From IMG/VR virus record IMGVR_UViG_3300037307_000721: a stretch of DNA of 64,000 nucleotides; one strand, given 5' to 3'. This document shows, one piece after another, positions 1 to 64,000 of the stretch (its first letter is position 1; the number at the start of each line of letters is the position of its first letter). The stretch comes from a virus. A program made the translations under genes and the position numbers. The notes under the pieces are model-generated. The model worked only from the letters and a program-made list of their open reading frames with translations. It searched no databases and was not told the DNA's origin.

Positions 1-330
1 CGCGCAGGCGCGCGCAGGCGCGCGTGCGCGCGGGCGATCCCCCCAGAGATCGCGCACGCGCGCGGGCGCGTGCGCGCGGGCGCATGCGCGTGCGATCCCC
101 TCGAGTCCCAGAGATCGCGGGCGCACGCGCGCGCGGGCGCGCACGCATGCGCGCGGGCGCGATGGCACGCACCACGAACCACGGACCACCAGAGATCGCA
201 GGCGCGTGCGCGTGCGCGTGCGCGTGCGCGTGGCGCGTGCTCCGCGGGATCGCGGGCGCGCGATGGTCCGGGGCGTGCGGCGTGGCGCGGTCGTGCGGCG
301 TGTCTCGGACGCGCAGCGTGGCTCAGGCTA
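1..330. repeat. Low-complexity CG/TG-alternating non-coding region with (GCGCGT)x5 at 202-231 and CCAGAGATCGC x3 (43-53, 108-118, 189-199)
   Basis: Repeats read directly from sequence; ORFs here are Arg/Ala junk. Confidence 0.8.
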
Positions 331-437
331 GCTCGATGCAAGGATCGGACCAACTTGCGAAATGCGATTTTTTCGAGAAAAAACCGTCTGAAAGCTCAAC
401 GATTCTCGAAGTTTGTGAAATAGTTTCAAAAACCCGC

Positions 438-466
438 TTGACTTTTGCGGCGAATTTTGGGAAAAT
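438..466 (+). promoter_or_regulatory. Sigma70-like promoter TTGACT-N17-GAAAAT with upstream TGAAA-tag-TTTCA (416-428)
   Basis: AT-rich island directly upstream of RBS GGAGGA and ATG 521. Confidence 0.65.
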
Positions 467-520
467 GTTCTCATGCTTCACGGAACGATGGCAAACGCAG
501 CTAACCACGGAGGAACGGAC

Positions 521-1012
521 ATGACGACCCTGGCGACCCTGGCACTGTGCACCGTTGTTGCGTACCTGGTCTACCGCGCGCTGGACACCGGCGCCCCGGC
601 TGGCTGGTACCTCACCCTTCCGACCACCACCCCCCGCCCCGCTACCGTGCAGAGCGGCAACCCCTGCTGGGCCACCAGCGGGACCATCGAGTCGGACAAC
701 GCGAGCGTGGACCTGCGCGGCGCCTGGGCCACCCCGAGCGTGTGCGCGACGGTGCCCGTGGCCGCTGGCGAGCAGGCCCCGGCCCGTGCGGACGCGGCCG
801 CCTGGACCCTGGCGCTCCCCCGTGTGCAGGCCGTCGTCGGCGCCCTGTGCTTCCAGCTCGATGGGCAGGCCGTGAAGGTGTCCGAGTCGGACGCGGCGGG
901 TGCGTGGCAGGTGACGGACCGCTTCACGGACAAGGTGCTCGCGAGGGTGAGCGCGAAGATCGCATGCGGGCGCGATGGCCGTACCACCAAGCTCACGGCG
1001 GAGGTGCTCTGA
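521..1012 (+). CDS. Hypothetical protein with N-terminal membrane anchor/signal
   Basis: RBS GGAGGA, hydrophobic N-terminus (LATLALCTVVAYLVY), TGATG coupling to next gene. Confidence 0.75.
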   Translation: MTTLATLALCTVVAYLVYRALDTGAPAGWYLTLPTTTPRPATVQSGNPCWATSGTIESDNASVDLRGAWATPSVCATVPVAAGEQAPARADAAAWTLALPRVQAVVGALCFQLDGQAVKVSESDAAGAWQVTDRFTDKVLARVSAKIACGRDGRTTKLTAEVL

Positions 1013-2967
1013 TGGCCGCCACGTACCTGCGCTGCAAGTGCGACGCCCCGGTCCAGGCCCCGACCCGCACCGTGTTCATGCGCTGGGTCCAGGACTTCTA
1101 CGCCGCTAGCGGCATGGCCGCGCTGCTCGCCGGAGTGTGCGGGCGCACCGACCGCGAGGGTTGCTGGTGGGAGATCTCCGGCGACGACGACGGCGCCACC
1201 GAGCTGAGCATGCTGCGCGGTAGCGCGCGCAATACTGCCGGCGCCCTCGAGGCTGTGCTTCTGCCGTACCTGTGCATGGCCGCCGCGTCCGAGCTCCGCC
1301 ACGAGGACTGCTGCCACGGCGACCGCAAGGACGCCCTGTACGCGGCCATCAAGTGCTACAAGAGCGGCTGGGACTACCAGGCGCCCTGCCCCGACTGCGA
1401 CCCCGACGGCGCGCTCCGCTTCCTGCGCTACGCCTACGCCCTGTTCACCGAGTGCGACTGGGCGCAGGCGTACGGCGGCAAGGCGTGGGCGGCCATCGTC
1501 GAGGCGGCCATCGTGCGGCTCGAGCAGCGCTACCTGGAGCGCGGGCGCGCGATCCCGGCGGCCACGGCGCCCCGGACCGGCGACCGCTGCCCCTGCCACC
1601 AGCGCCTGTACGCCGACGCCTACGGCCCCAAGTGGGCGCTCCGCTGCCCCAACACGCAGGACAACGGCCCCGAGGTCAACGTGGTGCGCTTCTGCCGCAA
1701 GGTCGAGGTGTTCGCGGACTACGTGCTCGACCTGGAGCACAACACCGGGTCGTGCCTGAACAAGGGCTGGCTGCACGTGGACTTCGACGCGCTGCACACC
1801 TTCCAGGACATGAAGCGCAACGCCGACCCGATGGAGTGGGCCGGCGCCATGTACCCCCGCGTTGCGGCGCGCGTGCTGGCGCGGCGCCCGGCCCCGAGCT
1901 GGGCCGCGGCCCCGGTCAAGGCGAATGCGGCCATCGCACCCGCGTGCGATTGCACGACCACGGCCACCGTGTTCGGCACCACGCCCAAGGGCTCGGGCTA
2001 CGAGCTGACCGCGGACCCCTGCCCCAACGGTCAGGCCGTGGTCACGGGCAAGTACAACGGCGCCACCTGCGAGTGGCCGACCCTGGTGTGCGGCTCGATG
2101 GCCGCCGCGCAGGCGTACATGGACGGCCTGATGGCCGAGCTGGTGGCCAAGGGCACCTCGGCTGGCAAGGCGTGGCGCGCCAGCGTCAAGTGCCCCGCGT
2201 GCGGCAAGCTGAGCATGCAGGGCTACGCCTGCGACTGCTGCCCCACGGACGGCCCGGACGGGTCGGACCCGCTGAATCCCGAGGACTTCACGGAGTCCTC
2301 GGGATCGGGCGCCTGCGATCCCACGGCCAGCGCGACCTACTGCGCGGCGTGCGACGCGGACCCGTGCACCTGCACCAAGTCCATGACCCTGGACGTGCAG
2401 GGTTGCGAGGTGCAGATTACCGCGTACCACGGCCCCACCGAGGGTGCCCCGTGGCCGGGCAAGGTCGAGTTCAGCGCGGAAGCGCTGCCCGGCGAGTACG
2501 ACTTCAGCACGCCGAGCATTCACACGCAGGTCCGGTGCCCCTCGTGGGCGGACGCCAAGGCCCTGTGGGCGCACCTGACCACCAAGTTCGGCCAGGGCAA
2601 GTGCTGCCACCCGCTGCGCGCCACGCCGAGCAAGCTCCTGACCGTGTTCGGCAAGTACCAGTGGCCGCACGCGGGCGGTAGCGTCGTGCAGTCCCTGAGC
2701 GCGCTCCCGTCCGTGCTGGGGCTCGCGACCTGGAAGGACACCGTGGGCGGGGGCTGCAAGGCCACGGTCGAGCTGGGCGGCGCGCCCAAGTACATGGTGC
2801 TGGCGTCGCCGACCCCGGCCGGGGGCAAGGTGCTCGTGCTCGACCCGGACTCGATGAACGTGCTCGCCAAGTGCGAGGTCAAGGGCTCGATGGGCCAGGT
2901 CAAGGCCCTGGCCAAGACCACGGCGGCCAAGCTGGTGGACGGCGCGGCGCCCGCGGAGGTGCTCTAG
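1012..2967 (+). CDS. Large Cys-rich hypothetical phage protein (W-x3-YGGKAW ... DLEHNTG domain plus several CxxC clusters)
   Basis: RBS GGAGG, ATG overlapping upstream TGA, strong GC3 codon bias. Confidence 0.8.
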   Translation: MAATYLRCKCDAPVQAPTRTVFMRWVQDFYAASGMAALLAGVCGRTDREGCWWEISGDDDGATELSMLRGSARNTAGALEAVLLPYLCMAAASELRHEDCCHGDRKDALYAAIKCYKSGWDYQAPCPDCDPDGALRFLRYAYALFTECDWAQAYGGKAWAAIVEAAIVRLEQRYLERGRAIPAATAPRTGDRCPCHQRLYADAYGPKWALRCPNTQDNGPEVNVVRFCRKVEVFADYVLDLEHNTGSCLNKGWLHVDFDALHTFQDMKRNADPMEWAGAMYPRVAARVLARRPAPSWAAAPVKANAAIAPACDCTTTATVFGTTPKGSGYELTADPCPNGQAVVTGKYNGATCEWPTLVCGSMAAAQAYMDGLMAELVAKGTSAGKAWRASVKCPACGKLSMQGYACDCCPTDGPDGSDPLNPEDFTESSGSGACDPTASATYCAACDADPCTCTKSMTLDVQGCEVQITAYHGPTEGAPWPGKVEFSAEALPGEYDFSTPSIHTQVRCPSWADAKALWAHLTTKFGQGKCCHPLRATPSKLLTVFGKYQWPHAGGSVVQSLSALPSVLGLATWKDTVGGGCKATVELGGAPKYMVLASPTPAGGKVLVLDPDSMNVLAKCEVKGSMGQVKALAKTTAAKLVDGAAPAEVL

Positions 2968-3467
2968 TGGCAACGGTGCTTAACATCACGAACGGCAAGG
3001 GCTTTCGGTCGTGCACGCACGGGACCATCAAGCGGGTCGAACTGGACCCGGACGTGCCCGGCAAGCTGTACGGCGCAGCGGGCGCGTACCTGAAACCGCG
3101 CGACCTGGCCACCGTGGGCGCGCAGGTGTACGTGCCCCTGGCCGGTATCGCGCACGGCGCGGCGCACGGATTCCCGGGCACCGTGCTCAACTGGCGCATG
3201 CAGGACTACGGGTGCTGGTCGGCGGCCACGCTACGCAGGCGGGCGCGGCGCCTGGCCCAGCTCGTGCTCGACGGCTGGACCGTGGTGGTGGCTTGCCACG
3301 GCGGCCACGGACGCACGGGCACCGTGCTCGCAGCGGTCGCGGTCGAGCTGGGGATCGCGGGCGCGTGCTCGGACCCCGTGGCCTGGATTCGCGAGTGGTG
3401 CCCCTGCGCGGTCGAGGCTGAGGTGCAGGAGGACACGCTGGCCGCCCTCGCGTGGGGGCAGGAGTAG
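2967..3467 (+). CDS. Protein-tyrosine/dual-specificity phosphatase family protein
   Basis: CX5R loop VACHGGHGRTGT, C-terminal AVE-x3-Q; GTG start overlapping TAG, RBS GGAGG. Confidence 0.85.
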   Translation: MATVLNITNGKGFRSCTHGTIKRVELDPDVPGKLYGAAGAYLKPRDLATVGAQVYVPLAGIAHGAAHGFPGTVLNWRMQDYGCWSAATLRRRARRLAQLVLDGWTVVVACHGGHGRTGTVLAAVAVELGIAGACSDPVAWIREWCPCAVEAEVQEDTLAALAWGQE

Positions 3468-3470
3468 GCC

Positions 3471-3815
3471 ATGCGGACCACGCTCCTAGCGCTCGTGCTC
3501 GTGCTCGTGCCCGTGACCCCGGCCGAGCGCGCGCTCCGCGCGCGAATGCTCGGACCCGGGGCCAGGCGATACGCTACCCGACCCGTGCGACACGCGGCGC
3601 GGGTCGGGTGCGACGGGCAGCGGGGCACGGGGCACGGCCCCGGCCCCGGCCCTGGGGGCTCCAGCCGGTCAGCCGGCGCGGGGCAGCCGGGCTTTCAGGG
3701 GCAGCCGGGCTTTCAGCCGCGGGAAGGTTCCAAGTCCGGAGCGCAAACCGGACTCGCGGGATCGATACCCGCTCGCGGCACCGATGGCAACGCACAGGAG
3801 GAATGCCATGAGTAG
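3471..3815 (+). CDS. Possible small secreted low-complexity protein (GQPGFQ x2)
   Basis: RBS GGAG, hydrophobic N-terminus; remainder low complexity. Confidence 0.4.
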   Translation: MRTTLLALVLVLVPVTPAERALRARMLGPGARRYATRPVRHAARVGCDGQRGTGHGPGPGPGGSSRSAGAGQPGFQGQPGFQPREGSKSGAQTGLAGSIPARGTDGNAQEECHE

Positions 3816-4938
3816 CGCAGCGACGACGAATTCTGGAACGATTACGGTAACATTGCCCGAGTCCCTGGGATCGTGGACGGGCACGATCCACGCGGCTATC
3901 GCGATCTTGAACCGCCCGGCCGCTGGCGTGTACGGGTTGCGGCTCAAGTCCGTGCTCGAGTCGCACCCCGAGGTCAAGCTCCAGACCGCGGACCTGGACG
4001 CGCTGTTGACGGCGGCGCAGGCGCTCGGCGAGCGGCTCGTGCGGCTGGCCTGGTGGTCCAACCCGCAGCACGACGCGGGCTGGCAGTCGCGCGCGGTCAA
4101 CGCGGCGCGGGCGCTGCTCGCCAGCGCTGGCACGTCAACCCCCGTTCGGTCCGAGCTGGAAGCGCGCGTGCGCGACGGCGAGCGCGTGGTGAACATGAGC
4201 GCGTCCGGCGGCGCGAAGCGCTGCGCGGCTGAGTGGCGCAGGCTGAGCGCGGAGGCGAGCACCGAGGGCACCCCGCTGAGCTGGAAGGAGCACGCGCCCC
4301 GGCTGCGCGCGGCCGTGTGGCAGGCGATGGGCCTGGCGCAGTCGCGGCGCGTGGCCGAGCTCGACGAGGAGTGCGAGTCGCCGCGCCCCTGGACGCCTGG
4401 CGCCCCGCCCCCGTGCGGCGGCATCACGTCCGGCGAGCTGGCGAAGCGCGACCCGCGCGAGATCGCGGGATGCTTCCCGGTGCCTGACCCCGTGCACGCG
4501 ACCCGCGCGGCGTACAAGGCGAAGCACGAGCGCAAGGCGCACTACCAGCGCGTGCGCGCGGCGCGCATGAAGCGCGAGCGCGCGGCCACCGTGGCCTGGC
4601 TCGCGGCCAACAAAAAGACGCGCGCGAGGGTCGAGCTGGCCCCGTGCGATGGCTCGTGCACGGACCCCCGGCGGACCGAGGACCACGCGGCGCACGTCGT
4701 GGCCTGGCGCGCGGAGCAGGCGAGGATCGCGCGGCGCGCGAAGCAGGCGCGCGGCGCCGTGGACTGGCGCGACCCGGGCTTGCGCGACTTCGAGGGCAAC
4801 CCCCGCCCGGCGCGCCCCGTGTGCTCGTGCTGCAACATGAGGCTCCCGCTCCGGCTGGTCGCGGGCGATACCGTCGCCCCCGAGGTCGAGTGCCCCGCCT
4901 GCAACGCGCTGCTGCTGCTGCTGCTGCTGCTGTCCTAG
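3808..4938 (+). CDS. Hypothetical protein with C-terminal Zn ribbon (CSCC...CPAC) and poly-Leu tail
   Basis: RBS AGGAGG, codon bias. Confidence 0.75.
   Translation: MSSAATTNSGTITVTLPESLGSWTGTIHAAIAILNRPAAGVYGLRLKSVLESHPEVKLQTADLDALLTAAQALGERLVRLAWWSNPQHDAGWQSRAVNAARALLASAGTSTPVRSELEARVRDGERVVNMSASGGAKRCAAEWRRLSAEASTEGTPLSWKEHAPRLRAAVWQAMGLAQSRRVAELDEECESPRPWTPGAPPPCGGITSGELAKRDPREIAGCFPVPDPVHATRAAYKAKHERKAHYQRVRAARMKRERAATVAWLAANKKTRARVELAPCDGSCTDPRRTEDHAAHVVAWRAEQARIARRAKQARGAVDWRDPGLRDFEGNPRPARPVCSCCNMRLPLRLVAGDTVAPEVECPACNALLLLLLLLS
4909..4932 (+). repeat. (CTG)8 trinucleotide repeat
   Basis: Read directly. Confidence 0.95.
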
Positions 4939-5247
4939 TTCCCGCCCCTTCCCCCCGCAAGCTTTAACTCCCTGAATTCAAAGCGCATTTCGCCCGAGCG
5001 ACGCATCGCGGCGCGCGCTATCCCATTGATTAGAATCAGGTTTTCGCTGCGACGCGCTAGGATGCGTTTTAAGCGCGTTAAACTTTGCGCGAGGGTCAAG
5101 ATACCGGGGCAAGCTGAAAAACGCCCTGGCGAGGCTTCCAGGGGCCTTGCGCGCGAAGTTTTGCGGGAACCTGAGACGCGATTTCTCGCGTGCGCGCGAT
5201 CCCCGGGGCCTGGATTCTCTCGGGCGTTGTTGCGGATTCTCACGCGG

Positions 5248-5288
5248 GCGCGATGGTTTAGCTGGGGGTTTCGCGCGATGGTTTAGCT
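5248..5288. repeat. 16-bp direct repeat GCGCGATGGTTTAGCT x2 (5248-5263, 5273-5288)
   Basis: Read directly; intergenic. Confidence 0.9.
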
Positions 5289-5355
5289 CGGGGCGCCCGG
5301 ATTTCGGGGCTCCGGCGTAGCTCCGGAGCGTAGCGTAGCGTGGTACGAAAATTGT

Positions 5356-5415
5356 TTGAAATTTCAAGGCTTTGCGAAAAAGGGTTGACTTCGCAAAACT
5401 TTGTGTCAAAATGTT
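5356..5415 (+). promoter_or_regulatory. Sigma70-like promoter (TTGACT 5385-5390, CAAAAT 5407-5412) with palindrome TTGAAATTTCAA and inverted repeat TTTGCGAA-N11-TTCGCAAA
   Basis: AT-rich island similar to the 416-466 promoter. Confidence 0.65.
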
Positions 5416-5599
5416 TGAAAATTCGCAAAACTTCGCGCCCCGCGATGCACCCGTGCTGGCGGGTCGTGCACCTCAACCGAGCATAGGGCTCGGCCTCCGG
5501 TGCGTTGCCATCGTTCCTCCGGTACGGGGGCATCGCGGAGCGCGAAGGAGTAGCGAGATCACGCGCGGGGCTACGGCCCAGAAAGGACAGGAGTTGAAC

Positions 5600-6109
5600 A
5601 TGGCCAAGGAACCCAAGAGCTACGCGGACAAGCTCGCCGACAAGATCGAGCAGGCCCAGCTCGGCGCGGACGCCTGGGAGCACCCGGACTTCCGCTCCGC
5701 CACCAAGCGCAGCACCAAGGCCAAGAAGGCGCAGGCGCGCGAGATCGCGCGCGAGGACATGACCGAGGACTGCCAGTTCGCCATCGCGCGCAAGCTCTCG
5801 ATGGCCAAGGAGATCGCGCGCGAGGTCAAGGCGCACCCCGAGAACCTGGCCGTGCTCGACCCCGCCAGCGCCAAGGCCAAGGCCACCGAGTCCGAGGCCA
5901 AGGCCAAGGCGAAGGAGCTGGCCAAGGCCAACAAGGCGCTCGAGGCCAAGCTGGCCGCGCTCGTGACCGCGCTCCAGACCGGCACCGTCACCAAGAAGGT
6001 CAAGGCCATCGTGGCCGCCGCGTCGTGCGCGGAGTCCGCGCCCGAGGCCAGCACCAGCACCCCCACCCCGAGCGCGGAGTCGGCCACCAGCCAGGAGGCC
6101 GGCAACTAG
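5600..6109 (+). CDS. Lys/Ala-rich helical hypothetical protein
   Basis: RBS AGGAG, very strong codon bias. Confidence 0.85.
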   Translation: MAKEPKSYADKLADKIEQAQLGADAWEHPDFRSATKRSTKAKKAQAREIAREDMTEDCQFAIARKLSMAKEIAREVKAHPENLAVLDPASAKAKATESEAKAKAKELAKANKALEAKLAALVTALQTGTVTKKVKAIVAAASCAESAPEASTSTPTPSAESATSQEAGN

Positions 6110-6128
6110 GATCGCACGCACGCGCAAA

Positions 6129-6201
6129 CCCCCGAAATGGCGCGGCCATGTGCCGCGTCATAGCGCCGGCTGGACCCCGGCGCCTGATGATGGGAGCCTA
6201 G
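6129..6201 (+). ncRNA. Type II hammerhead ribozyme (predicted cleavage 3' of A6162)
   Basis: Core in correct order: CCCCC-GAAA-stem III (6137-6146/6152-6161)-UA-stem I (6163-6169/6177-6183)-CUGAUGA (6184-6190)-UGGG; stem II short. Confidence 0.8.
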
Positions 6202-6205
6202 CGCC

Positions 6206-7132
6206 ATGACCACGATCACCAAGGCGGACATCAAGCACGCCAAGATGCTCCTCGACGCGGACCCCGTGCCCCCGTCCGAGAGCAGCTTGGTGCCCGTGCT
6301 TGACGCGCGCGGCGAACCGACCGGGGAGATGATCTCCGGCGGGGAGCTGCTCGCGCGCCTGGACGTGGCGCGGCTGGCCGAGGCGGACCTGCTCGCGCGG
6401 CGCGCGGCGCAGGTTCGCGCGGACGCGCGCGATCCCGAGCTGGGGGTCGAGGGGCACGAGCTGGCCGCCGCCCTCGAGTGGCGCGACCGCGCGGCGGCGC
6501 TGCGCGAAACGGTGGCATCGTTCGCGAAGGATCGCGAGGACTTCCGGCGCGGGCGCGGTCGCTGGCGCCCGCTGTCCGTGCACGGGCCGGCCCGGGCGTT
6601 CGCGTCCGGCGTCGAGCTGTCGCCCACGGACTACTGCGTGTGCTCCGCGTGCGGCGTGCGGCGCGGGTTGGACAGCGAGGGCACGGTGCACGGCAAGTAC
6701 CGCCTGAGCAAGCGGGCGCCGGCGCAGCACTGCGCGGGCGTGTTCAAGCGAGAGTGGTCGGCGCCGGAGCGCTCGGAGCGCTTCGCGGTCGCGGCGGCGC
6801 GCGAGGCTGGCCGCCGGATGGCGCAGGAGTCCGGGTCCTCGGTCGAGTACGTGGACGTGCGCGATGCGAGCGGTACTTGGCTGCGCACCGAGGCGCGCGC
6901 GGAGGTGGGGTACGAGCTGGTGCTCCGCGCGGAGGAGCAGCTGCGCCCGGCCAAGGTGCCCGGCCCGGGCGGTATCGTGGAGCGCGGCGAGGCGCGGCAG
7001 ATCGCCCGCGCGGAGCGCGCCGCGGACGTGGCGTGGGCCTTGCGGCGTACCGAGGCGCGTGCTCGGCTGGAGGATCGTAAGGCGGGTCGAAAGAACCACG
7101 GCAAGCGAGGAGGTAGACGCGGCGGGCGGTAG
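6206..7132 (+). CDS. Hypothetical protein with CSAC...HC Zn-binding motif
   Basis: RBS GGGAG, codon bias. Confidence 0.8.
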   Translation: MTTITKADIKHAKMLLDADPVPPSESSLVPVLDARGEPTGEMISGGELLARLDVARLAEADLLARRAAQVRADARDPELGVEGHELAAALEWRDRAAALRETVASFAKDREDFRRGRGRWRPLSVHGPARAFASGVELSPTDYCVCSACGVRRGLDSEGTVHGKYRLSKRAPAQHCAGVFKREWSAPERSERFAVAAAREAGRRMAQESGSSVEYVDVRDASGTWLRTEARAEVGYELVLRAEEQLRPAKVPGPGGIVERGEARQIARAERAADVAWALRRTEARARLEDRKAGRKNHGKRGGRRGGR

Positions 7133-7314
7133 CGCCCGCTTTCCGGCGCGCATACTTGGCGTGGCGCGCCCCAACAACCTGGTGATGTCGCGCTCCTGCT
7201 CGTGAACAGTGCACGGGTTCAGTGCAGCGTGGCCAGTCTGTGCGCCGAAGCATGGGTGAATTGCGCCCGTGTGCCAGGTGCTAACAGTCCGAAACGATAG
7301 GACAAGTCTGCAAA

Positions 7315-7447
7315 GTGCCCAAGTGTGCCTTTGGTGTGCCTCATGTGCACGCGATAGGGCACGTTTCGGCACGCCCGAGCACGGGTTTGGCACGCCCGAG
7401 CACGGGTAAGGGCACACCAGGGCACACCCCGAGCACACGACTGGCAC
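7315..7447. repeat. Helically phased GTGC(C)/(G)GCAC array with orientation switch at GTGCAC 7345-7350; includes GGCACGCCCGAGCACGGGT x2
   Basis: GCAC at 7347, 7359, 7369, 7379, 7390, 7400, 7412, 7422, 7433, 7444; GTGC at 7315, 7325, 7336, 7345. Confidence 0.85.
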
Positions 7448-7487
7448 ATCGCGCGGCATCACCCCGAAACCGCAAAGGAAACTGGCA

Positions 7488-8513
7488 ATGCGAGTGAGCA
7501 TGGCGGCAAGCAACTATGGCCCGGTCCGCAACCTGGACCACCTGGGCGCGGCCAGACCGCGGCGCCTGAGCATGCGCGAGGCCATCGAGGCGCGCGCGAA
7601 GCAGGCGCAGGCGCTCGTGACGGCGCGCGCCGAGTGCGAGTGCGCGGCGACGCGCGAGCGCGAGCGCGCGGAGGCGGAGCGCGCAGCCGAGCTGGCCGCG
7701 GAGCTGCGAGCCGAGCGCGAGCTGGCCCGCTTCCAGCGCCAGCTGGACGCCGAGGCGCGCCAGGACGACCGGCGCGTGGCCCGCATCCTGCGCGAGTTCA
7801 CCCGCGAGCTGGACCGCCAGGCCAAGCGCGAGCGCAACGCGGCGCGGCGCAAGGCGCGGCGCGAGCGCGCCCGCCGGCACCGCGAGTACCTCGCCCGCGA
7901 GGCGCGGCGCGCGGCGGCCAGGCGCAAGCGCTACTCCCTGGTGTGGCGCGGGTCGCAGCCCCCGGCGTGGGCGGGTACCCCGGCCACGCAGCCGAGCGCG
8001 CGCAGCCGGGACCTGACCCCGCAGCCGGCCCCCAAGCCGGACACCCTGACCGCCACCGTGGCCGAGTACATCGCCGCCAGCGAGCGCGCGTGCGCGGCCC
8101 TGCTCCCGCTGCTCGACGCCTGCGAGCCCGAGCTCGAGACCAGGCGCTTCGACCCCGAGGACTACACCAACCCCGACCGCGGAGCCTACTCGGGCTCCGC
8201 CCTGGAGGTGAGGCACATGGACCGGGACGACCTGGACCTGTACGACGAGACGCAGCGCGACGAGCTGGCCTGGGTGTACCTCGGCCACAACGCCGTCGTG
8301 CGCCCGACCCACGCCTCGGTCGCGGCGCAGGCCCTGGGAGCCTGCCCGCCCGAGCTGGAGGCGCGGACCGACTGGGCCGCCCTCGAGGCCACCTGCAACG
8401 TGCGCATCCCCGAGGGCGCGGCGCCCGGGAGCCTGACCCCGGAGCGCGCCCGCGAGTTGATGCGCGTGGGCTCCGCGCCCGCTCAGCCGGCCAAGCCCGA
8501 GCTGCGCTTCTAG
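7488..8513 (+). CDS. Hypothetical protein, N-terminal charged coiled coil
   Basis: RBS AAGGA, codon bias. Confidence 0.8.
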   Translation: MRVSMAASNYGPVRNLDHLGAARPRRLSMREAIEARAKQAQALVTARAECECAATRERERAEAERAAELAAELRAERELARFQRQLDAEARQDDRRVARILREFTRELDRQAKRERNAARRKARRERARRHREYLAREARRAAARRKRYSLVWRGSQPPAWAGTPATQPSARSRDLTPQPAPKPDTLTATVAEYIAASERACAALLPLLDACEPELETRRFDPEDYTNPDRGAYSGSALEVRHMDRDDLDLYDETQRDELAWVYLGHNAVVRPTHASVAAQALGACPPELEARTDWAALEATCNVRIPEGAAPGSLTPERARELMRVGSAPAQPAKPELRF

Positions 8514-8528
8514 GAACACCAAGAACAG

Positions 8529-8626
8529 CCAGCGCCACCAGGCGAGGACCGGAGGTGCAGCCATGCCACCAGCCTGGGGAAAGCCCAGGCGGCCGGACCG
8601 AGCCGGTCCTGGCCTGGTGGCGCTGG
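8529..8626 (+). ncRNA. Candidate structured intergenic RNA (multi-way junction)
   Basis: 14-bp perfect stem 8529-8542/8613-8626, 8-bp stem 8545-8552/8603-8610, GCCTGGG/CCCAGGC hairpin 8572-8590. Confidence 0.55.
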
Positions 8627-8645
8627 CGCATCCGGAGGAACGACC

Positions 8646-8927
8646 ATGCTGACCGCCCTGACCATCATCATCCTGCTCGCCGCCGGCGTGGCCGGCTGGG
8701 GCATGTACCTGCACAGCCAGGCGACCGCGCGGCGGCGCGTCGCCCTGCGCGAGAAGCTCAACCGCCTGGCCGGCGACGGCCCGGGCCTGGCCATGGCGCG
8801 CTTCCAGCGCAGCCTGGAGCGCGCCCGGAGCGAGGAAGCCCTGCGCGCCCGTGGCATCACCCCGGGCGTGGCCCGGGTCCAGCTCGAGCTCGACTCGGCC
8901 GAGTGGGAGAGTAGCCGTGCGCGGTGA
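8646..8927 (+). CDS. Small single-pass membrane protein
   Basis: RBS GGAGGA; N-terminal TM segment. Confidence 0.8.
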   Translation: MLTALTIIILLAAGVAGWGMYLHSQATARRRVALREKLNRLAGDGPGLAMARFQRSLERARSEEALRARGITPGVARVQLELDSAEWESSRAR

Positions 8928-9147
8928 CACCCTGCCCAGAAGCGATACCAGGTGTGGTCCCGAGGCCGTGAGCCCGGAGCCCCCGGCACGCGGCGCGGAA
9001 CAGCCGGCGCCGAGCGAGCTGCGCTCGTTCTGCGAGGCCGTGCAGGAGCTGGCCAGCCGCGACTCGCACAGCCGGCCCCGCTTCGAGCGCATGCTGCTCG
9101 AGTGGGCTCGGTCGCTGCACAACCGCCTGCCCGTGAGCGCGTCATGA
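8917..9147 (+). CDS. Hypothetical protein
   Basis: GTG start after GGGAG, ATGA coupling. Confidence 0.55.
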   Translation: MRGDTLPRSDTRCGPEAVSPEPPARGAEQPAPSELRSFCEAVQELASRDSHSRPRFERMLLEWARSLHNRLPVSAS

Positions 9148-9461
9148 TCCGCACCAGCCTGCTCGTCCTGGGAATGCTGCTCGGCCTGAGCCTAGCCGCC
9201 GGCTGGGCCACGGCCAAGCCGCGTAGCAACTGGGCCAGACACGAGGCGGTCTGCCTGCGCGGCGAGATCGCCGTGTGCGCGCAGCCGGTCAGCCAGCGCT
9301 CGCCCGTGGCCGTCCGACCCTACCGGGTCCAGGGCAGCCGGACCTGGCGCGTGGCCTTCGACATCGAAACCGGCGCGGCGGGAGCCGCGCCCATCTGCTC
9401 GTGCAGCCGGACAGCCGACCGCTCCTCGGTCGTGCTGACCTGCACCTGCACCGGGAGGTAG
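9144..9461 (+). CDS. Small secreted Cys-containing protein
   Basis: Signal peptide (MIRTSLLVLGMLLGLSLAAGWATA), six Cys. Confidence 0.7.
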   Translation: MIRTSLLVLGMLLGLSLAAGWATAKPRSNWARHEAVCLRGEIAVCAQPVSQRSPVAVRPYRVQGSRTWRVAFDIETGAAGAAPICSCSRTADRSSVVLTCTCTGR

Positions 9462-9465
9462 GACC

Positions 9466-9675
9466 ATGAAGACCAAGGCCAACGTCGCAGCCGCGCCGTG
9501 CAAGTGCTCGAGGAGCGCAGCCGGCGAGATCAAGGTGGGGATCGTCGAGCCGGCCCTGGGCCTGCGCCCGGCGCGCATGGTCTGGCTGTCCGCGAACGAG
9601 GTCATCGCCCGCTTCGGCGTCGAGCGCGGCGCCGAGCTGGTCGCCCGGGCTCGCGAGTCCGTCGAGAGCACATAG
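9466..9675 (+). CDS. Hypothetical protein
   Basis: RBS GGAGG/AGGA, codon bias. Confidence 0.7.
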   Translation: MKTKANVAAAPCKCSRSAAGEIKVGIVEPALGLRPARMVWLSANEVIARFGVERGAELVARARESVEST

Positions 9676-9677
9676 CC

Positions 9678-10538
9678 ATGCGAATCATCCGGAACACGCG
9701 CGGAATGAAGTGGGCTGAGCGGGCCTGGGATCCCGTGGTGGGCTGCACCAAGATCAGCCCGGGCTGCAAGAACTGCATGGCGGAGCAGTCGGTGTGCCGC
9801 TGGAACAACGTCCTGTATCCGCCGGGCTTCCACCCGACCGAGTACCCGGACGAGCTGCTCGTGCCGGCACGCGACAAGACCCCACGCAACATACTGGTCG
9901 CGCCGCTCGGCGACCTGTTCCACAAGGACGTCTCGTCGCGCTTCATTCGCCGGGTCATGCGCGTGATGCGAGACACGCCGTGGCACACCTACTACCTACT
10001 GACCAAGCGGGCTGAGCGGATGCACGACCTGCTTTCCTCGCTGAACTTCTGGCCCTTGCCGAACGTGCGAATCGGCACGTCGACCGAGAACCAAGAGTGG
10101 TACGATCGGCGCATCGCTTCGCTCGTAACAACGCCGGTGCATCACAGCTCGTTCCGCTACCTGTCGTGCGAGCCATTGCTCGGGCCCATCGAGCTGGGCG
10201 AGCGCGTGCGGGACATAGGCTGGGTGATCTGTGGTTGCGAGCGCGGTCGCGGCTCGCGCTTGGCAGACGCCGCCTGGTTCGCGGAGCTCAAGCGCCAGTG
10301 CCAGGCAGCCGGCGTCCCGGTCTACCACCACAGGTCCCACGACATCCAGGACTTCAACCGTCCGGGCTGGCTGTGGCAGCGCGCCAAGGCGAACGTGAGC
10401 GCGGCCCCGTGCTCCTGCGAGAACGGCCTGAGCCTGACGTTGCACGTCCCGGAACGCCTGGCGAAGTCGCGCAAAGCCGTGGCCAAAGCCCTCGCCGCCG
10501 CGCGCCCCGACGAGTTCATCAAGCTGCTCGTGCCGTAA
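9678..10538 (+). CDS. DUF5131 (phage Gp37/Gp68) family radical-SAM-like protein
   Basis: WDPVVGCTKISPGCKNCMAE, LLTKRAERM, IGTSTENQ, LSCEPLLG, WVICGCE. Confidence 0.9.
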   Translation: MRIIRNTRGMKWAERAWDPVVGCTKISPGCKNCMAEQSVCRWNNVLYPPGFHPTEYPDELLVPARDKTPRNILVAPLGDLFHKDVSSRFIRRVMRVMRDTPWHTYYLLTKRAERMHDLLSSLNFWPLPNVRIGTSTENQEWYDRRIASLVTTPVHHSSFRYLSCEPLLGPIELGERVRDIGWVICGCERGRGSRLADAAWFAELKRQCQAAGVPVYHHRSHDIQDFNRPGWLWQRAKANVSAAPCSCENGLSLTLHVPERLAKSRKAVAKALAAARPDEFIKLLVP

Positions 10539-10542
10539 GTTC

Positions 10543-10595
10543 TTGACGGTGCGCAACTCAACCTGTATCATGGAAGGCGGGTTGGGAGGGAGGCA
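10543..10595 (+). promoter_or_regulatory. Promoter TTGACG-N17-TATCAT followed by G-run tract
   Basis: Near-consensus boxes; shares layout with 48458 and 57580. Confidence 0.75.
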
Positions 10596-10637
10596 TGTTG
10601 TTGTAGGCTATGCCCCTCTCGCAGCCGCTCCCCGCTC

Positions 10638-10943
10638 ATGAACATCGGCCCCATGCTCGAGGCGCTGCCCGAGCTCCTGCCCTTGCCGTGGCGCAACGGG
10701 ATCTGCGAGGTCAGCCGGGAGCAGGCGCGGCAGCTGCTGCGCAGCCTGGCGCCAGGTGCAGGATTCCCTCGGCCGGGTTGGGAGGTCTGCCTGGTGGTGG
10801 AGGAGTCTGGAAGCTGGCGCAGCTCGGTCTGGCTGGTGAACCAGGCGCATCCGGCGAACCTGGAGTTCATCCTGGGGCTGGGCGTTGCCAAGAGCCCCTT
10901 CTACCTGCGCCTCGACTGGCGCAGCATCGTGAGGTTCACATGA
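10638..10943 (+). CDS. Hypothetical protein
   Basis: Codon bias; ATGA coupling. Confidence 0.65.
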   Translation: MNIGPMLEALPELLPLPWRNGICEVSREQARQLLRSLAPGAGFPRPGWEVCLVVEESGSWRSSVWLVNQAHPANLEFILGLGVAKSPFYLRLDWRSIVRFT

Positions 10944-11389
10944 TGACCAGCAAGAGCAAGCACCCCTTCGACTCGGCGCCGCTCGGCACGCCGGCCCTCG
11001 AGGTCTGCGCGGCCTGCGGTCAGGAGACGGGCAGCGTACTGCTCAAGACGCGGGGGCGCATCGGCGGCCAGGACTACTCGGGTCCACACCACGTGGCGAT
11101 GGAATCGTCGCGCTGCGAGTTCTGCCGCTTCCTCGAGATCTGGTGCGCGTCCGAGAAGCACGACCCCAAGACCATGGGCAAGGTCGGGGCGGCCAAGATC
11201 GTCGAGGGCAGCGGCGCGAGCGAGCGCCTGGTCGCGTTCGTGCCCTTCACCGAGCACGAGGACCTGAACAAGACGCTCGCCGATGGCACGCCGTTCACGT
11301 TCCAGCACGGCATGGTCATCAGGGCGTCGCGCGACGGCGACGACTCGACCCGCTTCAGCCTGGTCGAGATCGTCAAGCCGGGCGTGTGA
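10940..11389 (+). CDS. Hypothetical protein with CxxC...CxxC Zn motif
   Basis: RBS GAGG, ATGA overlap. Confidence 0.8.
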   Translation: MMTSKSKHPFDSAPLGTPALEVCAACGQETGSVLLKTRGRIGGQDYSGPHHVAMESSRCEFCRFLEIWCASEKHDPKTMGKVGAAKIVEGSGASERLVAFVPFTEHEDLNKTLADGTPFTFQHGMVIRASRDGDDSTRFSLVEIVKPGV

Positions 11390-11392
11390 CTT

Positions 11393-11842
11393 GTGGCGCT
11401 CAGACCGTCCACCGTGGCGCGCCGGCTGGCGCGACTGCACGAGGCACACGAGCAGCGCATCGAGGCCCTGGCCGCGAAGGCGCGCGCCGAGATCGTCATC
11501 CCGTTCTGCGACCGGCATGGCGTGTGGTTCGTGTCCGGGATGGGCGTGTGGTCCTTCGAGAAGCTGCTCGGCAAGCCCATCAAGCCCGGCGAGCCCGGCG
11601 AGCCCGGGGACCGGATCACCAGCCTGGACTGGGACCAGTTCATGGACGAGGGCTTCGCCGCGACCGACTCCGAGTTCCCCGAGGACCGGGAGTGGGTGGA
11701 GCAGCGACGCCCGCCGGAGGGCTACGCAGCCGTCCGCGAAGTCGTCGAGCTCGAGGTGCCAGGAACCCAAGCCTGGGGCGGAGTGACCGGAACGCTCGGC
11801 CTCTACATGGAGGATTACAAGCCATGCTCACCGACGGACTGA
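11393..11842 (+). CDS. Hypothetical protein
   Basis: GTG start, codon bias. Confidence 0.7.
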   Translation: MALRPSTVARRLARLHEAHEQRIEALAAKARAEIVIPFCDRHGVWFVSGMGVWSFEKLLGKPIKPGEPGEPGDRITSLDWDQFMDEGFAATDSEFPEDREWVEQRRPPEGYAAVREVVELEVPGTQAWGGVTGTLGLYMEDYKPCSPTD

Positions 11843-12156
11843 TCAGCCAGGTGCAAGTCGCAACTGGAACATTGGAAGCAACCTTGACACTTCTGCTCGT
11901 CTCGGCCATGCTGCTCATCGGAGGGGCCGTGATGATCGGCCTGGTGGGCTACGCCCAGAGCTGCATCGCCTGGCGCTGGGTGGACTGGCAGGAGGACCGG
12001 CGAGACGAGCACCGCTACTACCTGCTGGACGCCCTGCGCAGGATGCAGGGCCTCGGGCTCAGCCCACACGTCATCATCCGGCTGGCCCTCCACGAGGCGC
12101 AGCAGCGCAGCACGTTACCCTCCGCCAGGGGCTGGCTGTTCGCCAAGTCGCAGTGA
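11824..12156 (+). CDS. Hypothetical membrane protein
   Basis: RBS GGAGG, long hydrophobic segment. Confidence 0.65.
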   Translation: MLTDGLISQVQVATGTLEATLTLLLVSAMLLIGGAVMIGLVGYAQSCIAWRWVDWQEDRRDEHRYYLLDALRRMQGLGLSPHVIIRLALHEAQQRSTLPSARGWLFAKSQ

Positions 12157-12196
12157 CGATAAGGCGGGTGCTGGAATCATTGGGTTTTTCGAGGGA

Positions 12197-12245
12197 GCTA
12201 AGTACTTGATCTCGATCATCGCTGGAGCGTAACAAGTACTTGTTA
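12197..12245. promoter_or_regulatory. Operator-like 16-bp perfect palindrome TAACAAGTACTTGTTA (12230-12245) with second AAGTACTT core at 12200-12207
   Basis: AT-rich intergenic gap; read directly. Confidence 0.6.
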
Positions 12246-12314
12246 TCACACGTCAACCCCCGTGAAATTCCCTTACCTTCCACGAAAACTCGAGATCTCT
12301 AGGAGTACAAGCTC

Positions 12315-12881
12315 ATGGTCGGTATGCCCAGCAGCATAGACCAAGCCGTCGCAGCGGTAGCCCCCATCATCGAGCACGCCCAGCGCATCCTGGAGCGGTG
12401 CCGCGAGGACGGCGACTTCCCGCCGACCTTCTTCGTGTTCACGGCGCACCGCGGCGTGGACATCATCGGCATGGAGTGGGAGAGCCCGGACGCCAAGGAC
12501 CGCGCCGCGGTCGCCATGCGCCTGATGGCCGTGGCCGCCCAGCCGCTCGGCCTGTGGGGCGTCATGCTCATCACGGACAGCCGGGTGTGGGAGGTCAACG
12601 TCAACCAGATCGCGGCGGCCACCGGTCGCACCGTGGAGTGGGTCGAGCAGCTGCTCCGGGACGAGCCGGACGAGATCCGCCGGTTCGTCAAGCCGACCGA
12701 CTGCCTGCTCGTCTCGCTCGAGACCTACCTCGGCGACTACCAGGTGCAGCTCAAGTACGACCGCCTCGAGGATGGCCGGGTCGCCTGGCACGCGCCGGAC
12801 GTCAAGCCCCCGAGCCAGCAGAGCGAGGGCCGCTTCGTGAACATCCTGCCGCCGCTGCCCAGCACGGGAGCTCAGGCATGA
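12315..12881 (+). CDS. Hypothetical protein
   Basis: RBS AGGAG, codon bias. Confidence 0.8.
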   Translation: MVGMPSSIDQAVAAVAPIIEHAQRILERCREDGDFPPTFFVFTAHRGVDIIGMEWESPDAKDRAAVAMRLMAVAAQPLGLWGVMLITDSRVWEVNVNQIAAATGRTVEWVEQLLRDEPDEIRRFVKPTDCLLVSLETYLGDYQVQLKYDRLEDGRVAWHAPDVKPPSQQSEGRFVNILPPLPSTGAQA

Positions 12882-13144
12882 GCCGGAGCCTGTACGGCGG
12901 GGGCTGCTCGTTCGGCCCGGGCATCGAGGTCTCGATGGGCGAGGTCCACAAGGGCTTCGCCGGCACCTGGTGGCGCCACGACGTGGTGCGCCTGCACGGC
13001 CAGGAGATCGGCCGCTTCCAGGTGCGTCGGCTCTGGCACGGCAAGCGGATCGGGCACCGCATCGAGTGCATCACGCTCGACATGGGCAGCGCCGCCGTGA
13101 TGGGAGCCCAGCTCGACTGGCTCGTGCGGAGGGCGCAGCCATGA
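12878..13144 (+). CDS. Hypothetical protein
   Basis: ATGA coupling. Confidence 0.7.
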   Translation: MSRSLYGGGCSFGPGIEVSMGEVHKGFAGTWWRHDVVRLHGQEIGRFQVRRLWHGKRIGHRIECITLDMGSAAVMGAQLDWLVRRAQP

Positions 13145-13332
13145 TGAGCAACAAGCGCTGCCGCGAGATCCTCGCAAAGCACGAGCTGCCCGAGCCGCCA
13201 GCCGGCGAGCTCACCGACGTGCGGTGGATGGCCTACGGCAACGAGTGGTACATCGAGATGGTGGGCGGCTGGGTGTACTGGCTCGACCCCCGCGACCGAA
13301 CCTGGAAGCGCACGATAGGAATCCACCCATGA
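13141..13332 (+). CDS. Hypothetical protein
   Basis: RBS GGAGG, ATGA coupling. Confidence 0.7.
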   Translation: MMSNKRCREILAKHELPEPPAGELTDVRWMAYGNEWYIEMVGGWVYWLDPRDRTWKRTIGIHP

Positions 13333-13703
13333 GCGGCTTGCTCCCCATCACCCCGCAGCTCGTCCGGGTCAAGCTCTGGCGTGCGCAGGTCGGGCAGGTC
13401 GAGGGCGTGGACGTCAGCCGGAAGTCGGCCGGCCCCCTCGGCCTGCCCTTCGCCCCGCCCTGGGACCTGGTGATGGGCTCGAAGCAGGGGCGCATCGACT
13501 GGACCGAGTACCGCGGGCGCTACCTGCAACAGCTCGTTGCCATCGGGAGCGGGCCGGTCGCCGCCCTGCACGAGGAGGGCGTGCGCCAAGGCGGCGAGCT
13601 CTGCCTGCTCTGCTACTGCCGGGACGGCGCGCGTTGCCACACGACGCTGCTCATCGAGTACCTGGCCATGTGCTACCTGATGCACTTCGAGGTGAAGCTG
13701 TGA
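13329..13703 (+). CDS. DUF488-like protein
   Basis: APPWDL...W-x-EY-x2-RY...LCLLCYC-x5-CH layout. Confidence 0.7.
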   Translation: MSGLLPITPQLVRVKLWRAQVGQVEGVDVSRKSAGPLGLPFAPPWDLVMGSKQGRIDWTEYRGRYLQQLVAIGSGPVAALHEEGVRQGGELCLLCYCRDGARCHTTLLIEYLAMCYLMHFEVKL

Positions 13704-13924
13704 GCGACGAGCACTGCTACTGGACGATCGACGGCGTGCCGGCGTGCTCGAGCCCCCACACCTGGGGGCCGGACATCGACCCGCCGTTCGCCTGCGCCGG
13801 CTCGAGGCGCGTGCTCGAGCGCATGGTGCAGCGCTTCGAGGTCTTGCGCCCGGGGCACGTGGTGGAGATCAAGCCGGGGCGCTGCCCGGAGGGCGGCCTC
13901 GGCCGCGAGGGGAAGTGGTCATGA
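13700..13924 (+). CDS. Hypothetical protein
   Basis: GTGA coupling, RBS GAGG. Confidence 0.7.
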   Translation: MSDEHCYWTIDGVPACSSPHTWGPDIDPPFACAGSRRVLERMVQRFEVLRPGHVVEIKPGRCPEGGLGREGKWS

Positions 13925-14493
13925 CCAGCAAGTACGACCCCGAGCACGAGCCCGAGAAGTACTGGGCCATCAGCTGGCTCTGCGAGGCGTGCTTCGCCGA
14001 GGGCGACAACGCCGAGTGGCAGCTCGCCGAGGGCAAGTGCCCCAAGTGCGGGAGCGAGAAGGTCGGGCGCACGGCGTCCGTGCTCAGGCACGTGCAGACC
14101 GGGGAGATCATCTGGGGCGGGGACTACTGGTGCGACTGCTGCGCCGACTCGCTGCTGCCCGGCGTGCTCTTCCCGTGGGACGAGGACGTCGGCCACGCCG
14201 GCGTCGAGAAGTGCGACACCTGCCAGATCTACCAGTACGACGACGACGCAGCCGCGGCGCTCGCTAAGCTGCTCGGCCCGGAGTACGAGGTGCATTCGTA
14301 CCAGGTGTTCGAAGACCCGAATGCGGCGGGCGCGTTCCGCTTCGCCGTCTTCCCAGCCGGCCCGGGCAAGGCGCCGCTCACGTTCGACGAGGGGCGCGCG
14401 CTCTGGTACCGGGTGGCCGAGAGCCGGATCAAGCCCAAGCCGACACTGCCCGTGCGGCGTCTGCCTGAGCTCAAGGCTCGGACCAAGGAGTAG
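13921..14493 (+). CDS. Hypothetical Cys-rich (Zn-ribbon) protein
   Basis: Multiple CxxC; ATGA coupling. Confidence 0.75.
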   Translation: MTSKYDPEHEPEKYWAISWLCEACFAEGDNAEWQLAEGKCPKCGSEKVGRTASVLRHVQTGEIIWGGDYWCDCCADSLLPGVLFPWDEDVGHAGVEKCDTCQIYQYDDDAAAALAKLLGPEYEVHSYQVFEDPNAAGAFRFAVFPAGPGKAPLTFDEGRALWYRVAESRIKPKPTLPVRRLPELKARTKE

Positions 14494-14497
14494 AGCC

Positions 14498-14794
14498 ATG
14501 CCGTGCGACACCCGCTACATCCAGGAGCAGCAGCGCAAGGAGCGCGAGGCCGCGCTCGCCGAGCTCCAGCGCCAGATCCAGCAGGGCAAGATCATCCTGG
14601 AGAAGGCGCCCAACGGGCAGGTCCGCATCCGCAACTGGGGCGAGACGGTGACCGCGAAGTCCGGCTGGCACGAGAGCTGTGTGCTCGACAAGATTGCTCG
14701 GTCGGGCAACTGGCTCATCAAGGCCAAGCTCAAGGCACTGGGTATCGACGCGAAAGCATTGATAGAACAGCACGCGGCCAACCACAGGCGTTGA
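14498..14794 (+). CDS. Small MPCDT-type protein, probable partner of the AAA+ ATPase; 3' end recoded by HNH cassette
   Basis: RBS AAGGAG; codon usage changes after ~14690; paralogous tail at 15819-15935. Confidence 0.8.
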   Translation: MPCDTRYIQEQQRKEREAALAELQRQIQQGKIILEKAPNGQVRIRNWGETVTAKSGWHESCVLDKIARSGNWLIKAKLKALGIDAKALIEQHAANHRR

Positions 14795-14821
14795 CATAGC
14801 AACCGACTTTCACGTACTGTA
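14792..14821 (+). promoter_or_regulatory. Promoter TTGACA-N18-TACTGT built on the upstream stop codon
   Basis: Read directly. Confidence 0.6.
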
Positions 14822-14833
14822 TCAGTATGCGAG

Positions 14834-14992
14834 ATGGCCATGACGAAGAAGCGCGACGACGAGAAAGCATTGCCGGTCTGTCATTGCGAACGTTGCGGAC
14901 ACGACTGGCGCCAGCGCAAGCCGGGCAAGCCGGTGCGCTGCCCCCGTTGCGGAAGTCCCTACTGGCAGACGCGGCCTCGCTCGCCACGTTGA
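14834..14992 (+). CDS. 52-aa Zn-ribbon protein (CERCGHDW...RCPRCGSPYW); below ORF-track cutoff
   Basis: Translated by hand; CxxC-x17-CxxC. Confidence 0.75.
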   Translation: MAMTKKRDDEKALPVCHCERCGHDWRQRKPGKPVRCPRCGSPYWQTRPRSPR

Positions 14993-15822
14993 GAGCACAG
15001 GTGCTTGCGCGACGTGGGCTCGCGCTCGAACCATGGTTCTGGCGGCAAGTGCAGAGGCGCGGCGAGTGCTGGTTGTTCCGACCAGATGGCAAAGGCGATC
15101 GATACAGCCGCGTGTATGTAGACACCGGCGATGATCCAACCAGCATGCCGGCGCATCGATTGGCCTATGCCCTGGTCTACGGCCCGGTGCCGGTCGAATT
15201 GTACGTCTGCCACGAGTGCAATGTGAAGCGCTGCGTGCGCCCTAGCCATCTCTACTTGGCAACAGCGCGGCAAAACACATTGGATGCGCTTCGTGACGGT
15301 CTCATGCCACACGGCGAGTCGCATGGCATGGCGCGCCTGACACTCAAGCAAGTGCGCTGGGTGCGACGGATGTACAACATCGGTGAATTGAGCACGGTTG
15401 GGCTAGCCGAGAAGTTGGGGACCACACATGGCGTGATCTCCAACATTCTGCGTGGCGTGACTTGGGCTTTCGACTTGCAAACCGATGGGCATGCGGATCG
15501 TCGTGTTTCGAGCTTCGCGCCGCGGCGAAAAATCGATCCCGAGCGCAAGCTCTTGGCTGCGCAACTTTACCTCGGTGGACTCCGAGCCGCCGAGGTAGCC
15601 GAGGAGCTCGACGAATCCGAAGGGCTCGTGAAGACGTGGCTGCGCGATGTGGGTGCTAGAAAGGACCGTTGGGCGAAGCCTGATGAGCTCGTGCTGGCCG
15701 AGCGGCTGTATTGGGCTGGCGTAAGCACCAACGAGATCGGCCGGCGCTTGGCGCGCAGCCAGGGCACGATCAAGTATTGGGTATTCATCCACGGATGGAA
15801 ACGGCGGAAGGCGGATCGGTGA
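14989..15822 (+). CDS. HNH endonuclease with C-terminal HTH-like repeats
   Basis: FWRQV..CW..AHRLAY..VCHECN..CVRPSHL..N; TTG start overlapping upstream TGA (start uncertain). Confidence 0.85.
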   Translation: MRAQVLARRGLALEPWFWRQVQRRGECWLFRPDGKGDRYSRVYVDTGDDPTSMPAHRLAYALVYGPVPVELYVCHECNVKRCVRPSHLYLATARQNTLDALRDGLMPHGESHGMARLTLKQVRWVRRMYNIGELSTVGLAEKLGTTHGVISNILRGVTWAFDLQTDGHADRRVSSFAPRRKIDPERKLLAAQLYLGGLRAAEVAEELDESEGLVKTWLRDVGARKDRWAKPDELVLAERLYWAGVSTNEIGRRLARSQGTIKYWVFIHGWKRRKADR

Positions 15823-15935
15823 CCATTACCTTCAGGTGTGGCACGTGGCTCGCGAAGCAGCGGCTCGAGGCCATGCTCAAGCCGTTGGGCATGAAGCCGA
15901 AGGACCTCATCGCCGCCCACGGACACGAGCACTAG
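15819..15935 (+). pseudogene. Stranded original 3' end of the 14498 gene
   Basis: RCGTWLAKQRLEAMLKPLGMKPKDLIAAHGHEH aligns with RSGNWLIKAKLKALGIDAKALIEQHAANH. Confidence 0.75.
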
Positions 15936-15938
15936 GAC

Positions 15939-16241
15939 ATGGCCATGGACCTGCACATTCATCGACAGCGGCACACGAAGTGGAACTCCTGGTGGCTGCT
16001 CGACGCCAAGGGTATCCCCCTTTGCCGAGTCTGCCCGGAGTGCCTTGCCGCAGCCCGGGCGCAATACGCCCCCGAGGTTCTCGGGGAACGTGGCCGGTAC
16101 GAAGACCTGGTCGCGCGGACTGTCGCCGTTCATCCTTGGACCCTGCGAGCTCTGGGGCGGGCGCGTCTCGAAGAACATGGAGAACGCCTGGCAATACTCC
16201 AAGGTCTACGGCGAGTTCCTGCGCCCCCGGGTGCCGGGTGA
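15939..16241 (+). CDS. Small phage protein (WLLDAKGIPLCRVCPEC); 3' half probably read-through
   Basis: RBS AGGA; N-terminal half looks like a real phage domain. Confidence 0.55.
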   Translation: MAMDLHIHRQRHTKWNSWWLLDAKGIPLCRVCPECLAAARAQYAPEVLGERGRYEDLVARTVAVHPWTLRALGRARLEEHGERLAILQGLRRVPAPPGAG

Positions 16242-16650
16242 CTCGCTCGGGCCACACGACATGGGCATGGCCATCGACCTACCTCGTTGGCTTGAGTGGG
16301 CCACGGCTGGCTGGGCCAAGTCGCGGGCCGATCGCTACCCGATGGGCAGGGGCAGGACGCCGGCCTTCTCCTACTGGGACGGCATGCACTTCGGCTACAT
16401 CGAGGCGCGAGCCAAGATCTACGTACCGCTCTATTGGAATGCTGCGCGTGGAACCGACGCCTGGCAGCTTCTCGTTGGCGCGTGCCGGGTGGCAGAGAGC
16501 GCGAGGCAGGACCTCGTGCTGCGCGACTTCGACGGCTACGACCACCGGGCGCTGGGCATGTCGCTGATCGACGTGCTCAACAGCCCAGGTCGCAAGATGG
16601 GCCATGCCTTCGTGCTGGCCATGATGCTCAAGGAGCTGGGGATCGAATGA
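16090..16650 (+). CDS. Hypothetical protein, LSPF...ENAWQYSKVY family (DUF6939/NADAR-like, tentative)
   Basis: LSPFILGP, NMENAWQYSKVY, RYPMG, YIEAR..IYVPLY, DFDG, GHAFVL; GTG start uncertain. Confidence 0.7.
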   Translation: MAGTKTWSRGLSPFILGPCELWGGRVSKNMENAWQYSKVYGEFLRPRVPGDSLGPHDMGMAIDLPRWLEWATAGWAKSRADRYPMGRGRTPAFSYWDGMHFGYIEARAKIYVPLYWNAARGTDAWQLLVGACRVAESARQDLVLRDFDGYDHRALGMSLIDVLNSPGRKMGHAFVLAMMLKELGIE

Positions 16651-16823
16651 GCCCGGAAACCGACTACTGGGAAGAGGACCCGGACTATCCGGTCGCCGAC
16701 TGGAAGTACGAAGTCGCCAACGGCAACACCAGAATGGGCTACTGGGAGTGGGTCGAGTGCAACCGAGACGGGGAAGCGGCCGATGAGGCCGAGTCCGAGT
16801 CCGCGATCGGGGATCAGCCATGA
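16647..16823 (+). CDS. Small acidic phage protein (DWKYEVANGNTRMGYWEWV)
   Basis: ATGA coupling on both sides. Confidence 0.75.
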   Translation: MSPETDYWEEDPDYPVADWKYEVANGNTRMGYWEWVECNRDGEAADEAESESAIGDQP

Positions 16824-18388
16824 ACGCACAGAACAAACAGCAGGAGCTGCTGAACCTGCTCAAGGCGAAGTTCACATTGCTGTATCTCGTGACGGGCGAG
16901 GAGCGCCGGGCGCAGGCCGCGGCCATCGCCGTGGCCGAGGCCCTGAAGATGGACGCCTACCTCTGGTCCATCACGGGCGGCATGCTCAAGGTGGGCGACA
17001 AGGAGCCGGCACCCTGCGACGATCCGATGGCCGCGCTCATGTTCATCCAGGAGGCCAAGGGCCGCGGGCTCTTCGTGCTCCGGGACTTCGACCCGTTCAT
17101 CGAGCAGGGCGGCGCGAACGTCGCCAACATCCGCAAGCTCAGGGAGCTCGCGGACGAGCTCGCCAACGCGAAGAAGGCCGACGCCCGAGCCATCGTCATC
17201 CTGAGTCCGAAGCTGGTGCTGCCGGATTCGCTCCGCGCCACGACGGTTGTCATCGAGTGGCCGCTCCCGGACAAGGAGGAGTTGCGGTCGACCGCCGAGG
17301 CGGTGGTGAGCAGCCTGCCAGCCGACCTCAAGGTGGAGCTTCCGAAGGAGCCAGCCGCGCTGGCCAGCCTCATCACCGAGGTCTCCACCGCATCGCAGGG
17401 GCTGACGCTGATCGAGGCGCAGAACGCTTTCGCCTTGTCGGCGATCAAGCACAAGACCATCAAGCCGGGCGAGGTCTCCTCCTACAAGGAGCAGGCTGTC
17501 ACCAAGAGCGGACTTCTCGAGTGGCGCAGGCCCAAGGGTGGATTCGATCGGGTCGCCGGCTTGCTCGTGATGCGGCAGTGGTTGGTCGAGCGCCGCGAGG
17601 GTTTCAGCGAGGAAGCTCGCAAGTACCGTCTCGATACGCCGAAGGGTGTCCTCTGCACAGGCGTGCCTGGCTGTGGCAAGTCCGCCATGGCCGACGCAGC
17701 AGCCTTCGAGTGGGGTGTTCCACTCCTCGGCTGGGATGTCGGCAAGACCTTCGGCAAGTACCAGGGGCAGACCGAGGACCAGACACGGCAGGTCATCGCC
17801 ACGGCCGAGGCGGTGGCCCCCTGCATTCTTCGCGTGGATGAAATCGAGAAGGGCTTCTCGGGCATGGGAGGATCGGGCGATGCGGACGGCGGCTCGTCCA
17901 ATCGCATGTTCTCCACATTCCTGACCTGGATGCAGGAGAAGACTTCGCCGGTCTTCGTGTTCGCCACGGCGAACGACGCGGACAAGCTGCCCGCCGAGCT
18001 GCTCCGCAAGGGCCGCTTCTCGGAGGTCTTCTTCGTCGACCTGCCGAACGAGGAGGAGCGCGAGGGTATCTGGCGCGTGCACATCGGACTTCGCGGTCGC
18101 GACCCTGAGAAGTTCGATCTGGCCGAGCTGGTCGCGGTGTCCGACAGCATGAGCGGAGCCGAAATCGAAGGTACGTTGGTCGACGCGATGTTCGCCGCCT
18201 TCGCGCGCAAGGAGGAGATCGCCACGCAGCACATCCTCGAGGCCGCCAAGAACACCGTGCCGCTCAACAAGATGGCGCCCGAGCGCATCGAGAAGGTGCG
18301 ATCGTGGGCCAAGGGCAGAGCACGCCTGGCCTCGGCCCCGGTCGTCGCCAAGAGGCCCGCCAGCGACAGGTTCAGCGAGCTCGCTTGA
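16820..18388 (+). CDS. AAA+ ATPase, Ycf46/SpoVK-like
   Basis: Walker A GVPGCGKS, Walker B LRVDEIEK, SRH FATAN...ELLRKGRFSEVFFVDLP; degenerate N-terminal AAA domain. Confidence 0.93.
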   Translation: MNAQNKQQELLNLLKAKFTLLYLVTGEERRAQAAAIAVAEALKMDAYLWSITGGMLKVGDKEPAPCDDPMAALMFIQEAKGRGLFVLRDFDPFIEQGGANVANIRKLRELADELANAKKADARAIVILSPKLVLPDSLRATTVVIEWPLPDKEELRSTAEAVVSSLPADLKVELPKEPAALASLITEVSTASQGLTLIEAQNAFALSAIKHKTIKPGEVSSYKEQAVTKSGLLEWRRPKGGFDRVAGLLVMRQWLVERREGFSEEARKYRLDTPKGVLCTGVPGCGKSAMADAAAFEWGVPLLGWDVGKTFGKYQGQTEDQTRQVIATAEAVAPCILRVDEIEKGFSGMGGSGDADGGSSNRMFSTFLTWMQEKTSPVFVFATANDADKLPAELLRKGRFSEVFFVDLPNEEEREGIWRVHIGLRGRDPEKFDLAELVAVSDSMSGAEIEGTLVDAMFAAFARKEEIATQHILEAAKNTVPLNKMAPERIEKVRSWAKGRARLASAPVVAKRPASDRFSELA

Positions 18389-18421
18389 CAGGATGATTTA
18401 CCTTCTCCAGACTAGCTAGTC

Positions 18422-19006
18422 ATGGGAAGGAAAAGACCAAGCGAGTTCAAGTGCAAGAAGTGCGGCGGCCCATGGACCAAGGATAGCGCCAAGGGGCTCT
18501 GCGCCAGGTGCTACCATCGCGCATGGGTCGCGGCCAACCGCGAGCGGGACAGGGCGCACAAGAGCGCGCACTACGAGCGCGGCAAGCGCGCGGGCCTGCC
18601 CGCGCAGCAGCGAGACAAGCGCTACTTTGACGGCAAGCGCGCCCGCGCCGTCGAGCGCGATGGCTCACGCTGCGCGAAATGTGGGCGTAAGGTGCGCACG
18701 AAGGGCAGCTTGATCGTCCATCACAAGGACGGTCGTGGGCGTGGATGCGCGCAGCCAAACAATCGGCTGAGCAACCTGGAGACAGTCTGCCGCCGATGCC
18801 ATCCGTCACAGCACAAGTTGCGTCGGTGGTCACGGCAGCATGATGCCTGCCGGATCTGCGGCAGAGAAGATCGCAAGCACAATGCACACGGCCTCTGCGT
18901 CGCGTGCTACAGCCGCCTAGAGTATCAAGGCGAGCTCGCAACCTTCATCGAGCGAGGTACAGAATGTCCGGCAACGAGAAGAAGACCGCCATCCAGAAGG
19001 GCCTGA
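18422..19006 (+). CDS. HNH endonuclease with Zn-finger arms
   Basis: RCAKCG...LIVHHKDG...NNRLSNLETVCRRCH; lower GC; upstream TTGACA on AAA stop codon. Confidence 0.85.
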   Translation: MGRKRPSEFKCKKCGGPWTKDSAKGLCARCYHRAWVAANRERDRAHKSAHYERGKRAGLPAQQRDKRYFDGKRARAVERDGSRCAKCGRKVRTKGSLIVHHKDGRGRGCAQPNNRLSNLETVCRRCHPSQHKLRRWSRQHDACRICGREDRKHNAHGLCVACYSRLEYQGELATFIERGTECPATRRRPPSRRA

Positions 19007-20184
19007 CCATCGCGGGGCAGCACCTGTTCGGCGATGTCAACAAGGACCGCCGCGAGCGCCTGAAGAAGGCCGGCGCCGTGTACGACTCAAAGGGGAACAC
19101 CTGGGTCTGCCCGAACGAGCAGGTCTACCAGGCCTTCACCGTCGAGCTCAAGATCGGCCAGCCCGTCGTGGCCGCGCCCCCGCCGGGCGCCAAGCCGGTC
19201 CAGCCCGCGCTGCCCCAGCCGGCCAGCCCGCCGCCGGCCAGCCTGCCCGTCGTCAAGCTCGTGCCGAAGCCGGCCGAGCCGCAGCCGGCAGCCGTCCCGG
19301 CCGCCCAGCCGGTCGAGGCGCAGCCGCAGGAGCCGCAGGGCCTGGCGCTGGTGCAGGGCAAGAAGATCCTGCAGATCCCGCCCTCCTACATCGTGGTGCA
19401 GGAGGTCAAGGTCCAGGGCGACATCCGCTACACGCACCTCGACGAGGAGAACAGCTCGTCCGAGGACTCGGATGGGACCAAGGTGGCCAAGACCAAGCGC
19501 ACCACCGAGACCGTCATCAAGGACCCGGAGGAGTTCCAGCGGGCGCGCTACATGGCGGGCCAGCTCCGCGGCTCCGTGCGCAAGCTCGGCCAGGTGCTCC
19601 AGTCGGGCGTCATCCTGGTGCCCGTGGCCAAGGAGAAGGAGCTCGACGAGGCCATCTCCACCAGCCGCACCGAGGCGACGTCCTTCAACCGCGAGGCCAA
19701 GCACCACTTCGTGCGGGTCTCGATGCTCAAGAGCTTGATCACCACCGACGCCGAGGCCGCGGCCAGGGACATCGCCTGGAAGTTGCAGGAGACGATGGCC
19801 GAGCTCAAGACCGCGCTCGAGCAGTGCGACGTCGAGCGCATCAAGAGCATCACCGACAACGCCAAAACCCTGACCCGCATCATCCCGGCCCGGGAGGCGA
19901 ACCAGCTCAGCGCCGCGCTCGCCAACGCGAACGCCACGCGCAAGTACATCCAGGACGAGCTCAAGAAGAAGGGCAAGCAGATCGAGGACGTCCAGGCCGA
20001 GGTCCGCCGGACCAGCCTCGGCCCGGTCGAGAGCGCCCGCATGATGTTCTTGGAATATGCCGCGCCCGTAGAAATGGAGTACGCCGGAGCGACCGACGTC
20101 GAGCGCTTCGCCGAGATGGACTCGCAGGAACCGCAAGCGGCGACGTCCGCCGTCGCTGTGAATGGGGACCGGTTCGACCTGTAG
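18964..20184 (+). CDS. Helical partner of the AAA+ ATPase (DUF3150-like, tentative) with Pro/Ala/Gln linker
   Basis: RBS GAGGT; TETVIKDPEEFQRA...FN...ARMMFLE helical domain. Confidence 0.8.
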   Translation: MSGNEKKTAIQKGLTIAGQHLFGDVNKDRRERLKKAGAVYDSKGNTWVCPNEQVYQAFTVELKIGQPVVAAPPPGAKPVQPALPQPASPPPASLPVVKLVPKPAEPQPAAVPAAQPVEAQPQEPQGLALVQGKKILQIPPSYIVVQEVKVQGDIRYTHLDEENSSSEDSDGTKVAKTKRTTETVIKDPEEFQRARYMAGQLRGSVRKLGQVLQSGVILVPVAKEKELDEAISTSRTEATSFNREAKHHFVRVSMLKSLITTDAEAAARDIAWKLQETMAELKTALEQCDVERIKSITDNAKTLTRIIPAREANQLSAALANANATRKYIQDELKKKGKQIEDVQAEVRRTSLGPVESARMMFLEYAAPVEMEYAGATDVERFAEMDSQEPQAATSAVAVNGDRFDL

Positions 20185-20247
20185 TTCGCGCACCAGCTTG
20201 CAATTCCGCACTTGCCTCGGAATATGTTCCTGGATACACTGGTCAGT

Positions 20248-21117
20248 ATGCCACAGGACATCTTCAAGTGCAAGAGCTGCGGAAGTCCCAACATGAAGGG
20301 GCGGGCGAGGGGCCTCTGCCGACGGTGCTACCTGGCCGACTACAAGCGATGCAACGCCGCGCGCTTGAGGGCGCGACAGAAGGAATACGCCGAGGGTTGG
20401 TACCGACGGAACGCACGGCAGAAGCGCGCGAGCGTGCTCGCCTATCGCACCGGAGGCAACCGGGAGCGAGCATTGGAACGGGCTGGCTATCGCTGCGAGA
20501 AGTGCGGCGAGCGCCGGCATCGCCTGTTGGGCGTGTGGCATCTGGACGGACGCAACTGGCGGCACGAGCAGCCCAACCACGCGATCGGGAACCTGATCGT
20601 ACTGTGCCGTCACTGCGCTCCGATCATCTTGCTTCGCCATGGCTGGAGCGACGAGCCGGGTTGCTATCCACGGTGCCTGAACTGCGAGCGAATCGACCGG
20701 TCGCACATGGCGCACGGCCTCTGCACCGCCTGCTACCAACGCCTGGGTTCATCTCAGCGGTTGTTCATCCGCGAGGTCCGGGCGGAGGACGCAAGCGAGG
20801 CCGACCGTGCGCGGTTCTGGCAGCACGTGGATCGTCGCAGCTCCGCGCCGTGCTGGCTATGGACCGCCTCTGGCACCGATGGGGGCTATGGCTATGCGAG
20901 GGCAGGGCGCGTCAGGGTGCTGGCGCACAGACTTTCTTTCGCATTGGCGAACGGGGCGGCCGAGCAGAACGTGCTGGTGTGTCACTCGTGCGACACGCCG
21001 GAGTGCGTGAACCCCGCGCACCTCTTCGCCGCCACATCGGAAGACAACATCCAGGATGCCATTCGCAAGGGACGCATGCGTTGGCAACGAAAGGATCAAC
21101 CCGATGACCATCCGTGA
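20248..21117 (+). CDS. Double-domain HNH endonuclease
   Basis: N-half paralogous to 18422 HNH; C-half RFWQHV..CWLWT..AHRL..CHSCDTPECVNPAHL..N. Confidence 0.85.
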   Translation: MPQDIFKCKSCGSPNMKGRARGLCRRCYLADYKRCNAARLRARQKEYAEGWYRRNARQKRASVLAYRTGGNRERALERAGYRCEKCGERRHRLLGVWHLDGRNWRHEQPNHAIGNLIVLCRHCAPIILLRHGWSDEPGCYPRCLNCERIDRSHMAHGLCTACYQRLGSSQRLFIREVRAEDASEADRARFWQHVDRRSSAPCWLWTASGTDGGYGYARAGRVRVLAHRLSFALANGAAEQNVLVCHSCDTPECVNPAHLFAATSEDNIQDAIRKGRMRWQRKDQPDDHP

Positions 21118-21289
21118 AGCCATCGAGCGGCTTGAAGCCCTGCGCCTCGAGTCGCCGCTCGGCGAGGGCACTGTGCTCGCCGTCTGCCTGCTCGACTCGG
21201 AATTGCCCTACGTCGAGGTGAAGGACATTCGCCTCGAGCGCAGCGACGACGGCGCGCTGGTTGTCATCGACGCGCCGGAGCCGAGGTGA
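21104..21289 (+). CDS. Hypothetical protein
   Basis: RBS AAGGA. Confidence 0.65.
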   Translation: MTIREAIERLEALRLESPLGEGTVLAVCLLDSELPYVEVKDIRLERSDDGALVVIDAPEPR

Positions 21290-21687
21290 ACATGAGTACT
21301 CGCTGCGACGCACGCACCGGCAGCGGAGAGCGCTGCCGGTGCAAGATCAGCCGGGACCACGGAACGGTCTGGGCCGAGGCGCCCGGCTGGCTCGGGCCGG
21401 AGCGCCTCGTGCTCTGCGACAACCACCGTCGTATGCTTCAGCGCGGCGGGTACCTGATCGACAGGCACGGCCGCGGCTGGCGCGCGCACTTCGTGGACGC
21501 CAGCCGCGCTCACTACTACCTGGTGCCAGCACGGTGCAAGGCGCGCATGCCTGGCGCCTTCACGGAGGGAACCCCGCAGCCAGCCGTGCCCCACGGCCGG
21601 TGCGGCTTGAACCTCGGGCACGATGGGCCGCACACGCTGCTTGCCGAGAGCGGGGCGCCCTGGTTCGGCAAGGGCGACAGCGACTAG
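21286..21687 (+). CDS. Hypothetical Cys/His-rich protein
   Basis: GTGA coupling; start may be ATG 21292. Confidence 0.7.
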   Translation: MNMSTRCDARTGSGERCRCKISRDHGTVWAEAPGWLGPERLVLCDNHRRMLQRGGYLIDRHGRGWRAHFVDASRAHYYLVPARCKARMPGAFTEGTPQPAVPHGRCGLNLGHDGPHTLLAESGAPWFGKGDSD

Positions 21688-21691
21688 GGCC

Positions 21692-21720
21692 TTGCGAAAA
21701 TCACGCGAGTAGGATATGCT
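21692..21720 (+). promoter_or_regulatory. Promoter TTGCGA-N17-TATGCT
   Basis: Intergenic, upstream of RBS GGGAGG. Confidence 0.65.
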
Positions 21721-21748
21721 TTCCTGCCCGCTGCGGGAGGGTGCGAGC

Positions 21749-22006
21749 ATGGGCTATCAGCCGCGAGATCGCTTCGACCTCAAGAGCTTGCTCATCATTG
21801 TGGGCGTGGGCCTGGTCGTGCTCTTCATCATCGGGGCCATGGCGACGATGTTCTACCGCGAGGCCACCGACCCGTGCCGGTGCACCGAGCGCAAGTGCTG
21901 GACGGTCATCGGCATGACGACCGACGAGAAGGGCTACGGCCACACGACCAGCCACGTCGAGTGCCGGTGCCTCAAGAAGTGGTGTCCGGCGGAGGCGTGC
22001 AAATGA
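21749..22006 (+). CDS. Small membrane protein with Cys-rich C-terminus
   Basis: TM helix plus six Cys. Confidence 0.75.
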   Translation: MGYQPRDRFDLKSLLIIVGVGLVVLFIIGAMATMFYREATDPCRCTERKCWTVIGMTTDEKGYGHTTSHVECRCLKKWCPAEACK

Positions 22007-22269
22007 CCGAGGGCGAGAAGCTGGTGTGGGCCGCGGCCTACGCTACCAAGTACATGGAGAACATGCAGCCGTCGCGCATTCCGAAGGAGTGCCTCGTGCC
22101 GAGCGGTGACAAGAAGTGGCACGAGTGGGAGCAGAGCCAGGTGGCGAATGCCATCGAGCACGCTTCCTGCGCGGTGCGCTACATGCGCGAGGCCCAGACC
22201 AGGGTGCGCGAGGGCTGGGGTCCGGGGAGCGAGACGTACCTCATGCTCGAGGAGATGCTGCTCAGATGA
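22003..22269 (+). CDS. Hypothetical protein
   Basis: RBS GGAGG, ATGA coupling. Confidence 0.75.
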   Translation: MTEGEKLVWAAAYATKYMENMQPSRIPKECLVPSGDKKWHEWEQSQVANAIEHASCAVRYMREAQTRVREGWGPGSETYLMLEEMLLR

Positions 22270-23036
22270 GACGCAACAGCACACTGCCGAAGCGCTGGGA
22301 GCAGGAGGGCTGGGTTGACCTCTGCTCCGACGTCAACTGGGAGGACTACCACGGGATGTGGGGCAAGAAAGGCCCGGACGGCGCGTGGTACGTCCTGAAG
22401 TTCACCAACATGATCGACGCCGCCGGCGAGCGCGGGGCCAAGGAGATGGGCATTCGCTACGAGTGCGCGCTCGTGCGGGTCGACCTCGCCGCGCTGCCAG
22501 CCGAGAAGAAGTTCGCGACGCTCCGGGAGTTCTCCGGCTGGGAGCGCCAGGACGACGAGGCGCGCGAGCAGACCATCGTCTACGGGCTGGCGAGCTCGGG
22601 CTGCGCCGCTCCGCTCCACGAGGAGCAGGACTGGAACTACCCGGCCCGGGTGCGCGCGGCAGCCAAGCGCGAGGCCGATGCCATCATGAACGACTACGAC
22701 CGGCGCGAGAGCCTGCTCGACCGGCCATTCAACGCCATCGGCACCACGGCCCGTGAGGTCGGACAGGACGACCTGCTCGCCGGCCTGCGCCGGCACGCGG
22801 TGAATCCGCAAGCCGAGCCGGACCCGAAGAAGGACCTGATGCTCCGGTTGCAGACCGCGCCGATCAAGCAGGTCAAGCAGCGCGACCTGACGGGCGAGTG
22901 CTTCCTGGTCCAGATCTATGGCACGTCGTACTGCGCCCAGTGCGAGGCCAAGGACACGCCGGACTGCGGCGGCCAGGAGATCCGCAAGACCGGCAAGAAC
23001 GAGAAGGGCCTCGAGGTCGGAAGGACGGGACTCTGA
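22266..23036 (+). CDS. Hypothetical protein, C-terminal CxxC-x7-C
   Basis: ATGA coupling, codon bias. Confidence 0.8.
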   Translation: MRRNSTLPKRWEQEGWVDLCSDVNWEDYHGMWGKKGPDGAWYVLKFTNMIDAAGERGAKEMGIRYECALVRVDLAALPAEKKFATLREFSGWERQDDEAREQTIVYGLASSGCAAPLHEEQDWNYPARVRAAAKREADAIMNDYDRRESLLDRPFNAIGTTAREVGQDDLLAGLRRHAVNPQAEPDPKKDLMLRLQTAPIKQVKQRDLTGECFLVQIYGTSYCAQCEAKDTPDCGGQEIRKTGKNEKGLEVGRTGL

Positions 23037-23268
23037 TGCGATTCGTGCGGCTTCACGATGACGGGGGCTACCCGGTCTTCATCAACCCGGAGGCGGTCGA
23101 GCGCGTGGTCCGGCGCGGCACTCGCGGTGGGGCTCCGTCGTCTACGTGACCGGCCAGCCGGTCCACGTGGAGGAGCCGCCCGAGGAGGCCGCGCGGATCA
23201 TCGAGGAGCGGACGCCCTGGCGCGATGTGCCCCCGACGAAGATGCCAAGCCACGGAGCACCGCGATGA
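23036..23268 (+). pseudogene. Small phage gene with apparent frameshift at G run 23129-23132
   Basis: MRFVRLHDDGGYPVFINPEAVERVV continues in another frame as GSVVYVTGQPVHVEEPPEEAARII, ending in ATGA overlap. Confidence 0.7.
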
Positions 23269-23716
23269 GCGACTATCCCGAGCACGAGAAGCTCAAGAAG
23301 ATCCAGGAACGGAGCCAGGCCTGCGGCGAGTTCCTCGAGTGGCTTCAGGACGAGAAGAACTTGGTCCTCTGCCACCGGCCCGACTTCGAGACCGAGGAGG
23401 ATGAAGAGGACCAGGAGGGCGAGTACTTCCCCGCACCGATCAGCAAGATGCGCCTGCTCGCCGAGTTCTTCGACATCGACCTGGACAAGCTCGAGGACGA
23501 GAAGCAGGCGATCCTCGGGCGATCCTCGAGGAGCAGCGCCGGCTGAACGAGCCCCGGCCCTACGCCGTCTACTCGTTCTCCGAGGAGCTGTGGTGGTCGA
23601 ACGAGCTCGGCTGGGGAACGCTCGAGCTGGCCACGAAGTTCACGGACGACGAACGGCTATCGCTGCACCTGCCCATCGGCGGGACTTGGGTGCGCGTCCA
23701 AGCGAGGGAGCCATGA
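23265..23716 (+). pseudogene. Phage gene frameshifted by 11-bp tandem duplication (23507-23528)
   Basis: Removing one GGCGATCCTCG copy gives an open frame to TGA 23714-23716, coupled to the next ATG. Confidence 0.75.
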
Positions 23717-23904
23717 GCAAACGCACCATCAACGACGAGGACCGCAGGCTCTGGGTCCTCAACGACGAGGGCCTCTACAACCTGATGCGCGACAGCCGCC
23801 TCGGCACGCGCGAGTTCATTCGCCAGAACCGCAAGCTCATCGACGAGGTCATCGGCAACGTGAGCTCCGGCGCACGCCGGCAGCACTACCTGGTCTACGG
23901 GTAG
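23713..23904 (+). CDS. Small phage protein (WVLNDEGLYN)
   Basis: RBS GGGAG. Confidence 0.75.
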   Translation: MSKRTINDEDRRLWVLNDEGLYNLMRDSRLGTREFIRQNRKLIDEVIGNVSSGARRQHYLVYG

Positions 23905-23917
23905 AAAGGACCGGACC

Positions 23918-24739
23918 ATGAAGCGCATCTACATCCCCAAGGTGGGCGAGAAGGTCAAGCTCCGCCTGCCCGAGCACTACTTCGAGCTCGACGCCGGCGC
24001 CCAGGAGTTCCGAGCGCGGCAGCAGAAGATCTACGACGAGTGCCGCGCCTCGCTGCAGCGAGGCCTCATCACCGAGGCGCAGCACGACGAGGTGCGCAAG
24101 AAGGCGAGCGACGAGGTGCACGCCGAGTACGCCGAGTACCGGCGCACGCACGACGTGCCCGACCTCTGGGCCTGGTTCGAGGTGCTCGAGATCAAGCAGA
24201 CCAGCTTGCTCCAGCGGCCCGAGGAGCGCCCCGACTACTGGATCAGGCTCAAGCACGTGTGCCGCGCCGTCAACGCGCCCGAGCCGGCCTGGGTGGGCGA
24301 GGTTCGCTCGGACTGGATCGAGCCCCCGCTCGGCTGGAAGCCGACCTACGAGATGCTGTGCAAGGACCGGAAGCAGGCCGACAAGGTGGTCAGCGATTGG
24401 TTCAAGCGCGGCATCGTGGTCTGGTCCAATCACGACCTGGGCTCAAGTGGCTGCGGTGGCAGCGCCTTTACGCCGGCAGACCTCGGGACGGACTCGGTGG
24501 CCTCGCCGCACTGGCGCTTCACTGGCGTGCCGACCGAGGTGATCGCCGCCGAGGACTGCCCGAAGGTCTTCACGATCAAGGTCTATGAGGAGTGGGAGCC
24601 GTCGCTCCCCGAGGGCAGGAAGGCACGCGACGAGGAGATCCGCCGGCTCCGGGAGTCCGGCGTCGAGGTGCAGTACCACAAGCGCCACAAGATGTGGCTG
24701 GCCTCCAGGGAGACCCTGGTCTACCAGCCGGGAGCCTGA
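23918..24739 (+). CDS. Hypothetical protein
   Basis: RBS AAAGGA. Confidence 0.8.
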   Translation: MKRIYIPKVGEKVKLRLPEHYFELDAGAQEFRARQQKIYDECRASLQRGLITEAQHDEVRKKASDEVHAEYAEYRRTHDVPDLWAWFEVLEIKQTSLLQRPEERPDYWIRLKHVCRAVNAPEPAWVGEVRSDWIEPPLGWKPTYEMLCKDRKQADKVVSDWFKRGIVVWSNHDLGSSGCGGSAFTPADLGTDSVASPHWRFTGVPTEVIAAEDCPKVFTIKVYEEWEPSLPEGRKARDEEIRRLRESGVEVQYHKRHKMWLASRETLVYQPGA

Positions 24740-24742
24740 GCC

Positions 24743-24931
24743 ATGACCAAGGAGGAGCTAGCCAAGTACGCCGTGGACCACGACCTCGCGCACGTCCTGG
24801 ACGAAGAGGTGCACGACGCGAAGTCCGAAGAGGCCGCGAACATCAACAACGCCGGACCCGAGTCGCAGATCGACTTCCTGCTCGAGTCAGGCTACTCGCT
24901 CGACCGAATCGAGCAGATCCTGAGGGACTGA
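24743..24931 (+). CDS. Small acidic protein
   Basis: RBS GGGAG. Confidence 0.7.
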   Translation: MTKEELAKYAVDHDLAHVLDEEVHDAKSEEAANINNAGPESQIDFLLESGYSLDRIEQILRD

Positions 24932-24935
24932 GACC

Positions 24936-25640
24936 ATGGCGACCAACAACAAGAACCAGCGGCTCGGAGTCAAGGCGCTCGAGGAGCGCGTGGAGAAGCT
25001 GCGAGCGGAGCTCGCCGGCGTGGCCGACGAGATCGCCCAGCTCGAGAAGGACCGGGCCGATGACATGCTGCTCTGCCAGCGCGCCCTCGACGCCGCGCAC
25101 TCGCAGCACGCGCTCGCTCTCGACAACAAGGCCAAGGCCCTGGCCGCGGCCGAGGACACCGAGCGCAAGGGCAACGCGCTCATCGCCGCCGGGCGCAAGC
25201 TCCTGACCGAGGCCGCCGAGCAGCGCGTCGAGGCCGAGAAGCTCGACTTGCAGCTCGAGCCGGTGCGCGCGGCGGAGCGCCTGACCCGCGAGCGCCAGGA
25301 GCACTGGAAGAACGAGCTCGCCCGCATCCAGAGCTCGGCCACTCGGCGCAAGCGCGCCCAGCTCGAGCAGGCCCTGGCCAAGCTGGAGCGCCGCGTGGCG
25401 CGCAAGGTGACCGAGCCCGAGGTCGCCTCCGGCCCGGTCCCCATCGTGCCGCGCAATACCGGGACGGGGCGCATCGAGGGCTTCGGCAAGGTCATCGCCG
25501 AGCAGCCGATGGCGGTGCTCGCCGGGCTGCTCGCCGGCGCGCAGAAGCCCACGCCGCGGCTCGTCCCGGCGCCGGACCCCGAGCCCGAGGCTCAGCCCGA
25601 GGAGCAGGCCAAGGAGCAGCCCGATGCCAAGCAGCCGTAA
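24936..25640 (+). CDS. Coiled-coil protein
   Basis: Helical E/K/A/L composition. Confidence 0.8.
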   Translation: MATNNKNQRLGVKALEERVEKLRAELAGVADEIAQLEKDRADDMLLCQRALDAAHSQHALALDNKAKALAAAEDTERKGNALIAAGRKLLTEAAEQRVEAEKLDLQLEPVRAAERLTRERQEHWKNELARIQSSATRRKRAQLEQALAKLERRVARKVTEPEVASGPVPIVPRNTGTGRIEGFGKVIAEQPMAVLAGLLAGAQKPTPRLVPAPDPEPEAQPEEQAKEQPDAKQP

Positions 25641-25863
25641 GTTCTACCGCACGGTCTTCACCGTGGAAGTGCTGAGCGAGGAAGAGCCCGAACCCGTCGA
25701 CCTCGAGGTGCTCAACCAGCAGATCACGGACGGCCCGTGGTCCGGGGTGGTCACGAAGGGCAAATCCGAGGAGATCGGCGGCGCACGAATGGCCGAGCTT
25801 CTGCAAGAGCAGGGCTCCGACCCCGGCTTCTTCGAGCTGACCGATGACGGGGAGGACGTATGA
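25624..25863 (+). CDS. Hypothetical protein
   Basis: RBS AAGGAG. Confidence 0.75.
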   Translation: MPSSRKFYRTVFTVEVLSEEEPEPVDLEVLNQQITDGPWSGVVTKGKSEEIGGARMAELLQEQGSDPGFFELTDDGEDV

Positions 25864-26375
25864 GCGACTTCAAGACCACGTGCCCCAGGTGCAAGGCCGC
25901 GCCAGAGGACGCGATGCTCGAGGTGGTATCGGGCATCTTCCGAGCCCGGGCCATGTACCTGCAGCCGGACGGCTTCGCGACGATGCACGCGAAACAGTTC
26001 GACACCGACGAGGAGCAGGTCTACTGCCACGCCTGCGAGCAGACCATGTCGCTCGGCGAGTGTCTCGACGACGAGATGAACGACGAGCCAGACGAGCAGG
26101 AGCCCAAGCAGATCTGCCCGCGCTGCCAGCAATACCTAGACGGCACTGGAAGCTGTCGCGTCTGCCAGTACCCAGCCGCGGCGCCTCCGGGTTTCTCCGT
26201 CGAGCAATGGCAGGCCGTGGAGAAGCTCGTCGAGAAGCTGCCAGACGAGCAGGAGGTGGCAGGTGCAGCCGAGCGGATCAGCACGGCCATCGACCACATC
26301 CTGACCGACACGAACACGCCGAGTCGGGTGCTCGCCGCGGCGCTGCGCCAGCTCGCGAAGGAGCTCGGAGGATGA
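25860..26375 (+). CDS. Zn-ribbon protein (several CxxC)
   Basis: RBS GGAGG, ATGA coupling. Confidence 0.75.
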   Translation: MSDFKTTCPRCKAAPEDAMLEVVSGIFRARAMYLQPDGFATMHAKQFDTDEEQVYCHACEQTMSLGECLDDEMNDEPDEQEPKQICPRCQQYLDGTGSCRVCQYPAAAPPGFSVEQWQAVEKLVEKLPDEQEVAGAAERISTAIDHILTDTNTPSRVLAAALRQLAKELGG

Positions 26376-26536
26376 GGCGCTGGGGAGCCATCGGCATGTC
26401 TGCCCTGATGATGGTCTGGGCGGGCTTCAACCTGTGCGCGAGGCCCGGGCACAAGACGGCCTGGTACATCGCCGGCCTGGTCGTGGGCCTCGTCATCTTC
26501 CTCGTGGAGCTCACGATCAAGGCGGAGGACCGATGA
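26372..26536 (+). CDS. Small two-TM membrane protein
   Basis: Two hydrophobic segments; ATGA coupling. Confidence 0.65.
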   Translation: MRRWGAIGMSALMMVWAGFNLCARPGHKTAWYIAGLVVGLVIFLVELTIKAEDR

Positions 26537-26925
26537 ACACCTGGCGGGTCAAGCTCTTCTGCGTGTCCGAGGACGGCTCGCGCCGTCTCATGCACAAGGG
26601 CGTCTTCTACGCCGACACCGAGGCGGACGCACGCGAGTGCGCCACGGACGCCTGGTGGGACATGCGGCTGGAAGCGGCCGGCTGCTCACCGGACTTCGAG
26701 GTCCAGCCGGTCTGCGACAATGACGATCTCACCGTCTGCACGCGGTGCGGGGCGTGGATGGAGCGATCCACGGGCAGGCACTTCGTGATCGAGGACGGTG
26801 AGAGCCCGAAGCTGATCCAGTCCTGCGAAGGCGGGAACGACCACCCGCCCGAGGACATCTGCCCGTTCTGCCTCGCGACCAGGGACTACTGCGAGTGCGA
26901 GGAGATGGGAGGAGAGAACGCATGA
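26533..26925 (+). CDS. Hypothetical Cys-rich protein
   Basis: RBS GGAGG. Confidence 0.75.
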   Translation: MNTWRVKLFCVSEDGSRRLMHKGVFYADTEADARECATDAWWDMRLEAAGCSPDFEVQPVCDNDDLTVCTRCGAWMERSTGRHFVIEDGESPKLIQSCEGGNDHPPEDICPFCLATRDYCECEEMGGENA

Positions 26926-27191
26926 GCCAGCAGATCATCATCGCCTGGATGCAGAAGGGCGACAACGACAGCATCTTCACCCTGGGCTGGAACAACGGCC
27001 AGGGGCCGACGCGCGTCTACGACAAGGACCGCTACGACGCGCGCCTCGACATGGGCCGCGACCGCGACCGCGACGGCCCGCTGCCCTGCTTCGCGAACTA
27101 CCGCGAGGCCATGGCCTGGATGCTCGCCAACCGCGGCGAGCAGTGCCAGGTGACAGTGCCCGCGGCGATGCGGCTGGGGCTGGTGGCCTGA
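26922..27191 (+). CDS. Hypothetical protein
   Basis: RBS GGAGGAG. Confidence 0.75.
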   Translation: MSQQIIIAWMQKGDNDSIFTLGWNNGQGPTRVYDKDRYDARLDMGRDRDRDGPLPCFANYREAMAWMLANRGEQCQVTVPAAMRLGLVA

Positions 27192-27448
27192 TGCGCGCAG
27201 CCGAGATCATCGAGACCGTGATGCGCGCCCTGCCGTGCTGCGACCAGGTGCGCGGGCTGCACATCGTCCGGGACGAGGTGAAGGAGCACGAGGAGGACGC
27301 CCTCGTCCGCTTCACCTGGCGTGGCGATACGTTGAGCGTGAGCAGCGACCTTCGGGTGGAACAGGTGCAGGGGAGCATGTGCGCCACAAGCAACCTGGCC
27401 ATCCTCTTCGAGGCCCTGCTTCGCCGGGCATTCCTGAGCAAGGACTAG
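27191..27448 (+). CDS. Hypothetical protein
   Basis: TGATG coupling. Confidence 0.7.
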   Translation: MRAAEIIETVMRALPCCDQVRGLHIVRDEVKEHEEDALVRFTWRGDTLSVSSDLRVEQVQGSMCATSNLAILFEALLRRAFLSKD

Positions 27449-27452
27449 GGCG

Positions 27453-27905
27453 ATGCGCTTCCACGTCGTGAGTCGGGAGGAGGCCTGCCGGTGGAACCCG
27501 GTGGGCAAGCCGCACGTCATCATCTCGGTCACCTCGCCACCGGATCCGGAGGCGGAGGTCAAGCAGAACGAGCACACGCGCGGCGTGCTTCGTCTCGGCT
27601 TTCACGACTTGGACCAGGAGCCCGGGCCGATCTTCCGCAAGGTCTACGGCGAGCCGGTCATGTTCACCGAGGAGATGGCCAGGGCCATCGACTCGTTCGT
27701 GGCTCAGCATGCCGCGGACATCGAGACCGTGATCGTGCACTGCGACGCCGGACACTCTCGCTCGCCGGCCATCGCCGCGGCACTGGCGCATCGCTACAAC
27801 GAGCCGAGCGTGAACGACTGGTTCTTCAAGCATCGGACGCCAAACCGCTTCGTCTACCGCACGCTCCTCGAGGTGCTGATGGACGAGGGGACGAGGAAGT
27901 CATGA
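27453..27905 (+). CDS. Predicted protein-tyrosine/dual-specificity phosphatase
   Basis: HVIISVT, LRLGFHD (general-acid Asp), VIVHCDAGHSRSPAIA, PN-x2-VY. Confidence 0.88.
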   Translation: MRFHVVSREEACRWNPVGKPHVIISVTSPPDPEAEVKQNEHTRGVLRLGFHDLDQEPGPIFRKVYGEPVMFTEEMARAIDSFVAQHAADIETVIVHCDAGHSRSPAIAAALAHRYNEPSVNDWFFKHRTPNRFVYRTLLEVLMDEGTRKS

Positions 27906-27976
27906 AGGTTCGCATCGAGCAAGACGACAACCCGATGAACCCCCGCGAGGAGTTCGACAACCTGGAGATCTGTTGA
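27902..27976 (+). pseudogene. Stranded original 5' end of the 28538 gene
   Basis: MKVRIEQDDNPMNPREEFDNL matches KIVRDENPLNPREEFDHL; native RBS and ATGA coupling. Confidence 0.8.
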
Positions 27977-28620
27977 CCGATTCGGCAACTTGTGTAAGCC
28001 TTTGCACTAGGTTGTCGAACCGGAGGTCGGAAGTGAACAGGAAGACCAAGCGCGGAACGACCGCGACGCGCAATCGTGCGAAGGCGAAGGCTTGGCGCGA
28101 CGCCAATCCCGACAAGGTGCAAGCCTATGAAGAGCGTCGCGCAGAGAAAAAGCGGGCCTACACACGCGCTTGGAACGCTGCGCACAAAGAGCAGAGGCTC
28201 AGCTACTGGCGAGAGTACTATCGAACGCATCCTGAGCGGCGCGCGTACTACAACGAGCGCGGGAAGGCCAGGCGGCGACAACGCGAGCATGCACTGCGAT
28301 TGCGCGTGTTGGCCCATTACGGATCAGTCTGCGCCTGCTGCCAGGAGTCGACACTCGAGTTCCTGACAATCGATCACATCGAGGGCGGCGGTGTGCAGCA
28401 CAGGAAGGGCATACCCAGCGGGAACATCTACCGTTGGCTAGAAGCCAACGGTTACCCAGCAGGATTCCGCGTCCTGTGCATGAACTGCAACTGGGCCACG
28501 CGGTGGGAAGAGACCTGTCCGCACCAGAGAGACACAAGTGCCAAACGCCAAAATAGTCCGAGACGAAAACCCGTTGAATCCTCGTGAAGAGTTTGATCAT
28601 CTTGGGACAATGGTCTGCCT
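27965..28620 (+). mobile_element. HNH homing-endonuclease cassette 4 (HNH + replacement 5' gene end)
   Basis: Lower-GC segment between two versions of one N-terminus; boundaries approximate. Confidence 0.8.
28033..28587 (+). CDS. HNH endonuclease
   Basis: CACCQE..FLTIDHIEGGG...VLCMNCN; RBS GGAGG before GTG. Confidence 0.85.
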   Translation: MNRKTKRGTTATRNRAKAKAWRDANPDKVQAYEERRAEKKRAYTRAWNAAHKEQRLSYWREYYRTHPERRAYYNERGKARRRQREHALRLRVLAHYGSVCACCQESTLEFLTIDHIEGGGVQHRKGIPSGNIYRWLEANGYPAGFRVLCMNCNWATRWEETCPHQRDTSAKRQNSPRRKPVESS

Positions 28621-29080
28621 GCACAAGCGGTACGAGCTGGGCGACGAGCACACCATCAAGGCCGACGACTTCATCTGCTGGGAGTCCATCGAGAAGCACC
28701 TGCGCGAGAAGCTCGGAGCCGTCGTGGTGCTACCGCTCTACCTGTTCGACCACAGCGGCATCACCATGAGCACCGACTCGTCCGGGTTCCGCGCGGCCGA
28801 TTCCGCCGGCTGGGACTGGGGCCAGGTCGGCTTCATCTACGCCACCCGGGAGGCCGTGCTCGCGAACTTCATGAAGAAGCGCCTCAGCAAGGCCATGCTC
28901 GAGCAGACCGCGGCCGTGCTGGTATCCGAGGTGGAGGTCTACGACCAGTACCTCCAGGGCGACGTGTGGGGCTACATCATCGAGGACGACGCGGGCAACG
29001 TGGTCGACTCCTGCTGGGGATTCTTCGGAGAGCAGTACGCCAAGGAGGAGGCTGCGCTCGCACTACAGGGCGCCGGCTGA
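28538..29080 (+). CDS. Conserved mobile-element protein (NPRE.FD.LG...DHSGI...GQVGFIY...DSCWGFFG) with recoded 5' end
   Basis: GTG start inside HNH 3' end. Confidence 0.8.
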   Translation: MPNAKIVRDENPLNPREEFDHLGTMVCLHKRYELGDEHTIKADDFICWESIEKHLREKLGAVVVLPLYLFDHSGITMSTDSSGFRAADSAGWDWGQVGFIYATREAVLANFMKKRLSKAMLEQTAAVLVSEVEVYDQYLQGDVWGYIIEDDAGNVVDSCWGFFGEQYAKEEAALALQGAG

Positions 29081-29110
29081 CAGCGGCGCGGCGTCCACAG
29101 GAGGTGGGAC

Positions 29111-29347
29111 ATGGGCGACGAGAGGGAGAGGATCCTGTCATGGGGCCGCAAGCTGTTTCCGTGCGTGACCAGGGCCGAGCCGTGGGAGAAGGGCTGCGCG
29201 CCGCCCAGAGCGACACGTGGCTGCCGGGCGTACCGGCTCTTCACCGACGACTTCAACTGCATGGCCGTGGCGTTCATCGACCCGTGGAACCTGATGCCCT
29301 GGTTCCAGCCGACGGGCGCCACGGAGATGCCGAGACCGCAAGGCTGA
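29111..29347 (+). CDS. Hypothetical protein
   Basis: RBS GGAGGT. Confidence 0.65.
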   Translation: MGDERERILSWGRKLFPCVTRAEPWEKGCAPPRATRGCRAYRLFTDDFNCMAVAFIDPWNLMPWFQPTGATEMPRPQG

Positions 29348-29352
29348 GACCG

Positions 29353-29628
29353 ATGGCGAAGAAGGACGTCGTGCAGGTTCCGATCACGTGCTGCAACCAG
29401 TGCCGGCACTGCAAGCAGGAGAAGTACTACACCGCGGACTCGTACGAGGACGTCACCGCCTGGAACTGCACGCACCCGGACCTAGGGGGCGCGAAGAACC
29501 CGACGTCCTCAGCTCGGGGCTCTTGGGTCTCACCGCCTGGGATCGGCAGACTGGACTGGAACGATCCGAAGCCAGCCATCCCGAGCTGGTGCCCGTTCCG
29601 CAAGAAGAGCAGGAGCAAGAAGTCATGA
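29353..29628 (+). CDS. Small Cys-rich protein
   Basis: CCNQCRHC...C...WCP. Confidence 0.7.
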   Translation: MAKKDVVQVPITCCNQCRHCKQEKYYTADSYEDVTAWNCTHPDLGGAKNPTSSARGSWVSPPGIGRLDWNDPKPAIPSWCPFRKKSRSKKS

Positions 29629-30311
29629 CCATCTGGTTCACAGCCGACACGCACTTCGGCCACAAGAACATCTGCGAGCTGGCGCAGCGCCCGTTCCGGT
29701 CCGCCGAGGAGCACGACGCGGTGCTCATCAGCAACTGGAACGAGCTCGTGCAGCCGCAGGACACGGTCTACCACCTGGGCGACTTCGCCCTGGCCAAGCG
29801 CGACTACATGCTCGAGGTGCGACGCAAGCTCCATGGCGACATCTGCATCCTGCTCGGCAACCACGACTCGGAGATCGAGAAGCCGGCCGTGCGCGACCAG
29901 TTCCACTTCGTCAAGGACCTCTACTTCTTCAAGCAGAAGGTGGAGGGACGCGAGGACAAGGTGCGCATCCACCTGTGCCACTACCCGATGGTGCACTGGT
30001 GCGAGTCGCACCATGGCACCTGGCACCTGCACGGGCACTGCCACGGCGAGCTGCCGGACGACCCGACGCTGCTCCGAATCGACATCGGCGTGGACTGCAA
30101 CGGCTTCCAGCCAGTCAGGCTCGAGAACGTCATCGCCATCATGGAGAACCGGATCCTGAAGGGAGCCGGGCCGCAGCGCCGGCACGCCCCCAAGTGCGTA
30201 CGTTGCGGCAGCCCGCTGGACGCTGGGCGCTGCACCGACAGCACGTGCCCCTTCTCGGACTGCGCACAAGACGACCAGCGCGGCTGGGTCGGGCACCCGG
30301 ACAAGCCATGA
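29625..30311 (+). CDS. Calcineurin-like metallophosphoesterase
   Basis: ADTHFGH, LGDF, GNHD, CHYP, HGHCH motifs. Confidence 0.92.
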   Translation: MTIWFTADTHFGHKNICELAQRPFRSAEEHDAVLISNWNELVQPQDTVYHLGDFALAKRDYMLEVRRKLHGDICILLGNHDSEIEKPAVRDQFHFVKDLYFFKQKVEGREDKVRIHLCHYPMVHWCESHHGTWHLHGHCHGELPDDPTLLRIDIGVDCNGFQPVRLENVIAIMENRILKGAGPQRRHAPKCVRCGSPLDAGRCTDSTCPFSDCAQDDQRGWVGHPDKP

Positions 30312-30514
30312 CCGGCCATGTGGTCAAGACCGACGACGACGGCTTCGTCGTCGAGCTCTGGGAAGGCGACCGCAAGGTCTCGCTCTACTCGGACGGGCAC
30401 ATACTCTACGTGTCCGAGGAGGGCATCACCGACAAGGAAGATGCCTCGGCGAAGGACATGGCCGAGGCGCTTCGCTGGCTGCTGGAACCCAGCAGAGAGA
30501 GGAACAAACCATGA
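30308..30514 (+). CDS. Hypothetical protein
   Basis: ATGA coupling. Confidence 0.7.
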   Translation: MTGHVVKTDDDGFVVELWEGDRKVSLYSDGHILYVSEEGITDKEDASAKDMAEALRWLLEPSRERNKP

Positions 30515-32055
30515 TGCCCCAGCTCAGCCAGGACGAGCTCAAGCACTACAAGGCGACGCGCGAGACGCTGCCCGCGCACCAGACGACCTACCACCGGTCG
30601 GAGACGACCAAGGCGCACCTGACCACCCTGCGCAAGCTCTGGCGCAAGGGCAAGGCCTTCTTCGTGACCGGCGTGGTGAACGCGCCCTACGACGGGTGCT
30701 TCCACGAGCCGAACATCTGGCTCGTCACGCCGCCCGGATGCGAGGAGTACGAGAGCCTGAACGCGCAGTGGCCGACCGAGTACCCGGCCGGACGCGCGGC
30801 GCCGATGAAGGACCAGCAGGAGCGCGAGGGCGAGCTTCACTCCGCGGCCTGGCGCCTGCAGTACGACGCCTGCACGGCGCTGCGCGAGATGGTCGAGCGG
30901 GCCGAGTCCGTGGGCATGGGCGAGGCGCATCCGATCCGCGTGCTTCTCGAGAAGCTCATCGCCGCCCGGATGGACGACCAGTTCTGCTCGCTTCTCTCGG
31001 ACGAGCTGTGGTCGCTGCACGCCGCGCTCCTCGAGCTCGGGCCCGAGGCCGAGCAGCTCGAGCTTTTCGCGGGCTTCCAGCTCGTGCTCGACCTGCAGCC
31101 GCTCATCGCCGAGGCGCACAAGGCGCTCAAGCGCCAGCGCGCGGCGCTCGAGAAGAAGTACCCGGCGCTGCCGCGGCGGCCGGACTCCGTCGTCTGGCCG
31201 CTCTACGCATCCGGCCAGGGCGTCGCCGTCGACGTCATCCAGAGCTTCTCCGAGCTCGTCGACTGGCTCGCCGGGGACGGGTTGCCCAAGGACCGCGAGT
31301 CCAGGCACACCAAGTCCTGGTCGCACTGGGGCACGTTCGATTCGTTCGAGGTGCATCCCTGGGGGCCGGTCTCCGAGTTCCCGCCGATCGAGCACTACTG
31401 GGGCCACGCGATCCAGGTGGCGCAGGAGAAGTACGAGCTCGACCTGCCCTGGCTCTGCGCCAAGTGCGGGCACGAGGTCAAGGGCAAGGACGAGTCGGAC
31501 TGCGCCCCGCACTACACCGGCTACCGGGGCAACGGCGGCATCGGCGTCTTCATGGAGGGCGGCCTGTGCGACGAGTGCTTCGACGCTGGCTGCTGCGACG
31601 CCTGCCGCAACCACGGCGGCGAGGACCACGACATCTACGACCCGGAGGTCGCCGACTGCGGTGCCTCACTCTGCGAGTGGCACACCGAGGCGCTGCTCAA
31701 GGACGCGCTCTTCGGCACGGAGGAAGCCATCGACCTCATCGAGTCGATGGACCGCACCGAGTGCCTGGACCTCGAGCTGATCTCGACCTGCCCCAGCCAG
31801 CCCGTGCTGCCCGGGGTCGAGATGGAGCCGATCGTCCGGTTCGTGCTCTGCCGCCGAGTCGATCTCGAGGGACCGCCCGACGAGTACGGTCCGAACTGGA
31901 CGTCCCGGCCGATCGAGGGCCTGACCTTCGAGGAGGACCTCATCGAAGAGCGCGCCAGCGACATGGATCTCGAGGGCGTCGCGCGCAACTCCCGCTGGCC
32001 GCGTGGCCTGACCCTGCTCGCCGGGCACGTCAGCCGCGTCATCAAGGAGGCCTAG
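30511..32055 (+). CDS. Large multi-domain hypothetical protein with Cys-rich segment
   Basis: RBS GAGG, strong codon bias. Confidence 0.85.
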   Translation: MMPQLSQDELKHYKATRETLPAHQTTYHRSETTKAHLTTLRKLWRKGKAFFVTGVVNAPYDGCFHEPNIWLVTPPGCEEYESLNAQWPTEYPAGRAAPMKDQQEREGELHSAAWRLQYDACTALREMVERAESVGMGEAHPIRVLLEKLIAARMDDQFCSLLSDELWSLHAALLELGPEAEQLELFAGFQLVLDLQPLIAEAHKALKRQRAALEKKYPALPRRPDSVVWPLYASGQGVAVDVIQSFSELVDWLAGDGLPKDRESRHTKSWSHWGTFDSFEVHPWGPVSEFPPIEHYWGHAIQVAQEKYELDLPWLCAKCGHEVKGKDESDCAPHYTGYRGNGGIGVFMEGGLCDECFDAGCCDACRNHGGEDHDIYDPEVADCGASLCEWHTEALLKDALFGTEEAIDLIESMDRTECLDLELISTCPSQPVLPGVEMEPIVRFVLCRRVDLEGPPDEYGPNWTSRPIEGLTFEEDLIEERASDMDLEGVARNSRWPRGLTLLAGHVSRVIKEA

Positions 32056-32056
32056 G

Positions 32057-32392
32057 ATGGCACCGACCCTGATCGAGCAGGGCGCGAAGATGATGCTCAA
32101 GAACCGGACGGAGCGCATGCTCCACCTGCTCGAGCTCGACGCGCCGGACCTCATCCTGTGCGAGGAGGCCGCCATGATCTTCAAGGCGGCCTGCTCGCTC
32201 AGCCCGGAGCTTGCCGGCGCGGCCATGGCCAAGTCGCTGCGCGAGCGGCACGCCCGGGAGAAGCAGATCTGCCTGAACTGCTTCGACGCCCAGATCCACG
32301 CGGACATGACCGAGATCTGCGACGAGTGCAACGAGCAGATCCGCGCCGAACAGGAAGAGAACGACGACGGCTACGGAGACGTCGACAACTAG
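32057..32392 (+). CDS. Hypothetical protein, C-terminal CxxC...CxxC
   Basis: RBS GGAGG. Confidence 0.75.
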   Translation: MAPTLIEQGAKMMLKNRTERMLHLLELDAPDLILCEEAAMIFKAACSLSPELAGAAMAKSLRERHAREKQICLNCFDAQIHADMTEICDECNEQIRAEQEENDDGYGDVDN

Positions 32393-32393
32393 C

Positions 32394-32666
32394 ATGTTCG
32401 TCTTCGAGACCACGTGCGTGCACTCGACCTACGAGCTCATCAGCTCGATGGTCGATGGCGCCAAACAAATCACGTACCGGACGATGCTCAAGCACTGTCC
32501 GGACATGCTCGAGTTCGCCGATGGGCTTGGCTATCGCAGGCGCGCTCCGGAGCTCACGCTCAAGCGGGACTGGGCGGTGAGCTACTGGAAAAGCACCTAC
32601 GGCGGCCGGCCCTGCTACTACTTCTGCTGGTCGGGCATCGAGCACATCTGGGTGAAAGCGGACTGA
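32394..32666 (+). CDS. Hypothetical phage protein (VSYWKSTY.GRPCYY..WSGIEHIW)
   Basis: Codon bias. Confidence 0.75.
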   Translation: MFVFETTCVHSTYELISSMVDGAKQITYRTMLKHCPDMLEFADGLGYRRRAPELTLKRDWAVSYWKSTYGGRPCYYFCWSGIEHIWVKAD

Positions 32667-32669
32667 CCC

Positions 32670-33248
32670 ATGGCCACGATGTCCATCAAGCAGCTCAAGG
32701 AGCGCGCGGTCGCGCTCTGGAGCAAGACCACGAAGGCCTTCTGCTGCACCCGGCCGCGCATCGACACCGACTACGACATCAGCCGGGACGAGATCATCGG
32801 CACGTGCCGGAGCTGCCGGAAGCAGGTCTTTCGCCTGCGCTCCGAGGAGATCGTCGCGCAGACCCCGGAGTCCGCCCGCAGCGACAAGGAGCGTTCGCGG
32901 GCTCGGCGCGGCGACCCGGTCGTGCGCGCTGCGCAGAAGCGCCTCGGCGTGCCCGCCGATGGCATCGTGGGACCGCAGACGCTCAAGAAGATCCAGGCCG
33001 AGGTGGCCGAGCGCGACCGCATCATTCGGGAGCGCGCTGAGAATCCCAAGCTCCAGAAGCGCTCGAAGCAGCTCGCCGAGATGGTGAGCACGGGCGTGCT
33101 CACGATGGACCAAGCCCGGGCGCTCTACGAGGACGAGGCCAAGAACGTGATGGGGCCACCTCGCGAGGAGCCCAAGAAGGCCAAAAAGCCGGACGCCGCG
33201 ACCACGGCGATCGACACCAACCGATTCGCCAACCTGGAGGATGACTGA
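32670..33248 (+). CDS. Mosaic protein with Zn motif and peptidoglycan-binding-like segment
   Basis: VRAAQKRLGVPADGIVGPQTLKKI resembles PG_binding_1. Confidence 0.7.
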   Translation: MATMSIKQLKERAVALWSKTTKAFCCTRPRIDTDYDISRDEIIGTCRSCRKQVFRLRSEEIVAQTPESARSDKERSRARRGDPVVRAAQKRLGVPADGIVGPQTLKKIQAEVAERDRIIRERAENPKLQKRSKQLAEMVSTGVLTMDQARALYEDEAKNVMGPPREEPKKAKKPDAATTAIDTNRFANLEDD

Positions 33249-33477
33249 CATGGACGAGCTCTGGGAGCGCAACGACATCCAGTTCGTCCGGTTGCTGGCC
33301 GAGATCCGAGCCGTCGGGCTGACCAGCGAGCAGCTCAAGGACCTGCGAGCCAGCATGGACTGCACCACGGACGAGATCTGCGACATCCTCGAAAGAGCCG
33401 AGGACATCTTCGAGGGCGTCAAGGAGCACGCGCCGGAGGTGCTCCCGACCTGCTACGTCTGCGGAGGTGGGCGATGA
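33241..33477 (+). CDS. Hypothetical phage protein (W..NDIQF.RLLAEI)
   Basis: RBS GGAGG. Confidence 0.75.
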   Translation: MTDMDELWERNDIQFVRLLAEIRAVGLTSEQLKDLRASMDCTTDEICDILERAEDIFEGVKEHAPEVLPTCYVCGGGR

Positions 33478-33788
33478 AGGACGAGCATCCGATGGTGACC
33501 TTCACCAAGAGCCTGGAGGCCCTGGCCGAGAACACCGTGGAGATCATGGTGCGCAAGGTGGGCGAGGCCGAGCTGCGCAACCTGCAGCGTGAGGAGCACG
33601 ATGCCTGGCGCAAGCTCTGCTTCATGCTCAAGACCCGCGGCGTCGTCACCGAGGTGGACCTGAACTCTCCGGTCGGACAGTGCCTGAGCCCCAGGTCGCC
33701 CGGCCAGGACCTGCTGAACGCCATCCGTGGCTGGTGCGAGCTCCGCGTGGACCTCGAGAAGGCCGCGCTCGGAAGGGTGCGCAAGTGA
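33474..33788 (+). CDS. Hypothetical protein
   Basis: RBS GGAGGT. Confidence 0.75.
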   Translation: MKDEHPMVTFTKSLEALAENTVEIMVRKVGEAELRNLQREEHDAWRKLCFMLKTRGVVTEVDLNSPVGQCLSPRSPGQDLLNAIRGWCELRVDLEKAALGRVRK

Positions 33789-34261
33789 AGGACAAGCTCA
33801 ACCACAACGTGCGGCCGCGCTACACCTGCGGCTCGCCCGCTGCAGTCAGCCAGTTCGTGGCCGACACCGTGGCAATCGAGGAGAAGCGCGGCTACGAGCG
33901 CGCGCTCACCGGCATTTTCGGCGAGGACGAGCAGCGCAAGGCCAAGCGCCTGGGCCTTCGGGGCATCGTCGAGAAGGTGCTCGGCGAGAAGAAGCGCGAC
34001 AAGCGACCCGGTCTGATGGTCTATGACCTCCTGACCGGCGAGACCTACTGGCGTCCGCTTCGGGACGGCCGCGGCAATCCGCGCGAACCGGACCCGGACG
34101 TGCACCACGACCACCACATCGACGAGGACACGATCCGCTTCACGACCTCCGGGGCCGGCGCGGACTACGTGCGCATCCTCGCCGAGTGCATCAAGTGCGG
34201 AGCGACCGGCAAGTCCGCACCGATCCAGCTCCACTTCGAGGAAGAGGAGTGCGACGGATGA
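33785..34261 (+). CDS. Hypothetical protein
   Basis: GTGA coupling. Confidence 0.7.
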   Translation: MKDKLNHNVRPRYTCGSPAAVSQFVADTVAIEEKRGYERALTGIFGEDEQRKAKRLGLRGIVEKVLGEKKRDKRPGLMVYDLLTGETYWRPLRDGRGNPREPDPDVHHDHHIDEDTIRFTTSGAGADYVRILAECIKCGATGKSAPIQLHFEEEECDG

Positions 34262-34461
34262 AGGTTCGCATCGAGATCGACATGGAGAACGACGCCTTTC
34301 GGCCACCCGGTCGGATGCGCGAGCTGAAGCGCGTCATGGACACGGCGCGCGAGCACGTGGCCGAGCTCTGGCTGCAGGTCAAGGGCCGGAAGGTCGGAGC
34401 CGACAAGAAGCTCATGGACATCAACGGCAACTCCGTGGGCTTCGTGTCGGTCGAGCCATGA
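34258..34461 (+). CDS. Small phage protein (IEIDMENDAF...DINGNSVG)
   Basis: RBS GAGGAG. Confidence 0.75.
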   Translation: MKVRIEIDMENDAFRPPGRMRELKRVMDTAREHVAELWLQVKGRKVGADKKLMDINGNSVGFVSVEP

Positions 34462-34667
34462 ACCTCTACCTGGAAGCGCGGCCGGGCGAGTACGAGCGCA
34501 AGCTCAAGCCCGGCGAGCTCGTCCGAGCCGGCGACGTCATGGTCTACAACCACGGGCAGAGCCGTGTCCTGGTTCGTCGCTGCAAGTACGACCCGGGCTG
34601 CTGCGTGGACCACGTCGTCACGTCGAGCGAGGACTTCCGGAGAATCGAAAAGGATCCGCAACCATGA
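34458..34667 (+). CDS. Hypothetical protein
   Basis: ATGA coupling. Confidence 0.65.
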   Translation: MNLYLEARPGEYERKLKPGELVRAGDVMVYNHGQSRVLVRRCKYDPGCCVDHVVTSSEDFRRIEKDPQP

Positions 34668-34939
34668 AGCGTTGGAAGACGTCGCTGCTCATGCCCGCGC
34701 GCCGCGTGCCGGAGGTCGCAAGGTGTCTCGCCGCCCGCGCGGAAGACATCGCGTGCAAGTACCAACAGGCGCACTCACAGGACTTCGAGATTGAGATCGT
34801 GCAAGTGGTGCGCCGTCCACGCAGCGTGCTCGTCGCCGTCGAGAGCCAGCAGGACATCGCGGTGAACCTGGTGTCAGACGCCATCATGGCGTGCCTGCCG
34901 GACGACTGCCACGACGTGAAGGTCCCCTACTGGAGCTGA
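34664..34939 (+). CDS. Hypothetical protein
   Basis: RBS AAGGA. Confidence 0.65.
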   Translation: MKRWKTSLLMPARRVPEVARCLAARAEDIACKYQQAHSQDFEIEIVQVVRRPRSVLVAVESQQDIAVNLVSDAIMACLPDDCHDVKVPYWS

Positions 34940-34941
34940 CC

Positions 34942-35175
34942 ATGAGTCTGCCACTCGAGATCGTCCAGTCGCAGATCGAGAAGCACGCGGTCACGACCGT
35001 GACGCTGAACTACTACCCGGGCGCGCACTGGGACATCGAGGTCAAGACCATCGACGGGAAGGTCGTGCGCCTCGAGCCGGAGCGCCACTGGGGCCTGCTC
35101 TTCTCGCGAGCGCTCAACGCTCTCGACACGATGCCCAGTCCGAACCTGGAGAACCTGAGAGCGCCCAAGCCATGA
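34942..35175 (+). CDS. Hypothetical protein
   Basis: RBS GGAG. Confidence 0.7.
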   Translation: MSLPLEIVQSQIEKHAVTTVTLNYYPGAHWDIEVKTIDGKVVRLEPERHWGLLFSRALNALDTMPSPNLENLRAPKP

Positions 35176-35540
35176 ACGGACTCGACCCCGAGCTCGCCGC
35201 CTTCCTGCGCTTCGAGCACTATCAGAAGTACGAGGCGCTCGCCCAGAAGCTGGGCATCGAGAAGCTCAAGACCGCGGTCATGTTCGCCCTGGGCCTGTGC
35301 TGCCACGCCGACCCAGTGGCGTACTTGCGCGAGCAGCTGCGCCTGGACCGTGCGCTCAACCGCATTCCGCTCCGCCAGTGGGACGCGCAGGAACCCAGGG
35401 TGCGAGCGCTTCTCCGCCGTGCCGGCGGGGGAGTCATGTCGTCCTGCGAATCCGTCTGCGTGCTCAAGCACGTGGCCACGCATCACGTCGTCGGAGAGTC
35501 GGCCCCGGAGCCGGCGCCCGACCCAAGGAGAAAACCATGA
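35172..35540 (+). CDS. Hypothetical phage protein (LN.IPLRQWD...SESVCVLKHVA)
   Basis: ATGA coupling. Confidence 0.75.
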   Translation: MNGLDPELAAFLRFEHYQKYEALAQKLGIEKLKTAVMFALGLCCHADPVAYLREQLRLDRALNRIPLRQWDAQEPRVRALLRRAGGGVMSSCESVCVLKHVATHHVVGESAPEPAPDPRRKP

Positions 35541-35785
35541 AGACGCCCGAGGAACTCAGCCGCGAGGAGCTCGTCCAGATCGTCGGCGGTGTCCAGCAGG
35601 TGCTGTGGCTGGACCACGTCGAGGGCCAGGGGTTCTGCTTCGTCCCCGACAAGGAGTGGGAGTCCGACACCATCGAGCACGTCGCTCAAGTGCTGGCCGA
35701 CCACGACCTGCGGCCGAGCGGCACCACGCCGTTCGAGAACCAGCCCGAGGCCGACCGCGAGGTCGACCCCTCGGATGTGGGCTGA
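35537..35785 (+). CDS. Hypothetical protein
   Basis: RBS AAGGAG. Confidence 0.75.
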   Translation: MKTPEELSREELVQIVGGVQQVLWLDHVEGQGFCFVPDKEWESDTIEHVAQVLADHDLRPSGTTPFENQPEADREVDPSDVG

Positions 35786-35897
35786 CCTCCTCGCGCTGCT
35801 CGTCGCCTGCGTCGTCTTCGCCTGCTACGCGACGGTGATCGAGATGTACGCCGACTGGTGGCGCGAGAAGCACCCGAAGAAGGAGCGAGAACCATGA
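35775..35897 (+). CDS. Small single-TM protein
   Basis: Hydrophobic N-terminus; ATGA coupling. Confidence 0.55.
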   Translation: MWADLLALLVACVVFACYATVIEMYADWWREKHPKKEREP

Positions 35898-36274
35898 TCG
35901 TCGTCGTGGCCGTGATGGGCGAGTGCTGCACCCGTCCACACCTCAAGGTCGTCGAAGTGCCGAACAGCGGCCCGGACCGCGCCGTCACCATCGCCAAGCG
36001 CTACCTCGAGTTCGCCGACGAGGGCTGGGAGCCGAACGATGCCATCGTCGTCCCGGATGGCGAGATGGAACCGCCCGACTACACCGTCCCCGAGAACGAG
36101 CTCATCGGCTGGGGTCTGGAGCCGGGCGACGAGGTGAAGTGGAACGACCCGGACGAGGGCCGATGCAGCCGCATCCTCAAGGTCAAGAGCGTGGAATTTC
36201 TCGGCGAGAGCGCCATCAGCATCATGGAAGAGGATGGCTCGGTCGTCGAGTGCTACGCACGGGAGCTCGCATGA
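35894..36274 (+). CDS. Hypothetical protein
   Basis: RBS AAGGAG. Confidence 0.75.
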   Translation: MIVVVAVMGECCTRPHLKVVEVPNSGPDRAVTIAKRYLEFADEGWEPNDAIVVPDGEMEPPDYTVPENELIGWGLEPGDEVKWNDPDEGRCSRILKVKSVEFLGESAISIMEEDGSVVECYARELA

Positions 36275-36429
36275 AGGTCAAGTGCCAAAACTGCGGATGG
36301 ACTGGCCCGCAGGCCAAGTGCAAGGAGATCAAACATCTCACCCAGCGCGTGGCGGTGGGCGAGCCAATGCCCGCCGGTGAGTGCCCGAAGTGTGGCGCGC
36401 TCTGCCACCCGGTGGAGAAAGAGCGGTAA
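36271..36429 (+). CDS. Small Zn-ribbon protein (CQNCGW...PAGECPKCGAL)
   Basis: CxxC pairs. Confidence 0.75.
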   Translation: MKVKCQNCGWTGPQAKCKEIKHLTQRVAVGEPMPAGECPKCGALCHPVEKER

Positions 36430-36432
36430 GCC

Positions 36433-36963
36433 GTGAGCGTGAAGGTGTGGGCCCTCCTGGTGGGGCCCGAGGACGTGACGACGCGGGACGGCAAGACCGT
36501 GGGCAAGACGCCCGAGGTCGAGCGCGACATGGCGCACGCCGACATGGTCGTGTTCCTGGTGAACGACGACGTGGTCACCTGGGTCAAGAAGCCGAAGATG
36601 CCCAAGCCCGAGCCCGTTGCCAAGGCCGTGGCCACGCAACGCTTCGCCGAGCTCGAGACCACGATCGAAGAGGAGCCGAGGAAGGCACCCGCTCCGGTAC
36701 CGGTGACGCAGGCCAAGCCGGTCGTCACGCAGAGCCAGCCCGCGACCGCACCGACCTGGCGTCGCTTCGAGTGCGTCCGCGGGACCTCGAACAAGTTCTG
36801 GGAGATCACTCTCCAGGGCTCGAAGTACACAACGCGCTGGGGCCGCATCGGGACCGACGGCTCCGTCACGGTCAAGGAGTGGGGCTCGGACTACGAGGCC
36901 CGCTGCGAGTACCGGAAGATCATCGACTCCAAGCTGGCCAAGGGATACCGGGAGATCCGGTAG
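36433..36963 (+). CDS. WGR-domain protein
   Basis: SNKFWEI...TRWGRIGT.G...KLAKGY. Confidence 0.88.
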   Translation: MSVKVWALLVGPEDVTTRDGKTVGKTPEVERDMAHADMVVFLVNDDVVTWVKKPKMPKPEPVAKAVATQRFAELETTIEEEPRKAPAPVPVTQAKPVVTQSQPATAPTWRRFECVRGTSNKFWEITLQGSKYTTRWGRIGTDGSVTVKEWGSDYEARCEYRKIIDSKLAKGYREIR

Positions 36964-36977
36964 AAAGGACAAGCACG

Positions 36978-37220
36978 ATGGACGAGACCGAGGGAACGCG
37001 CAGGGTCATGCAAGCCGTGGTCAACGCCGACGCCGAGGAGCGCAAGGCGACCGAGGAGAAGTACGGACAGGTCTGGGACACGCAGGAGCTCGGACGCGAC
37101 TTCGAGGTGCTCGGCTTCGCCGCGCCCTTCGTGGTGGTCAAGCGCAAGGCGGATGGGGTGAAGGGCTCGCTCATGTTCCAGCACAGCCCGCGCTACTACT
37201 TCAGCTTCACGCCGGCCTAG
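36978..37220 (+). CDS. Conserved small phage protein (FEVLGFAAPFVVVKRK.DG.KGSL.FQHSPR)
   Basis: RBS AAAGGA. Confidence 0.8.
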   Translation: MDETEGTRRVMQAVVNADAEERKATEEKYGQVWDTQELGRDFEVLGFAAPFVVVKRKADGVKGSLMFQHSPRYYFSFTPA

Positions 37221-37222
37221 CC

Positions 37223-37462
37223 ATGGCCGGACGCGACAAGACCGCCGGCGAGAGCCGGCTCAAGAAGGTCCTTGCCCTGCTCAACGGCGCATTCGTCATC
37301 CTGGCTGAGCCGGCGAACGAAGAGGGCGAGGAGTGGATCGGGCTCAGCTTCATGCTCAAGACCGGCGAGGAAGTCTCCTTCGTCGTGGCACGCGACGATG
37401 AGAGCAACGGCCCGGGCGCGCTGCTCGGGCTGTGGGACTTCGCCAGAAAGCACGGGATCTGA
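37223..37462 (+). CDS. Small phage protein (RDDE.NGPGAL)
   Basis: Codon bias. Confidence 0.75.
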   Translation: MAGRDKTAGESRLKKVLALLNGAFVILAEPANEEGEEWIGLSFMLKTGEEVSFVVARDDESNGPGALLGLWDFARKHGI

Positions 37463-38247
37463 TGACGCAGCTCTGGGACCTGACCGGTGAGAAGAAGCTC
37501 ATCGGGGACTCGGACGAAGGCATCGAGCTCGTCGACGACGGGACCAAGGTGTCGGAGAACGGCTTCCCGCTCGACCTGTCCTCGCTCATCCAGCGCTTTC
37601 GCGACAAGGAGGACAAGCTCGAGGACGAGGTGCAGTTCTTCTCGCGAAACACCGAGCTCGTGGCCAGCCCGAAGGGCTTGGTCGAAGTCCCTCGGCGCCG
37701 GACCAAGCGCTACGAGAAGCTCGGTAGGGCACCGGTGGTCGGTCTGAAAGAGGGCGTCGACCTCGAGAAGATTCCGCACCGCGAGTGCACGCCGCGGGTC
37801 AAGGCCGAGAAGATGATGAGCCCGGAGAGCCGGCTCAAGCGAAGAGAGCAGGGACTCGAGCCTGGTCCGGAGCTCGAAGAGGACGGTCCCTACAACGCGC
37901 TGGGCGTGCCCTACGACATGCTCAAGGACCAGGACGAGCCGCCCTCGCCACCGCCCGAGCCAGAGTACGAGATCACCGCGGACTGCGGATGGCTCTCGCC
38001 GGACGGCAAGTTCTACCGCTGCGCCTACATGGAGCACATCTCGCTGGCCATCCGGCTGGGCATGGACGAGGTGCGCCTCGAGAAGCTCGGCTGGGTCAAG
38101 GTGCAAGAGAACAAGTTCTGGGGCGACCTACTCTGCGAGGGCGGCGAGCGCGCCAAGGTCACGCAGAAGCAGCGCGACCTGGTCTTCGACTATTGCACCA
38201 AGAATGGCCTCCAGCTCCCAAGCTGGATGGCTCCCGAGGAGGACTGA
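37462..38247 (+). CDS. Hypothetical protein, C-terminal GWLSPDGKFY..EH domain
   Basis: TGATG coupling. Confidence 0.75.
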   Translation: MTQLWDLTGEKKLIGDSDEGIELVDDGTKVSENGFPLDLSSLIQRFRDKEDKLEDEVQFFSRNTELVASPKGLVEVPRRRTKRYEKLGRAPVVGLKEGVDLEKIPHRECTPRVKAEKMMSPESRLKRREQGLEPGPELEEDGPYNALGVPYDMLKDQDEPPSPPPEPEYEITADCGWLSPDGKFYRCAYMEHISLAIRLGMDEVRLEKLGWVKVQENKFWGDLLCEGGERAKVTQKQRDLVFDYCTKNGLQLPSWMAPEED

Positions 38248-38249
38248 TC

Positions 38250-38927
38250 ATGGGCGAGCGCTACAATCCACTGGCCGAGGGCCACGTCGAGCCCGCCGGC
38301 AAGGACGCGAAGGGCCGCCAGACCTGGACGCTGACGGTGGAAGGCCTTCGCCAGCAGGCCATGGTTGAGGACGAGCTCCGCAACCTGGGCTATGTGCAGA
38401 ACGAGGCCGGCCTGTGGGTGCACGACCCGCAAGCTCGCGAGGAGCTCGGCCTCGAGGCGCTTGCCATGGAGGAGTACGAGCGGCTGCTCGGCAAGACCGT
38501 GCGCGTGAACCAGTTGCTTGGCTACACGAACCGCGACTTCTCCGAGGAGAAATCCGGGGACTTCGTGGTGCGCATCGACGCAACGCCACGCAGCGACGTC
38601 TTGCGCTGGGTCGACGACTGGCTCGACCCGGTCTACAACGTGACCGTCCTCGAGGCCAACGGCCTGCCCGGCCGAAGCCCGCTGCGCAGCTGTTGGATCT
38701 ACGGCAAGTCGTACCACCGAGGCGTGGCGCACGAGACTCAGCCGGGGTCGATCGCGGAAGAGATCTGTCAGCACGAGCCGGACATCGACACGCTGGCTTT
38801 GCCGCACGACCTGCACCCCGAGACGCACGATGGGCGCATCGAGTTCGTCATCGACGTGGTGTGCTCGAAGTGCGGCACGTCCGGGTCCTTCGCGGTGACG
38901 GTGAGCCCCGAAGACATCAACTGGTGA
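38250..38927 (+). CDS. Hypothetical multi-domain protein
   Basis: RBS GAGGAGG. Confidence 0.75.
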   Translation: MGERYNPLAEGHVEPAGKDAKGRQTWTLTVEGLRQQAMVEDELRNLGYVQNEAGLWVHDPQAREELGLEALAMEEYERLLGKTVRVNQLLGYTNRDFSEEKSGDFVVRIDATPRSDVLRWVDDWLDPVYNVTVLEANGLPGRSPLRSCWIYGKSYHRGVAHETQPGSIAEEICQHEPDIDTLALPHDLHPETHDGRIEFVIDVVCSKCGTSGSFAVTVSPEDINW

Positions 38928-38940
38928 GGTTTCCTCACAC

Positions 38941-39315
38941 GTGACGAAGATCTCAACCACCCAAGAGAAGCGCGTCGGCCAGCTGCGCAAGTCCTTCCTC
39001 GAGTTCCATCGGGCGAACCCGTGGGTCTACGAGCGGCTCGTCGAGCTCTGCTTTGAGCTCAAGAGCAAGGGCTTCAAGAAGTACTCGATGCGGACACTGG
39101 TCGCGGTGCTTCGCTTCGAATGGGACCTCAAGACCGGTGGCCAGACCGTGATCCTGGCGAGCGGCGAGCCCCGTCGCGTGAAGCTGAACGACCACCACAC
39201 GGCCTACTATGCCCGCTACTTCGTGGCGCAGTACCCGGAGTTCCGGGACTTCTTCGAGTTCCGGACTGCCGAAGGAGATGAGGACTTCTCCTTCATGAAT
39301 GAGATGGAGCCATGA
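38941..39315 (+). CDS. Conserved phage protein (FH..NP.VY...LRFEW...KLNDHH.AYYAR)
   Basis: GTG start after GAGGT; small hairpin 38926-38940. Confidence 0.75.
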   Translation: MTKISTTQEKRVGQLRKSFLEFHRANPWVYERLVELCFELKSKGFKKYSMRTLVAVLRFEWDLKTGGQTVILASGEPRRVKLNDHHTAYYARYFVAQYPEFRDFFEFRTAEGDEDFSFMNEMEP

Positions 39316-39836
39316 CCAAGCTGCTCAAGCACTTCATCCTCCGCGTCTGGACCGACGGCGGAGAGCACTACCAGGCGCCCGACTACTTCCGGGTGTCGCT
39401 GTCCGCCGAGGACCTCGAGCGGTACCTCGGCATCTACGGCATCGTCCTCGAGCTCGAGGAGCGCATGAAGGGCGAGCCCAGGGACAAGCTGCTCGACTTC
39501 CACTTCCTCGCCTGCTGGGACTACCGGGCAAGCTTCTTCGGCCGGCCCGACGTGAACGAGCAGGACCAGGAGCGGCTCGAGGCCCTGCTCGACCACGCCG
39601 ACAACGAGGAGTGCGTGGAGATCTCCGGCGACGACGCGCTCTTCATCGACAGCCTGATGGAGGACCACGAGGGCTTCGAGGAGGGCGGCTTCCAGCGCAT
39701 GGACTACGTCTACGCTCGCTTCGACAAGGACGGTCTGCACTGGGAGGGATGCGTCAAGCACTGCGACTACCAGGTCTCGACGGCCCGCCTGCCCTGGAAG
39801 GCACTCGGTGTCGAGGGAGAGCCGGTGAAGGAATGA
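39312..39836 (+). CDS. Acidic hypothetical protein
   Basis: ATGA coupling. Confidence 0.75.
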   Translation: MTKLLKHFILRVWTDGGEHYQAPDYFRVSLSAEDLERYLGIYGIVLELEERMKGEPRDKLLDFHFLACWDYRASFFGRPDVNEQDQERLEALLDHADNEECVEISGDDALFIDSLMEDHEGFEEGGFQRMDYVYARFDKDGLHWEGCVKHCDYQVSTARLPWKALGVEGEPVKE

Positions 39837-40138
39837 AGACCGTCGTCCAGCTCGAGGCCTCGACGTCCTACTACGAAGGCGACGACGGCACCTTCGATCG
39901 CCCGGCGGCGCTCTTCGAGTGGCCCGAGCCGCTCGACTATCCACCGCTCCAGCCGCGAATGACCCTGCGGCTCGGCGGCGAGGCGAGCTACCACGCGGCC
40001 AAGGCCATCGTCGAGCCCGACGGCTCGCAGAGCATCCTGTGCCGGTGCAATCTGGGGTACAACCGGTACCGGTCGGTGGCCATCCCGGCCATGCAGAAGA
40101 AGGGGTGGAAGCTCATCCGCGAGTACGAGGAACGATGA
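39833..40138 (+). CDS. Hypothetical protein
   Basis: ATGA coupling. Confidence 0.7.
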   Translation: MKTVVQLEASTSYYEGDDGTFDRPAALFEWPEPLDYPPLQPRMTLRLGGEASYHAAKAIVEPDGSQSILCRCNLGYNRYRSVAIPAMQKKGWKLIREYEER

Positions 40139-40455
40139 ACGACCTGCTCGACAACCGACCGCGTCGGATCGTCAAGCTCGCAGCCGGCCTGGTCAAGTCC
40201 AACGTGCCCAAGTACTGGCTCGAGTGGGACGAGAAGGGCATCTGGGAGCTCAAGGCCAAGGAGCTCCTCGAGGACACCGCCGAGGCAGTGCGAGAGAAGG
40301 GCCTGACGCCGGAGCAGGTGGACAAAGAGCTCGCCGAGTACCTGGGCTACCTGGCGCTCACAGCTGCCCTCGCCGTGGCGAAGAAGGAGAAGGCCAATGC
40401 ACTGGCCGCGCGTCAAGTACGAGCTGACCGACGAGGACGTCGAGCTCGCCGATGA
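40135..40455 (+). CDS. Hypothetical protein
   Basis: RBS GAGGA. Confidence 0.65.
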   Translation: MNDLLDNRPRRIVKLAAGLVKSNVPKYWLEWDEKGIWELKAKELLEDTAEAVREKGLTPEQVDKELAEYLGYLALTAALAVAKKEKANALAARQVRADRRGRRARR

Positions 40456-40819
40456 CATCGCCCACGAGGCACGCAGCCTGTACGAGGTCATCGTGCAGGT
40501 GCTCGCCAAGTGCGGCTGGCATCAGGACTTCGCCACCCAGGAGTGGCGCGTCGAGCAGCGCCGCGAGGGCGAGTTCGGCGAGGAGCTCCGACGGCCGATC
40601 GCGATCTCGCACCATGCCCTCGAGTACATGGGCAGAGGTCCGGTGGACCGGGTGTGCGAGCAACTGAGCAACATCCGCGCCGGGCGCGAGGCGGCCATCG
40701 TCGGCCACGCCTGGCTGCTTCTGCCAAGCATCATCAAGGAAGGCAAGTCGAGATCGGCATGGGACATGGCCCTCGAGATCTCGCGGCTTCTGAACACACC
40801 GAGGAGAAATCGACCATGA
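40397..40819 (+). CDS. Hypothetical protein
   Basis: RBS AGGAG. Confidence 0.7.
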   Translation: MHWPRVKYELTDEDVELADDIAHEARSLYEVIVQVLAKCGWHQDFATQEWRVEQRREGEFGEELRRPIAISHHALEYMGRGPVDRVCEQLSNIRAGREAAIVGHAWLLLPSIIKEGKSRSAWDMALEISRLLNTPRRNRP

Positions 40820-41487
40820 TCGACCTGTCCTGCCCGCTCTGCGGAGCCGAACCGGGCAAGGCCCAGCTCGCCTGCCCCTGTTGCAAGCGCCCGCTGGACC
40901 CCGAGTGGGAACCGGATCTCGCCATGCTCAGCGTGGAGAAGGTCCACTGCCAGGCATGCCGGGCCACGTTCCCGAGCTACCTCATGGGCTCCGAGGAGCG
41001 CGCCATCGTCGAGGGCGTGCGCAAGGCGCTCAAGGACCAGGACGAGGGACGGAACGCGGGCTGCTGGCCGCTCGTGTCGTTCGGCTGGAAGGATGCTGAC
41101 CTGGATGCCGAGGGCTGCACGGGGATCAAGGCCATCATTGGCGCCAAGGAGGACCGACTCATCCTGGCCATCGGCGGGCACAAGACCTTCGTCGCCTCGG
41201 ACTGCCTCGATACCGACGACGAGGAGAAGCGTGCGGCCTTCGACGAGGCCATGAGAGAGATCGTCTGCTCGACGGGCTACCCCTCGGAGTGGACCGGCGA
41301 CGACTGGTGCTCGTCCTGGTCCGGCTTCGTGGCGCTGCCCATCGTCATGAAGGACGGCAAGCCGGACTTCGAGGCCACCGCGACGCGCATCATCTCCGAC
41401 TCCGAGCAAGCCTGCCGGGCCTTCGAGGAGGCCATGGCGCACGCCAGCGAGGCGGCGAATGAGCTCTACGAGGAGATGAGCAAGTAG
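40816..41487 (+). CDS. Hypothetical protein with N-terminal Zn ribbons
   Basis: RBS GAGGAG; three CxxC. Confidence 0.8.
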   Translation: MIDLSCPLCGAEPGKAQLACPCCKRPLDPEWEPDLAMLSVEKVHCQACRATFPSYLMGSEERAIVEGVRKALKDQDEGRNAGCWPLVSFGWKDADLDAEGCTGIKAIIGAKEDRLILAIGGHKTFVASDCLDTDDEEKRAAFDEAMREIVCSTGYPSEWTGDDWCSSWSGFVALPIVMKDGKPDFEATATRIISDSEQACRAFEEAMAHASEAANELYEEMSK

Positions 41488-41516
41488 TATGATCGGCCTC
41501 GACAAGGAGGCTCATC

Positions 41517-41912
41517 ATGCTTTGGTGGCTCATCGGACTCGCGGTGGTTGGCGCACCGCTGACCCTGATACTGCACGAGCTGGCGCACTGCATCACCGTG
41601 TGGATGGCGCACGGGTGGATCACGAGCTTCAAGCCGTGGCCGCACAAGGTCGATGGACGATTCTACTTCGGCCGAATGACCTACTCGGGCTGCGCGCCCA
41701 ACGAGCGGGCGTTCACGATCGCACCGCTTCTCAAGGCGATCTCGCTGGCCGGCCTATGGACGATTCTGGGCCTGATCTTCTGGCCCCTGTTCGTCCTGAC
41801 CGGCTGGGAGCTCACGGACATCATCAACTGGGTGCAGGGCTACATCCGTAGCAGCCCCAACGACGGCGGGCGCTTCCGCCGCGCAGGAGCTGCCAGCCCT
41901 CGGATTGCATGA
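41517..41912 (+). CDS. Small membrane zinc metalloprotease, M50/site-2-protease-like
   Basis: HELAH in TM helix, IAP motif, C-terminal P-N-D-G; RBS GGAGG. Confidence 0.7.
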   Translation: MLWWLIGLAVVGAPLTLILHELAHCITVWMAHGWITSFKPWPHKVDGRFYFGRMTYSGCAPNERAFTIAPLLKAISLAGLWTILGLIFWPLFVLTGWELTDIINWVQGYIRSSPNDGGRFRRAGAASPRIA

Positions 41913-43126
41913 CCAAGACACCGATCATCAAGCTCATCAAGATCCCAGAGCTCAGCTACCCATGGACGGGCGAAAGCTTGCGCCTCATCCGGTTCCCGGA
42001 TGCGCGCCCACTCCGAGAGAAGCCGCTCGACCGCTTCTTCCGGCTGCAAGGCTTCCTCATGTGGGCGGCGAACAAGGCCGACGACCCGCGCGACCGCTCG
42101 GTCTACAGCCAGCTCTGGAGCCTGGCCCGGGACGCTCGCATCTTCGAGATCCCGTCCGAGCTCTACATGGCCCTCTACACGCAGGCCGAACGGCACACGT
42201 GCCGGCTGTTCTGCGGGCAGCCTGATCTGCCGGACAAGTCCTCTCGCGAGGACATCCAGATGTACAGCGACAAGCTGGCCTCGCTCTCGATGGGCATGAA
42301 CCTGCCGGAGCAGCTGCCATTCCAGATCTTCTACTTCGGCTACACCGTGCCCATGGTCGTGCCGCAGGCACTCGAGATGGTCTACCACCTCGACACGGCC
42401 GAGCGAAAGCCGTACACTCGCGAGAATGACGAGCCCGCACTTCTGTGCGGCCACCTCTTCATCCCGGGCGGCGAGGTCTGGGGCCTGTTCGTCTCGATCA
42501 AGCTGAAGGACCTCGAGGACAAGGGCAGCTACTCGGTCACGCCGCAGCTCATGAACCATCGCTGGTACCACCCGGTGTCCATGCAACCCTGGGTGTTGCC
42601 AGCCCTCGTCGAGTGGATCAACGAACACAAGACCGTGGTCGAGGAGGTGCGTGGACGATTCAGCCACCGGCGAACGACACAGAAGTTTGCCAAGCAGATG
42701 AAGGTGCCCAAGCTGGCGCCGCCTCCGTACTACGCGGTCTACCTGAAGAACCTGGTCATCGAGGAGACGGCGAAGCAGGCCATGGCCTCGGCGGTCAGGA
42801 AACACATCGACTGGCAACACCGGTGGACGGTGCGAGGGCACTTCATGGTTCGCGTCAAGCGCGGCCCACTGCCACTCGATCCGAAACTCGAGGCCGAGCT
42901 GCGCAAGCGCAAGTACCGCATCTACACCCTGGAGAAGCTCGACGCCGAGACCTCGGCAATGCTCCAGTCACGCGGCGTCAAGAACAAGTCGCTCACCGAG
43001 TGGATGGCCGTGCTCGTGTCCTGGCGCAAGGATCACGTCAAGGGACCCGAGGACAAGCCGCTCATCCCCTCGGTGCGAAAGGTCAAGGAAGGCGAATGCA
43101 CCGGACCAAGAATGGACGAGCCGTAG
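41909..43126 (+). CDS. Conserved phage protein (HRW.VRGH...W..DH.KGP)
   Basis: C-terminal motif, codon bias. Confidence 0.8.
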   Translation: MTKTPIIKLIKIPELSYPWTGESLRLIRFPDARPLREKPLDRFFRLQGFLMWAANKADDPRDRSVYSQLWSLARDARIFEIPSELYMALYTQAERHTCRLFCGQPDLPDKSSREDIQMYSDKLASLSMGMNLPEQLPFQIFYFGYTVPMVVPQALEMVYHLDTAERKPYTRENDEPALLCGHLFIPGGEVWGLFVSIKLKDLEDKGSYSVTPQLMNHRWYHPVSMQPWVLPALVEWINEHKTVVEEVRGRFSHRRTTQKFAKQMKVPKLAPPPYYAVYLKNLVIEETAKQAMASAVRKHIDWQHRWTVRGHFMVRVKRGPLPLDPKLEAELRKRKYRIYTLEKLDAETSAMLQSRGVKNKSLTEWMAVLVSWRKDHVKGPEDKPLIPSVRKVKEGECTGPRMDEP

Positions 43127-43671
43127 TCCGCATCCAGGGCCACGGGCGCATGCAGGCAACTCCCTACCTGCGCAAGTGGTTCCCAAGACTGCCGCAGGTG
43201 GAGCCCGACCTGCGCCTGGCGGTGGACCTCGGCTGCGGCAACGGGCGCAACTCGGAGTACCTCAGAGCGCGCGGCTACGACGTGCACTCCTACGACCTGG
43301 AGCCGGACTACGCCCACGCGCAGCCCTGGAGGGCCGGCCAGCGCCTGCCCTACTCGAACGAGTTCGTGAGCCTGGTCCTCTGCCAGTACGTGCTCATGTT
43401 CCTCACGGATGTTGAGATCGCCTGCACGCTGAACGAGCTCAATCGCATCGTGCGCCCCGAGGGGCACATCATCATCGAGCTCCAGAGCGGTGTCTGCGCG
43501 AGTAGGACCGTCAACCTCGACCGAGTGCTGGGCTACCTCGCCGGCGCCGGGGCATGGAATCAGAACGGGTGCGAGTGGGCCACGGTGCACTTCGCGAAGG
43601 AGTGCTGCATCCTCGAAAAAAGGAGCCTGATTCAAGACGGGATAGACTTGATCGTGTCCGATCGCGTATAA
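43096..43671 (+). CDS. Class I SAM-dependent methyltransferase
   Basis: AVDLGCGNGRNS motif I, SYD, LCQYVLMFL, V.PEG. Confidence 0.85.
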   Translation: MHRTKNGRAVVRIQGHGRMQATPYLRKWFPRLPQVEPDLRLAVDLGCGNGRNSEYLRARGYDVHSYDLEPDYAHAQPWRAGQRLPYSNEFVSLVLCQYVLMFLTDVEIACTLNELNRIVRPEGHIIIELQSGVCASRTVNLDRVLGYLAGAGAWNQNGCEWATVHFAKECCILEKRSLIQDGIDLIVSDRV

Positions 43672-43672
43672 T
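43643..43672 (+). promoter_or_regulatory. Promoter TAGACT-N18-TATAAT
   Basis: Perfect -10 box containing the upstream stop TAA. Confidence 0.65.
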
Positions 43673-43692
43673 CAGCTCCGGGAGGTACTTCC

Positions 43693-44085
43693 ATGGCCCA
43701 CACCGAAGTGACCGTCACCGAGCTGACCTACAACGGTCGGACGATTGGTGTTGCAACTACCACGATCAGCCGTCTGGGGCAAGATTCACCGGACGAAGAC
43801 GACCAGGTTGCCGTGCAGGTCGAGCTGGCTCTACCGGAGGCGAGCGAGAACGCGCCGCAGACGCTGCACCCCGAGCTCCAGTTCGGGGAGCGCGTCGAGG
43901 TGTTCGGCAGCGACTTGACCGCGAACTGGAGCTCCATCTCCGGGCGCGTGGCGCGCACCCAGGACTACAAGGGCACGGACTACACCACGCTCTTCGCGAC
44001 GGCGTCGGCCTACGCCAGCACGGAGCTCGCCAAGCTCACGGATGCGCTCGCCGCACGGGAGGCCGCCCTTGTTGCAGCAGGTTGA
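43693..44085 (+). CDS. Acidic Thr-rich hypothetical protein with its own promoter
   Basis: RBS GGAGGT. Confidence 0.8.
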   Translation: MAHTEVTVTELTYNGRTIGVATTTISRLGQDSPDEDDQVAVQVELALPEASENAPQTLHPELQFGERVEVFGSDLTANWSSISGRVARTQDYKGTDYTTLFATASAYASTELAKLTDALAAREAALVAAG

Positions 44086-44086
44086 C

Positions 44087-44365
44087 ATGGCCGGGGAGCG
44101 CCCCGGCCTCTTCCTGCTCTACGATGGATTCTGGGATCCGGGGGAGGCCGTCAAGCATCGCAATCTGGGGTGCCCGCTCTACGACGAGTGCCTGAACGCT
44201 GCATTGGCCGCCAGCAAGGAAGCGGCCGGCAAGCGGCGGAGCCGGCACTCGTGGAAACTGGAGAACTCGGGACGGACCTGGATATGCGACCCGAAGTGCC
44301 CGCACCGCGGAGCGCGTGATAACTACGCAATCGAGATCCTGAAGAGCTCGCATCGCGACGAGTAG
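44087..44365 (+). CDS. Small Cys-containing protein (RNLGCPLYDECL)
   Basis: Codon bias. Confidence 0.65.
   Translation: MAGERPGLFLLYDGFWDPGEAVKHRNLGCPLYDECLNAALAASKEAAGKRRSRHSWKLENSGRTWICDPKCPHRGARDNYAIEILKSSHRDE
44089..44115 (+). terminator. Possible terminator/attenuator hairpin GGCCGGGG-AGCG-CCCCGGCC
   Basis: 8-bp stem followed by TCTTCCT; weak U-tract, lies within next gene start. Confidence 0.35.
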
Positions 44366-44378
44366 GAAGGGAGCTGGT

Positions 44379-44906
44379 ATGCCGAAGGTCGTGCTGCCAG
44401 AGCGGCAGCGCCTGGCACTGCTCTACCTGCTCGAGCACCCCGACGATGACGTGCTCATCGACGACATCGCTCGAGTCATTCGGGACACCAAGCCGCTAGC
44501 GCGGACCGCCATGCGAGCCCTGGTCGAAAAAGGCCTGGCGCGCGAGACCAAGTTCAAGGGCATGGTGCACAGCTTCCATGCGCCGCACATGAGCCCGCAC
44601 AAGTCCTATCGCCCCACGGCGAAGGCGAAACGCAGTCAGATCGAGACGGCTGCGACCGTCTCGGGAAAGGAACGTACGATGCCAACGAAGGCTCCGCGGC
44701 ACAGGACCGCGGCGAGCAGAAACGCCGCGGTCGAGACCGCGCTCCTGGAGTTCGTGGATGCCATCGAATCCACGGGAGGCGTGATGCGCAACCCAACCTG
44801 GTCCGGACACTTCGTGCCCAAAGCCGACGAGGACTGGATCGACCTGGGCGAAGCGTACATGGGGGCCTGCAAGGCCCTCGACAGAAAGCCGAAGGTGGAA
44901 GCATGA
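44379..44906 (+). CDS. Protein with N-terminal winged-helix-like segment
   Basis: LALLYLLEH..IDDIARVI...MRALVEKGL. Confidence 0.65.
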   Translation: MPKVVLPERQRLALLYLLEHPDDDVLIDDIARVIRDTKPLARTAMRALVEKGLARETKFKGMVHSFHAPHMSPHKSYRPTAKAKRSQIETAATVSGKERTMPTKAPRHRTAASRNAAVETALLEFVDAIESTGGVMRNPTWSGHFVPKADEDWIDLGEAYMGACKALDRKPKVEA

Positions 44907-45301
44907 AGTTCGAAGTCACCTGGAAACGAGACATCGTGGCGGAGTACGCCGCGGACGCAGCGGCGCAGGCGGTGCAGCGCCTGAACGGCGAGGACCCCGA
45001 GGACTTCGTGTTCCTCGTCAAGCCGAAGAAGCAGGGCGCGCACCGGGTCAAGGTCACGGTGGACCCGAAGCGCAAGACCGAGCAGGCGAAAGCCGACGTC
45101 GAGCCCGACAAGATCCTCGAGGACATCTTCCAGGCGGCCAAGGCGCACGGCGAGGAGAGTGAGCCCGAGCACGAGGTGGGCGACCTCCAGGAGGCGCTGT
45201 CGATCGCCTGGGCCAAGCTGAGCCCCGAGGCCAAGCGCGAGGTCCACGCGGAACTCGCCAACGGAACGATCTTCACCTGGATGGAGATCGACGAGGAGTA
45301 G
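44903..45301 (+). CDS. Hypothetical protein (HEVGDLQEAL)
   Basis: ATGA coupling. Confidence 0.75.
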   Translation: MKFEVTWKRDIVAEYAADAAAQAVQRLNGEDPEDFVFLVKPKKQGAHRVKVTVDPKRKTEQAKADVEPDKILEDIFQAAKAHGEESEPEHEVGDLQEALSIAWAKLSPEAKREVHAELANGTIFTWMEIDEE

Positions 45302-45655
45302 ATGGCCAAGGACAAGGGACCCATCAAGGCCGTGCCATCGTTCGGCTTCCTGCCGCGCGATGGGCACGAGAAACTATACAAGCTCGAGGAGCGCGCGCAC
45401 GAGATGCTCTCGGCGGTGGCCACGCATCGCAAGGACGCCTACGCCGAGGACTATTGGAACTGCGCCGTCCCCGAGGTCCTTCACAACGTGCTGGACATGT
45501 ACCAACCGAGCTCGGTGAAGCCGGCCGTCCTGCAGTGGATCCGGCGCGAGCTCGACCCCATACTCCAGCGCTTCTCCGAGCACCCCGATTGGGAGCTGCT
45601 CGACGAGCTCAAGATGATCGTCGCCGACATCGAGAGTCGGTTCGAAAGGAAGTAG
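45302..45655 (+). CDS. Hypothetical protein
   Basis: RBS GAGGAG. Confidence 0.75.
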   Translation: MAKDKGPIKAVPSFGFLPRDGHEKLYKLEERAHEMLSAVATHRKDAYAEDYWNCAVPEVLHNVLDMYQPSSVKPAVLQWIRRELDPILQRFSEHPDWELLDELKMIVADIESRFERK

Positions 45656-45657
45656 CC

Positions 45658-46032
45658 ATGTCGCTCAACTACGACCTGACCAAGATCAAGGACTTCAAGC
45701 AGCTCTACGTCTGCGAGGAGAACGAGCAGGAGGAGACCCAGCTCGACTCCACGACCGAGCGCATCATCTTCCTCGCCATGGAAGTCGACCTCGGGGAGAT
45801 CACCGAGAAGAACGTGGACGAGTGGCTCGTGCGCCTCGAGATGATGCGCATGGTGGGCTGGGCACCCAGGACGCCCATCACCCGCGCCGACATCGAGCGC
45901 CACATCGGGCTGCGCACCAACGTCGCGCCGAAGTCGCGCTCTCAGTACAAGACCAAGCTCGCCAAGCACATCGAGCGCGAGGCCGAGGACGCGGTGAAGC
46001 GTGCCAAGCGAAACACCGCCCAAGCCGCCTAG
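45658..46032 (+). CDS. Conserved phage protein (ITEKN..EW..R...HIGL.TNV)
   Basis: RBS AAAGGA. Confidence 0.8.
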   Translation: MSLNYDLTKIKDFKQLYVCEENEQEETQLDSTTERIIFLAMEVDLGEITEKNVDEWLVRLEMMRMVGWAPRTPITRADIERHIGLRTNVAPKSRSQYKTKLAKHIEREAEDAVKRAKRNTAQAA

Positions 46033-46387
46033 CTTCACCTGCCCGCGCTGCGGCACGGTCTCGTACCACCCGAAAGACGTCATCTACGGCTACTGTGGCG
46101 CGTGCCACGACTTCACGCGGATGCAGATCGTCGACTATCTGGACATCGAAACGTCGCAACTCGGCTTCCGCCGACGTGAGGACTGGCCGGAGCTGCGCAA
46201 GTCGATGGAGGAAATCTCCGAGATCATCCGCCAGTCGGGAGCTATCGTCATGCTCCACGGGCACAACCTGTTTCGCTCGGTGCACGGCTACGAACCGCCG
46301 GCGGACCACCGCTTCTCGCTCGCCGAAATCGACGAGCTCTGCAAGCGATACCTCGAGATGCACAAGGACAAGAAGGAGAAGCCATGA
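46001..46387 (+). CDS. Protein with N-terminal FTCPRCG...YCGACH Zn motif
   Basis: Motif; GTG start uncertain. Confidence 0.7.
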   Translation: MPSETPPKPPSFTCPRCGTVSYHPKDVIYGYCGACHDFTRMQIVDYLDIETSQLGFRRREDWPELRKSMEEISEIIRQSGAIVMLHGHNLFRSVHGYEPPADHRFSLAEIDELCKRYLEMHKDKKEKP

Positions 46388-46815
46388 GCGGTGAGAACAT
46401 GAACGTGGCGGAGCTCTATCGCCAGCTCTGCCTCGCCGCGAACGAGTACAGCTCGTTCCGCTGCAACATGGTGAGCTCGCCTGTGGTGACCCCACAGCAG
46501 ATCGAGCTCGCCATCAAGAAGGCCGACCGCGTGGTCGCCTTCCTGCGCATGCTCCAGGCCCGGCAGAAGCTCGAGGCCGCCAGCGTGCCCGAGGTCGCGG
46601 CGCCGCCCCAGCCCGCGCCGCCCGCGCCGCCGCCGGTCGCTCCGGTCTACCCGGACGGCACGGTGCTCGGCATTGGCAAGGACGGCCTGCCTCCGGGCGC
46701 GCCGCCCTGCTCGGCCTGGGAGTGCTCCGGCTGCCACGAGATCCTCTGGGTCATCGGCGCCACGCGCCCGGTGCGCTGCCCCTGCTGCGGGGTGGCCTTC
46801 CAGTTCCCAGGCTGA
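46384..46815 (+). CDS. Hypothetical protein, Pro linker and C-terminal Zn ribbon
   Basis: RBS AGGAG. Confidence 0.75.
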   Translation: MSGENMNVAELYRQLCLAANEYSSFRCNMVSSPVVTPQQIELAIKKADRVVAFLRMLQARQKLEAASVPEVAAPPQPAPPAPPPVAPVYPDGTVLGIGKDGLPPGAPPCSAWECSGCHEILWVIGATRPVRCPCCGVAFQFPG

Positions 46816-46818
46816 ACC

Positions 46819-47178
46819 ATGCACCAGATCAAGGTGCCGGCCACCTGGACCGACGACTGCCAGGGCAAGAAGGACTACGACGGGGAGCTCATCGCCATCT
46901 CCACCAGGTACTGGCCGCGGGGCGGAGGCTACTCGATGTTCGACTCGAGCAGCCGTGCCTGGGAGGAGAACGAGGACAGGCCCGGGATCGGCCCACACGC
47001 GCACACCGCCATCCTGGTCCGTGGTCCCGAGGACGAGTACTACGAGCTCGTCTCGGCCGAGTTCCACGGCGAGACCTTCGAGGAGGTCGCAAAACAGGTG
47101 GAGGCCTGGGCGCAGAAGACGTACAACCGCATCATCAAGCTACTCGTCGGCGAGTTCGGCGAGCTGAAGGAGCCCTGA
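46819..47178 (+). CDS. Hypothetical protein
   Basis: Codon bias. Confidence 0.75.
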   Translation: MHQIKVPATWTDDCQGKKDYDGELIAISTRYWPRGGGYSMFDSSSRAWEENEDRPGIGPHAHTAILVRGPEDEYYELVSAEFHGETFEEVAKQVEAWAQKTYNRIIKLLVGEFGELKEP

Positions 47179-47573
47179 TGGACCCGATGAAGATGCTCCA
47201 GGCGATGGAGGCGAAGACGGCCGAGCGCCTGAAGGCCGAGTGCCAGCTGCCCGCCTTCATCCTCGCGTTCCTGCGCGTGCTCGAGGACAAGGGCGTGCTG
47301 ACCGGCGGCGACATCACGCGCATCTACAGCCTGTCCGAGACGGGCGCTGGGATGTTCTTCACCCTGTTCGAGTCGAGCATCCTCGCCGCCGATCTCACGG
47401 AGGGCGACCCCGAGGACGAGGCCAAGGGCAAGATGCTTGCGCTCAAGATCCTCGAGTCAGGGCGCTGGTTGCTCAAGCAGCCCATCGACCCGCGCATGCG
47501 GACTCAGCTCGAGGAGGCCCTGCGCGAGAGCGAGCTCGCCGCCGAGGAAGCCGCGAAGAACGAGGACGGCTGA
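47178..47573 (+). CDS. Hypothetical protein
   Basis: RBS AAGGAG, TGATG coupling. Confidence 0.75.
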   Translation: MDPMKMLQAMEAKTAERLKAECQLPAFILAFLRVLEDKGVLTGGDITRIYSLSETGAGMFFTLFESSILAADLTEGDPEDEAKGKMLALKILESGRWLLKQPIDPRMRTQLEEALRESELAAEEAAKNEDG

Positions 47574-47923
47574 TGCGCGGCTACCGAGGGCAGAAGGGCA
47601 CGAGCTTCAACTTCAACTCGGACTTCTCTGGCGACCTCATCCTCGAGACCAGAGAGGAACCGGAGCTGCACGAGCTCGTCATCCCGAGCTCGTGCGGCAC
47701 GCCGCAGTACCGCTACTGGCGGGTCAAGGTACCGGCGTCGGACGTCTGGGAGCTCGTGCTGACTCGTCTGGCGCATCGCGCCGTGAGCATGCTGGAGGAC
47801 GACCATGGGCTCGTCGAGATCATCGCCGAAGCCGCCATCCGGTTCCTCGACCACTCCGGAGGCAAGCTCCTCCGGCGGCTCCTTCTCGTCCCAGACCATG
47901 TCCCGGATGCTGGAGATCGCTGA
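47573..47923 (+). CDS. Hypothetical protein (FNFNSDFSGD)
   Basis: TGATG coupling. Confidence 0.7.
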   Translation: MRGYRGQKGTSFNFNSDFSGDLILETREEPELHELVIPSSCGTPQYRYWRVKVPASDVWELVLTRLAHRAVSMLEDDHGLVEIIAEAAIRFLDHSGGKLLRRLLLVPDHVPDAGDR

Positions 47924-48053
47924 GGACCTCTACGACGAGGACCAGTGCTCGTTGGGCCTGCGCCACTGGAAGCGCGAGGAGCTCGAGGACTACGTGCGCC
48001 GAGCGGCCGAGCTCGCCGAGCTTGTCCTCGAGCACTACACTGGGCCAAAGTGA
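47898..48053 (+). CDS. Small hypothetical protein
   Basis: Codon bias. Confidence 0.55.
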   Translation: MSRMLEIAEDLYDEDQCSLGLRHWKREELEDYVRRAAELAELVLEHYTGPK

Positions 48054-48102
48054 CTGGACAAGCACATGCCGATCTGTCTACCTGGTAGCCATAGGAGATC
48101 AG

Positions 48103-48363
48103 ATGCAGACGGCTTGTCCAAACTGTCACGAACGCGGCGGACTCCGAGTCGATTCGATTCTGGAGGAGGGACCACAGGTCTATGACAAACCCTACGTCAG
48201 ATGCGAGCTCTGCCACTGGATCGGAACGCTCCGAGAGCTTGTCGCCGGACGCTTACTCCGATCCGGTGCGCGAGTTCGAAGAGCGCTTGCCCTCCAAGGC
48301 CATCAGGCTGGAGCTCCAGGCCATCGAAACGATCCTCCTGGCCCTGCTCCCACTCGATCCTGA
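48103..48363 (+). CDS. Small Zn-ribbon protein (CPNC...CELC); 3' part doubtful
   Basis: RBS AGGAG; overlaps 48182 ORF. Confidence 0.5.
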   Translation: MQTACPNCHERGGLRVDSILEEGPQVYDKPYVRCELCHWIGTLRELVAGRLLRSGARVRRALALQGHQAGAPGHRNDPPGPAPTRS

Positions 48364-48454
48364 GCAGAGCCGGCGCGCCATCCAGTACGCCATCGACTAC
48401 TACCACCTCGACGAGCGGAAGAAACGCCCGCTGGAAGAGGCGGTTAGAAGATGA
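48182..48454 (+). CDS. Hypothetical protein
   Basis: C-terminal two-thirds with native codon bias. Confidence 0.6.
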   Translation: MTNPTSDASSATGSERSESLSPDAYSDPVREFEERLPSKAIRLELQAIETILLALLPLDPEQSRRAIQYAIDYYHLDERKKRPLEEAVRR

Positions 48455-48457
48455 TTC

Positions 48458-48517
48458 TTGACGAGCCCTCCGCACCCACGTAGCCTGGATGGCGGGTGGG
48501 CGGGACGAACAGATTGG
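48458..48517 (+). promoter_or_regulatory. Promoter TTGACG-N17-TAGCCT followed by GGCGGGTGGGCGGG
   Basis: Matches 10543 and 57580. Confidence 0.75.
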
Positions 48518-48523
48518 TATGCT

Positions 48524-48784
48524 ATGCCCTCTGAGCCGCTGAAGCAGATCTACCTGGCCGAGCTGCGTCGGGGCAGAAGCGACCGCGCCGTCCTGGCGAA
48601 GGGCGCCTTCGACACCGCGATAGGGCTCGGCCATGAAGTCCTGTGCATCGTGTGCGGAGGCCTGATTCGCTCGCTGGACGGGTCGTTCTTCCTGTTCCTC
48701 GAGCACCCCAAGAAGGGAGAGCTGGTGGCCATGGCCTGCAGCGACATCTGCCTGCGGCGGGCCAGGGCCCACGGCATCCCATGA
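48524..48784 (+). CDS. Hypothetical protein (CIVC...CSDIC)
   Basis: Follows promoter. Confidence 0.7.
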   Translation: MPSEPLKQIYLAELRRGRSDRAVLAKGAFDTAIGLGHEVLCIVCGGLIRSLDGSFFLFLEHPKKGELVAMACSDICLRRARAHGIP

Positions 48785-49287
48785 GGTACAGCATGAAGCG
48801 AAAGCCAAGCATGAACAGCCTGGGCGCCGCGCTCCAGGGCTTCGGCGACCCGGAGGTTCCGGGCTCCGAGGAGCTCCGGCAGCTCATCATGAATTGCGTC
48901 ACGGCCGCCAACGGAGGCGACGAGAACGACTACCGCGTGGCCGAGATCATCGAGGGCCTCCTCGAGTCCTACCTGGCAGCCTGCGCCATGGAGGATGACG
49001 AGGACGAGGACGAGCTCAACACCCTGGACTTCGCCGAGGCCGAGCGCCTGTTCCTCGCCAGCTACGCGACCGCCTACGCGCAGTCGACCGGCCAGCGTCC
49101 CGAACAGGTCGAGTCGGGCGGATGGCCCGAGTTCCTGCCCGAGAGCGGAAGGTACACCCGAGAGCTCGTCATCGACCTGGGGCGACTCGTGGGCTTCCTC
49201 GACGTGCAGCGCTTCCGTGCGCTGCAGAGCTTCTTCATCGACGAGGAGCGCCGCAAGGCCAGGATGCAGCAACTCAGCGCGGAGTGA
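48781..49287 (+). CDS. Acidic hypothetical protein
   Basis: Codon bias; start may be 48793 or 48811. Confidence 0.75.
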   Translation: MRYSMKRKPSMNSLGAALQGFGDPEVPGSEELRQLIMNCVTAANGGDENDYRVAEIIEGLLESYLAACAMEDDEDEDELNTLDFAEAERLFLASYATAYAQSTGQRPEQVESGGWPEFLPESGRYTRELVIDLGRLVGFLDVQRFRALQSFFIDEERRKARMQQLSAE

Positions 49288-49293
49288 TCGAAG

Positions 49294-49593
49294 ATGGCCG
49301 AGCCAGAGCTCGCCGACGTCTACTACGTGGAGGAAGCCGGCGAGCTCAAGCTCGAACACTGCGACCTCTTTGTCTGCCTGCACTTCTCTCGCACGCTCAG
49401 CACCAAAGCCAAGGTCAAGCGCAGGTCGGACGACAAGCTCCTCGCCTACAGGATGAAGGACGCCCTGTCGACGAGCGAGCTCGAGGAAGAAAGCTTTGCC
49501 AAGCCTGGCCGAGGGCGACCGCCCAAGAACAAGGAAGCGGAGCTGGCGCTGGATTCTGATCCTGCCCCTGCTCTTCTGCTCGACGACCTGTAG
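49294..49593 (+). CDS. Hypothetical protein with AT-hook-like PGRGRP
   Basis: RBS GGAG. Confidence 0.65.
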   Translation: MAEPELADVYYVEEAGELKLEHCDLFVCLHFSRTLSTKAKVKRRSDDKLLAYRMKDALSTSELEEESFAKPGRGRPPKNKEAELALDSDPAPALLLDDL

Positions 49594-49777
49594 CGAGTGC
49601 GGCGACGGCCGCTTCTGCTACCGCTACTGCCAAGAACAACTGGGACCGAGGGCCGATGTCCAGGAGGGCATCGAGATCAGCGGCGACGGCCAGCACTGCA
49701 TCTGCAAGGTGGCCGTGAAGCTGCCGGCCCAGCCCAAGGCAGAGGCCCCGGACCCCAAAGCGCAGGCGCCGAAGTAG
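49496..49777 (+). CDS. Possible secreted Cys-rich protein (start uncertain)
   Basis: WRWILILPLLFC signal-like segment, six Cys. Confidence 0.55.
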   Translation: MPSLAEGDRPRTRKRSWRWILILPLLFCSTTCSECGDGRFCYRYCQEQLGPRADVQEGIEISGDGQHCICKVAVKLPAQPKAEAPDPKAQAPK

Positions 49778-49801
49778 CTCCTGCGAGAGAGGTACAGAGC
49801 C

Positions 49802-50212
49802 ATGGCGAAAGTGAAACCCATCAGACCCCCGCTGACCTTCGTGAACTGGGAGGTCGGCGTGGACCTGCGGCATCTCGGTTGGAACCGCAGGGACCTCGAG
49901 AAGATCGCCCGCAAGTACAAGCTGCGCGACGGGCAGGCGGTCATCTTCTTCAACAACGCTCGCGACTTCGGCGGCTCGGGCTCGCACACGCCCAAGGCCC
50001 GGATCGTCTGGCAGTGCAACGGCCAGGTCCTCTCGCTCATCCCCGCGGTGGACGAGGGCGCGAAGCAGGTGAGCTACCAGCTGCTCCTGAACGAGTGGCT
50101 GCGCGCCACCTTCTCCTGCCCGGGCAACCTGGTCGAGGCCATGAACGGCTTCGACACGTCGCTCGAGCGCAGGCTCGCGGCTCGTCAGGCCGCGGTCAAG
50201 AGGGCCAGCTGA
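49802..50212 (+). CDS. Hypothetical protein
   Basis: RBS GAGGT. Confidence 0.8.
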   Translation: MAKVKPIRPPLTFVNWEVGVDLRHLGWNRRDLEKIARKYKLRDGQAVIFFNNARDFGGSGSHTPKARIVWQCNGQVLSLIPAVDEGAKQVSYQLLLNEWLRATFSCPGNLVEAMNGFDTSLERRLAARQAAVKRAS

Positions 50213-50565
50213 TGGCCTGGAAGCGCGCCAAGGGCAACGGCCGGCTCTTCTCCGAGAAGCAGAAGGACCGCATGGTCCAGATGGTGCTCGACGGCAAGAG
50301 CAAGGCCGAGGTCATCAAGGAGGTCGGTTGCCACCGCTCGTGCCTGGACTACATCCTGGTCGAGCGGTTCGGCACGCCCACGGTCAAGCCGGGCATGAAG
50401 CCGAAGGGCGCCAAGAAGATCGACGTCGAGGAGACCGGGCCGGCGCTCGACGAGGGTGAGCGTGACTACCTGCTCTGGGCACTTCGAGGGGCGCTCAACA
50501 AGGTCGGGGGCGCGAGCTATGTCGACCGGCTCATCGCCGACATCCGGGATGGCCGACTGGATTGA
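50212..50565 (+). CDS. HTH DNA-binding protein
   Basis: FSEKQK..MVQMVLDGKSKAEVIKEVGCHRSCL. Confidence 0.75.
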   Translation: MAWKRAKGNGRLFSEKQKDRMVQMVLDGKSKAEVIKEVGCHRSCLDYILVERFGTPTVKPGMKPKGAKKIDVEETGPALDEGERDYLLWALRGALNKVGGASYVDRLIADIRDGRLD

Positions 50566-51352
50566 GCCTCCGCCGCGCCCCTGCGTGGGCTGCAGCTACT
50601 GCTGCAAGGTGGCGCCCTGCATCCCGGGCTTCCTGGTCTACGGGCCGGGCAAGCCCTGTGGGGCCCTGCGCTGGGACGCCCGGGGCGGGCGCTACCTCTG
50701 CGGCGTCGTGCTCGACGAGCCGGAGCGCACCCGAGACAAGCTGAAGGAGCAGATGGCCATCGGCGCCGGCTGCTCGTCGCCGCTCTTCAACGAGGAGCGA
50801 GAGAGGATGATTCAGATGACACGCGGCAAGATCAAGGACACGCACGCCGGGGTCAGGCTCGTGGAACGCCTCGACGGGGTCGTCTCGCTCGAGGAGCTGC
50901 GCAAGCGCCTCACGGACGGGGACGTCGAGTACCTGCGCCGCCAGTCGGTGACGCGCTCGCTCTGCCGAACCGCGGCCCCGGATGGCACCTGGGTCTACAT
51001 GGTGGTGAATCGCAAGACGAAGAGCATCATCACCATCCTGACTCAGGAGCTCGCCGAGGAGCTCTACAGGCAGATCGGCCGAGACCCACGGGAGCTCAAG
51101 CTCGTCCCGCCCGACCTCAAGCAATGCCAGGGTGAGAAGCGCGAGGGAGGCCCGTACTCCTTCATGACGCTCGGGCCAATCCCGCCCCTGAAGCGCTGCA
51201 CGAACGCGCCGACCGTCGTCGTGCGCGAGACCAAGCCGGCCGAGGACGGACTGCAGGGTTCGATGTCGCTCTGCGACGAGTGCCTCGAGGCCTTTCGGAA
51301 GCAGAACCCGCACGCCAGCTACAGCGTGAAGGAGATCAAGCGCGATGGGTAG
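50549..51352 (+). CDS. Three-module protein: CxxCxxCC cluster + HAxxRxxER domain + Zn ribbon
   Basis: CVGCSYCC; THAGVRLVER; C...C...CDEC. Confidence 0.75.
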   Translation: MADWIEPPPRPCVGCSYCCKVAPCIPGFLVYGPGKPCGALRWDARGGRYLCGVVLDEPERTRDKLKEQMAIGAGCSSPLFNEERERMIQMTRGKIKDTHAGVRLVERLDGVVSLEELRKRLTDGDVEYLRRQSVTRSLCRTAAPDGTWVYMVVNRKTKSIITILTQELAEELYRQIGRDPRELKLVPPDLKQCQGEKREGGPYSFMTLGPIPPLKRCTNAPTVVVRETKPAEDGLQGSMSLCDECLEAFRKQNPHASYSVKEIKRDG

Positions 51353-52130
51353 CATCCAGATCGAAGGCATCCTCATCAGCAAGAACCGCAAGACGGGCTG
51401 CTCCATCAACGTCGACCAGTGCACGCCCACCCCGTGGTGCCGGCCGCACTGCTACCGCTGTTTCCGCGACGAGGTCATCATCGCCGAGAAGGGCTGGGAC
51501 ACGACGCCGAACTCGGGGCCCATCACCTGGCGCACGCAGCGCGAGTCCTACAAGCGCAACGAGCGAGCCATCATGCTGGCCGGCCAGGAGGGCAGGCTCG
51601 ACACCGCGGCCGCGCTCATCGCATGTCGGCTGAAGGACCCGGACCCGCTGCGCGGCAACGGCACGGGCGACCTGTTCCCCGAGCTCTGCGAGCTCTACGC
51701 CCGCATCGCGTTCCACGGCAAGCCGGTGTTCCTCTTCTCGCGCCGGCCGGCCATGATCCGCGAGCTCCTCGACGTCTGCGATGGGTTGGAGCTCGATCCG
51801 GCGAAGCGGCCGTTCGTCCTGGGGTCCATCGACCCCTCGACCACGCTCTGCGAATGCCACCAGCTCGTCGAGGCCACGGCAGCGATCAACGGGCGCCCGG
51901 TGCTGGCCTACGCTACGGACAAGGGCGGAGGCATGGGCTGCGGCGAGGTTCGGGCGCATCGCTTCAGCCAGTACATCCAGGTGGTCTTCGGCTACCACAC
52001 GAACTTCATCAAGACCGTGATTCCGCATCCGCTGGCCTGCCCAGCAACCAACGGGCGGCCAATCCACTGCCGCGAATGCCGAAAATGTTTCGGACTTGAC
52101 CAGGACACTCCAACGGTTCGACAATGTTAG
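51345..52130 (+). CDS. GP88-like (radical-SAM-derived) phage protein with recoded 3' end
   Basis: N.KTG.S..CTPT..C..HCY, LRGNGTGD, FLFSR, SID, CPAT..C..C..C. Confidence 0.7.
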   Translation: MGSIQIEGILISKNRKTGCSINVDQCTPTPWCRPHCYRCFRDEVIIAEKGWDTTPNSGPITWRTQRESYKRNERAIMLAGQEGRLDTAAALIACRLKDPDPLRGNGTGDLFPELCELYARIAFHGKPVFLFSRRPAMIRELLDVCDGLELDPAKRPFVLGSIDPSTTLCECHQLVEATAAINGRPVLAYATDKGGGMGCGEVRAHRFSQYIQVVFGYHTNFIKTVIPHPLACPATNGRPIHCRECRKCFGLDQDTPTVRQC

Positions 52131-52827
52131 TATCGTTGTCATGCCACAAGGAGTGCCCATGGGAAAGTACTCGGTGCGCTGCCGCGCGTGCGGCGCGCGA
52201 TTGGGTGCGATCACCGCCGCGCACGTTCGCGGACACGGAATGACTCTAGTCGCCTACATGCGCCGTTTCGGCGGCCCGCTAACCGCCGAGCTTGTGCGCC
52301 AGAGTCGAGGAAGAGCCAAGTCGCCGGAGCAGCGAAAATCGCTAGCCGAACGATTCTGGGAGAAGGTATCGCGTGGGGCTGAGGACGAGTGCTGGCTGTG
52401 GACCGGCGCCGGGGCTCGCACGAGCCGCTACGGCAACCTGATCCGCCCCGACGGCCAACACGCGCAGGCGCATCGCGTGGCGTGGGAGTTGGCGCATGGG
52501 CCCGTGCCTGACGGATTGCAGGTACTCCACACTTGCGATCATGGACTATGCGTCAATCCTGCTCACCTGTTTCTTGGAACGCAGCTCGACAACGTGTTGG
52601 ATATGGAACGCAAGGGCCGCCACGGGCGCGGCTACCAACTGGCACCTGGCTGCCGCCAAGGCGAGTGCAATGGCAATGCCAAGCTCACGGAGAAGCAGGT
52701 GCGACTGGCTAAGCAACTGGCGGCGCGTGGCATGCGCCCGTGCGACATACAAGAGCGGACAGGCATCAAGAAGAACACGCTGTTTCACATTCTGAGCGGA
52801 CGCCAGTGGACGCATGTCGAACCATGA
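52020..52827 (+). mobile_element. HNH homing-endonuclease cassette 5 (replacement 3' gene end + HNH)
   Basis: Lower GC; two versions of the gene tail flank the HNH; boundaries approximate. Confidence 0.85.
52141..52827 (+). CDS. HNH endonuclease with N-terminal C2H2-like motif and C-terminal HTH
   Basis: RFWEKV..CWLWTG..AHRVAWEL..HTCD..CVNPAHLFLGTQLDN. Confidence 0.9.
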   Translation: MPQGVPMGKYSVRCRACGARLGAITAAHVRGHGMTLVAYMRRFGGPLTAELVRQSRGRAKSPEQRKSLAERFWEKVSRGAEDECWLWTGAGARTSRYGNLIRPDGQHAQAHRVAWELAHGPVPDGLQVLHTCDHGLCVNPAHLFLGTQLDNVLDMERKGRHGRGYQLAPGCRQGECNGNAKLTEKQVRLAKQLAARGMRPCDIQERTGIKKNTLFHILSGRQWTHVEP

Positions 52828-52900
52828 GAAGGAGTGCCCCGCGACGGCCGGACAGCACGTCAAGTGCACCGAGTGCCGGCGCTGCTTCGGGCCGGAATGA
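52823..52900 (+). pseudogene. Stranded original 3' end of the GP88-like gene
   Basis: HEKECPATAGQHVKCTECRRCFGPE* vs HPLACPATNGRPIHCRECRKCFGLD. Confidence 0.85.
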
Positions 52901-52956
52901 GCTTGATCTATCCCATGCCCTAGCGGCAGAATGTCCTCGAGGTATAGGAGAAAGCC

Positions 52957-53262
52957 ATGAAGAAGATCGAGGGACTCAACAGCAAAGAGCAGGTGCTTCT
53001 CAACGTCTTCGCCGACGGGAAGGAGCACACCATCCGCGAGCTCAAGAAGCTCTTCCTCCACGAAGCGGCGGCCCGTCTGGCCGGGCACTACAAGGGCTGG
53101 GGCAAGAAGGATGTCGACGCCACGGCCCAGAGCTACGTGCGCAACTCCCTGCGCAAGCTCGTCGCGCAGGAGTGGATCGAGCTCGTCGGGCGCGGGACCT
53201 ACAAGCGCACCGACAAGGCCGCCGACCGGTTCCGCCGGCTGAAGCAGAAGAAGGCCGCCTGA
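52957..53262 (+). CDS. Winged-helix-like DNA-binding protein
   Basis: RBS AGGAG; VRNSLRKLV..WIE..GRGTY. Confidence 0.75.
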   Translation: MKKIEGLNSKEQVLLNVFADGKEHTIRELKKLFLHEAAARLAGHYKGWGKKDVDATAQSYVRNSLRKLVAQEWIELVGRGTYKRTDKAADRFRRLKQKKAA

Positions 53263-53263
53263 C

Positions 53264-53588
53264 GTGCTGATCTACAAGTACGTCCTCGAGAAGAAGTACG
53301 GAGAGCAGACGATCGAGATGCCCTACATCTCGGTGCCCATCTCGTTCGGCCTGGACCCGCAGGGGCAGCTCTGCGTCTGGTGCCTGGTCGACACCTCGCA
53401 GCCCAAGACGCACGGGGGCGCGACGGACAACACTCGTCCACCGCTTCTTCGTGGGCCTGACGGGGCACGAGGGGCCGAGCCTCCCACTCGACGTCCTGCG
53501 CCGGGCGACGACATTCCTCGGCACGGTGAACGACGGCGGCTACATGCTGCACGGCTTCTACATGGGGTTCGAGCAGCCGAAGGCATAG
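53264..53588 (+). pseudogene. Small phage gene (IYKY.L...W.LVD...GTV) with apparent extra base in G run 53414-53418
   Basis: Removing one G restores ...TTLVHRFFVGLTGH...FLGTV..MLHGF to TAG 53586-53588. Confidence 0.7.
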
Positions 53589-53661
53589 GGCAAGAACGCA
53601 CCTCCCCCTTGCGCTGAAACCAGGTGGTTTGAGCGAGGGCCTGACCCTACACGAATTCAGC

Positions 53662-53690
53662 TCGACATGGCAAGCGAAAAAGTGTAGAGT
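53662..53690 (+). promoter_or_regulatory. Possible promoter TCGACA-N17-TAGAGT
   Basis: AT-rich gap before 53700. Confidence 0.5.
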
Positions 53691-53699
53691 GTTTTTCCC

Positions 53700-54029
53700 A
53701 TGGACCTCACCGTGAACCAGAGCAACATCTCGTTCCCCGAGACCGTGACGGTGGACGGCTTGCGCTGCTTCGTCCTGCAGTGGACACCCATCCTCGGCGA
53801 CGGCATGCCCTGGCCCATCTTCTGGGACGTGCGCGTCGAAGAGAACTTCGAGAAGCACCGGGTCTGGGTGTGCGGCGCCATCTCCATGCGCATGTGGGCC
53901 CAGTTGCGCGACTCGCTCGGCTGGGACGCGCAGGAGGTCAAGGAGCGCCTGCGCCAACACCTGCTCAACCGGATGCCTCTCGGCCTGGGCTGGGACGTGC
54001 AGATCATCGTCGCGGACCCGCCGGCATGA
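53700..54029 (+). CDS. Hypothetical protein
   Basis: Codon bias. Confidence 0.7.
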   Translation: MDLTVNQSNISFPETVTVDGLRCFVLQWTPILGDGMPWPIFWDVRVEENFEKHRVWVCGAISMRMWAQLRDSLGWDAQEVKERLRQHLLNRMPLGLGWDVQIIVADPPA

Positions 54030-54235
54030 TGAGCCAGGACGAGCGGATGAACCGAGAGGCGAATGCGTTCGCCCGGGCGCTGCTCATGCCAGCGGACCTC
54101 CTGCGCAACGAGATCGCCAAGCGCGGCGGCAAGGTCACGTCGCAGATGCTCGTCGAGCTCGCCGAGCTGTTCTGCGTCGAAGAGCACCAGATGACCATTC
54201 GTCTCATCGAACTGGAGATGATCAAAGCACCATGA
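54026..54235 (+). CDS. C-terminal fragment of ImmA/IrrE (DUF955) family, no HExxH
   Basis: NREANAFARALLMP...LAELFCV...IRL. Confidence 0.7.
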   Translation: MMSQDERMNREANAFARALLMPADLLRNEIAKRGGKVTSQMLVELAELFCVEEHQMTIRLIELEMIKAP

Positions 54236-54861
54236 CCATCGTCGAGAAAGGCATGAAGCTCGACGTCCAGGACGTCAAGAGCCACCAGGTGGAGAAGCTG
54301 CACTTCCGCTTTCGCGGCTTCGGGTGGATGAACGTCTTCCTCGACGACATGGGCAAGCACGGCACCTACAACGCCGGCGAGCTCGCCATCCATTCGGACT
54401 GGGGAAGCTGGGCCTACACCTGGACGGGCATCCCCGAGCACGAGACGCTGCGCCAGTTCTTGTGCACGGCCGGCAACGACTACCTCGCGCGCAAGCTGCT
54501 GGGCGGGCAGGACGTGGAGGAGTGGGACTCGGAGGCCACGAAGGAGGCGCTCCGCAAGTACATCAACGAGGAGTGCCCCGAGGAGGGCTATGAGCGCAGG
54601 ACCTTCTCCGGGCACACGAAGACCGTGCTCAAGAAGGCTCTGCTCGAGTTCCTCGAGGGCTGCGACTGGGACAACGGGCTCACGCTCTGGGTCGAGCGCA
54701 TGGATAGCGACCTATGCGACTTCCTCAACGGTGAGCCCTGGGAGCACGTCGTGCACAAGCCGACGACCACGTATCTCGTGCTGACCGAGGGCCTGCTCCC
54801 GGCGCTGAAGGACTACCTGAAGGAGCAGGAGGCCAAGCCCAAGCTGGAGTCGGTGCCATGA
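54232..54861 (+). CDS. Conserved phage protein (I.SDWG.W.Y.W...FL...DYLA.KL)
   Basis: ATGA coupling. Confidence 0.8.
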   Translation: MTIVEKGMKLDVQDVKSHQVEKLHFRFRGFGWMNVFLDDMGKHGTYNAGELAIHSDWGSWAYTWTGIPEHETLRQFLCTAGNDYLARKLLGGQDVEEWDSEATKEALRKYINEECPEEGYERRTFSGHTKTVLKKALLEFLEGCDWDNGLTLWVERMDSDLCDFLNGEPWEHVVHKPTTTYLVLTEGLLPALKDYLKEQEAKPKLESVP

Positions 54862-55118
54862 CCGCTCAGCGCGTCGAGGAGCACGTCGGTTGGGTCATGA
54901 CCCTGGACGAGACGGCCTGCGTCGATGGCGAGCCGTGTCGGCTCTACTTGACACCGGACGGTCTACTGACGCCCGACATTGAGCAGGCCGAGTTCATCCC
55001 GGACGTGACCGACCACCGCGGCCAGGCGTTCTTCTTTCCGAACGACCCGCGGAAGAGGTTCACCTGTCTCAAGGTCATGCGCGTTCTGACCATCACGCAG
55101 AAGACGGAGCTCCTCTGA
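54858..55118 (+). CDS. Hypothetical protein
   Basis: ATGA coupling. Confidence 0.7.
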   Translation: MTAQRVEEHVGWVMTLDETACVDGEPCRLYLTPDGLLTPDIEQAEFIPDVTDHRGQAFFFPNDPRKRFTCLKVMRVLTITQKTELL

Positions 55119-55417
55119 TGGCCGAAGAGCACTTCGCCGAGACCTATCCGGTCTGCCCGCACTGCGGCCACGTCGACCGCGACTGGTGGGACGTGTCTCC
55201 GTCACGGCGCGTGGAGGAGGACGCCGAATGGGAGACCGAGTGCGGCACGTGCGAACAGACCTACATCGTGAGGGTGCGCGTGAGCATCTCGTTCGACACG
55301 TGCGTCCCGAAGAGCCCGAGCTGGGTCTGTGACGAGTGCGGCGAGCACGTGCTCGAGTCGGACGAGCACAAGTGCTGGCGGACAGGCCTGGTGATCAAGA
55401 GGCCAGGGCTGGAGTGA
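55118..55417 (+). CDS. Zn-ribbon protein (CPHCG..CGTC..CDEC)
   Basis: TGATG coupling. Confidence 0.75.
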   Translation: MAEEHFAETYPVCPHCGHVDRDWWDVSPSRRVEEDAEWETECGTCEQTYIVRVRVSISFDTCVPKSPSWVCDECGEHVLESDEHKCWRTGLVIKRPGLE

Positions 55418-55421
55418 TGCC

Positions 55422-56300
55422 TTGCGCCGAGGAACGATCATCGAGCTCACCAAGGCTGATCGCGACCTCGAGTGCGCCTACGTCGGTCAGAGAGCGAAGG
55501 TCTGGCGCGTCTATGAAGACGGGTCGCTGTATGTCGAGCTGAAGTGCGGGCACCCCTACAACATCCCCGCAGGAAACCCGAACGGACACTACAAGATCAT
55601 CTCGGAGCCGGCTGATGAGGAGACGATTCGGCCGACCAGAAAGGAAAAGAAGATGCCTCGCAAGACGCAACTGAAGGGAACCGCGAACGTGGCGCCGACG
55701 GCGGCCACCGAGCCGAAGCAGGCCGTGATCCCGGACAGCCGGGGAGTCATCCCCGTGCAGGGCTACGAGGAGCAGGTCAAGCAGTTCAAGACCAACCTCC
55801 GCTTCCACGAGCAGCTCGGCAAGACGGTCGAGGAGGGCAAGGGCTTCTTCCGGAACCTGACCAAGCAGGTGCTCGAGAGCGTCTCGGGCGACGTGCACCG
55901 GGTCGAGTTCCTCGCCGAGGACGGCTCCGCCGTTCCCGTGACGCTGCCCGACCTCTCGAAGGCCGGCAACCGCACGCTGCTCAAGCCCGACCTCTACGCC
56001 GCCGCGACCAAGCTCGGCGTGTCCGTCGAGGAGCTCGGCGTGACCGAGACCGAGACCTCCGTCGTGCTGACCGGCGCGATGGCGCAGTGGTTCATCGACT
56101 CGGTGCTCCAGCCGAACTACGTGGCCACCGGGCAGCCGATCCCCGAGGGCATCGAGCAGAAGACGGCGACGCGCCTCTCCGAGGCTGGCATCGAGAAGCT
56201 GCGCGAGATGGCCAAGTCGGCCAAGACCACGCAGGAGCGCGAGGCCGCGAAGCTCATCCTCGAGAACGGCAGCAAGGCCGCGCAGGTCACCGCGAAGTGA
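55422..56300 (+). CDS. Hypothetical protein; strong internal start at ATG 55653
   Basis: RBS AAGGA before 55653; codon bias strong after it. Confidence 0.7.
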   Translation: MRRGTIIELTKADRDLECAYVGQRAKVWRVYEDGSLYVELKCGHPYNIPAGNPNGHYKIISEPADEETIRPTRKEKKMPRKTQLKGTANVAPTAATEPKQAVIPDSRGVIPVQGYEEQVKQFKTNLRFHEQLGKTVEEGKGFFRNLTKQVLESVSGDVHRVEFLAEDGSAVPVTLPDLSKAGNRTLLKPDLYAAATKLGVSVEELGVTETETSVVLTGAMAQWFIDSVLQPNYVATGQPIPEGIEQKTATRLSEAGIEKLREMAKSAKTTQEREAAKLILENGSKAAQVTAK

Positions 56301-56734
56301 CCGAGTACCTGCTCCCCTTCGACTTCCGGAACGTCCGCGAGCCGGAGGAGCTGCCTTCGCACAAGGCAGCTCCTCCGCCGCCCTTTGAGCCCGGCGAGTA
56401 CCTGCTGCAGATCAAGATGGTACTGGTCCGCAAGCGAGAAGGCCGCGCGGACCTGGTGGACTTCATCAGCATGGTGATGGAGGGCCCGGGTCGCGGCATG
56501 AAGTTCGCCGGTCGAGAGATGCACGACGGCATCCAGGCCACCATGATGGGCGCGCCCTGGTTCCTGCAGCTCTTCTACGCCTGCTTCGGCCGGCGCTCGA
56601 CCAAGTGGCGCATGACCCACTATCGGGGCGTCTGGGACCCTTCGAAGTTGATCGGTCGCTTCTACCGTGCGACGGTGCGGATTCAGGATGGCTACGTCAT
56701 CGTCACCGACCGTCGAGGTGCCAAGGATGGATGA
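56297..56734 (+). CDS. DUF669-like putative ssDNA-binding (OB-fold) protein
   Basis: PGEYLLQI...EGP.RG.KF...W.L..F...LIGR...ATV pattern. Confidence 0.5.
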   Translation: MTEYLLPFDFRNVREPEELPSHKAAPPPPFEPGEYLLQIKMVLVRKREGRADLVDFISMVMEGPGRGMKFAGREMHDGIQATMMGAPWFLQLFYACFGRRSTKWRMTHYRGVWDPSKLIGRFYRATVRIQDGYVIVTDRRGAKDG

Positions 56735-57017
56735 GCCACTCGACAAGCTCACGCTGAGCGACTTGCTCAGCACGGCGCCGAGGCCTGAGATCGCCGCGGC
56801 GACTCTGCTGGGCGGCGCCGTGCGTGGACACCAGGGCGCGAAGTGCGCCATTTGCGGCACGGTCATGCGCGACCTCGGCGAGGACCGGCGCATGGGCGTG
56901 ACCGTCCTCTTCTTCGAGATGCCCGACGACCCCGAGAGCAGCTTCTTCTCCATCGCCTGTAGCGAGCTCTGTCGCGAGCGGGCAATGCGCGCCAGGGGCT
57001 GGAGTCACAAGCCATGA
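56727..57017 (+). CDS. Hypothetical protein (CAIC...CSELC)
   Basis: RBS GAGGT/AAGGA. Confidence 0.7.
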   Translation: MDEPLDKLTLSDLLSTAPRPEIAAATLLGGAVRGHQGAKCAICGTVMRDLGEDRRMGVTVLFFEMPDDPESSFFSIACSELCRERAMRARGWSHKP

Positions 57018-57325
57018 CGTGGACCGGTGGCCCGCCGGGCTACTGGCTCACTCGAGGAGGTCCCGTGCTCATCACGCAGATGAGCAATGAGCACCTTCTC
57101 AACGCCGTGGCCCGCTGGGCGAGGAAGGCCCAGGAGCTGGGCACGACGGACGAGATGCTGCGTCACCCGAAGTGGCGGGAGCTCTGCGAGGAAGGCTTCA
57201 AGCGCGTCCTGCCCATGGGGCTCGTGGGCGCAGAGCCGACCAAGCCCGACCTCGACCCGGTCCAGGTTGACCGGTTCGGCAACCTGGAGACGGACGATGA
57301 TCAAGGCGATCCTGAGCAACGATGA
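57014..57325 (+). CDS. Small phage protein (W.T..G...I..MS.EHL.N)
   Basis: ATGA coupling. Confidence 0.75.
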   Translation: MTWTGGPPGYWLTRGGPVLITQMSNEHLLNAVARWARKAQELGTTDEMLRHPKWRELCEEGFKRVLPMGLVGAEPTKPDLDPVQVDRFGNLETDDDQGDPEQR

Positions 57326-57527
57326 CGGCAGCCAGATGTTGCTCCTCGGCCTGTCGAAGACGAACATGGACAAGCTGCTCGAAGGCCTACCCATCGCCGT
57401 CGACATCACGGTGAACGGCGCGCACCTGCGCATCGGCATCGTCGGCGGCGAGACCGAGGAAGCCATCATCGCTGAGCTGCGGCGGCACTTTCCGCAGCTG
57501 CACGGTCGCCCCGACCTGCTGCACTGA
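57297..57527 (+). CDS. Small phage protein (LLGLS..NM..L..G.PI)
   Basis: RBS GGAG. Confidence 0.75.
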   Translation: MIKAILSNDDGSQMLLLGLSKTNMDKLLEGLPIAVDITVNGAHLRIGIVGGETEEAIIAELRRHFPQLHGRPDLLH

Positions 57528-57579
57528 AACCCGATTCGGCCCGAATCGCATTTGTCGGATTTCGACAGGTAGATAATTC

Positions 57580-57638
57580 TTGACAACCGCGCATAGCAAC
57601 CTGTAGCCTGGACGGCAGGGCGGGTGGGCAGCAGATTG
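57580..57638 (+). promoter_or_regulatory. Promoter TTGACA-N18-TAGCCT followed by GGCAGGGCGGGTGGG
   Basis: Matches 10543 and 48458; two hairpins upstream (57532-57569). Confidence 0.75.
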
Positions 57639-57663
57639 CTGTGCATTGCCAGCTGGAGGATTC

Positions 57664-57918
57664 ATGATGCCCCTGTTCGACAAGAAAGAGCACGACAAGG
57701 ATCAGAAGAGCTACGAGGGCCGGCAGCACGCGCTCGAGCTCCTGCAGGACACCTGCGTAAAGGGCGGTGTCTGCGCCGCTTGCGGCGCCTCTGCGGGGAT
57801 GTACCTCTCGGGGCTCGCCACGCGCGGCCTGGGCTACGACAAGAAGCGCTTCCTCGAGCTCGCCGCCGAGGTGTGGGAGGACCTGGAGCGCCAGAACCGC
57901 GAGAACCCGGTCAACTGA
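57664..57918 (+). CDS. Hypothetical protein
   Basis: RBS GGAGG. Confidence 0.75.
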   Translation: MMPLFDKKEHDKDQKSYEGRQHALELLQDTCVKGGVCAACGASAGMYLSGLATRGLGYDKKRFLELAAEVWEDLERQNRENPVN

Positions 57919-58277
57919 TGGCGCGCAAGAAGCATCCCTGGGGCAAGCTCGAGTTGGCGGACCTCGGCGGCCTCCTGCACACGGCGCTTCGCAAGGCCTG
58001 CGACAGCCGGACCTCTGGCCTCGCCTGGAACGCGATCGGCGCCATCGAGAAGGGCTGGACGCGCTACCTCGAGGACTGCTTGCCGCACGTGCAGAAGGCG
58101 CGGAACGGACTCGAGCTGCTGGATGCACTGCATCGGCACACCGACGTCAGCATCATGGCGGAGCTCAAGAAGCGCGAGCACCAGGACCTGCTCGTGCGCC
58201 TCGCGCTGGCCCAACTCTCGATGAGCGATTGGCTCGGCATCGTCTACTTCTTCGAGCACGTGGGGGGCCTGCGATGA
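57918..58277 (+). CDS. Hypothetical protein
   Basis: TGATG coupling. Confidence 0.75.
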   Translation: MARKKHPWGKLELADLGGLLHTALRKACDSRTSGLAWNAIGAIEKGWTRYLEDCLPHVQKARNGLELLDALHRHTDVSIMAELKKREHQDLLVRLALAQLSMSDWLGIVYFFEHVGGLR

Positions 58278-58513
58278 GCAAGAAGCCGAACGAGTTCTAC
58301 GTCCAGTGCGAGCTGCGGCGGGTCAACGGGCAGATCGACATGGCCTGGATCCCGGAGCAGTACGCTCGCAAGGGCAAGTTCCTTCGCATCCGCAACCACG
58401 GCAAGTGGGAGAACGGATGGGAGGTCACCGCGGTCTACTCGCGCAAGCACGCGGACGAGGTGCTCGAGAACGAGCGCCTCTACCTCGTGCAGCGCGAGGC
58501 CTCCGACATCTGA
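58274..58513 (+). CDS. Small phage protein (QCEL...AWIP..YA.KG...W.V..VY)
   Basis: ATGA coupling. Confidence 0.75.
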   Translation: MSKKPNEFYVQCELRRVNGQIDMAWIPEQYARKGKFLRIRNHGKWENGWEVTAVYSRKHADEVLENERLYLVQREASDI

Positions 58514-58524
58514 GGTCTTGAGCC

Positions 58525-59358
58525 ATGCGAATCGACGTCGAGACGGGCGCCTTCTGGGCGACCATCGTCGGCTCGGAGGGAGAGCTTGACCAGGTCGTCG
58601 GCAAGCTGCGCGAGTTCGCCGCCGAGCTCGCGCCGAGCGGCCAGGCCCGGTCCCTCTGCCTCCGCACGCCTGGGCACCTTCGGGTGCCCGCCGGCGCGGT
58701 GCTCCTGCTGGAGGACCGGCCCGGGGTCCTGAGCGCCCGGGGCTCGGAGCTGGCCGAAGCCGGAGCCAAGCACCTCGAGGCCGCGGGTCTCCTTCGGGAC
58801 TACCAGGCCCGCGCGGTCGGGGCTGCCCTGACCGCACCCCTGGGCCGCGCCACGGTGGACGTGGTGATGGGCGGCGGCAAGACCCGCATCGCGGCCGCCC
58901 TGGCCGCGGTGGCCCAGGCGGTGGGTGGCTTCGGGGCCTGGCTGTACCTGGTCCAGAACGGGGAGCTCGCGCGCCAGGCGGAGGCCGAGATCGCCGAGCT
59001 GCTGCCCATGATGGCCGCGCGCCTCGGCGGACCGCCGGCCCAGGTGACGGCCACCACCTACTCCGGCATCAAGAAGCTGCCGAGCAAGCACTTCGCCGGC
59101 GTCATCGTGGACGAGTGCCACCTGCTGCCGGCGCCAACTCGCTGCCTGCCCTTCGCGCTGGTCAAGGCGACCTGGCGCATCGGATTGTCTGGGACACTCC
59201 TGGACAGGACGGATACGAAGAACGCGCTAATCATTGCGCTGCTTGGCCCACGGGTGTGCGAGGTGAAGATTCCCGAGCTCGAAGAGCAGGAGCACCTCGC
59301 GCGCGGCCGCGTCCAGGTTCTTCGCTATGACCATCGGCTGAAGCGCCTTGTCTCGTAG
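58525..59358 (+). CDS. SF2 helicase, N-terminal RecA1 half
   Basis: LRDYQ, motif I MGGGKT, motif II VIVDECH, motif III GLSGT. Confidence 0.9.
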   Translation: MRIDVETGAFWATIVGSEGELDQVVGKLREFAAELAPSGQARSLCLRTPGHLRVPAGAVLLLEDRPGVLSARGSELAEAGAKHLEAAGLLRDYQARAVGAALTAPLGRATVDVVMGGGKTRIAAALAAVAQAVGGFGAWLYLVQNGELARQAEAEIAELLPMMAARLGGPPAQVTATTYSGIKKLPSKHFAGVIVDECHLLPAPTRCLPFALVKATWRIGLSGTLLDRTDTKNALIIALLGPRVCEVKIPELEEQEHLARGRVQVLRYDHRLKRLVS

Positions 59359-59445
59359 CTTCCAGCCGCGCTCCTCCAGGCACCCGACGAGTTTCGTGGA
59401 ACGTAAGGCTGTTTCCACCGATTCGTCTAATGATGTGGAGGACGT

Positions 59446-60228
59446 ATGATTAGGAGGTTACATTCCATGCACGACCGAGCCGGCAGAACGAAATACGACC
59501 GGCTCGTCGTCGAGGACCCTTACCGTACTGACGCGCTGTGTCGATTCATCGCAGATCTGGAACGTAAGGGCGAGTGGCCGGGCATCGTCTTCGTCCGCAA
59601 GCGGCGCCACGCGGAGCTCTTCGCGAAGGCGCTCAGCGCGGTCCTGGGCAAGCAGATCCCGGCGGTGACCTCGGCGGCGACCTCGCGCCAGGAGCGCGAG
59701 GCGCTGGCTGACCGCATGCGCCGGCGCGACCCGAGCCTGCCCGCGGCGGTCGCGACCGCCGTCTGGTCGACCGGCCTGAACGTCCCGAGCCTGTCCTGGG
59801 TCATGATGGCGGGGGCCGGCCAGGCGCCCATCGGCCTGAAGCAAAGCGCCGGCCGCGCGACCAGGCTCGCGGAGGAGAAGGCCGGCTACACCATCTACGA
59901 CGTCCAGGACGTCGGCCCGGGGCTCGAGTGGGCTCAGGAGCAGGCCGCCCAGCGGATGCGGCACTACGCGGCGGCTGGCTTCGCGGTGGACGAGGTTCGA
60001 CCGCAGGGCGAGGAGCTGGACGACGAAGACGCGATGGCCCTGGCCGACCTGCTCGCCCTCGAGGACCAACTGCCAGCCGCATCGGGGGGCGCGCGCGCCC
60101 CGCCTGTGGACGACCGGACGCAGCGGGGCATGGAGATCGGCGGCAAGCTCGCTGGCTGGTTCTTGGCGCTCCTGGGCTTCGTCCTGTTCTTCATGCTCTA
60201 CGTGACCTGCGGACGCGCTTGCAAATAG
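59446..60228 (+). CDS. SF2 helicase, C-terminal RecA2 half, with C-terminal hydrophobic segment
   Basis: IVFVR...HA, VAT..WSTGLNVP, motif VI KQSAGRATR; own RBS GGAGG (alternative start 59468). Confidence 0.85.
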   Translation: MIRRLHSMHDRAGRTKYDRLVVEDPYRTDALCRFIADLERKGEWPGIVFVRKRRHAELFAKALSAVLGKQIPAVTSAATSRQEREALADRMRRRDPSLPAAVATAVWSTGLNVPSLSWVMMAGAGQAPIGLKQSAGRATRLAEEKAGYTIYDVQDVGPGLEWAQEQAAQRMRHYAAAGFAVDEVRPQGEELDDEDAMALADLLALEDQLPAASGGARAPPVDDRTQRGMEIGGKLAGWFLALLGFVLFFMLYVTCGRACK

Positions 60229-60247
60229 CGCGCACCCTCGCTATAAT
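60219..60247 (+). promoter_or_regulatory. Promoter TTGCAA-N17-TATAAT
   Basis: Perfect -10 box and spacing. Confidence 0.8.
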
Positions 60248-60305
60248 CAAACCCTCTCGAGCCGGCCAGCAACTGGCTCGACACAACTCGGGAAGGAGCG
60301 GGCGC

Positions 60306-62348
60306 ATGGACAAGCTCTATGTGTACAGGGCCCCGTGCCGCAAATCTTTACGTGTCAAGCCAGATGGCGAAAGCTTTGCGCTCGCCGAGCCCTGCCTTCC
60401 CTGCAACGTCGCGGAGGGCTCCGCGCTTCAGTGCTTGATCGACGCTTGCAAATCGTGCACAGTGCCGTCTTGCACAGTGGAGGGACAACCCATGAATCCT
60501 AGTTCACCTTCGAGTGGAGGCAATGGCGCTCCGAGCACGCTTCCGCGAATCTTTACGCCGCCGCCAGGGGCGCCCCAGGTCGCTCCCCAGGTCGCTCCGA
60601 GCTCGGCGCCGTTGCCGACCCCGGTGCTGCCCACGGCTGAGCCCCCGGCCGCCGCGGCACCCGACCCGGAGCCAGCGCCAGCGGTGGTCGAGCCGGCGCC
60701 CCAGCCGGTCGTCGAGCCCATGCCGGCCAGGCAGGTGCAGATCGTGGTACCGGGCTCGCCGATGGCGGCTGTCGCGGCGGCCGAGCCACCGGGTCAGCCG
60801 GTCGCGATGGATATGTCGCAACCTGAGCCTAAGGCGCAACCTGGAACACCCGCCGCCGCGCTCCTCACAGGCCTGCTTCGGGGCATGAGCGGGGGCGAGG
60901 AGTCGGTCGACGTGGACAAGGTGCTGGCCTCCATCCCAGGCCTGGCCGGCGGACCATCGGAGGGCGGCTTCTCCTGGCACACGCTCGAGCCCTGCATGCA
61001 GTGCTGGCAGAAGGCCTACCTCACGCACGTCCTCGGGCTGACGCCCAAGCAGAAGAGCCACGCGCTCGGCTTCGGCTCGGTCTATCACGCCTGCTGGGAG
61101 GTCTGGTACACCTCCGGTGGGCAGCGTCGCTACGACGAGCCCTGCGACGCGCTTCGGCAGGCCGGAGCGCCGAAGCTCGCCGGCGACGTGCAGCGCCTGG
61201 TCTACACCGAGCTCATGAAGTACGCCCAGGAGGAGGCGACTCGCTGGGACATCCGCGCCGTCGAGCAGAACGCCATCTACTGGGGCGAGCCCGAGCGGAT
61301 CAACGGCAAGCTCGTCCACCTGCCCTTCAGCTGTCGGCACGACTTGCTCATCGGCAAGCGCGACGAGGGCGCGGCTGTCGCTCCTCCGGGCCCCTGCCCC
61401 TCGGGCGTCTGGGTCGTCGACCGCAAGACCGCCTCGGCGCTCACCTACGACCTGACCAAGGGCTACGCGATGGATGGGCAGTTCCTGATGAACGCCCTGA
61501 TCTACACGCGCTCCGACGAGGTCGAGCGGTTCGGGCCCTTCCAGGGCATGATCTTCTCGGTCGCCGTCAAGCACAAGGAGCCCTCGGCGGAGAAGTCCTA
61601 CTTCCGCGTCGAGACCACCGTCGACGAGCCGACCATCGAGGAGTTCTACCGCGACGAGGTCCGGCCCTACGCCATCGAGCTCTACCGCCGGCTGACCTCC
61701 GAGGAATACCGGGCGAACCCGCGACTCTGGCCGAAGAATCGCTCCTCGTGCGTCGGTCGCTACGGCTGCTGCTGGTTCTTTGACATCTGCGACATCGGGG
61801 GCGAGAGCCTGATCGACGTGATGTTCGACTCGGACCCGAAGCGGATCTTCGACGTCGAGCGCCTGGCCGAACCGCCCACCGAGGTGAAGCGCGCGGCGCG
61901 CGCTGGCGACCCGAGCAAGCAGGCGGCCGAGGACGCGCGCAAGACCAAGGCTGAGCACAAGAAGCAGCTCGCCAAGGGCCTCTGCACGAAGTTCCGCGCG
62001 GCTGCCTTGCAGATGGAGCACTTCGCCCGCGGGCGATACCTGGTGCCCAACCACACGCGCAAGACGGTTCTCGACCAGCTGCTGCTCACCCTGCAGGGCC
62101 TGTGGCCCAACGAGACCTCGTTCGCCCTCGGCCCAGACGCCGATGGCAACCTGGACCCGGACGGACTCAACTTCGAGGTCACCGTCACCGAGAAGGGCCT
62201 CGCCTGGGTGTGGATGCAGCCGCCCGTCGAAGGCAAGAAGAAGCCGACAGCCGTCAAGGGCGTTCTCAACTACAAGATCATCGCGGAGGCTATCTGCCAG
62301 GACTGGTGGGACCTCAAGCACCTCGACCCTCGAAGCCCGGCCAAGTAG
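60306..62348 (+). CDS. PD-(D/E)XK nuclease (RecB/AddB/Cas4-like) with Pro-rich N-terminal linker
   Basis: SWHTL..C.QC, ALGFGS.YH, DLL...VVDRKT, Q..N, C..RYG.C.FFDIC. Confidence 0.85.
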   Translation: MDKLYVYRAPCRKSLRVKPDGESFALAEPCLPCNVAEGSALQCLIDACKSCTVPSCTVEGQPMNPSSPSSGGNGAPSTLPRIFTPPPGAPQVAPQVAPSSAPLPTPVLPTAEPPAAAAPDPEPAPAVVEPAPQPVVEPMPARQVQIVVPGSPMAAVAAAEPPGQPVAMDMSQPEPKAQPGTPAAALLTGLLRGMSGGEESVDVDKVLASIPGLAGGPSEGGFSWHTLEPCMQCWQKAYLTHVLGLTPKQKSHALGFGSVYHACWEVWYTSGGQRRYDEPCDALRQAGAPKLAGDVQRLVYTELMKYAQEEATRWDIRAVEQNAIYWGEPERINGKLVHLPFSCRHDLLIGKRDEGAAVAPPGPCPSGVWVVDRKTASALTYDLTKGYAMDGQFLMNALIYTRSDEVERFGPFQGMIFSVAVKHKEPSAEKSYFRVETTVDEPTIEEFYRDEVRPYAIELYRRLTSEEYRANPRLWPKNRSSCVGRYGCCWFFDICDIGGESLIDVMFDSDPKRIFDVERLAEPPTEVKRAARAGDPSKQAAEDARKTKAEHKKQLAKGLCTKFRAAALQMEHFARGRYLVPNHTRKTVLDQLLLTLQGLWPNETSFALGPDADGNLDPDGLNFEVTVTEKGLAWVWMQPPVEGKKKPTAVKGVLNYKIIAEAICQDWWDLKHLDPRSPAK

Positions 62349-62356
62349 GTGACTCG

Positions 62357-64000
62357 ATGTCCTACAGTCCAGAGCTACAGCACCTTCTCGACGGCCTGAA
62401 CGAGTACCAGGTCGCCGCCGTGAACATCGGCGGCGGCCTGGCCTCACTCGTCGGTGTGCCGGGGAGCGGCAAGACCAGAACCATCGTGGCCAGGATGGCA
62501 CGCATGGCCGAAGATGGCCTCGACCCCGACTACGTTCTGGCCATGACCTTCACGCGCGCAGCCGCGTCCGAGATGACGAGCCGACTCGACGCCCTCGGCG
62601 TTCGCAGTGCCAGGGTCGGCACCATCCACTCGGTGTGTCGGCAGATCGCCGCCGCCGAGACCGACCTGTTCGACCACGGCCGACTGGACGAGCGCAACAA
62701 GATGCAGCTCGAGCTGAAGAAGCTCCTCGGCGAGTTTCGTCGCAAGGGCAGCATCGCCAACCTGGGCGTCGACTTCGAGGGCGTATCGCGCTACGTCGAG
62801 GCGTGCAAGGCTTCGGGGCTCTGCTACATCGACGGCGATCCGCTCGGAATGAACAGCCAGGCGGAGAACCACCACCTGGAGCTGGGCAAGAAGTGGGCGC
62901 GCTCAGCTGGCGTCCACTCCAAGATGCTCTCCACGATCTACGTCGAGCTCGAGCGCCGGCGCGGCTCATTGGGCGTCTACGACTTCGACGACATGCTGCT
63001 CTGGGCCTGGATGAAGCTCATCGCCGACCCAGAGGCGCGACTGCGCTGGCGCCAGCGCTGGTCGCTCGTCATCGTCGACGAGGCGCAGGATTCGAACCCC
63101 GTCCAGTGGGACATCGCACGCATGCTGGTGGGTCTCGAGTCCTGCATCGACGGCGTGAGTCACCTCGCCTGCGCACCGAAGCGGGACGCCGAGTTCCACA
63201 ACCTGATGGTTGCCGGCGACCCCAGCCAGTCGATCTACCGCTGGCGCTCGGCTGAGCCGAATCTCTTCGTCGAGTTCGCGACCTCCAAGGACGTCGAGAG
63301 CCTGGTGCTGCCGCTCAACTATCGCTCGAACCAGAGCATCTGCTCGGTGGCCACCGGGTTGGTGCGCGAGAAGAAGTGGCACCTCGGCGGCGAGATCACT
63401 TCGACGAGCGGTCTCCTGCCGCCGACGGCGGTCAGCACCAAGCGCTATGACTCCGTAGAGGAAGAGGCCGAGGACATCGTCAGGAAGTGCATGGAGCTCG
63501 CCGAGGACGGCCGCGGCCTGCGCTCCTGCGCCGTGCTCTCGCGACTGCGAGTCGGGCTGGACCTCGTCGAGATCTCTTGCATCCGGCACCGCATCCGCTA
63601 CATCAAGCAGGCCGCCGGTTCCTTCTTCGAGAGCAAGGAGGTTCGCGACGTGCTGGCCTACTTGCGCGTCGCCGCCAACCTCGATCCGGATGGGACCTGG
63701 GCGCGGCACATCATCAACCGCCCGTTCCGCTACCTGGGCGCCAGCTACATCGGCAAGGCAGCGGCCTGGGCCGAGGCGCGCGGCATGTCCATCCTCGACG
63801 GGCTCGAGGCCTGCTCGGACGACATCAACTACAAGCAGCGGCAGGCCGTGCGCGACCTCTACTCCCTGCTGCAGAAGCTGAACCAGATCGCCGTCAAGGC
63901 CGAGGCTCGCTACCAGCAAGCCGAGCGCGAGCTGGCCGAACGCAAGGCCCGCGGCGAGGCCGGGTTGCCCGACGATCCGCTGGCCCTGCTGCACAGGGCG
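62357..64000 (+). CDS. uvrD: UvrD/PcrA/Rep-family SF1 helicase (truncated by window end; absent from ORF track)
   Basis: LNEYQ, GVPGSGKT, AMTFTRAAA.EM, GTIHS, DFDDML, VDEAQD, GDPSQSIYRWR, NYRS. Confidence 0.93.
   Translation, partial: MSYSPELQHLLDGLNEYQVAAVNIGGGLASLVGVPGSGKTRTIVARMARMAEDGLDPDYVLAMTFTRAAASEMTSRLDALGVRSARVGTIHSVCRQIAAAETDLFDHGRLDERNKMQLELKKLLGEFRRKGSIANLGVDFEGVSRYVEACKASGLCYIDGDPLGMNSQAENHHLELGKKWARSAGVHSKMLSTIYVELERRRGSLGVYDFDDMLLWAWMKLIADPEARLRWRQRWSLVIVDEAQDSNPVQWDIARMLVGLESCIDGVSHLACAPKRDAEFHNLMVAGDPSQSIYRWRSAEPNLFVEFATSKDVESLVLPLNYRSNQSICSVATGLVREKKWHLGGEITSTSGLLPPTAVSTKRYDSVEEEAEDIVRKCMELAEDGRGLRSCAVLSRLRVGLDLVEISCIRHRIRYIKQAAGSFFESKEVRDVLAYLRVAANLDPDGTWARHIINRPFRYLGASYIGKAAAWAEARGMSILDGLEACSDDINYKQRQAVRDLYSLLQKLNQIAVKAEARYQQAERELAERKARGEAGLPDDPLALLHRA

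What the first reader, a model, noticed from the sequence alone, without database searches (positions are those of the whole stretch)
51990..52900. HNH cassette inside a GP88-like gene supplies a recoded 3' end; the original tail is stranded behind it
The 51345 gene ends HPLACPATNGRPIHCRECRKCFGLD..., in the lower-GC codon style of the HNH element. Directly after the HNH stop, 52823-52900 encodes HEKECPATAGQHVKCTECRRCFGPE* in native codon style, with no start of its own. The same Cys spacing appears twice. Inference: the endonuclease inserted into the gene and kept it functional by carrying a divergent copy of the displaced end, which also destroys its own target site. No intron is needed. Comparable end-replacement is established for some fungal mitochondrial homing endonucleases (atp6, rps3). 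Repeated use in one phage-like genome may be undescribed.
Basis: partly seen in the sequence, partly recalled or inferred. Interest (0 to 1): 0.88.

Follow-up and report, generated by a model that had tools for sequence, protein, structure and literature searches.

The report
HNH homing cassette replacing a gene end
A selfish DNA-cutting (HNH) gene sits inside the last codons of a phage gene. It keeps that gene whole by bringing its own, differently spelled copy of the gene's end and leaves the original end stranded behind it. This intron-free trick is published for yeast and fungal mitochondria, and I found no published phage account of it.

Summary

**Layout.** Window 52023-52822 is a cassette of about 800 bp:
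- 35 replacement codons plus a stop (52023-52130);
- a 28-nt spacer with a Shine-Dalgarno site;
- an intact HNH_3 endonuclease gene (52159-52827).

It lies in frame at codon 227 of a 252-codon, Cys-rich phage gene with a radical-SAM-like fold. The Pfam GP88 link is weak. The native last 25 codons are stranded at 52823-52900.

**Evidence.**
- HNH-less orthologues (82-91% identical in the body) carry the stranded-type tail (22/23, 20/23 and 18/23 identical). They match the in-frame tail at only 12-14/23.
- GC3 is 0.93 in the body, 0.54 in the new tail, 0.72 in the HNH and 0.88 in the stranded tail.
- The new tail keeps every family-invariant residue.
- No intron model matches.

**Reading.** This is most likely an intron-less, end-replacing homing element that works like yeast WHO elements and fungal mitochondrial mORFs. 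Cleavage of the empty allele and absence of splicing are untested.

**Wider pattern.** Two further cases in this window hold up: a 5' end at 27.9-28.6 kb and a 3' end at 14.7-15.9 kb. In the 5' case a relative keeps the replaced end beside a decayed HNH. I found no donor and no second occupied allele for this cassette. This scan has already reported the same layout on other phage and archaeal DNA.

The parts
51345..52022 (+). Native body of the host gene (codons 1-226). It is a Cys-rich protein with a radical-SAM-like partial TIM-barrel fold.
   Evidence: It is 87.5% identical in DNA to L001 and 82% to L002, and its GC3 is 0.934. The protein is 82-91% identical to P0001-P0003. The AF2 model has pLDDT 91.7. 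The top VIA hits are nearly all radical SAM enzymes, Z 8.5-7.
52023..52130 (+). Cassette-borne replacement tail: 35 codons plus a TAG stop, in frame with the host gene.
   Evidence: GC3 is 0.543, and it is 58% identical in DNA to the stranded tail. It keeps all family-invariant tail residues (C232, P233, T235, G237, C242, C245, C248). Its best match is the tail of the distant homologue P0017, at 16/23.
52096..52125 (+). Sigma-70-like promoter match (TTGACC, 18 nt, GACAAT) inside the 3' extension of the replacement tail, upstream of the HNH gene.
   Evidence: It is the only such match in 50300-53400, where shuffles give 0.2. This is a consensus match only.
52131..52158 (+). Spacer carrying the Shine-Dalgarno site AAGGAG (52148-52153) of the HNH gene. 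A predicted hairpin pairs the SD with upstream ACUCC.
   Evidence: Sequence. The fold of 52015-52165 has z = -2.3.
52159..52827 (+). Free-standing HNH_3 homing endonuclease gene (222 aa). Its TGA stop is built from the first bases of the stranded native tail.
   Evidence: Pfam HNH_3 at 1.4e-13, covering profile positions 2-45 of 46. phrog_1872 at 4e-34, with C-terminal DNA-binding matches. GC3 is 0.721. Outside this genome no relative exceeds about 60% identity, and the matches at 50-60% cover under half of the protein.
52823..52900 (+). Stranded native tail of the host gene: 25 codons plus a stop, with no ribosome-binding site.
   Evidence: It is 22/23 identical to the tail of P0002, 20/23 to P0001 and 18/23 to P0003. 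GC3 is 0.88, and it is 78% identical in DNA to the L001 tail.
52023..52822 (+). The whole inserted cassette (replacement tail, spacer and HNH), about 800 bp. Junctions are good to about 3 nt, and the cassette displaces the Gly codon that precedes His-Glu-Lys in orthologues.
   Evidence: Codon-by-codon comparison with L001 and L002.

Best explanation
Window 52023-52822 is an intron-less, end-replacing homing element.

Structure:
- A free-standing HNH_3 endonuclease gene has entered codon 227 of a 252-codon phage gene.
- It came with a foreign, synonymously and non-synonymously diverged copy of the last 25 codons of that gene.
- The host ORF now reads straight from its native body into the cassette-borne tail and stops. 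The protein, including its invariant four-Cys C-terminal cluster, is therefore made without RNA or protein splicing.
- The HNH is translated separately from its own Shine-Dalgarno site, and possibly from its own promoter.
- The native tail is left untranslated behind the HNH.

Inferred mechanism:
- In a mixed infection, the enzyme nicks or cuts the uninterrupted allele near the junction.
- That site does not exist in the occupied allele. It is split by 800 bp, and the replacement tail is only 58% identical to the native one.
- The break is repaired from the occupied genome. The gene body serves as the left homology arm and the stranded tail plus downstream DNA as the right arm.
- This copies the replacement tail and the HNH into the recipient.

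Shown: the structure, the foreign origin of the tail, the native identity of the stranded tail, and the existence of empty alleles.
Inferred: cleavage specificity, protection by recoding, function of the hybrid protein, and absence of splicing.
For: (1) Two homologous tails bracket an intact HNH_3 gene.

(2) HNH-less orthologues carry the stranded-type tail. Its identity to them (96, 87 and 78%) tracks the body identity (89, 91 and 82%). The in-frame tail is 52-61% identical, as distant as homologues whose bodies are about 50% identical.

(3) There is a sharp compositional switch exactly at the junctions. GC3 goes 0.93, 0.54, 0.72, then 0.88.

(4) The replacement tail keeps all seven family-invariant residues. 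Against the P0017 tail (L003), its first ten codons differ only at third positions, a coding signature.

(5) Only 28 nt of the cassette lie outside an ORF. No Rfam intron or other RNA family matches at E<=10 locally or at gathering score anywhere in the window. The HNH is in a different frame and lies behind a stop codon, so it is not an intein.

(6) The same architecture and the same GC3 signature recur twice in this window. One case has a different HNH family (phrog_2255). In both, homologues match the stranded piece.

(7) At the 5' case, a relative (L086) keeps the low-GC3 replaced start (GC3 0.33 against a body of 0.84) next to a remnant of about 95 nt of the HNH 3' end. The replaced end therefore stays in use after the nuclease decays.

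(8) The HNH protein of this cassette was called on 3 contigs, the longest 193.6 kb, so an assembly artefact is unlikely.

(9) The mechanism has experimental precedent in yeast WHO elements (PMC7282813). It has a structural precedent in fungal mitochondrial mORF hybrid genes (PMC3630166).
Against:
- Among 15 homologue loci, none but the window has two tails, so recurrent homing at this particular site is not shown.
- No close relative of this HNH and no donor of the replacement tail was found.
- The stranded tail is still fully intact. That fits a recent insertion, but it would also fit a tail that is still used, for example after splicing.
- Rfam's group I model can miss divergent phage introns, and HNH_3 genes do sit in spliced phage introns (ICP1, PMC10448857).
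- The function of the host protein is unknown, so activity of the hybrid cannot be judged.
Confidence: 0.78

Rival explanations
1. One-off mosaic junction. Illegitimate or homeologous recombination with a distant phage brought in a foreign segment that happened to contain a gene tail plus a neighbouring free-standing HNH. The HNH does not target this gene and was only a passenger, or it cuts elsewhere.
For: No second occupied allele and no donor was found for this site. Phage HEGs are known to sit at recombination boundaries (PMC10448857). The first creation of any such cassette must have been an illegitimate event of this kind.
Against: Three independent loci in 64 kb show the same precise architecture, with the nuclease exactly between a recoded end and the native end. 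Two different HNH families are involved. The junctions fall at the same codon on both sides. A relative shares the 5' cassette. Chance association of passengers is a poor fit for that regularity.
Confidence: 0.12
2. Hidden self-splicing (group I) intron. About 52023-52820 is removed from the mRNA, joining the body to the native tail. The in-frame tail is then only an intron-internal relic.
For: The stranded tail is perfectly intact. A U precedes 52023 and a G lies at 52819, so an in-frame join is formally possible. HNH_3 genes occur in spliced phage introns (PMC10448857). The 5' 150 nt fold somewhat better than shuffles, z = -2.3.
Against: There is no Rfam intron match at E<=10 or at gathering score. 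Only 28 nt are non-coding, and the HNH ORF runs to the 3' junction, leaving no room for a 3' ribozyme core outside coding sequence. An intron gives no reason for an in-frame homologous tail that keeps all invariant residues and shows synonymous-only differences to a family member. All three cassettes in the window carry such a duplicate. In L086 the replaced 5' end is the one kept after HNH decay.
Confidence: 0.06
3. In-situ tandem duplication of the tail, followed by divergence and a later HNH insertion between the copies. Alternatively, an assembly chimera.
For: Direct repeats can arise by slippage. The source is a metagenome assembly.
Against: The in-frame copy has foreign codon usage (GC3 0.54 against 0.93) and 58% DNA identity, while the other copy stays 96% identical in protein to an orthologue. 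That asymmetry does not fit in-situ divergence. The HNH protein of this cassette was called on 3 contigs.
Confidence: 0.03

Closest known systems
WHO elements at the aldolase gene FBA1 of Torulaspora and Lachancea yeasts (Coughlan et al. 2020, PMC7282813; Osborne et al. 2026, bioRxiv 10.64898/2026.08.13.744650)
   Same: - An endonuclease gene lies between the working 3' end of the host gene and a duplicated, displaced fragment of that end.
- Integration replaces the 3' end with an allelic variant, so no splicing is needed.
- The duplicated fragment serves as the downstream homology arm.
- Resistance to cutting comes from sequence differences.
- The host gene becomes a chimera whose two ends have different histories.
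   Different: - The nuclease here is HNH_3, not a LAGLIDADG/intein-derived zinc-finger fusion, so there is no homology.
- The host is a phage-like genome, not a yeast nucleus.
- The replaced piece is only 25 codons, against half of FBA1.
- No cluster of serial elements is seen at this site.
- Cleavage is not tested here.
- The same genome also holds a 5'-end version, which those papers do not describe.
Mobile endonuclease ORFs (mORFs) that create hybrid genes in fungal mitochondria: Allomyces macrogynus atp6, and Glomus sp. atp6, atp9, cox2 and nad3 (Beaudet et al. 2013, PMC3630166, citing Paquin et al. 1994)
   Same: [quoted passage not shown]
- The native copy is closest to sister taxa (91-98% in DNA) and the inserted copy is far (64-81%).
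- Several genes are hit in one genome.
- The Glomus atp9 layout, with a separate ORF behind a stop, is the closest match to this one.
   Different: - Those are LAGLIDADG or GIY-YIG nucleases in organelle genomes.
- In some of them the ORF is fused in frame to the host gene.
- Here the nuclease is an HNH with its own ribosome-binding site in a phage-like genome.
Intronless homing by free-standing endonucleases of T4-like phages (SegF, SegG, SegB, MobE; reviewed in PMC2988022 and PMC2993671)
   Same: - A free-standing nuclease gene in a phage.
- It spreads by cutting the nuclease-less genome in a mixed infection, followed by recombinational repair with co-conversion of flanking markers.
   Different: - Those genes sit between genes, or split a gene into two working pieces (Aeh1 nrdA, PMC3045599 abstract).
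- The T4 mobile-element review I searched does not use 'duplicat', 'remnant' or 'pseudogene' at all, and the T4 genome review does not use 'duplicat'. So neither describes a duplicated, recoded gene end.
HNH_3 endonuclease genes inside spliced introns of phage ICP1 tape-measure and terminase genes (Barth et al. 2023, PMC10448857)
   Same: The same nuclease family interrupts conserved phage genes.
   Different: There the host gene is restored by RNA splicing, shown by RNA-seq and RT-PCR, and no duplicate of the displaced exon is carried. Here no intron is detectable and the gene is complete without splicing.

Membership tests
End-replacing homing elements (WHO-element / mitochondrial mORF type; a functional class, not a homology family) | The endonuclease gene lies between a working gene end and a displaced duplicate of that same end. 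| tested here: met
   The two tails are at 52023-52130 and 52823-52900, around the HNH at 52159-52827.
End-replacing homing elements (WHO-element / mitochondrial mORF type; a functional class, not a homology family) | The displaced copy is the native one (closest to element-free relatives) and the in-frame copy is a diverged or foreign allele. | tested here: met
   The stranded tail is 22/23, 20/23 and 18/23 identical to P0002, P0001 and P0003, while the in-frame tail is 12-14/23. DNA identity is 78% and 69% against 54% and 53%, and GC3 is 0.88 against 0.54.
End-replacing homing elements (WHO-element / mitochondrial mORF type; a functional class, not a homology family) | Element-free alleles of the host gene exist in relatives. 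| tested here: met
   L001 and L002/L075 carry a 252-codon gene with no HNH and a single tail.
End-replacing homing elements (WHO-element / mitochondrial mORF type; a functional class, not a homology family) | The host gene is complete without RNA or protein splicing. | tested here: inconclusive
   The ORF is complete and keeps all invariant residues. No intron model matches. The HNH lies behind a stop codon and in another frame. No RNA data were obtainable.
End-replacing homing elements (WHO-element / mitochondrial mORF type; a functional class, not a homology family) | The endonuclease cuts the element-free allele and spares the occupied or recoded allele. | not testable with these tools
   This needs an in vitro or in vivo cleavage assay.
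End-replacing homing elements (WHO-element / mitochondrial mORF type; a functional class, not a homology family) | The same cassette is found at the same site in other genomes (evidence of spread). | tested here: not met
   At this site, none of 15 homologue loci has a second tail, there is no close HNH relative, and there are no pattern hits. At the 5' case in the same window the feature is met, through L086.
WHO protein family (LAGLIDADG/intein-derived, zinc finger) | Homology of the nuclease to WHO/HO/VDE. | tested here: not met
   The nuclease is HNH_3 (PF13392) and matches HNH PHROGs. It works like a WHO element but is not a member of that family.
HNH_3 homing endonucleases (PF13392) | HNH_3 domain scoring above the Pfam gathering score, with full profile coverage. 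| tested here: met
   50.7 bits against a cut-off of 24.8, covering profile positions 2-45 of 46. phrog_1872 matches at 4e-34.
Group I intron with an internal homing endonuclease gene | A ribozyme core flanking the ORF, detectable as RNA structure or sequence. | tested here: inconclusive
   No Rfam hit at E<=10 in 51000-53500 and none at gathering score in the window. Only 28 nt are non-coding. Divergent introns can escape the model.
Intein | An in-frame insertion without stop codons, translated as part of the host protein. | tested here: not met
   A TAG stop at 52128-52130 precedes the HNH, which is in a different reading frame and has its own SD and ATG.
Pfam GP88 (PF17338), the family proposed for the host gene | A match to the family profile. 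| tested here: inconclusive
   The window protein has no match at E<=1. Of 22 homologues, 3 match weakly (best 3.2e-4) and 4 match DUF7227 weakly.
Radical SAM superfamily, for the host gene | A partial TIM barrel with a Cys triad after the first strand (canonical CxxxCxxC). | tested here: inconclusive
   The top structural neighbours are nearly all radical SAM enzymes: 4fhc at Z 8.5, 5tgs at 8.4, 5vsl at 7.8. The invariant triad is C26-x5-C32-x3-C36 rather than CxxxCxxC. Z values near 8 are borderline, and Foldseek gave no hit at E<=0.001.

The most novel reading that the evidence does not exclude
Free-standing HNH endonucleases of this jumbo-phage lineage routinely travel as 'self-healing' cassettes. 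Each carries a recoded copy of whichever gene end it displaces, 3' or 5'. Conserved phage genes can then be invaded without introns or inteins, and their ends acquire separate evolutionary histories.

If this is general, the 'third category' of homing element, described in 2020-2026 as a rare yeast peculiarity, is an ordinary and old strategy in phages (and, from other notes of this scan, in archaea). It would also be an unrecognised source of chimeric phage genes and of mis-called gene starts and ends.
Probability: 0.55. Interest if true: 0.75.

Novelty: new variant of a known kind. Interest (0 to 1): 0.6.

Why it matters
- **A third route for homing nucleases.** These nucleases are thought to enter coding sequence safely only inside self-splicing introns or inteins. 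End replacement is a third route, published for yeast WHO elements and called 'considerably more rare', and for fungal mitochondria.
- **A broader kind.** This is a clean phage example with an unrelated nuclease family (HNH_3). The same 64 kb also hold a second 3' case and a mirror-image 5' case. The kind is therefore broader in host, nuclease family and geometry than published.
- **Annotation.** Gene callers mis-start or truncate such genes. Here the 28.5-kb gene is called from an internal Met, and a stranded fragment looks like junk.
- **Phage evolution.** The two parts of one gene have different ancestries.
- **A natural model.** It is a 'cut and rescue' drive that protects its carrier by recoding the target.

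Tried and rejected
- **Intron.** An Rfam E-value scan of 51000-53500 gave only three chance-level hits, none of them an intron. A whole-window scan at gathering score gave nothing.
- **Intein.** Excluded by the stop codon and the change of frame.
- **Whole genome.** None is held for this window.
- **Closest empty allele.** The DNA of the P0002 contig could not be fetched because the sample file was too large.
- **Other occupied alleles.** Fifteen homologue loci from the look-up of encoding contigs and from the viral and metagenome scans each have a single tail.
- **Donor of the cassette.**
  - HNH relatives in IMG/VR are at most 51% identical, and none lies beside a host-gene homologue.
  - In the 5.8-billion-protein search, no hit outside this genome exceeds about 60% identity, and those matches are partial.
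  - A degenerate DNA pattern for the first ten codons of the replacement tail found nothing in viral contigs.
  - The same pattern gave one out-of-frame chance hit in a bacterial MAG.
- **Cultured phages.** tblastn of the host protein against 50,697 phage records gave no match.
- **Host-gene fold.** Foldseek against the PDB gave only weak TIM-barrel hits. The VIA wide search gave radical SAM enzymes at borderline Z.
- **Published phage precedent.** Five full-text searches and targeted reading of five phage papers found none.
Full report
**What is there**

On the + strand a 261-codon ORF runs from 51345 to 52130. It is followed by a 28-nt spacer carrying AAGGAG, and then by a 222-codon ORF from the ATG at 52159 to the TGA at 52825-52827. 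The second ORF is an HNH_3 endonuclease:
- Pfam gives 50.7 bits against a cut-off of 24.8, covering nearly the whole profile.
- phrog_1872 matches at 4e-34.
- There are further matches of its C-terminal part to DNA-binding PHROGs.

From 52823 to 52900, in a third frame, 25 codons and a stop repeat the end of the first ORF with the same Cys-x9-Cys-x2-Cys-x2-Cys spacing. In a self-comparison of all 1256 six-frame fragments of the window this pair scores E 1e-5. It is one of only two short pairs that flank an HNH.

**Which tail is native**

The host protein has 28 relatives in the 5.8-billion-protein collection. The three closest are P0001, P0002 and P0003. They are 91, 89 and 82% identical over the body, are 252 residues long and have no HNH behind them.
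- Their tails match the stranded copy at 20/23, 22/23 and 18/23 positions, in step with the body identity.
- They match the in-frame copy at only 12-14/23, which is no better than homologues whose bodies are about 50% identical.
- At the DNA level the stranded tail is 78% and 69% identical to the tails in L001 and L002. The in-frame tail is 54% and 53% identical. The two copies in the window are 58% identical to each other.
- The best match of the in-frame tail is the tail of the distant homologue P0017, at 16/23. Against it, the first ten codons differ only at third positions.

So the in-frame tail evolved as a coding tail of this family in another lineage.

**Junctions and composition**

A codon-by-codon comparison with L001 and L002 places the left junction after 52022 and the right junction at about 52822. 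The cassette displaces the Gly codon that precedes His-Glu-Lys in orthologues. The TGA stop of the HNH is made from the first bases of the stranded tail.

GC3 values are:
- 0.934 in the native body;
- 0.543 in the replacement tail (35 codons);
- 0.721 in the HNH;
- 0.880 in the stranded tail;
- 0.90-0.94 in the neighbouring genes.

The inserted unit is thus about 800 bp and compositionally foreign. It consists of the replacement tail, a spacer and the HNH. The region's only sigma-70-like match lies inside the nine-codon extension of the replacement tail, 34 nt before the HNH start. A predicted hairpin pairs the HNH Shine-Dalgarno site (z = -2.3). Both are weak hints that the nuclease is expressed separately and under regulation.

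**Is the host gene still whole?**

The replacement tail keeps every residue that is invariant in the family tail: C232, P233, T235, G237, C242, C245 and C248. An AlphaFold2 model built on the family alignment is confident up to residue 252, with mean pLDDT 91.7.

An exhaustive structural comparison returns almost only radical SAM enzymes at the top, including spore photoproduct lyase, QueE, viperin, lipoyl synthase and PFL-activating enzyme, at Z 8.5 to 7. That fits the invariant N-terminal Cys triad, although the scores are borderline and Foldseek found nothing strong. Pfam GP88 matches only 3 of 22 homologues, weakly, and does not match the window protein.

The C-terminal four-Cys cluster is probably a metal or Fe-S site. 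That would explain why an insertion here is tolerable only if the tail is replaced. This last point is inference.

**Rivals**

- *Intron.* A self-splicing intron is the serious alternative, because HNH_3 genes do sit in spliced introns of phage ICP1 (PMC10448857).
  - Against it, no Rfam family matches at E<=10 around the site, or at gathering score anywhere in the window.
  - Only 28 nt of the insert are non-coding, and the HNH ORF runs to the 3' junction.
  - An intron gives no reason for an in-frame, selectively maintained copy of the displaced tail.
- *Intein.* Excluded by the stop codon and the frame change.
- *In-situ duplication.* It does not fit the asymmetry between a foreign-looking copy and a copy that is nearly identical to orthologues.
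- *Assembly artefact.* Unlikely, because the HNH protein of this cassette was called on three contigs, the longest 193.6 kb.
- *One-off mosaic junction with a passenger HNH.* It cannot be excluded for this site alone. I found no second occupied allele among 15 homologue loci, no close relative of the HNH and no donor of the tail.

**The pattern recurs in the window**

*5' case at 28 kb.*
- At 27899-27976 a 25-codon stub with native codons (GC3 0.85) is followed by an HNH-like ORF at 27973-28587 (phrog_2255).
- Then comes a gene that restarts at a GTG at 28538, with 24 low-GC3 codons (0.42) running into a native body (0.94).
- The 1259 homologues mostly begin like the stub, not like the current start.
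- One relative, L086 (70% identical), has the cassette-type start with the same unusual codons: GC3 is 0.33 against 0.84 in its body, and the start is 80-93% identical in DNA to the window.
- That start is preceded by a remnant of about 95 nt of the HNH 3' end, cut by a stop.
- So the cassette is shared by two diverged genomes, and the replaced end stays in use after the nuclease has decayed.

*3' case at 15 kb.*
- The small gene at 14498-14794 ends in a lower-GC3 tail (0.74 against 0.96).
- After the HNH, 15819-15935 holds a second tail with GC3 of 0.92.
- This second tail shares the four-residue insertion and the His-rich end of the closest homologues.

Three loci, two nuclease families and both gene ends argue that the nucleases drive these arrangements.

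**What is known**

Yeast WHO elements home into FBA1, replace its 3' end, use a displaced FBA1 fragment as the downstream homology arm, and need no splicing. Allele-specific cleavage has been shown experimentally (PMC7282813). In 2026 they were still described as a third category of homing element, 'considerably more rare' than introns and inteins.

Fungal mitochondrial mORFs do the same at atp6, atp9, cox2 and nad3. There the native C-terminus is close to sister taxa and the inserted one is distant, and four genes are hit in one genome (PMC3630166).

The phage literature I could search describes intronless homing between genes, gene splitting and spliced introns. It does not describe a duplicated, recoded gene end. 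The cassette here works like a WHO element or mORF but is not homologous to them, because its nuclease is HNH_3.

Other notes of this scan report the same layout on other phage and archaeal DNA. Within the scan it is therefore a recurring find, not a singleton. One of those notes says it is known from T4-like phages, which I could not verify.

**Verdict**

- Shown: the structure, the foreign origin of the in-frame tail, the native identity of the stranded tail, and the existence of empty alleles.
- Inferred: target cleavage, protection by recoding, activity of the hybrid protein and absence of splicing.

I rate it a new variant of a known kind. It is of moderate to good interest, mostly because it helps show that end-replacing homing elements are not a yeast or mitochondrial curiosity.

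Noticed in passing
window 27899-28630: This is the mirror-image 5' case. A native 25-codon stub (27899-27976, GC3 0.85) is followed by an HNH-like ORF at 27973-28587 (phrog_2255). A cassette-borne new start follows at the GTG at 28538 (24 codons, GC3 0.42) and runs into the native body. Homologues begin like the stub. The public gene call starts at an internal Met (P0029, 156 aa).
   Followed up: yes
L086:300-470: A relative of the 28.5-kb gene keeps the same low-GC3 replaced start (GC3 0.33 against 0.84 in its body). Just upstream is a remnant of about 95 nt of the HNH 3' end, ended by a stop. No native stub is visible. This looks like a decayed stage of the same cassette.
   Followed up: yes
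window 14498-15935: This is a third cassette. The small gene 14498-14794 ends in a lower-GC3 tail (0.74). An HNH_3 paralogue follows (domain at 15037-15465, ORF running to 15822). Then 15819-15935 holds a second tail (GC3 0.92) that resembles the closest homologues better, sharing their four-residue insertion and His-rich end. A 52-codon Zn-ribbon ORF (about 14840-14995) sits between the gene and the HNH.
   Followed up: partly
L010:2787-3735: In an unrelated IMG/VR contig, an HNH_3 ORF (2980..3621, + strand) is flanked on the minus strand by two 52-codon copies of a gene end (50% identical, E 1e-9). The copy next to the HNH has the HNH's GC3 (0.67) and the distal copy has 0.885. This may be an end-replacing cassette with the nuclease antisense to its host gene. 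The reading frame of the host gene body is unclear.
   Followed up: partly
L027:2977-4380 (also L035): An HNH_3 gene is directly followed by a lysozyme-like gene (3459..3917). Further downstream is a second lysozyme fragment without an ORF (4228-4380, 69% identical over 51 residues). This may be a whole-gene or large-end replacement with a decaying native copy.
   Followed up: no
window 18446-18919 and 20263-20745: Two regions share 43% identity over 169 residues. The second is the N-terminal half of an ORF whose C-terminal half is an HNH_3 domain (20815-21078), so this appears to be a fusion of two nuclease-type modules.
   Followed up: no
window 52096-52165: The only sigma-70-like match in 3 kb lies in the extension of the replacement tail. 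A predicted hairpin sequesters the Shine-Dalgarno site of the HNH. Together these suggest the cassette brings its own expression control.
   Followed up: partly
window 51345-52130 and homologues P0001-P0028: The host family has no curated annotation. It has invariant C-x5-C-x3-C and C-x9-C-x2-C-x2-C clusters and a radical-SAM-like predicted fold. In relatives (L002) it lies a few genes downstream of a TROVE/Ro60-vWA gene.
   Followed up: partly
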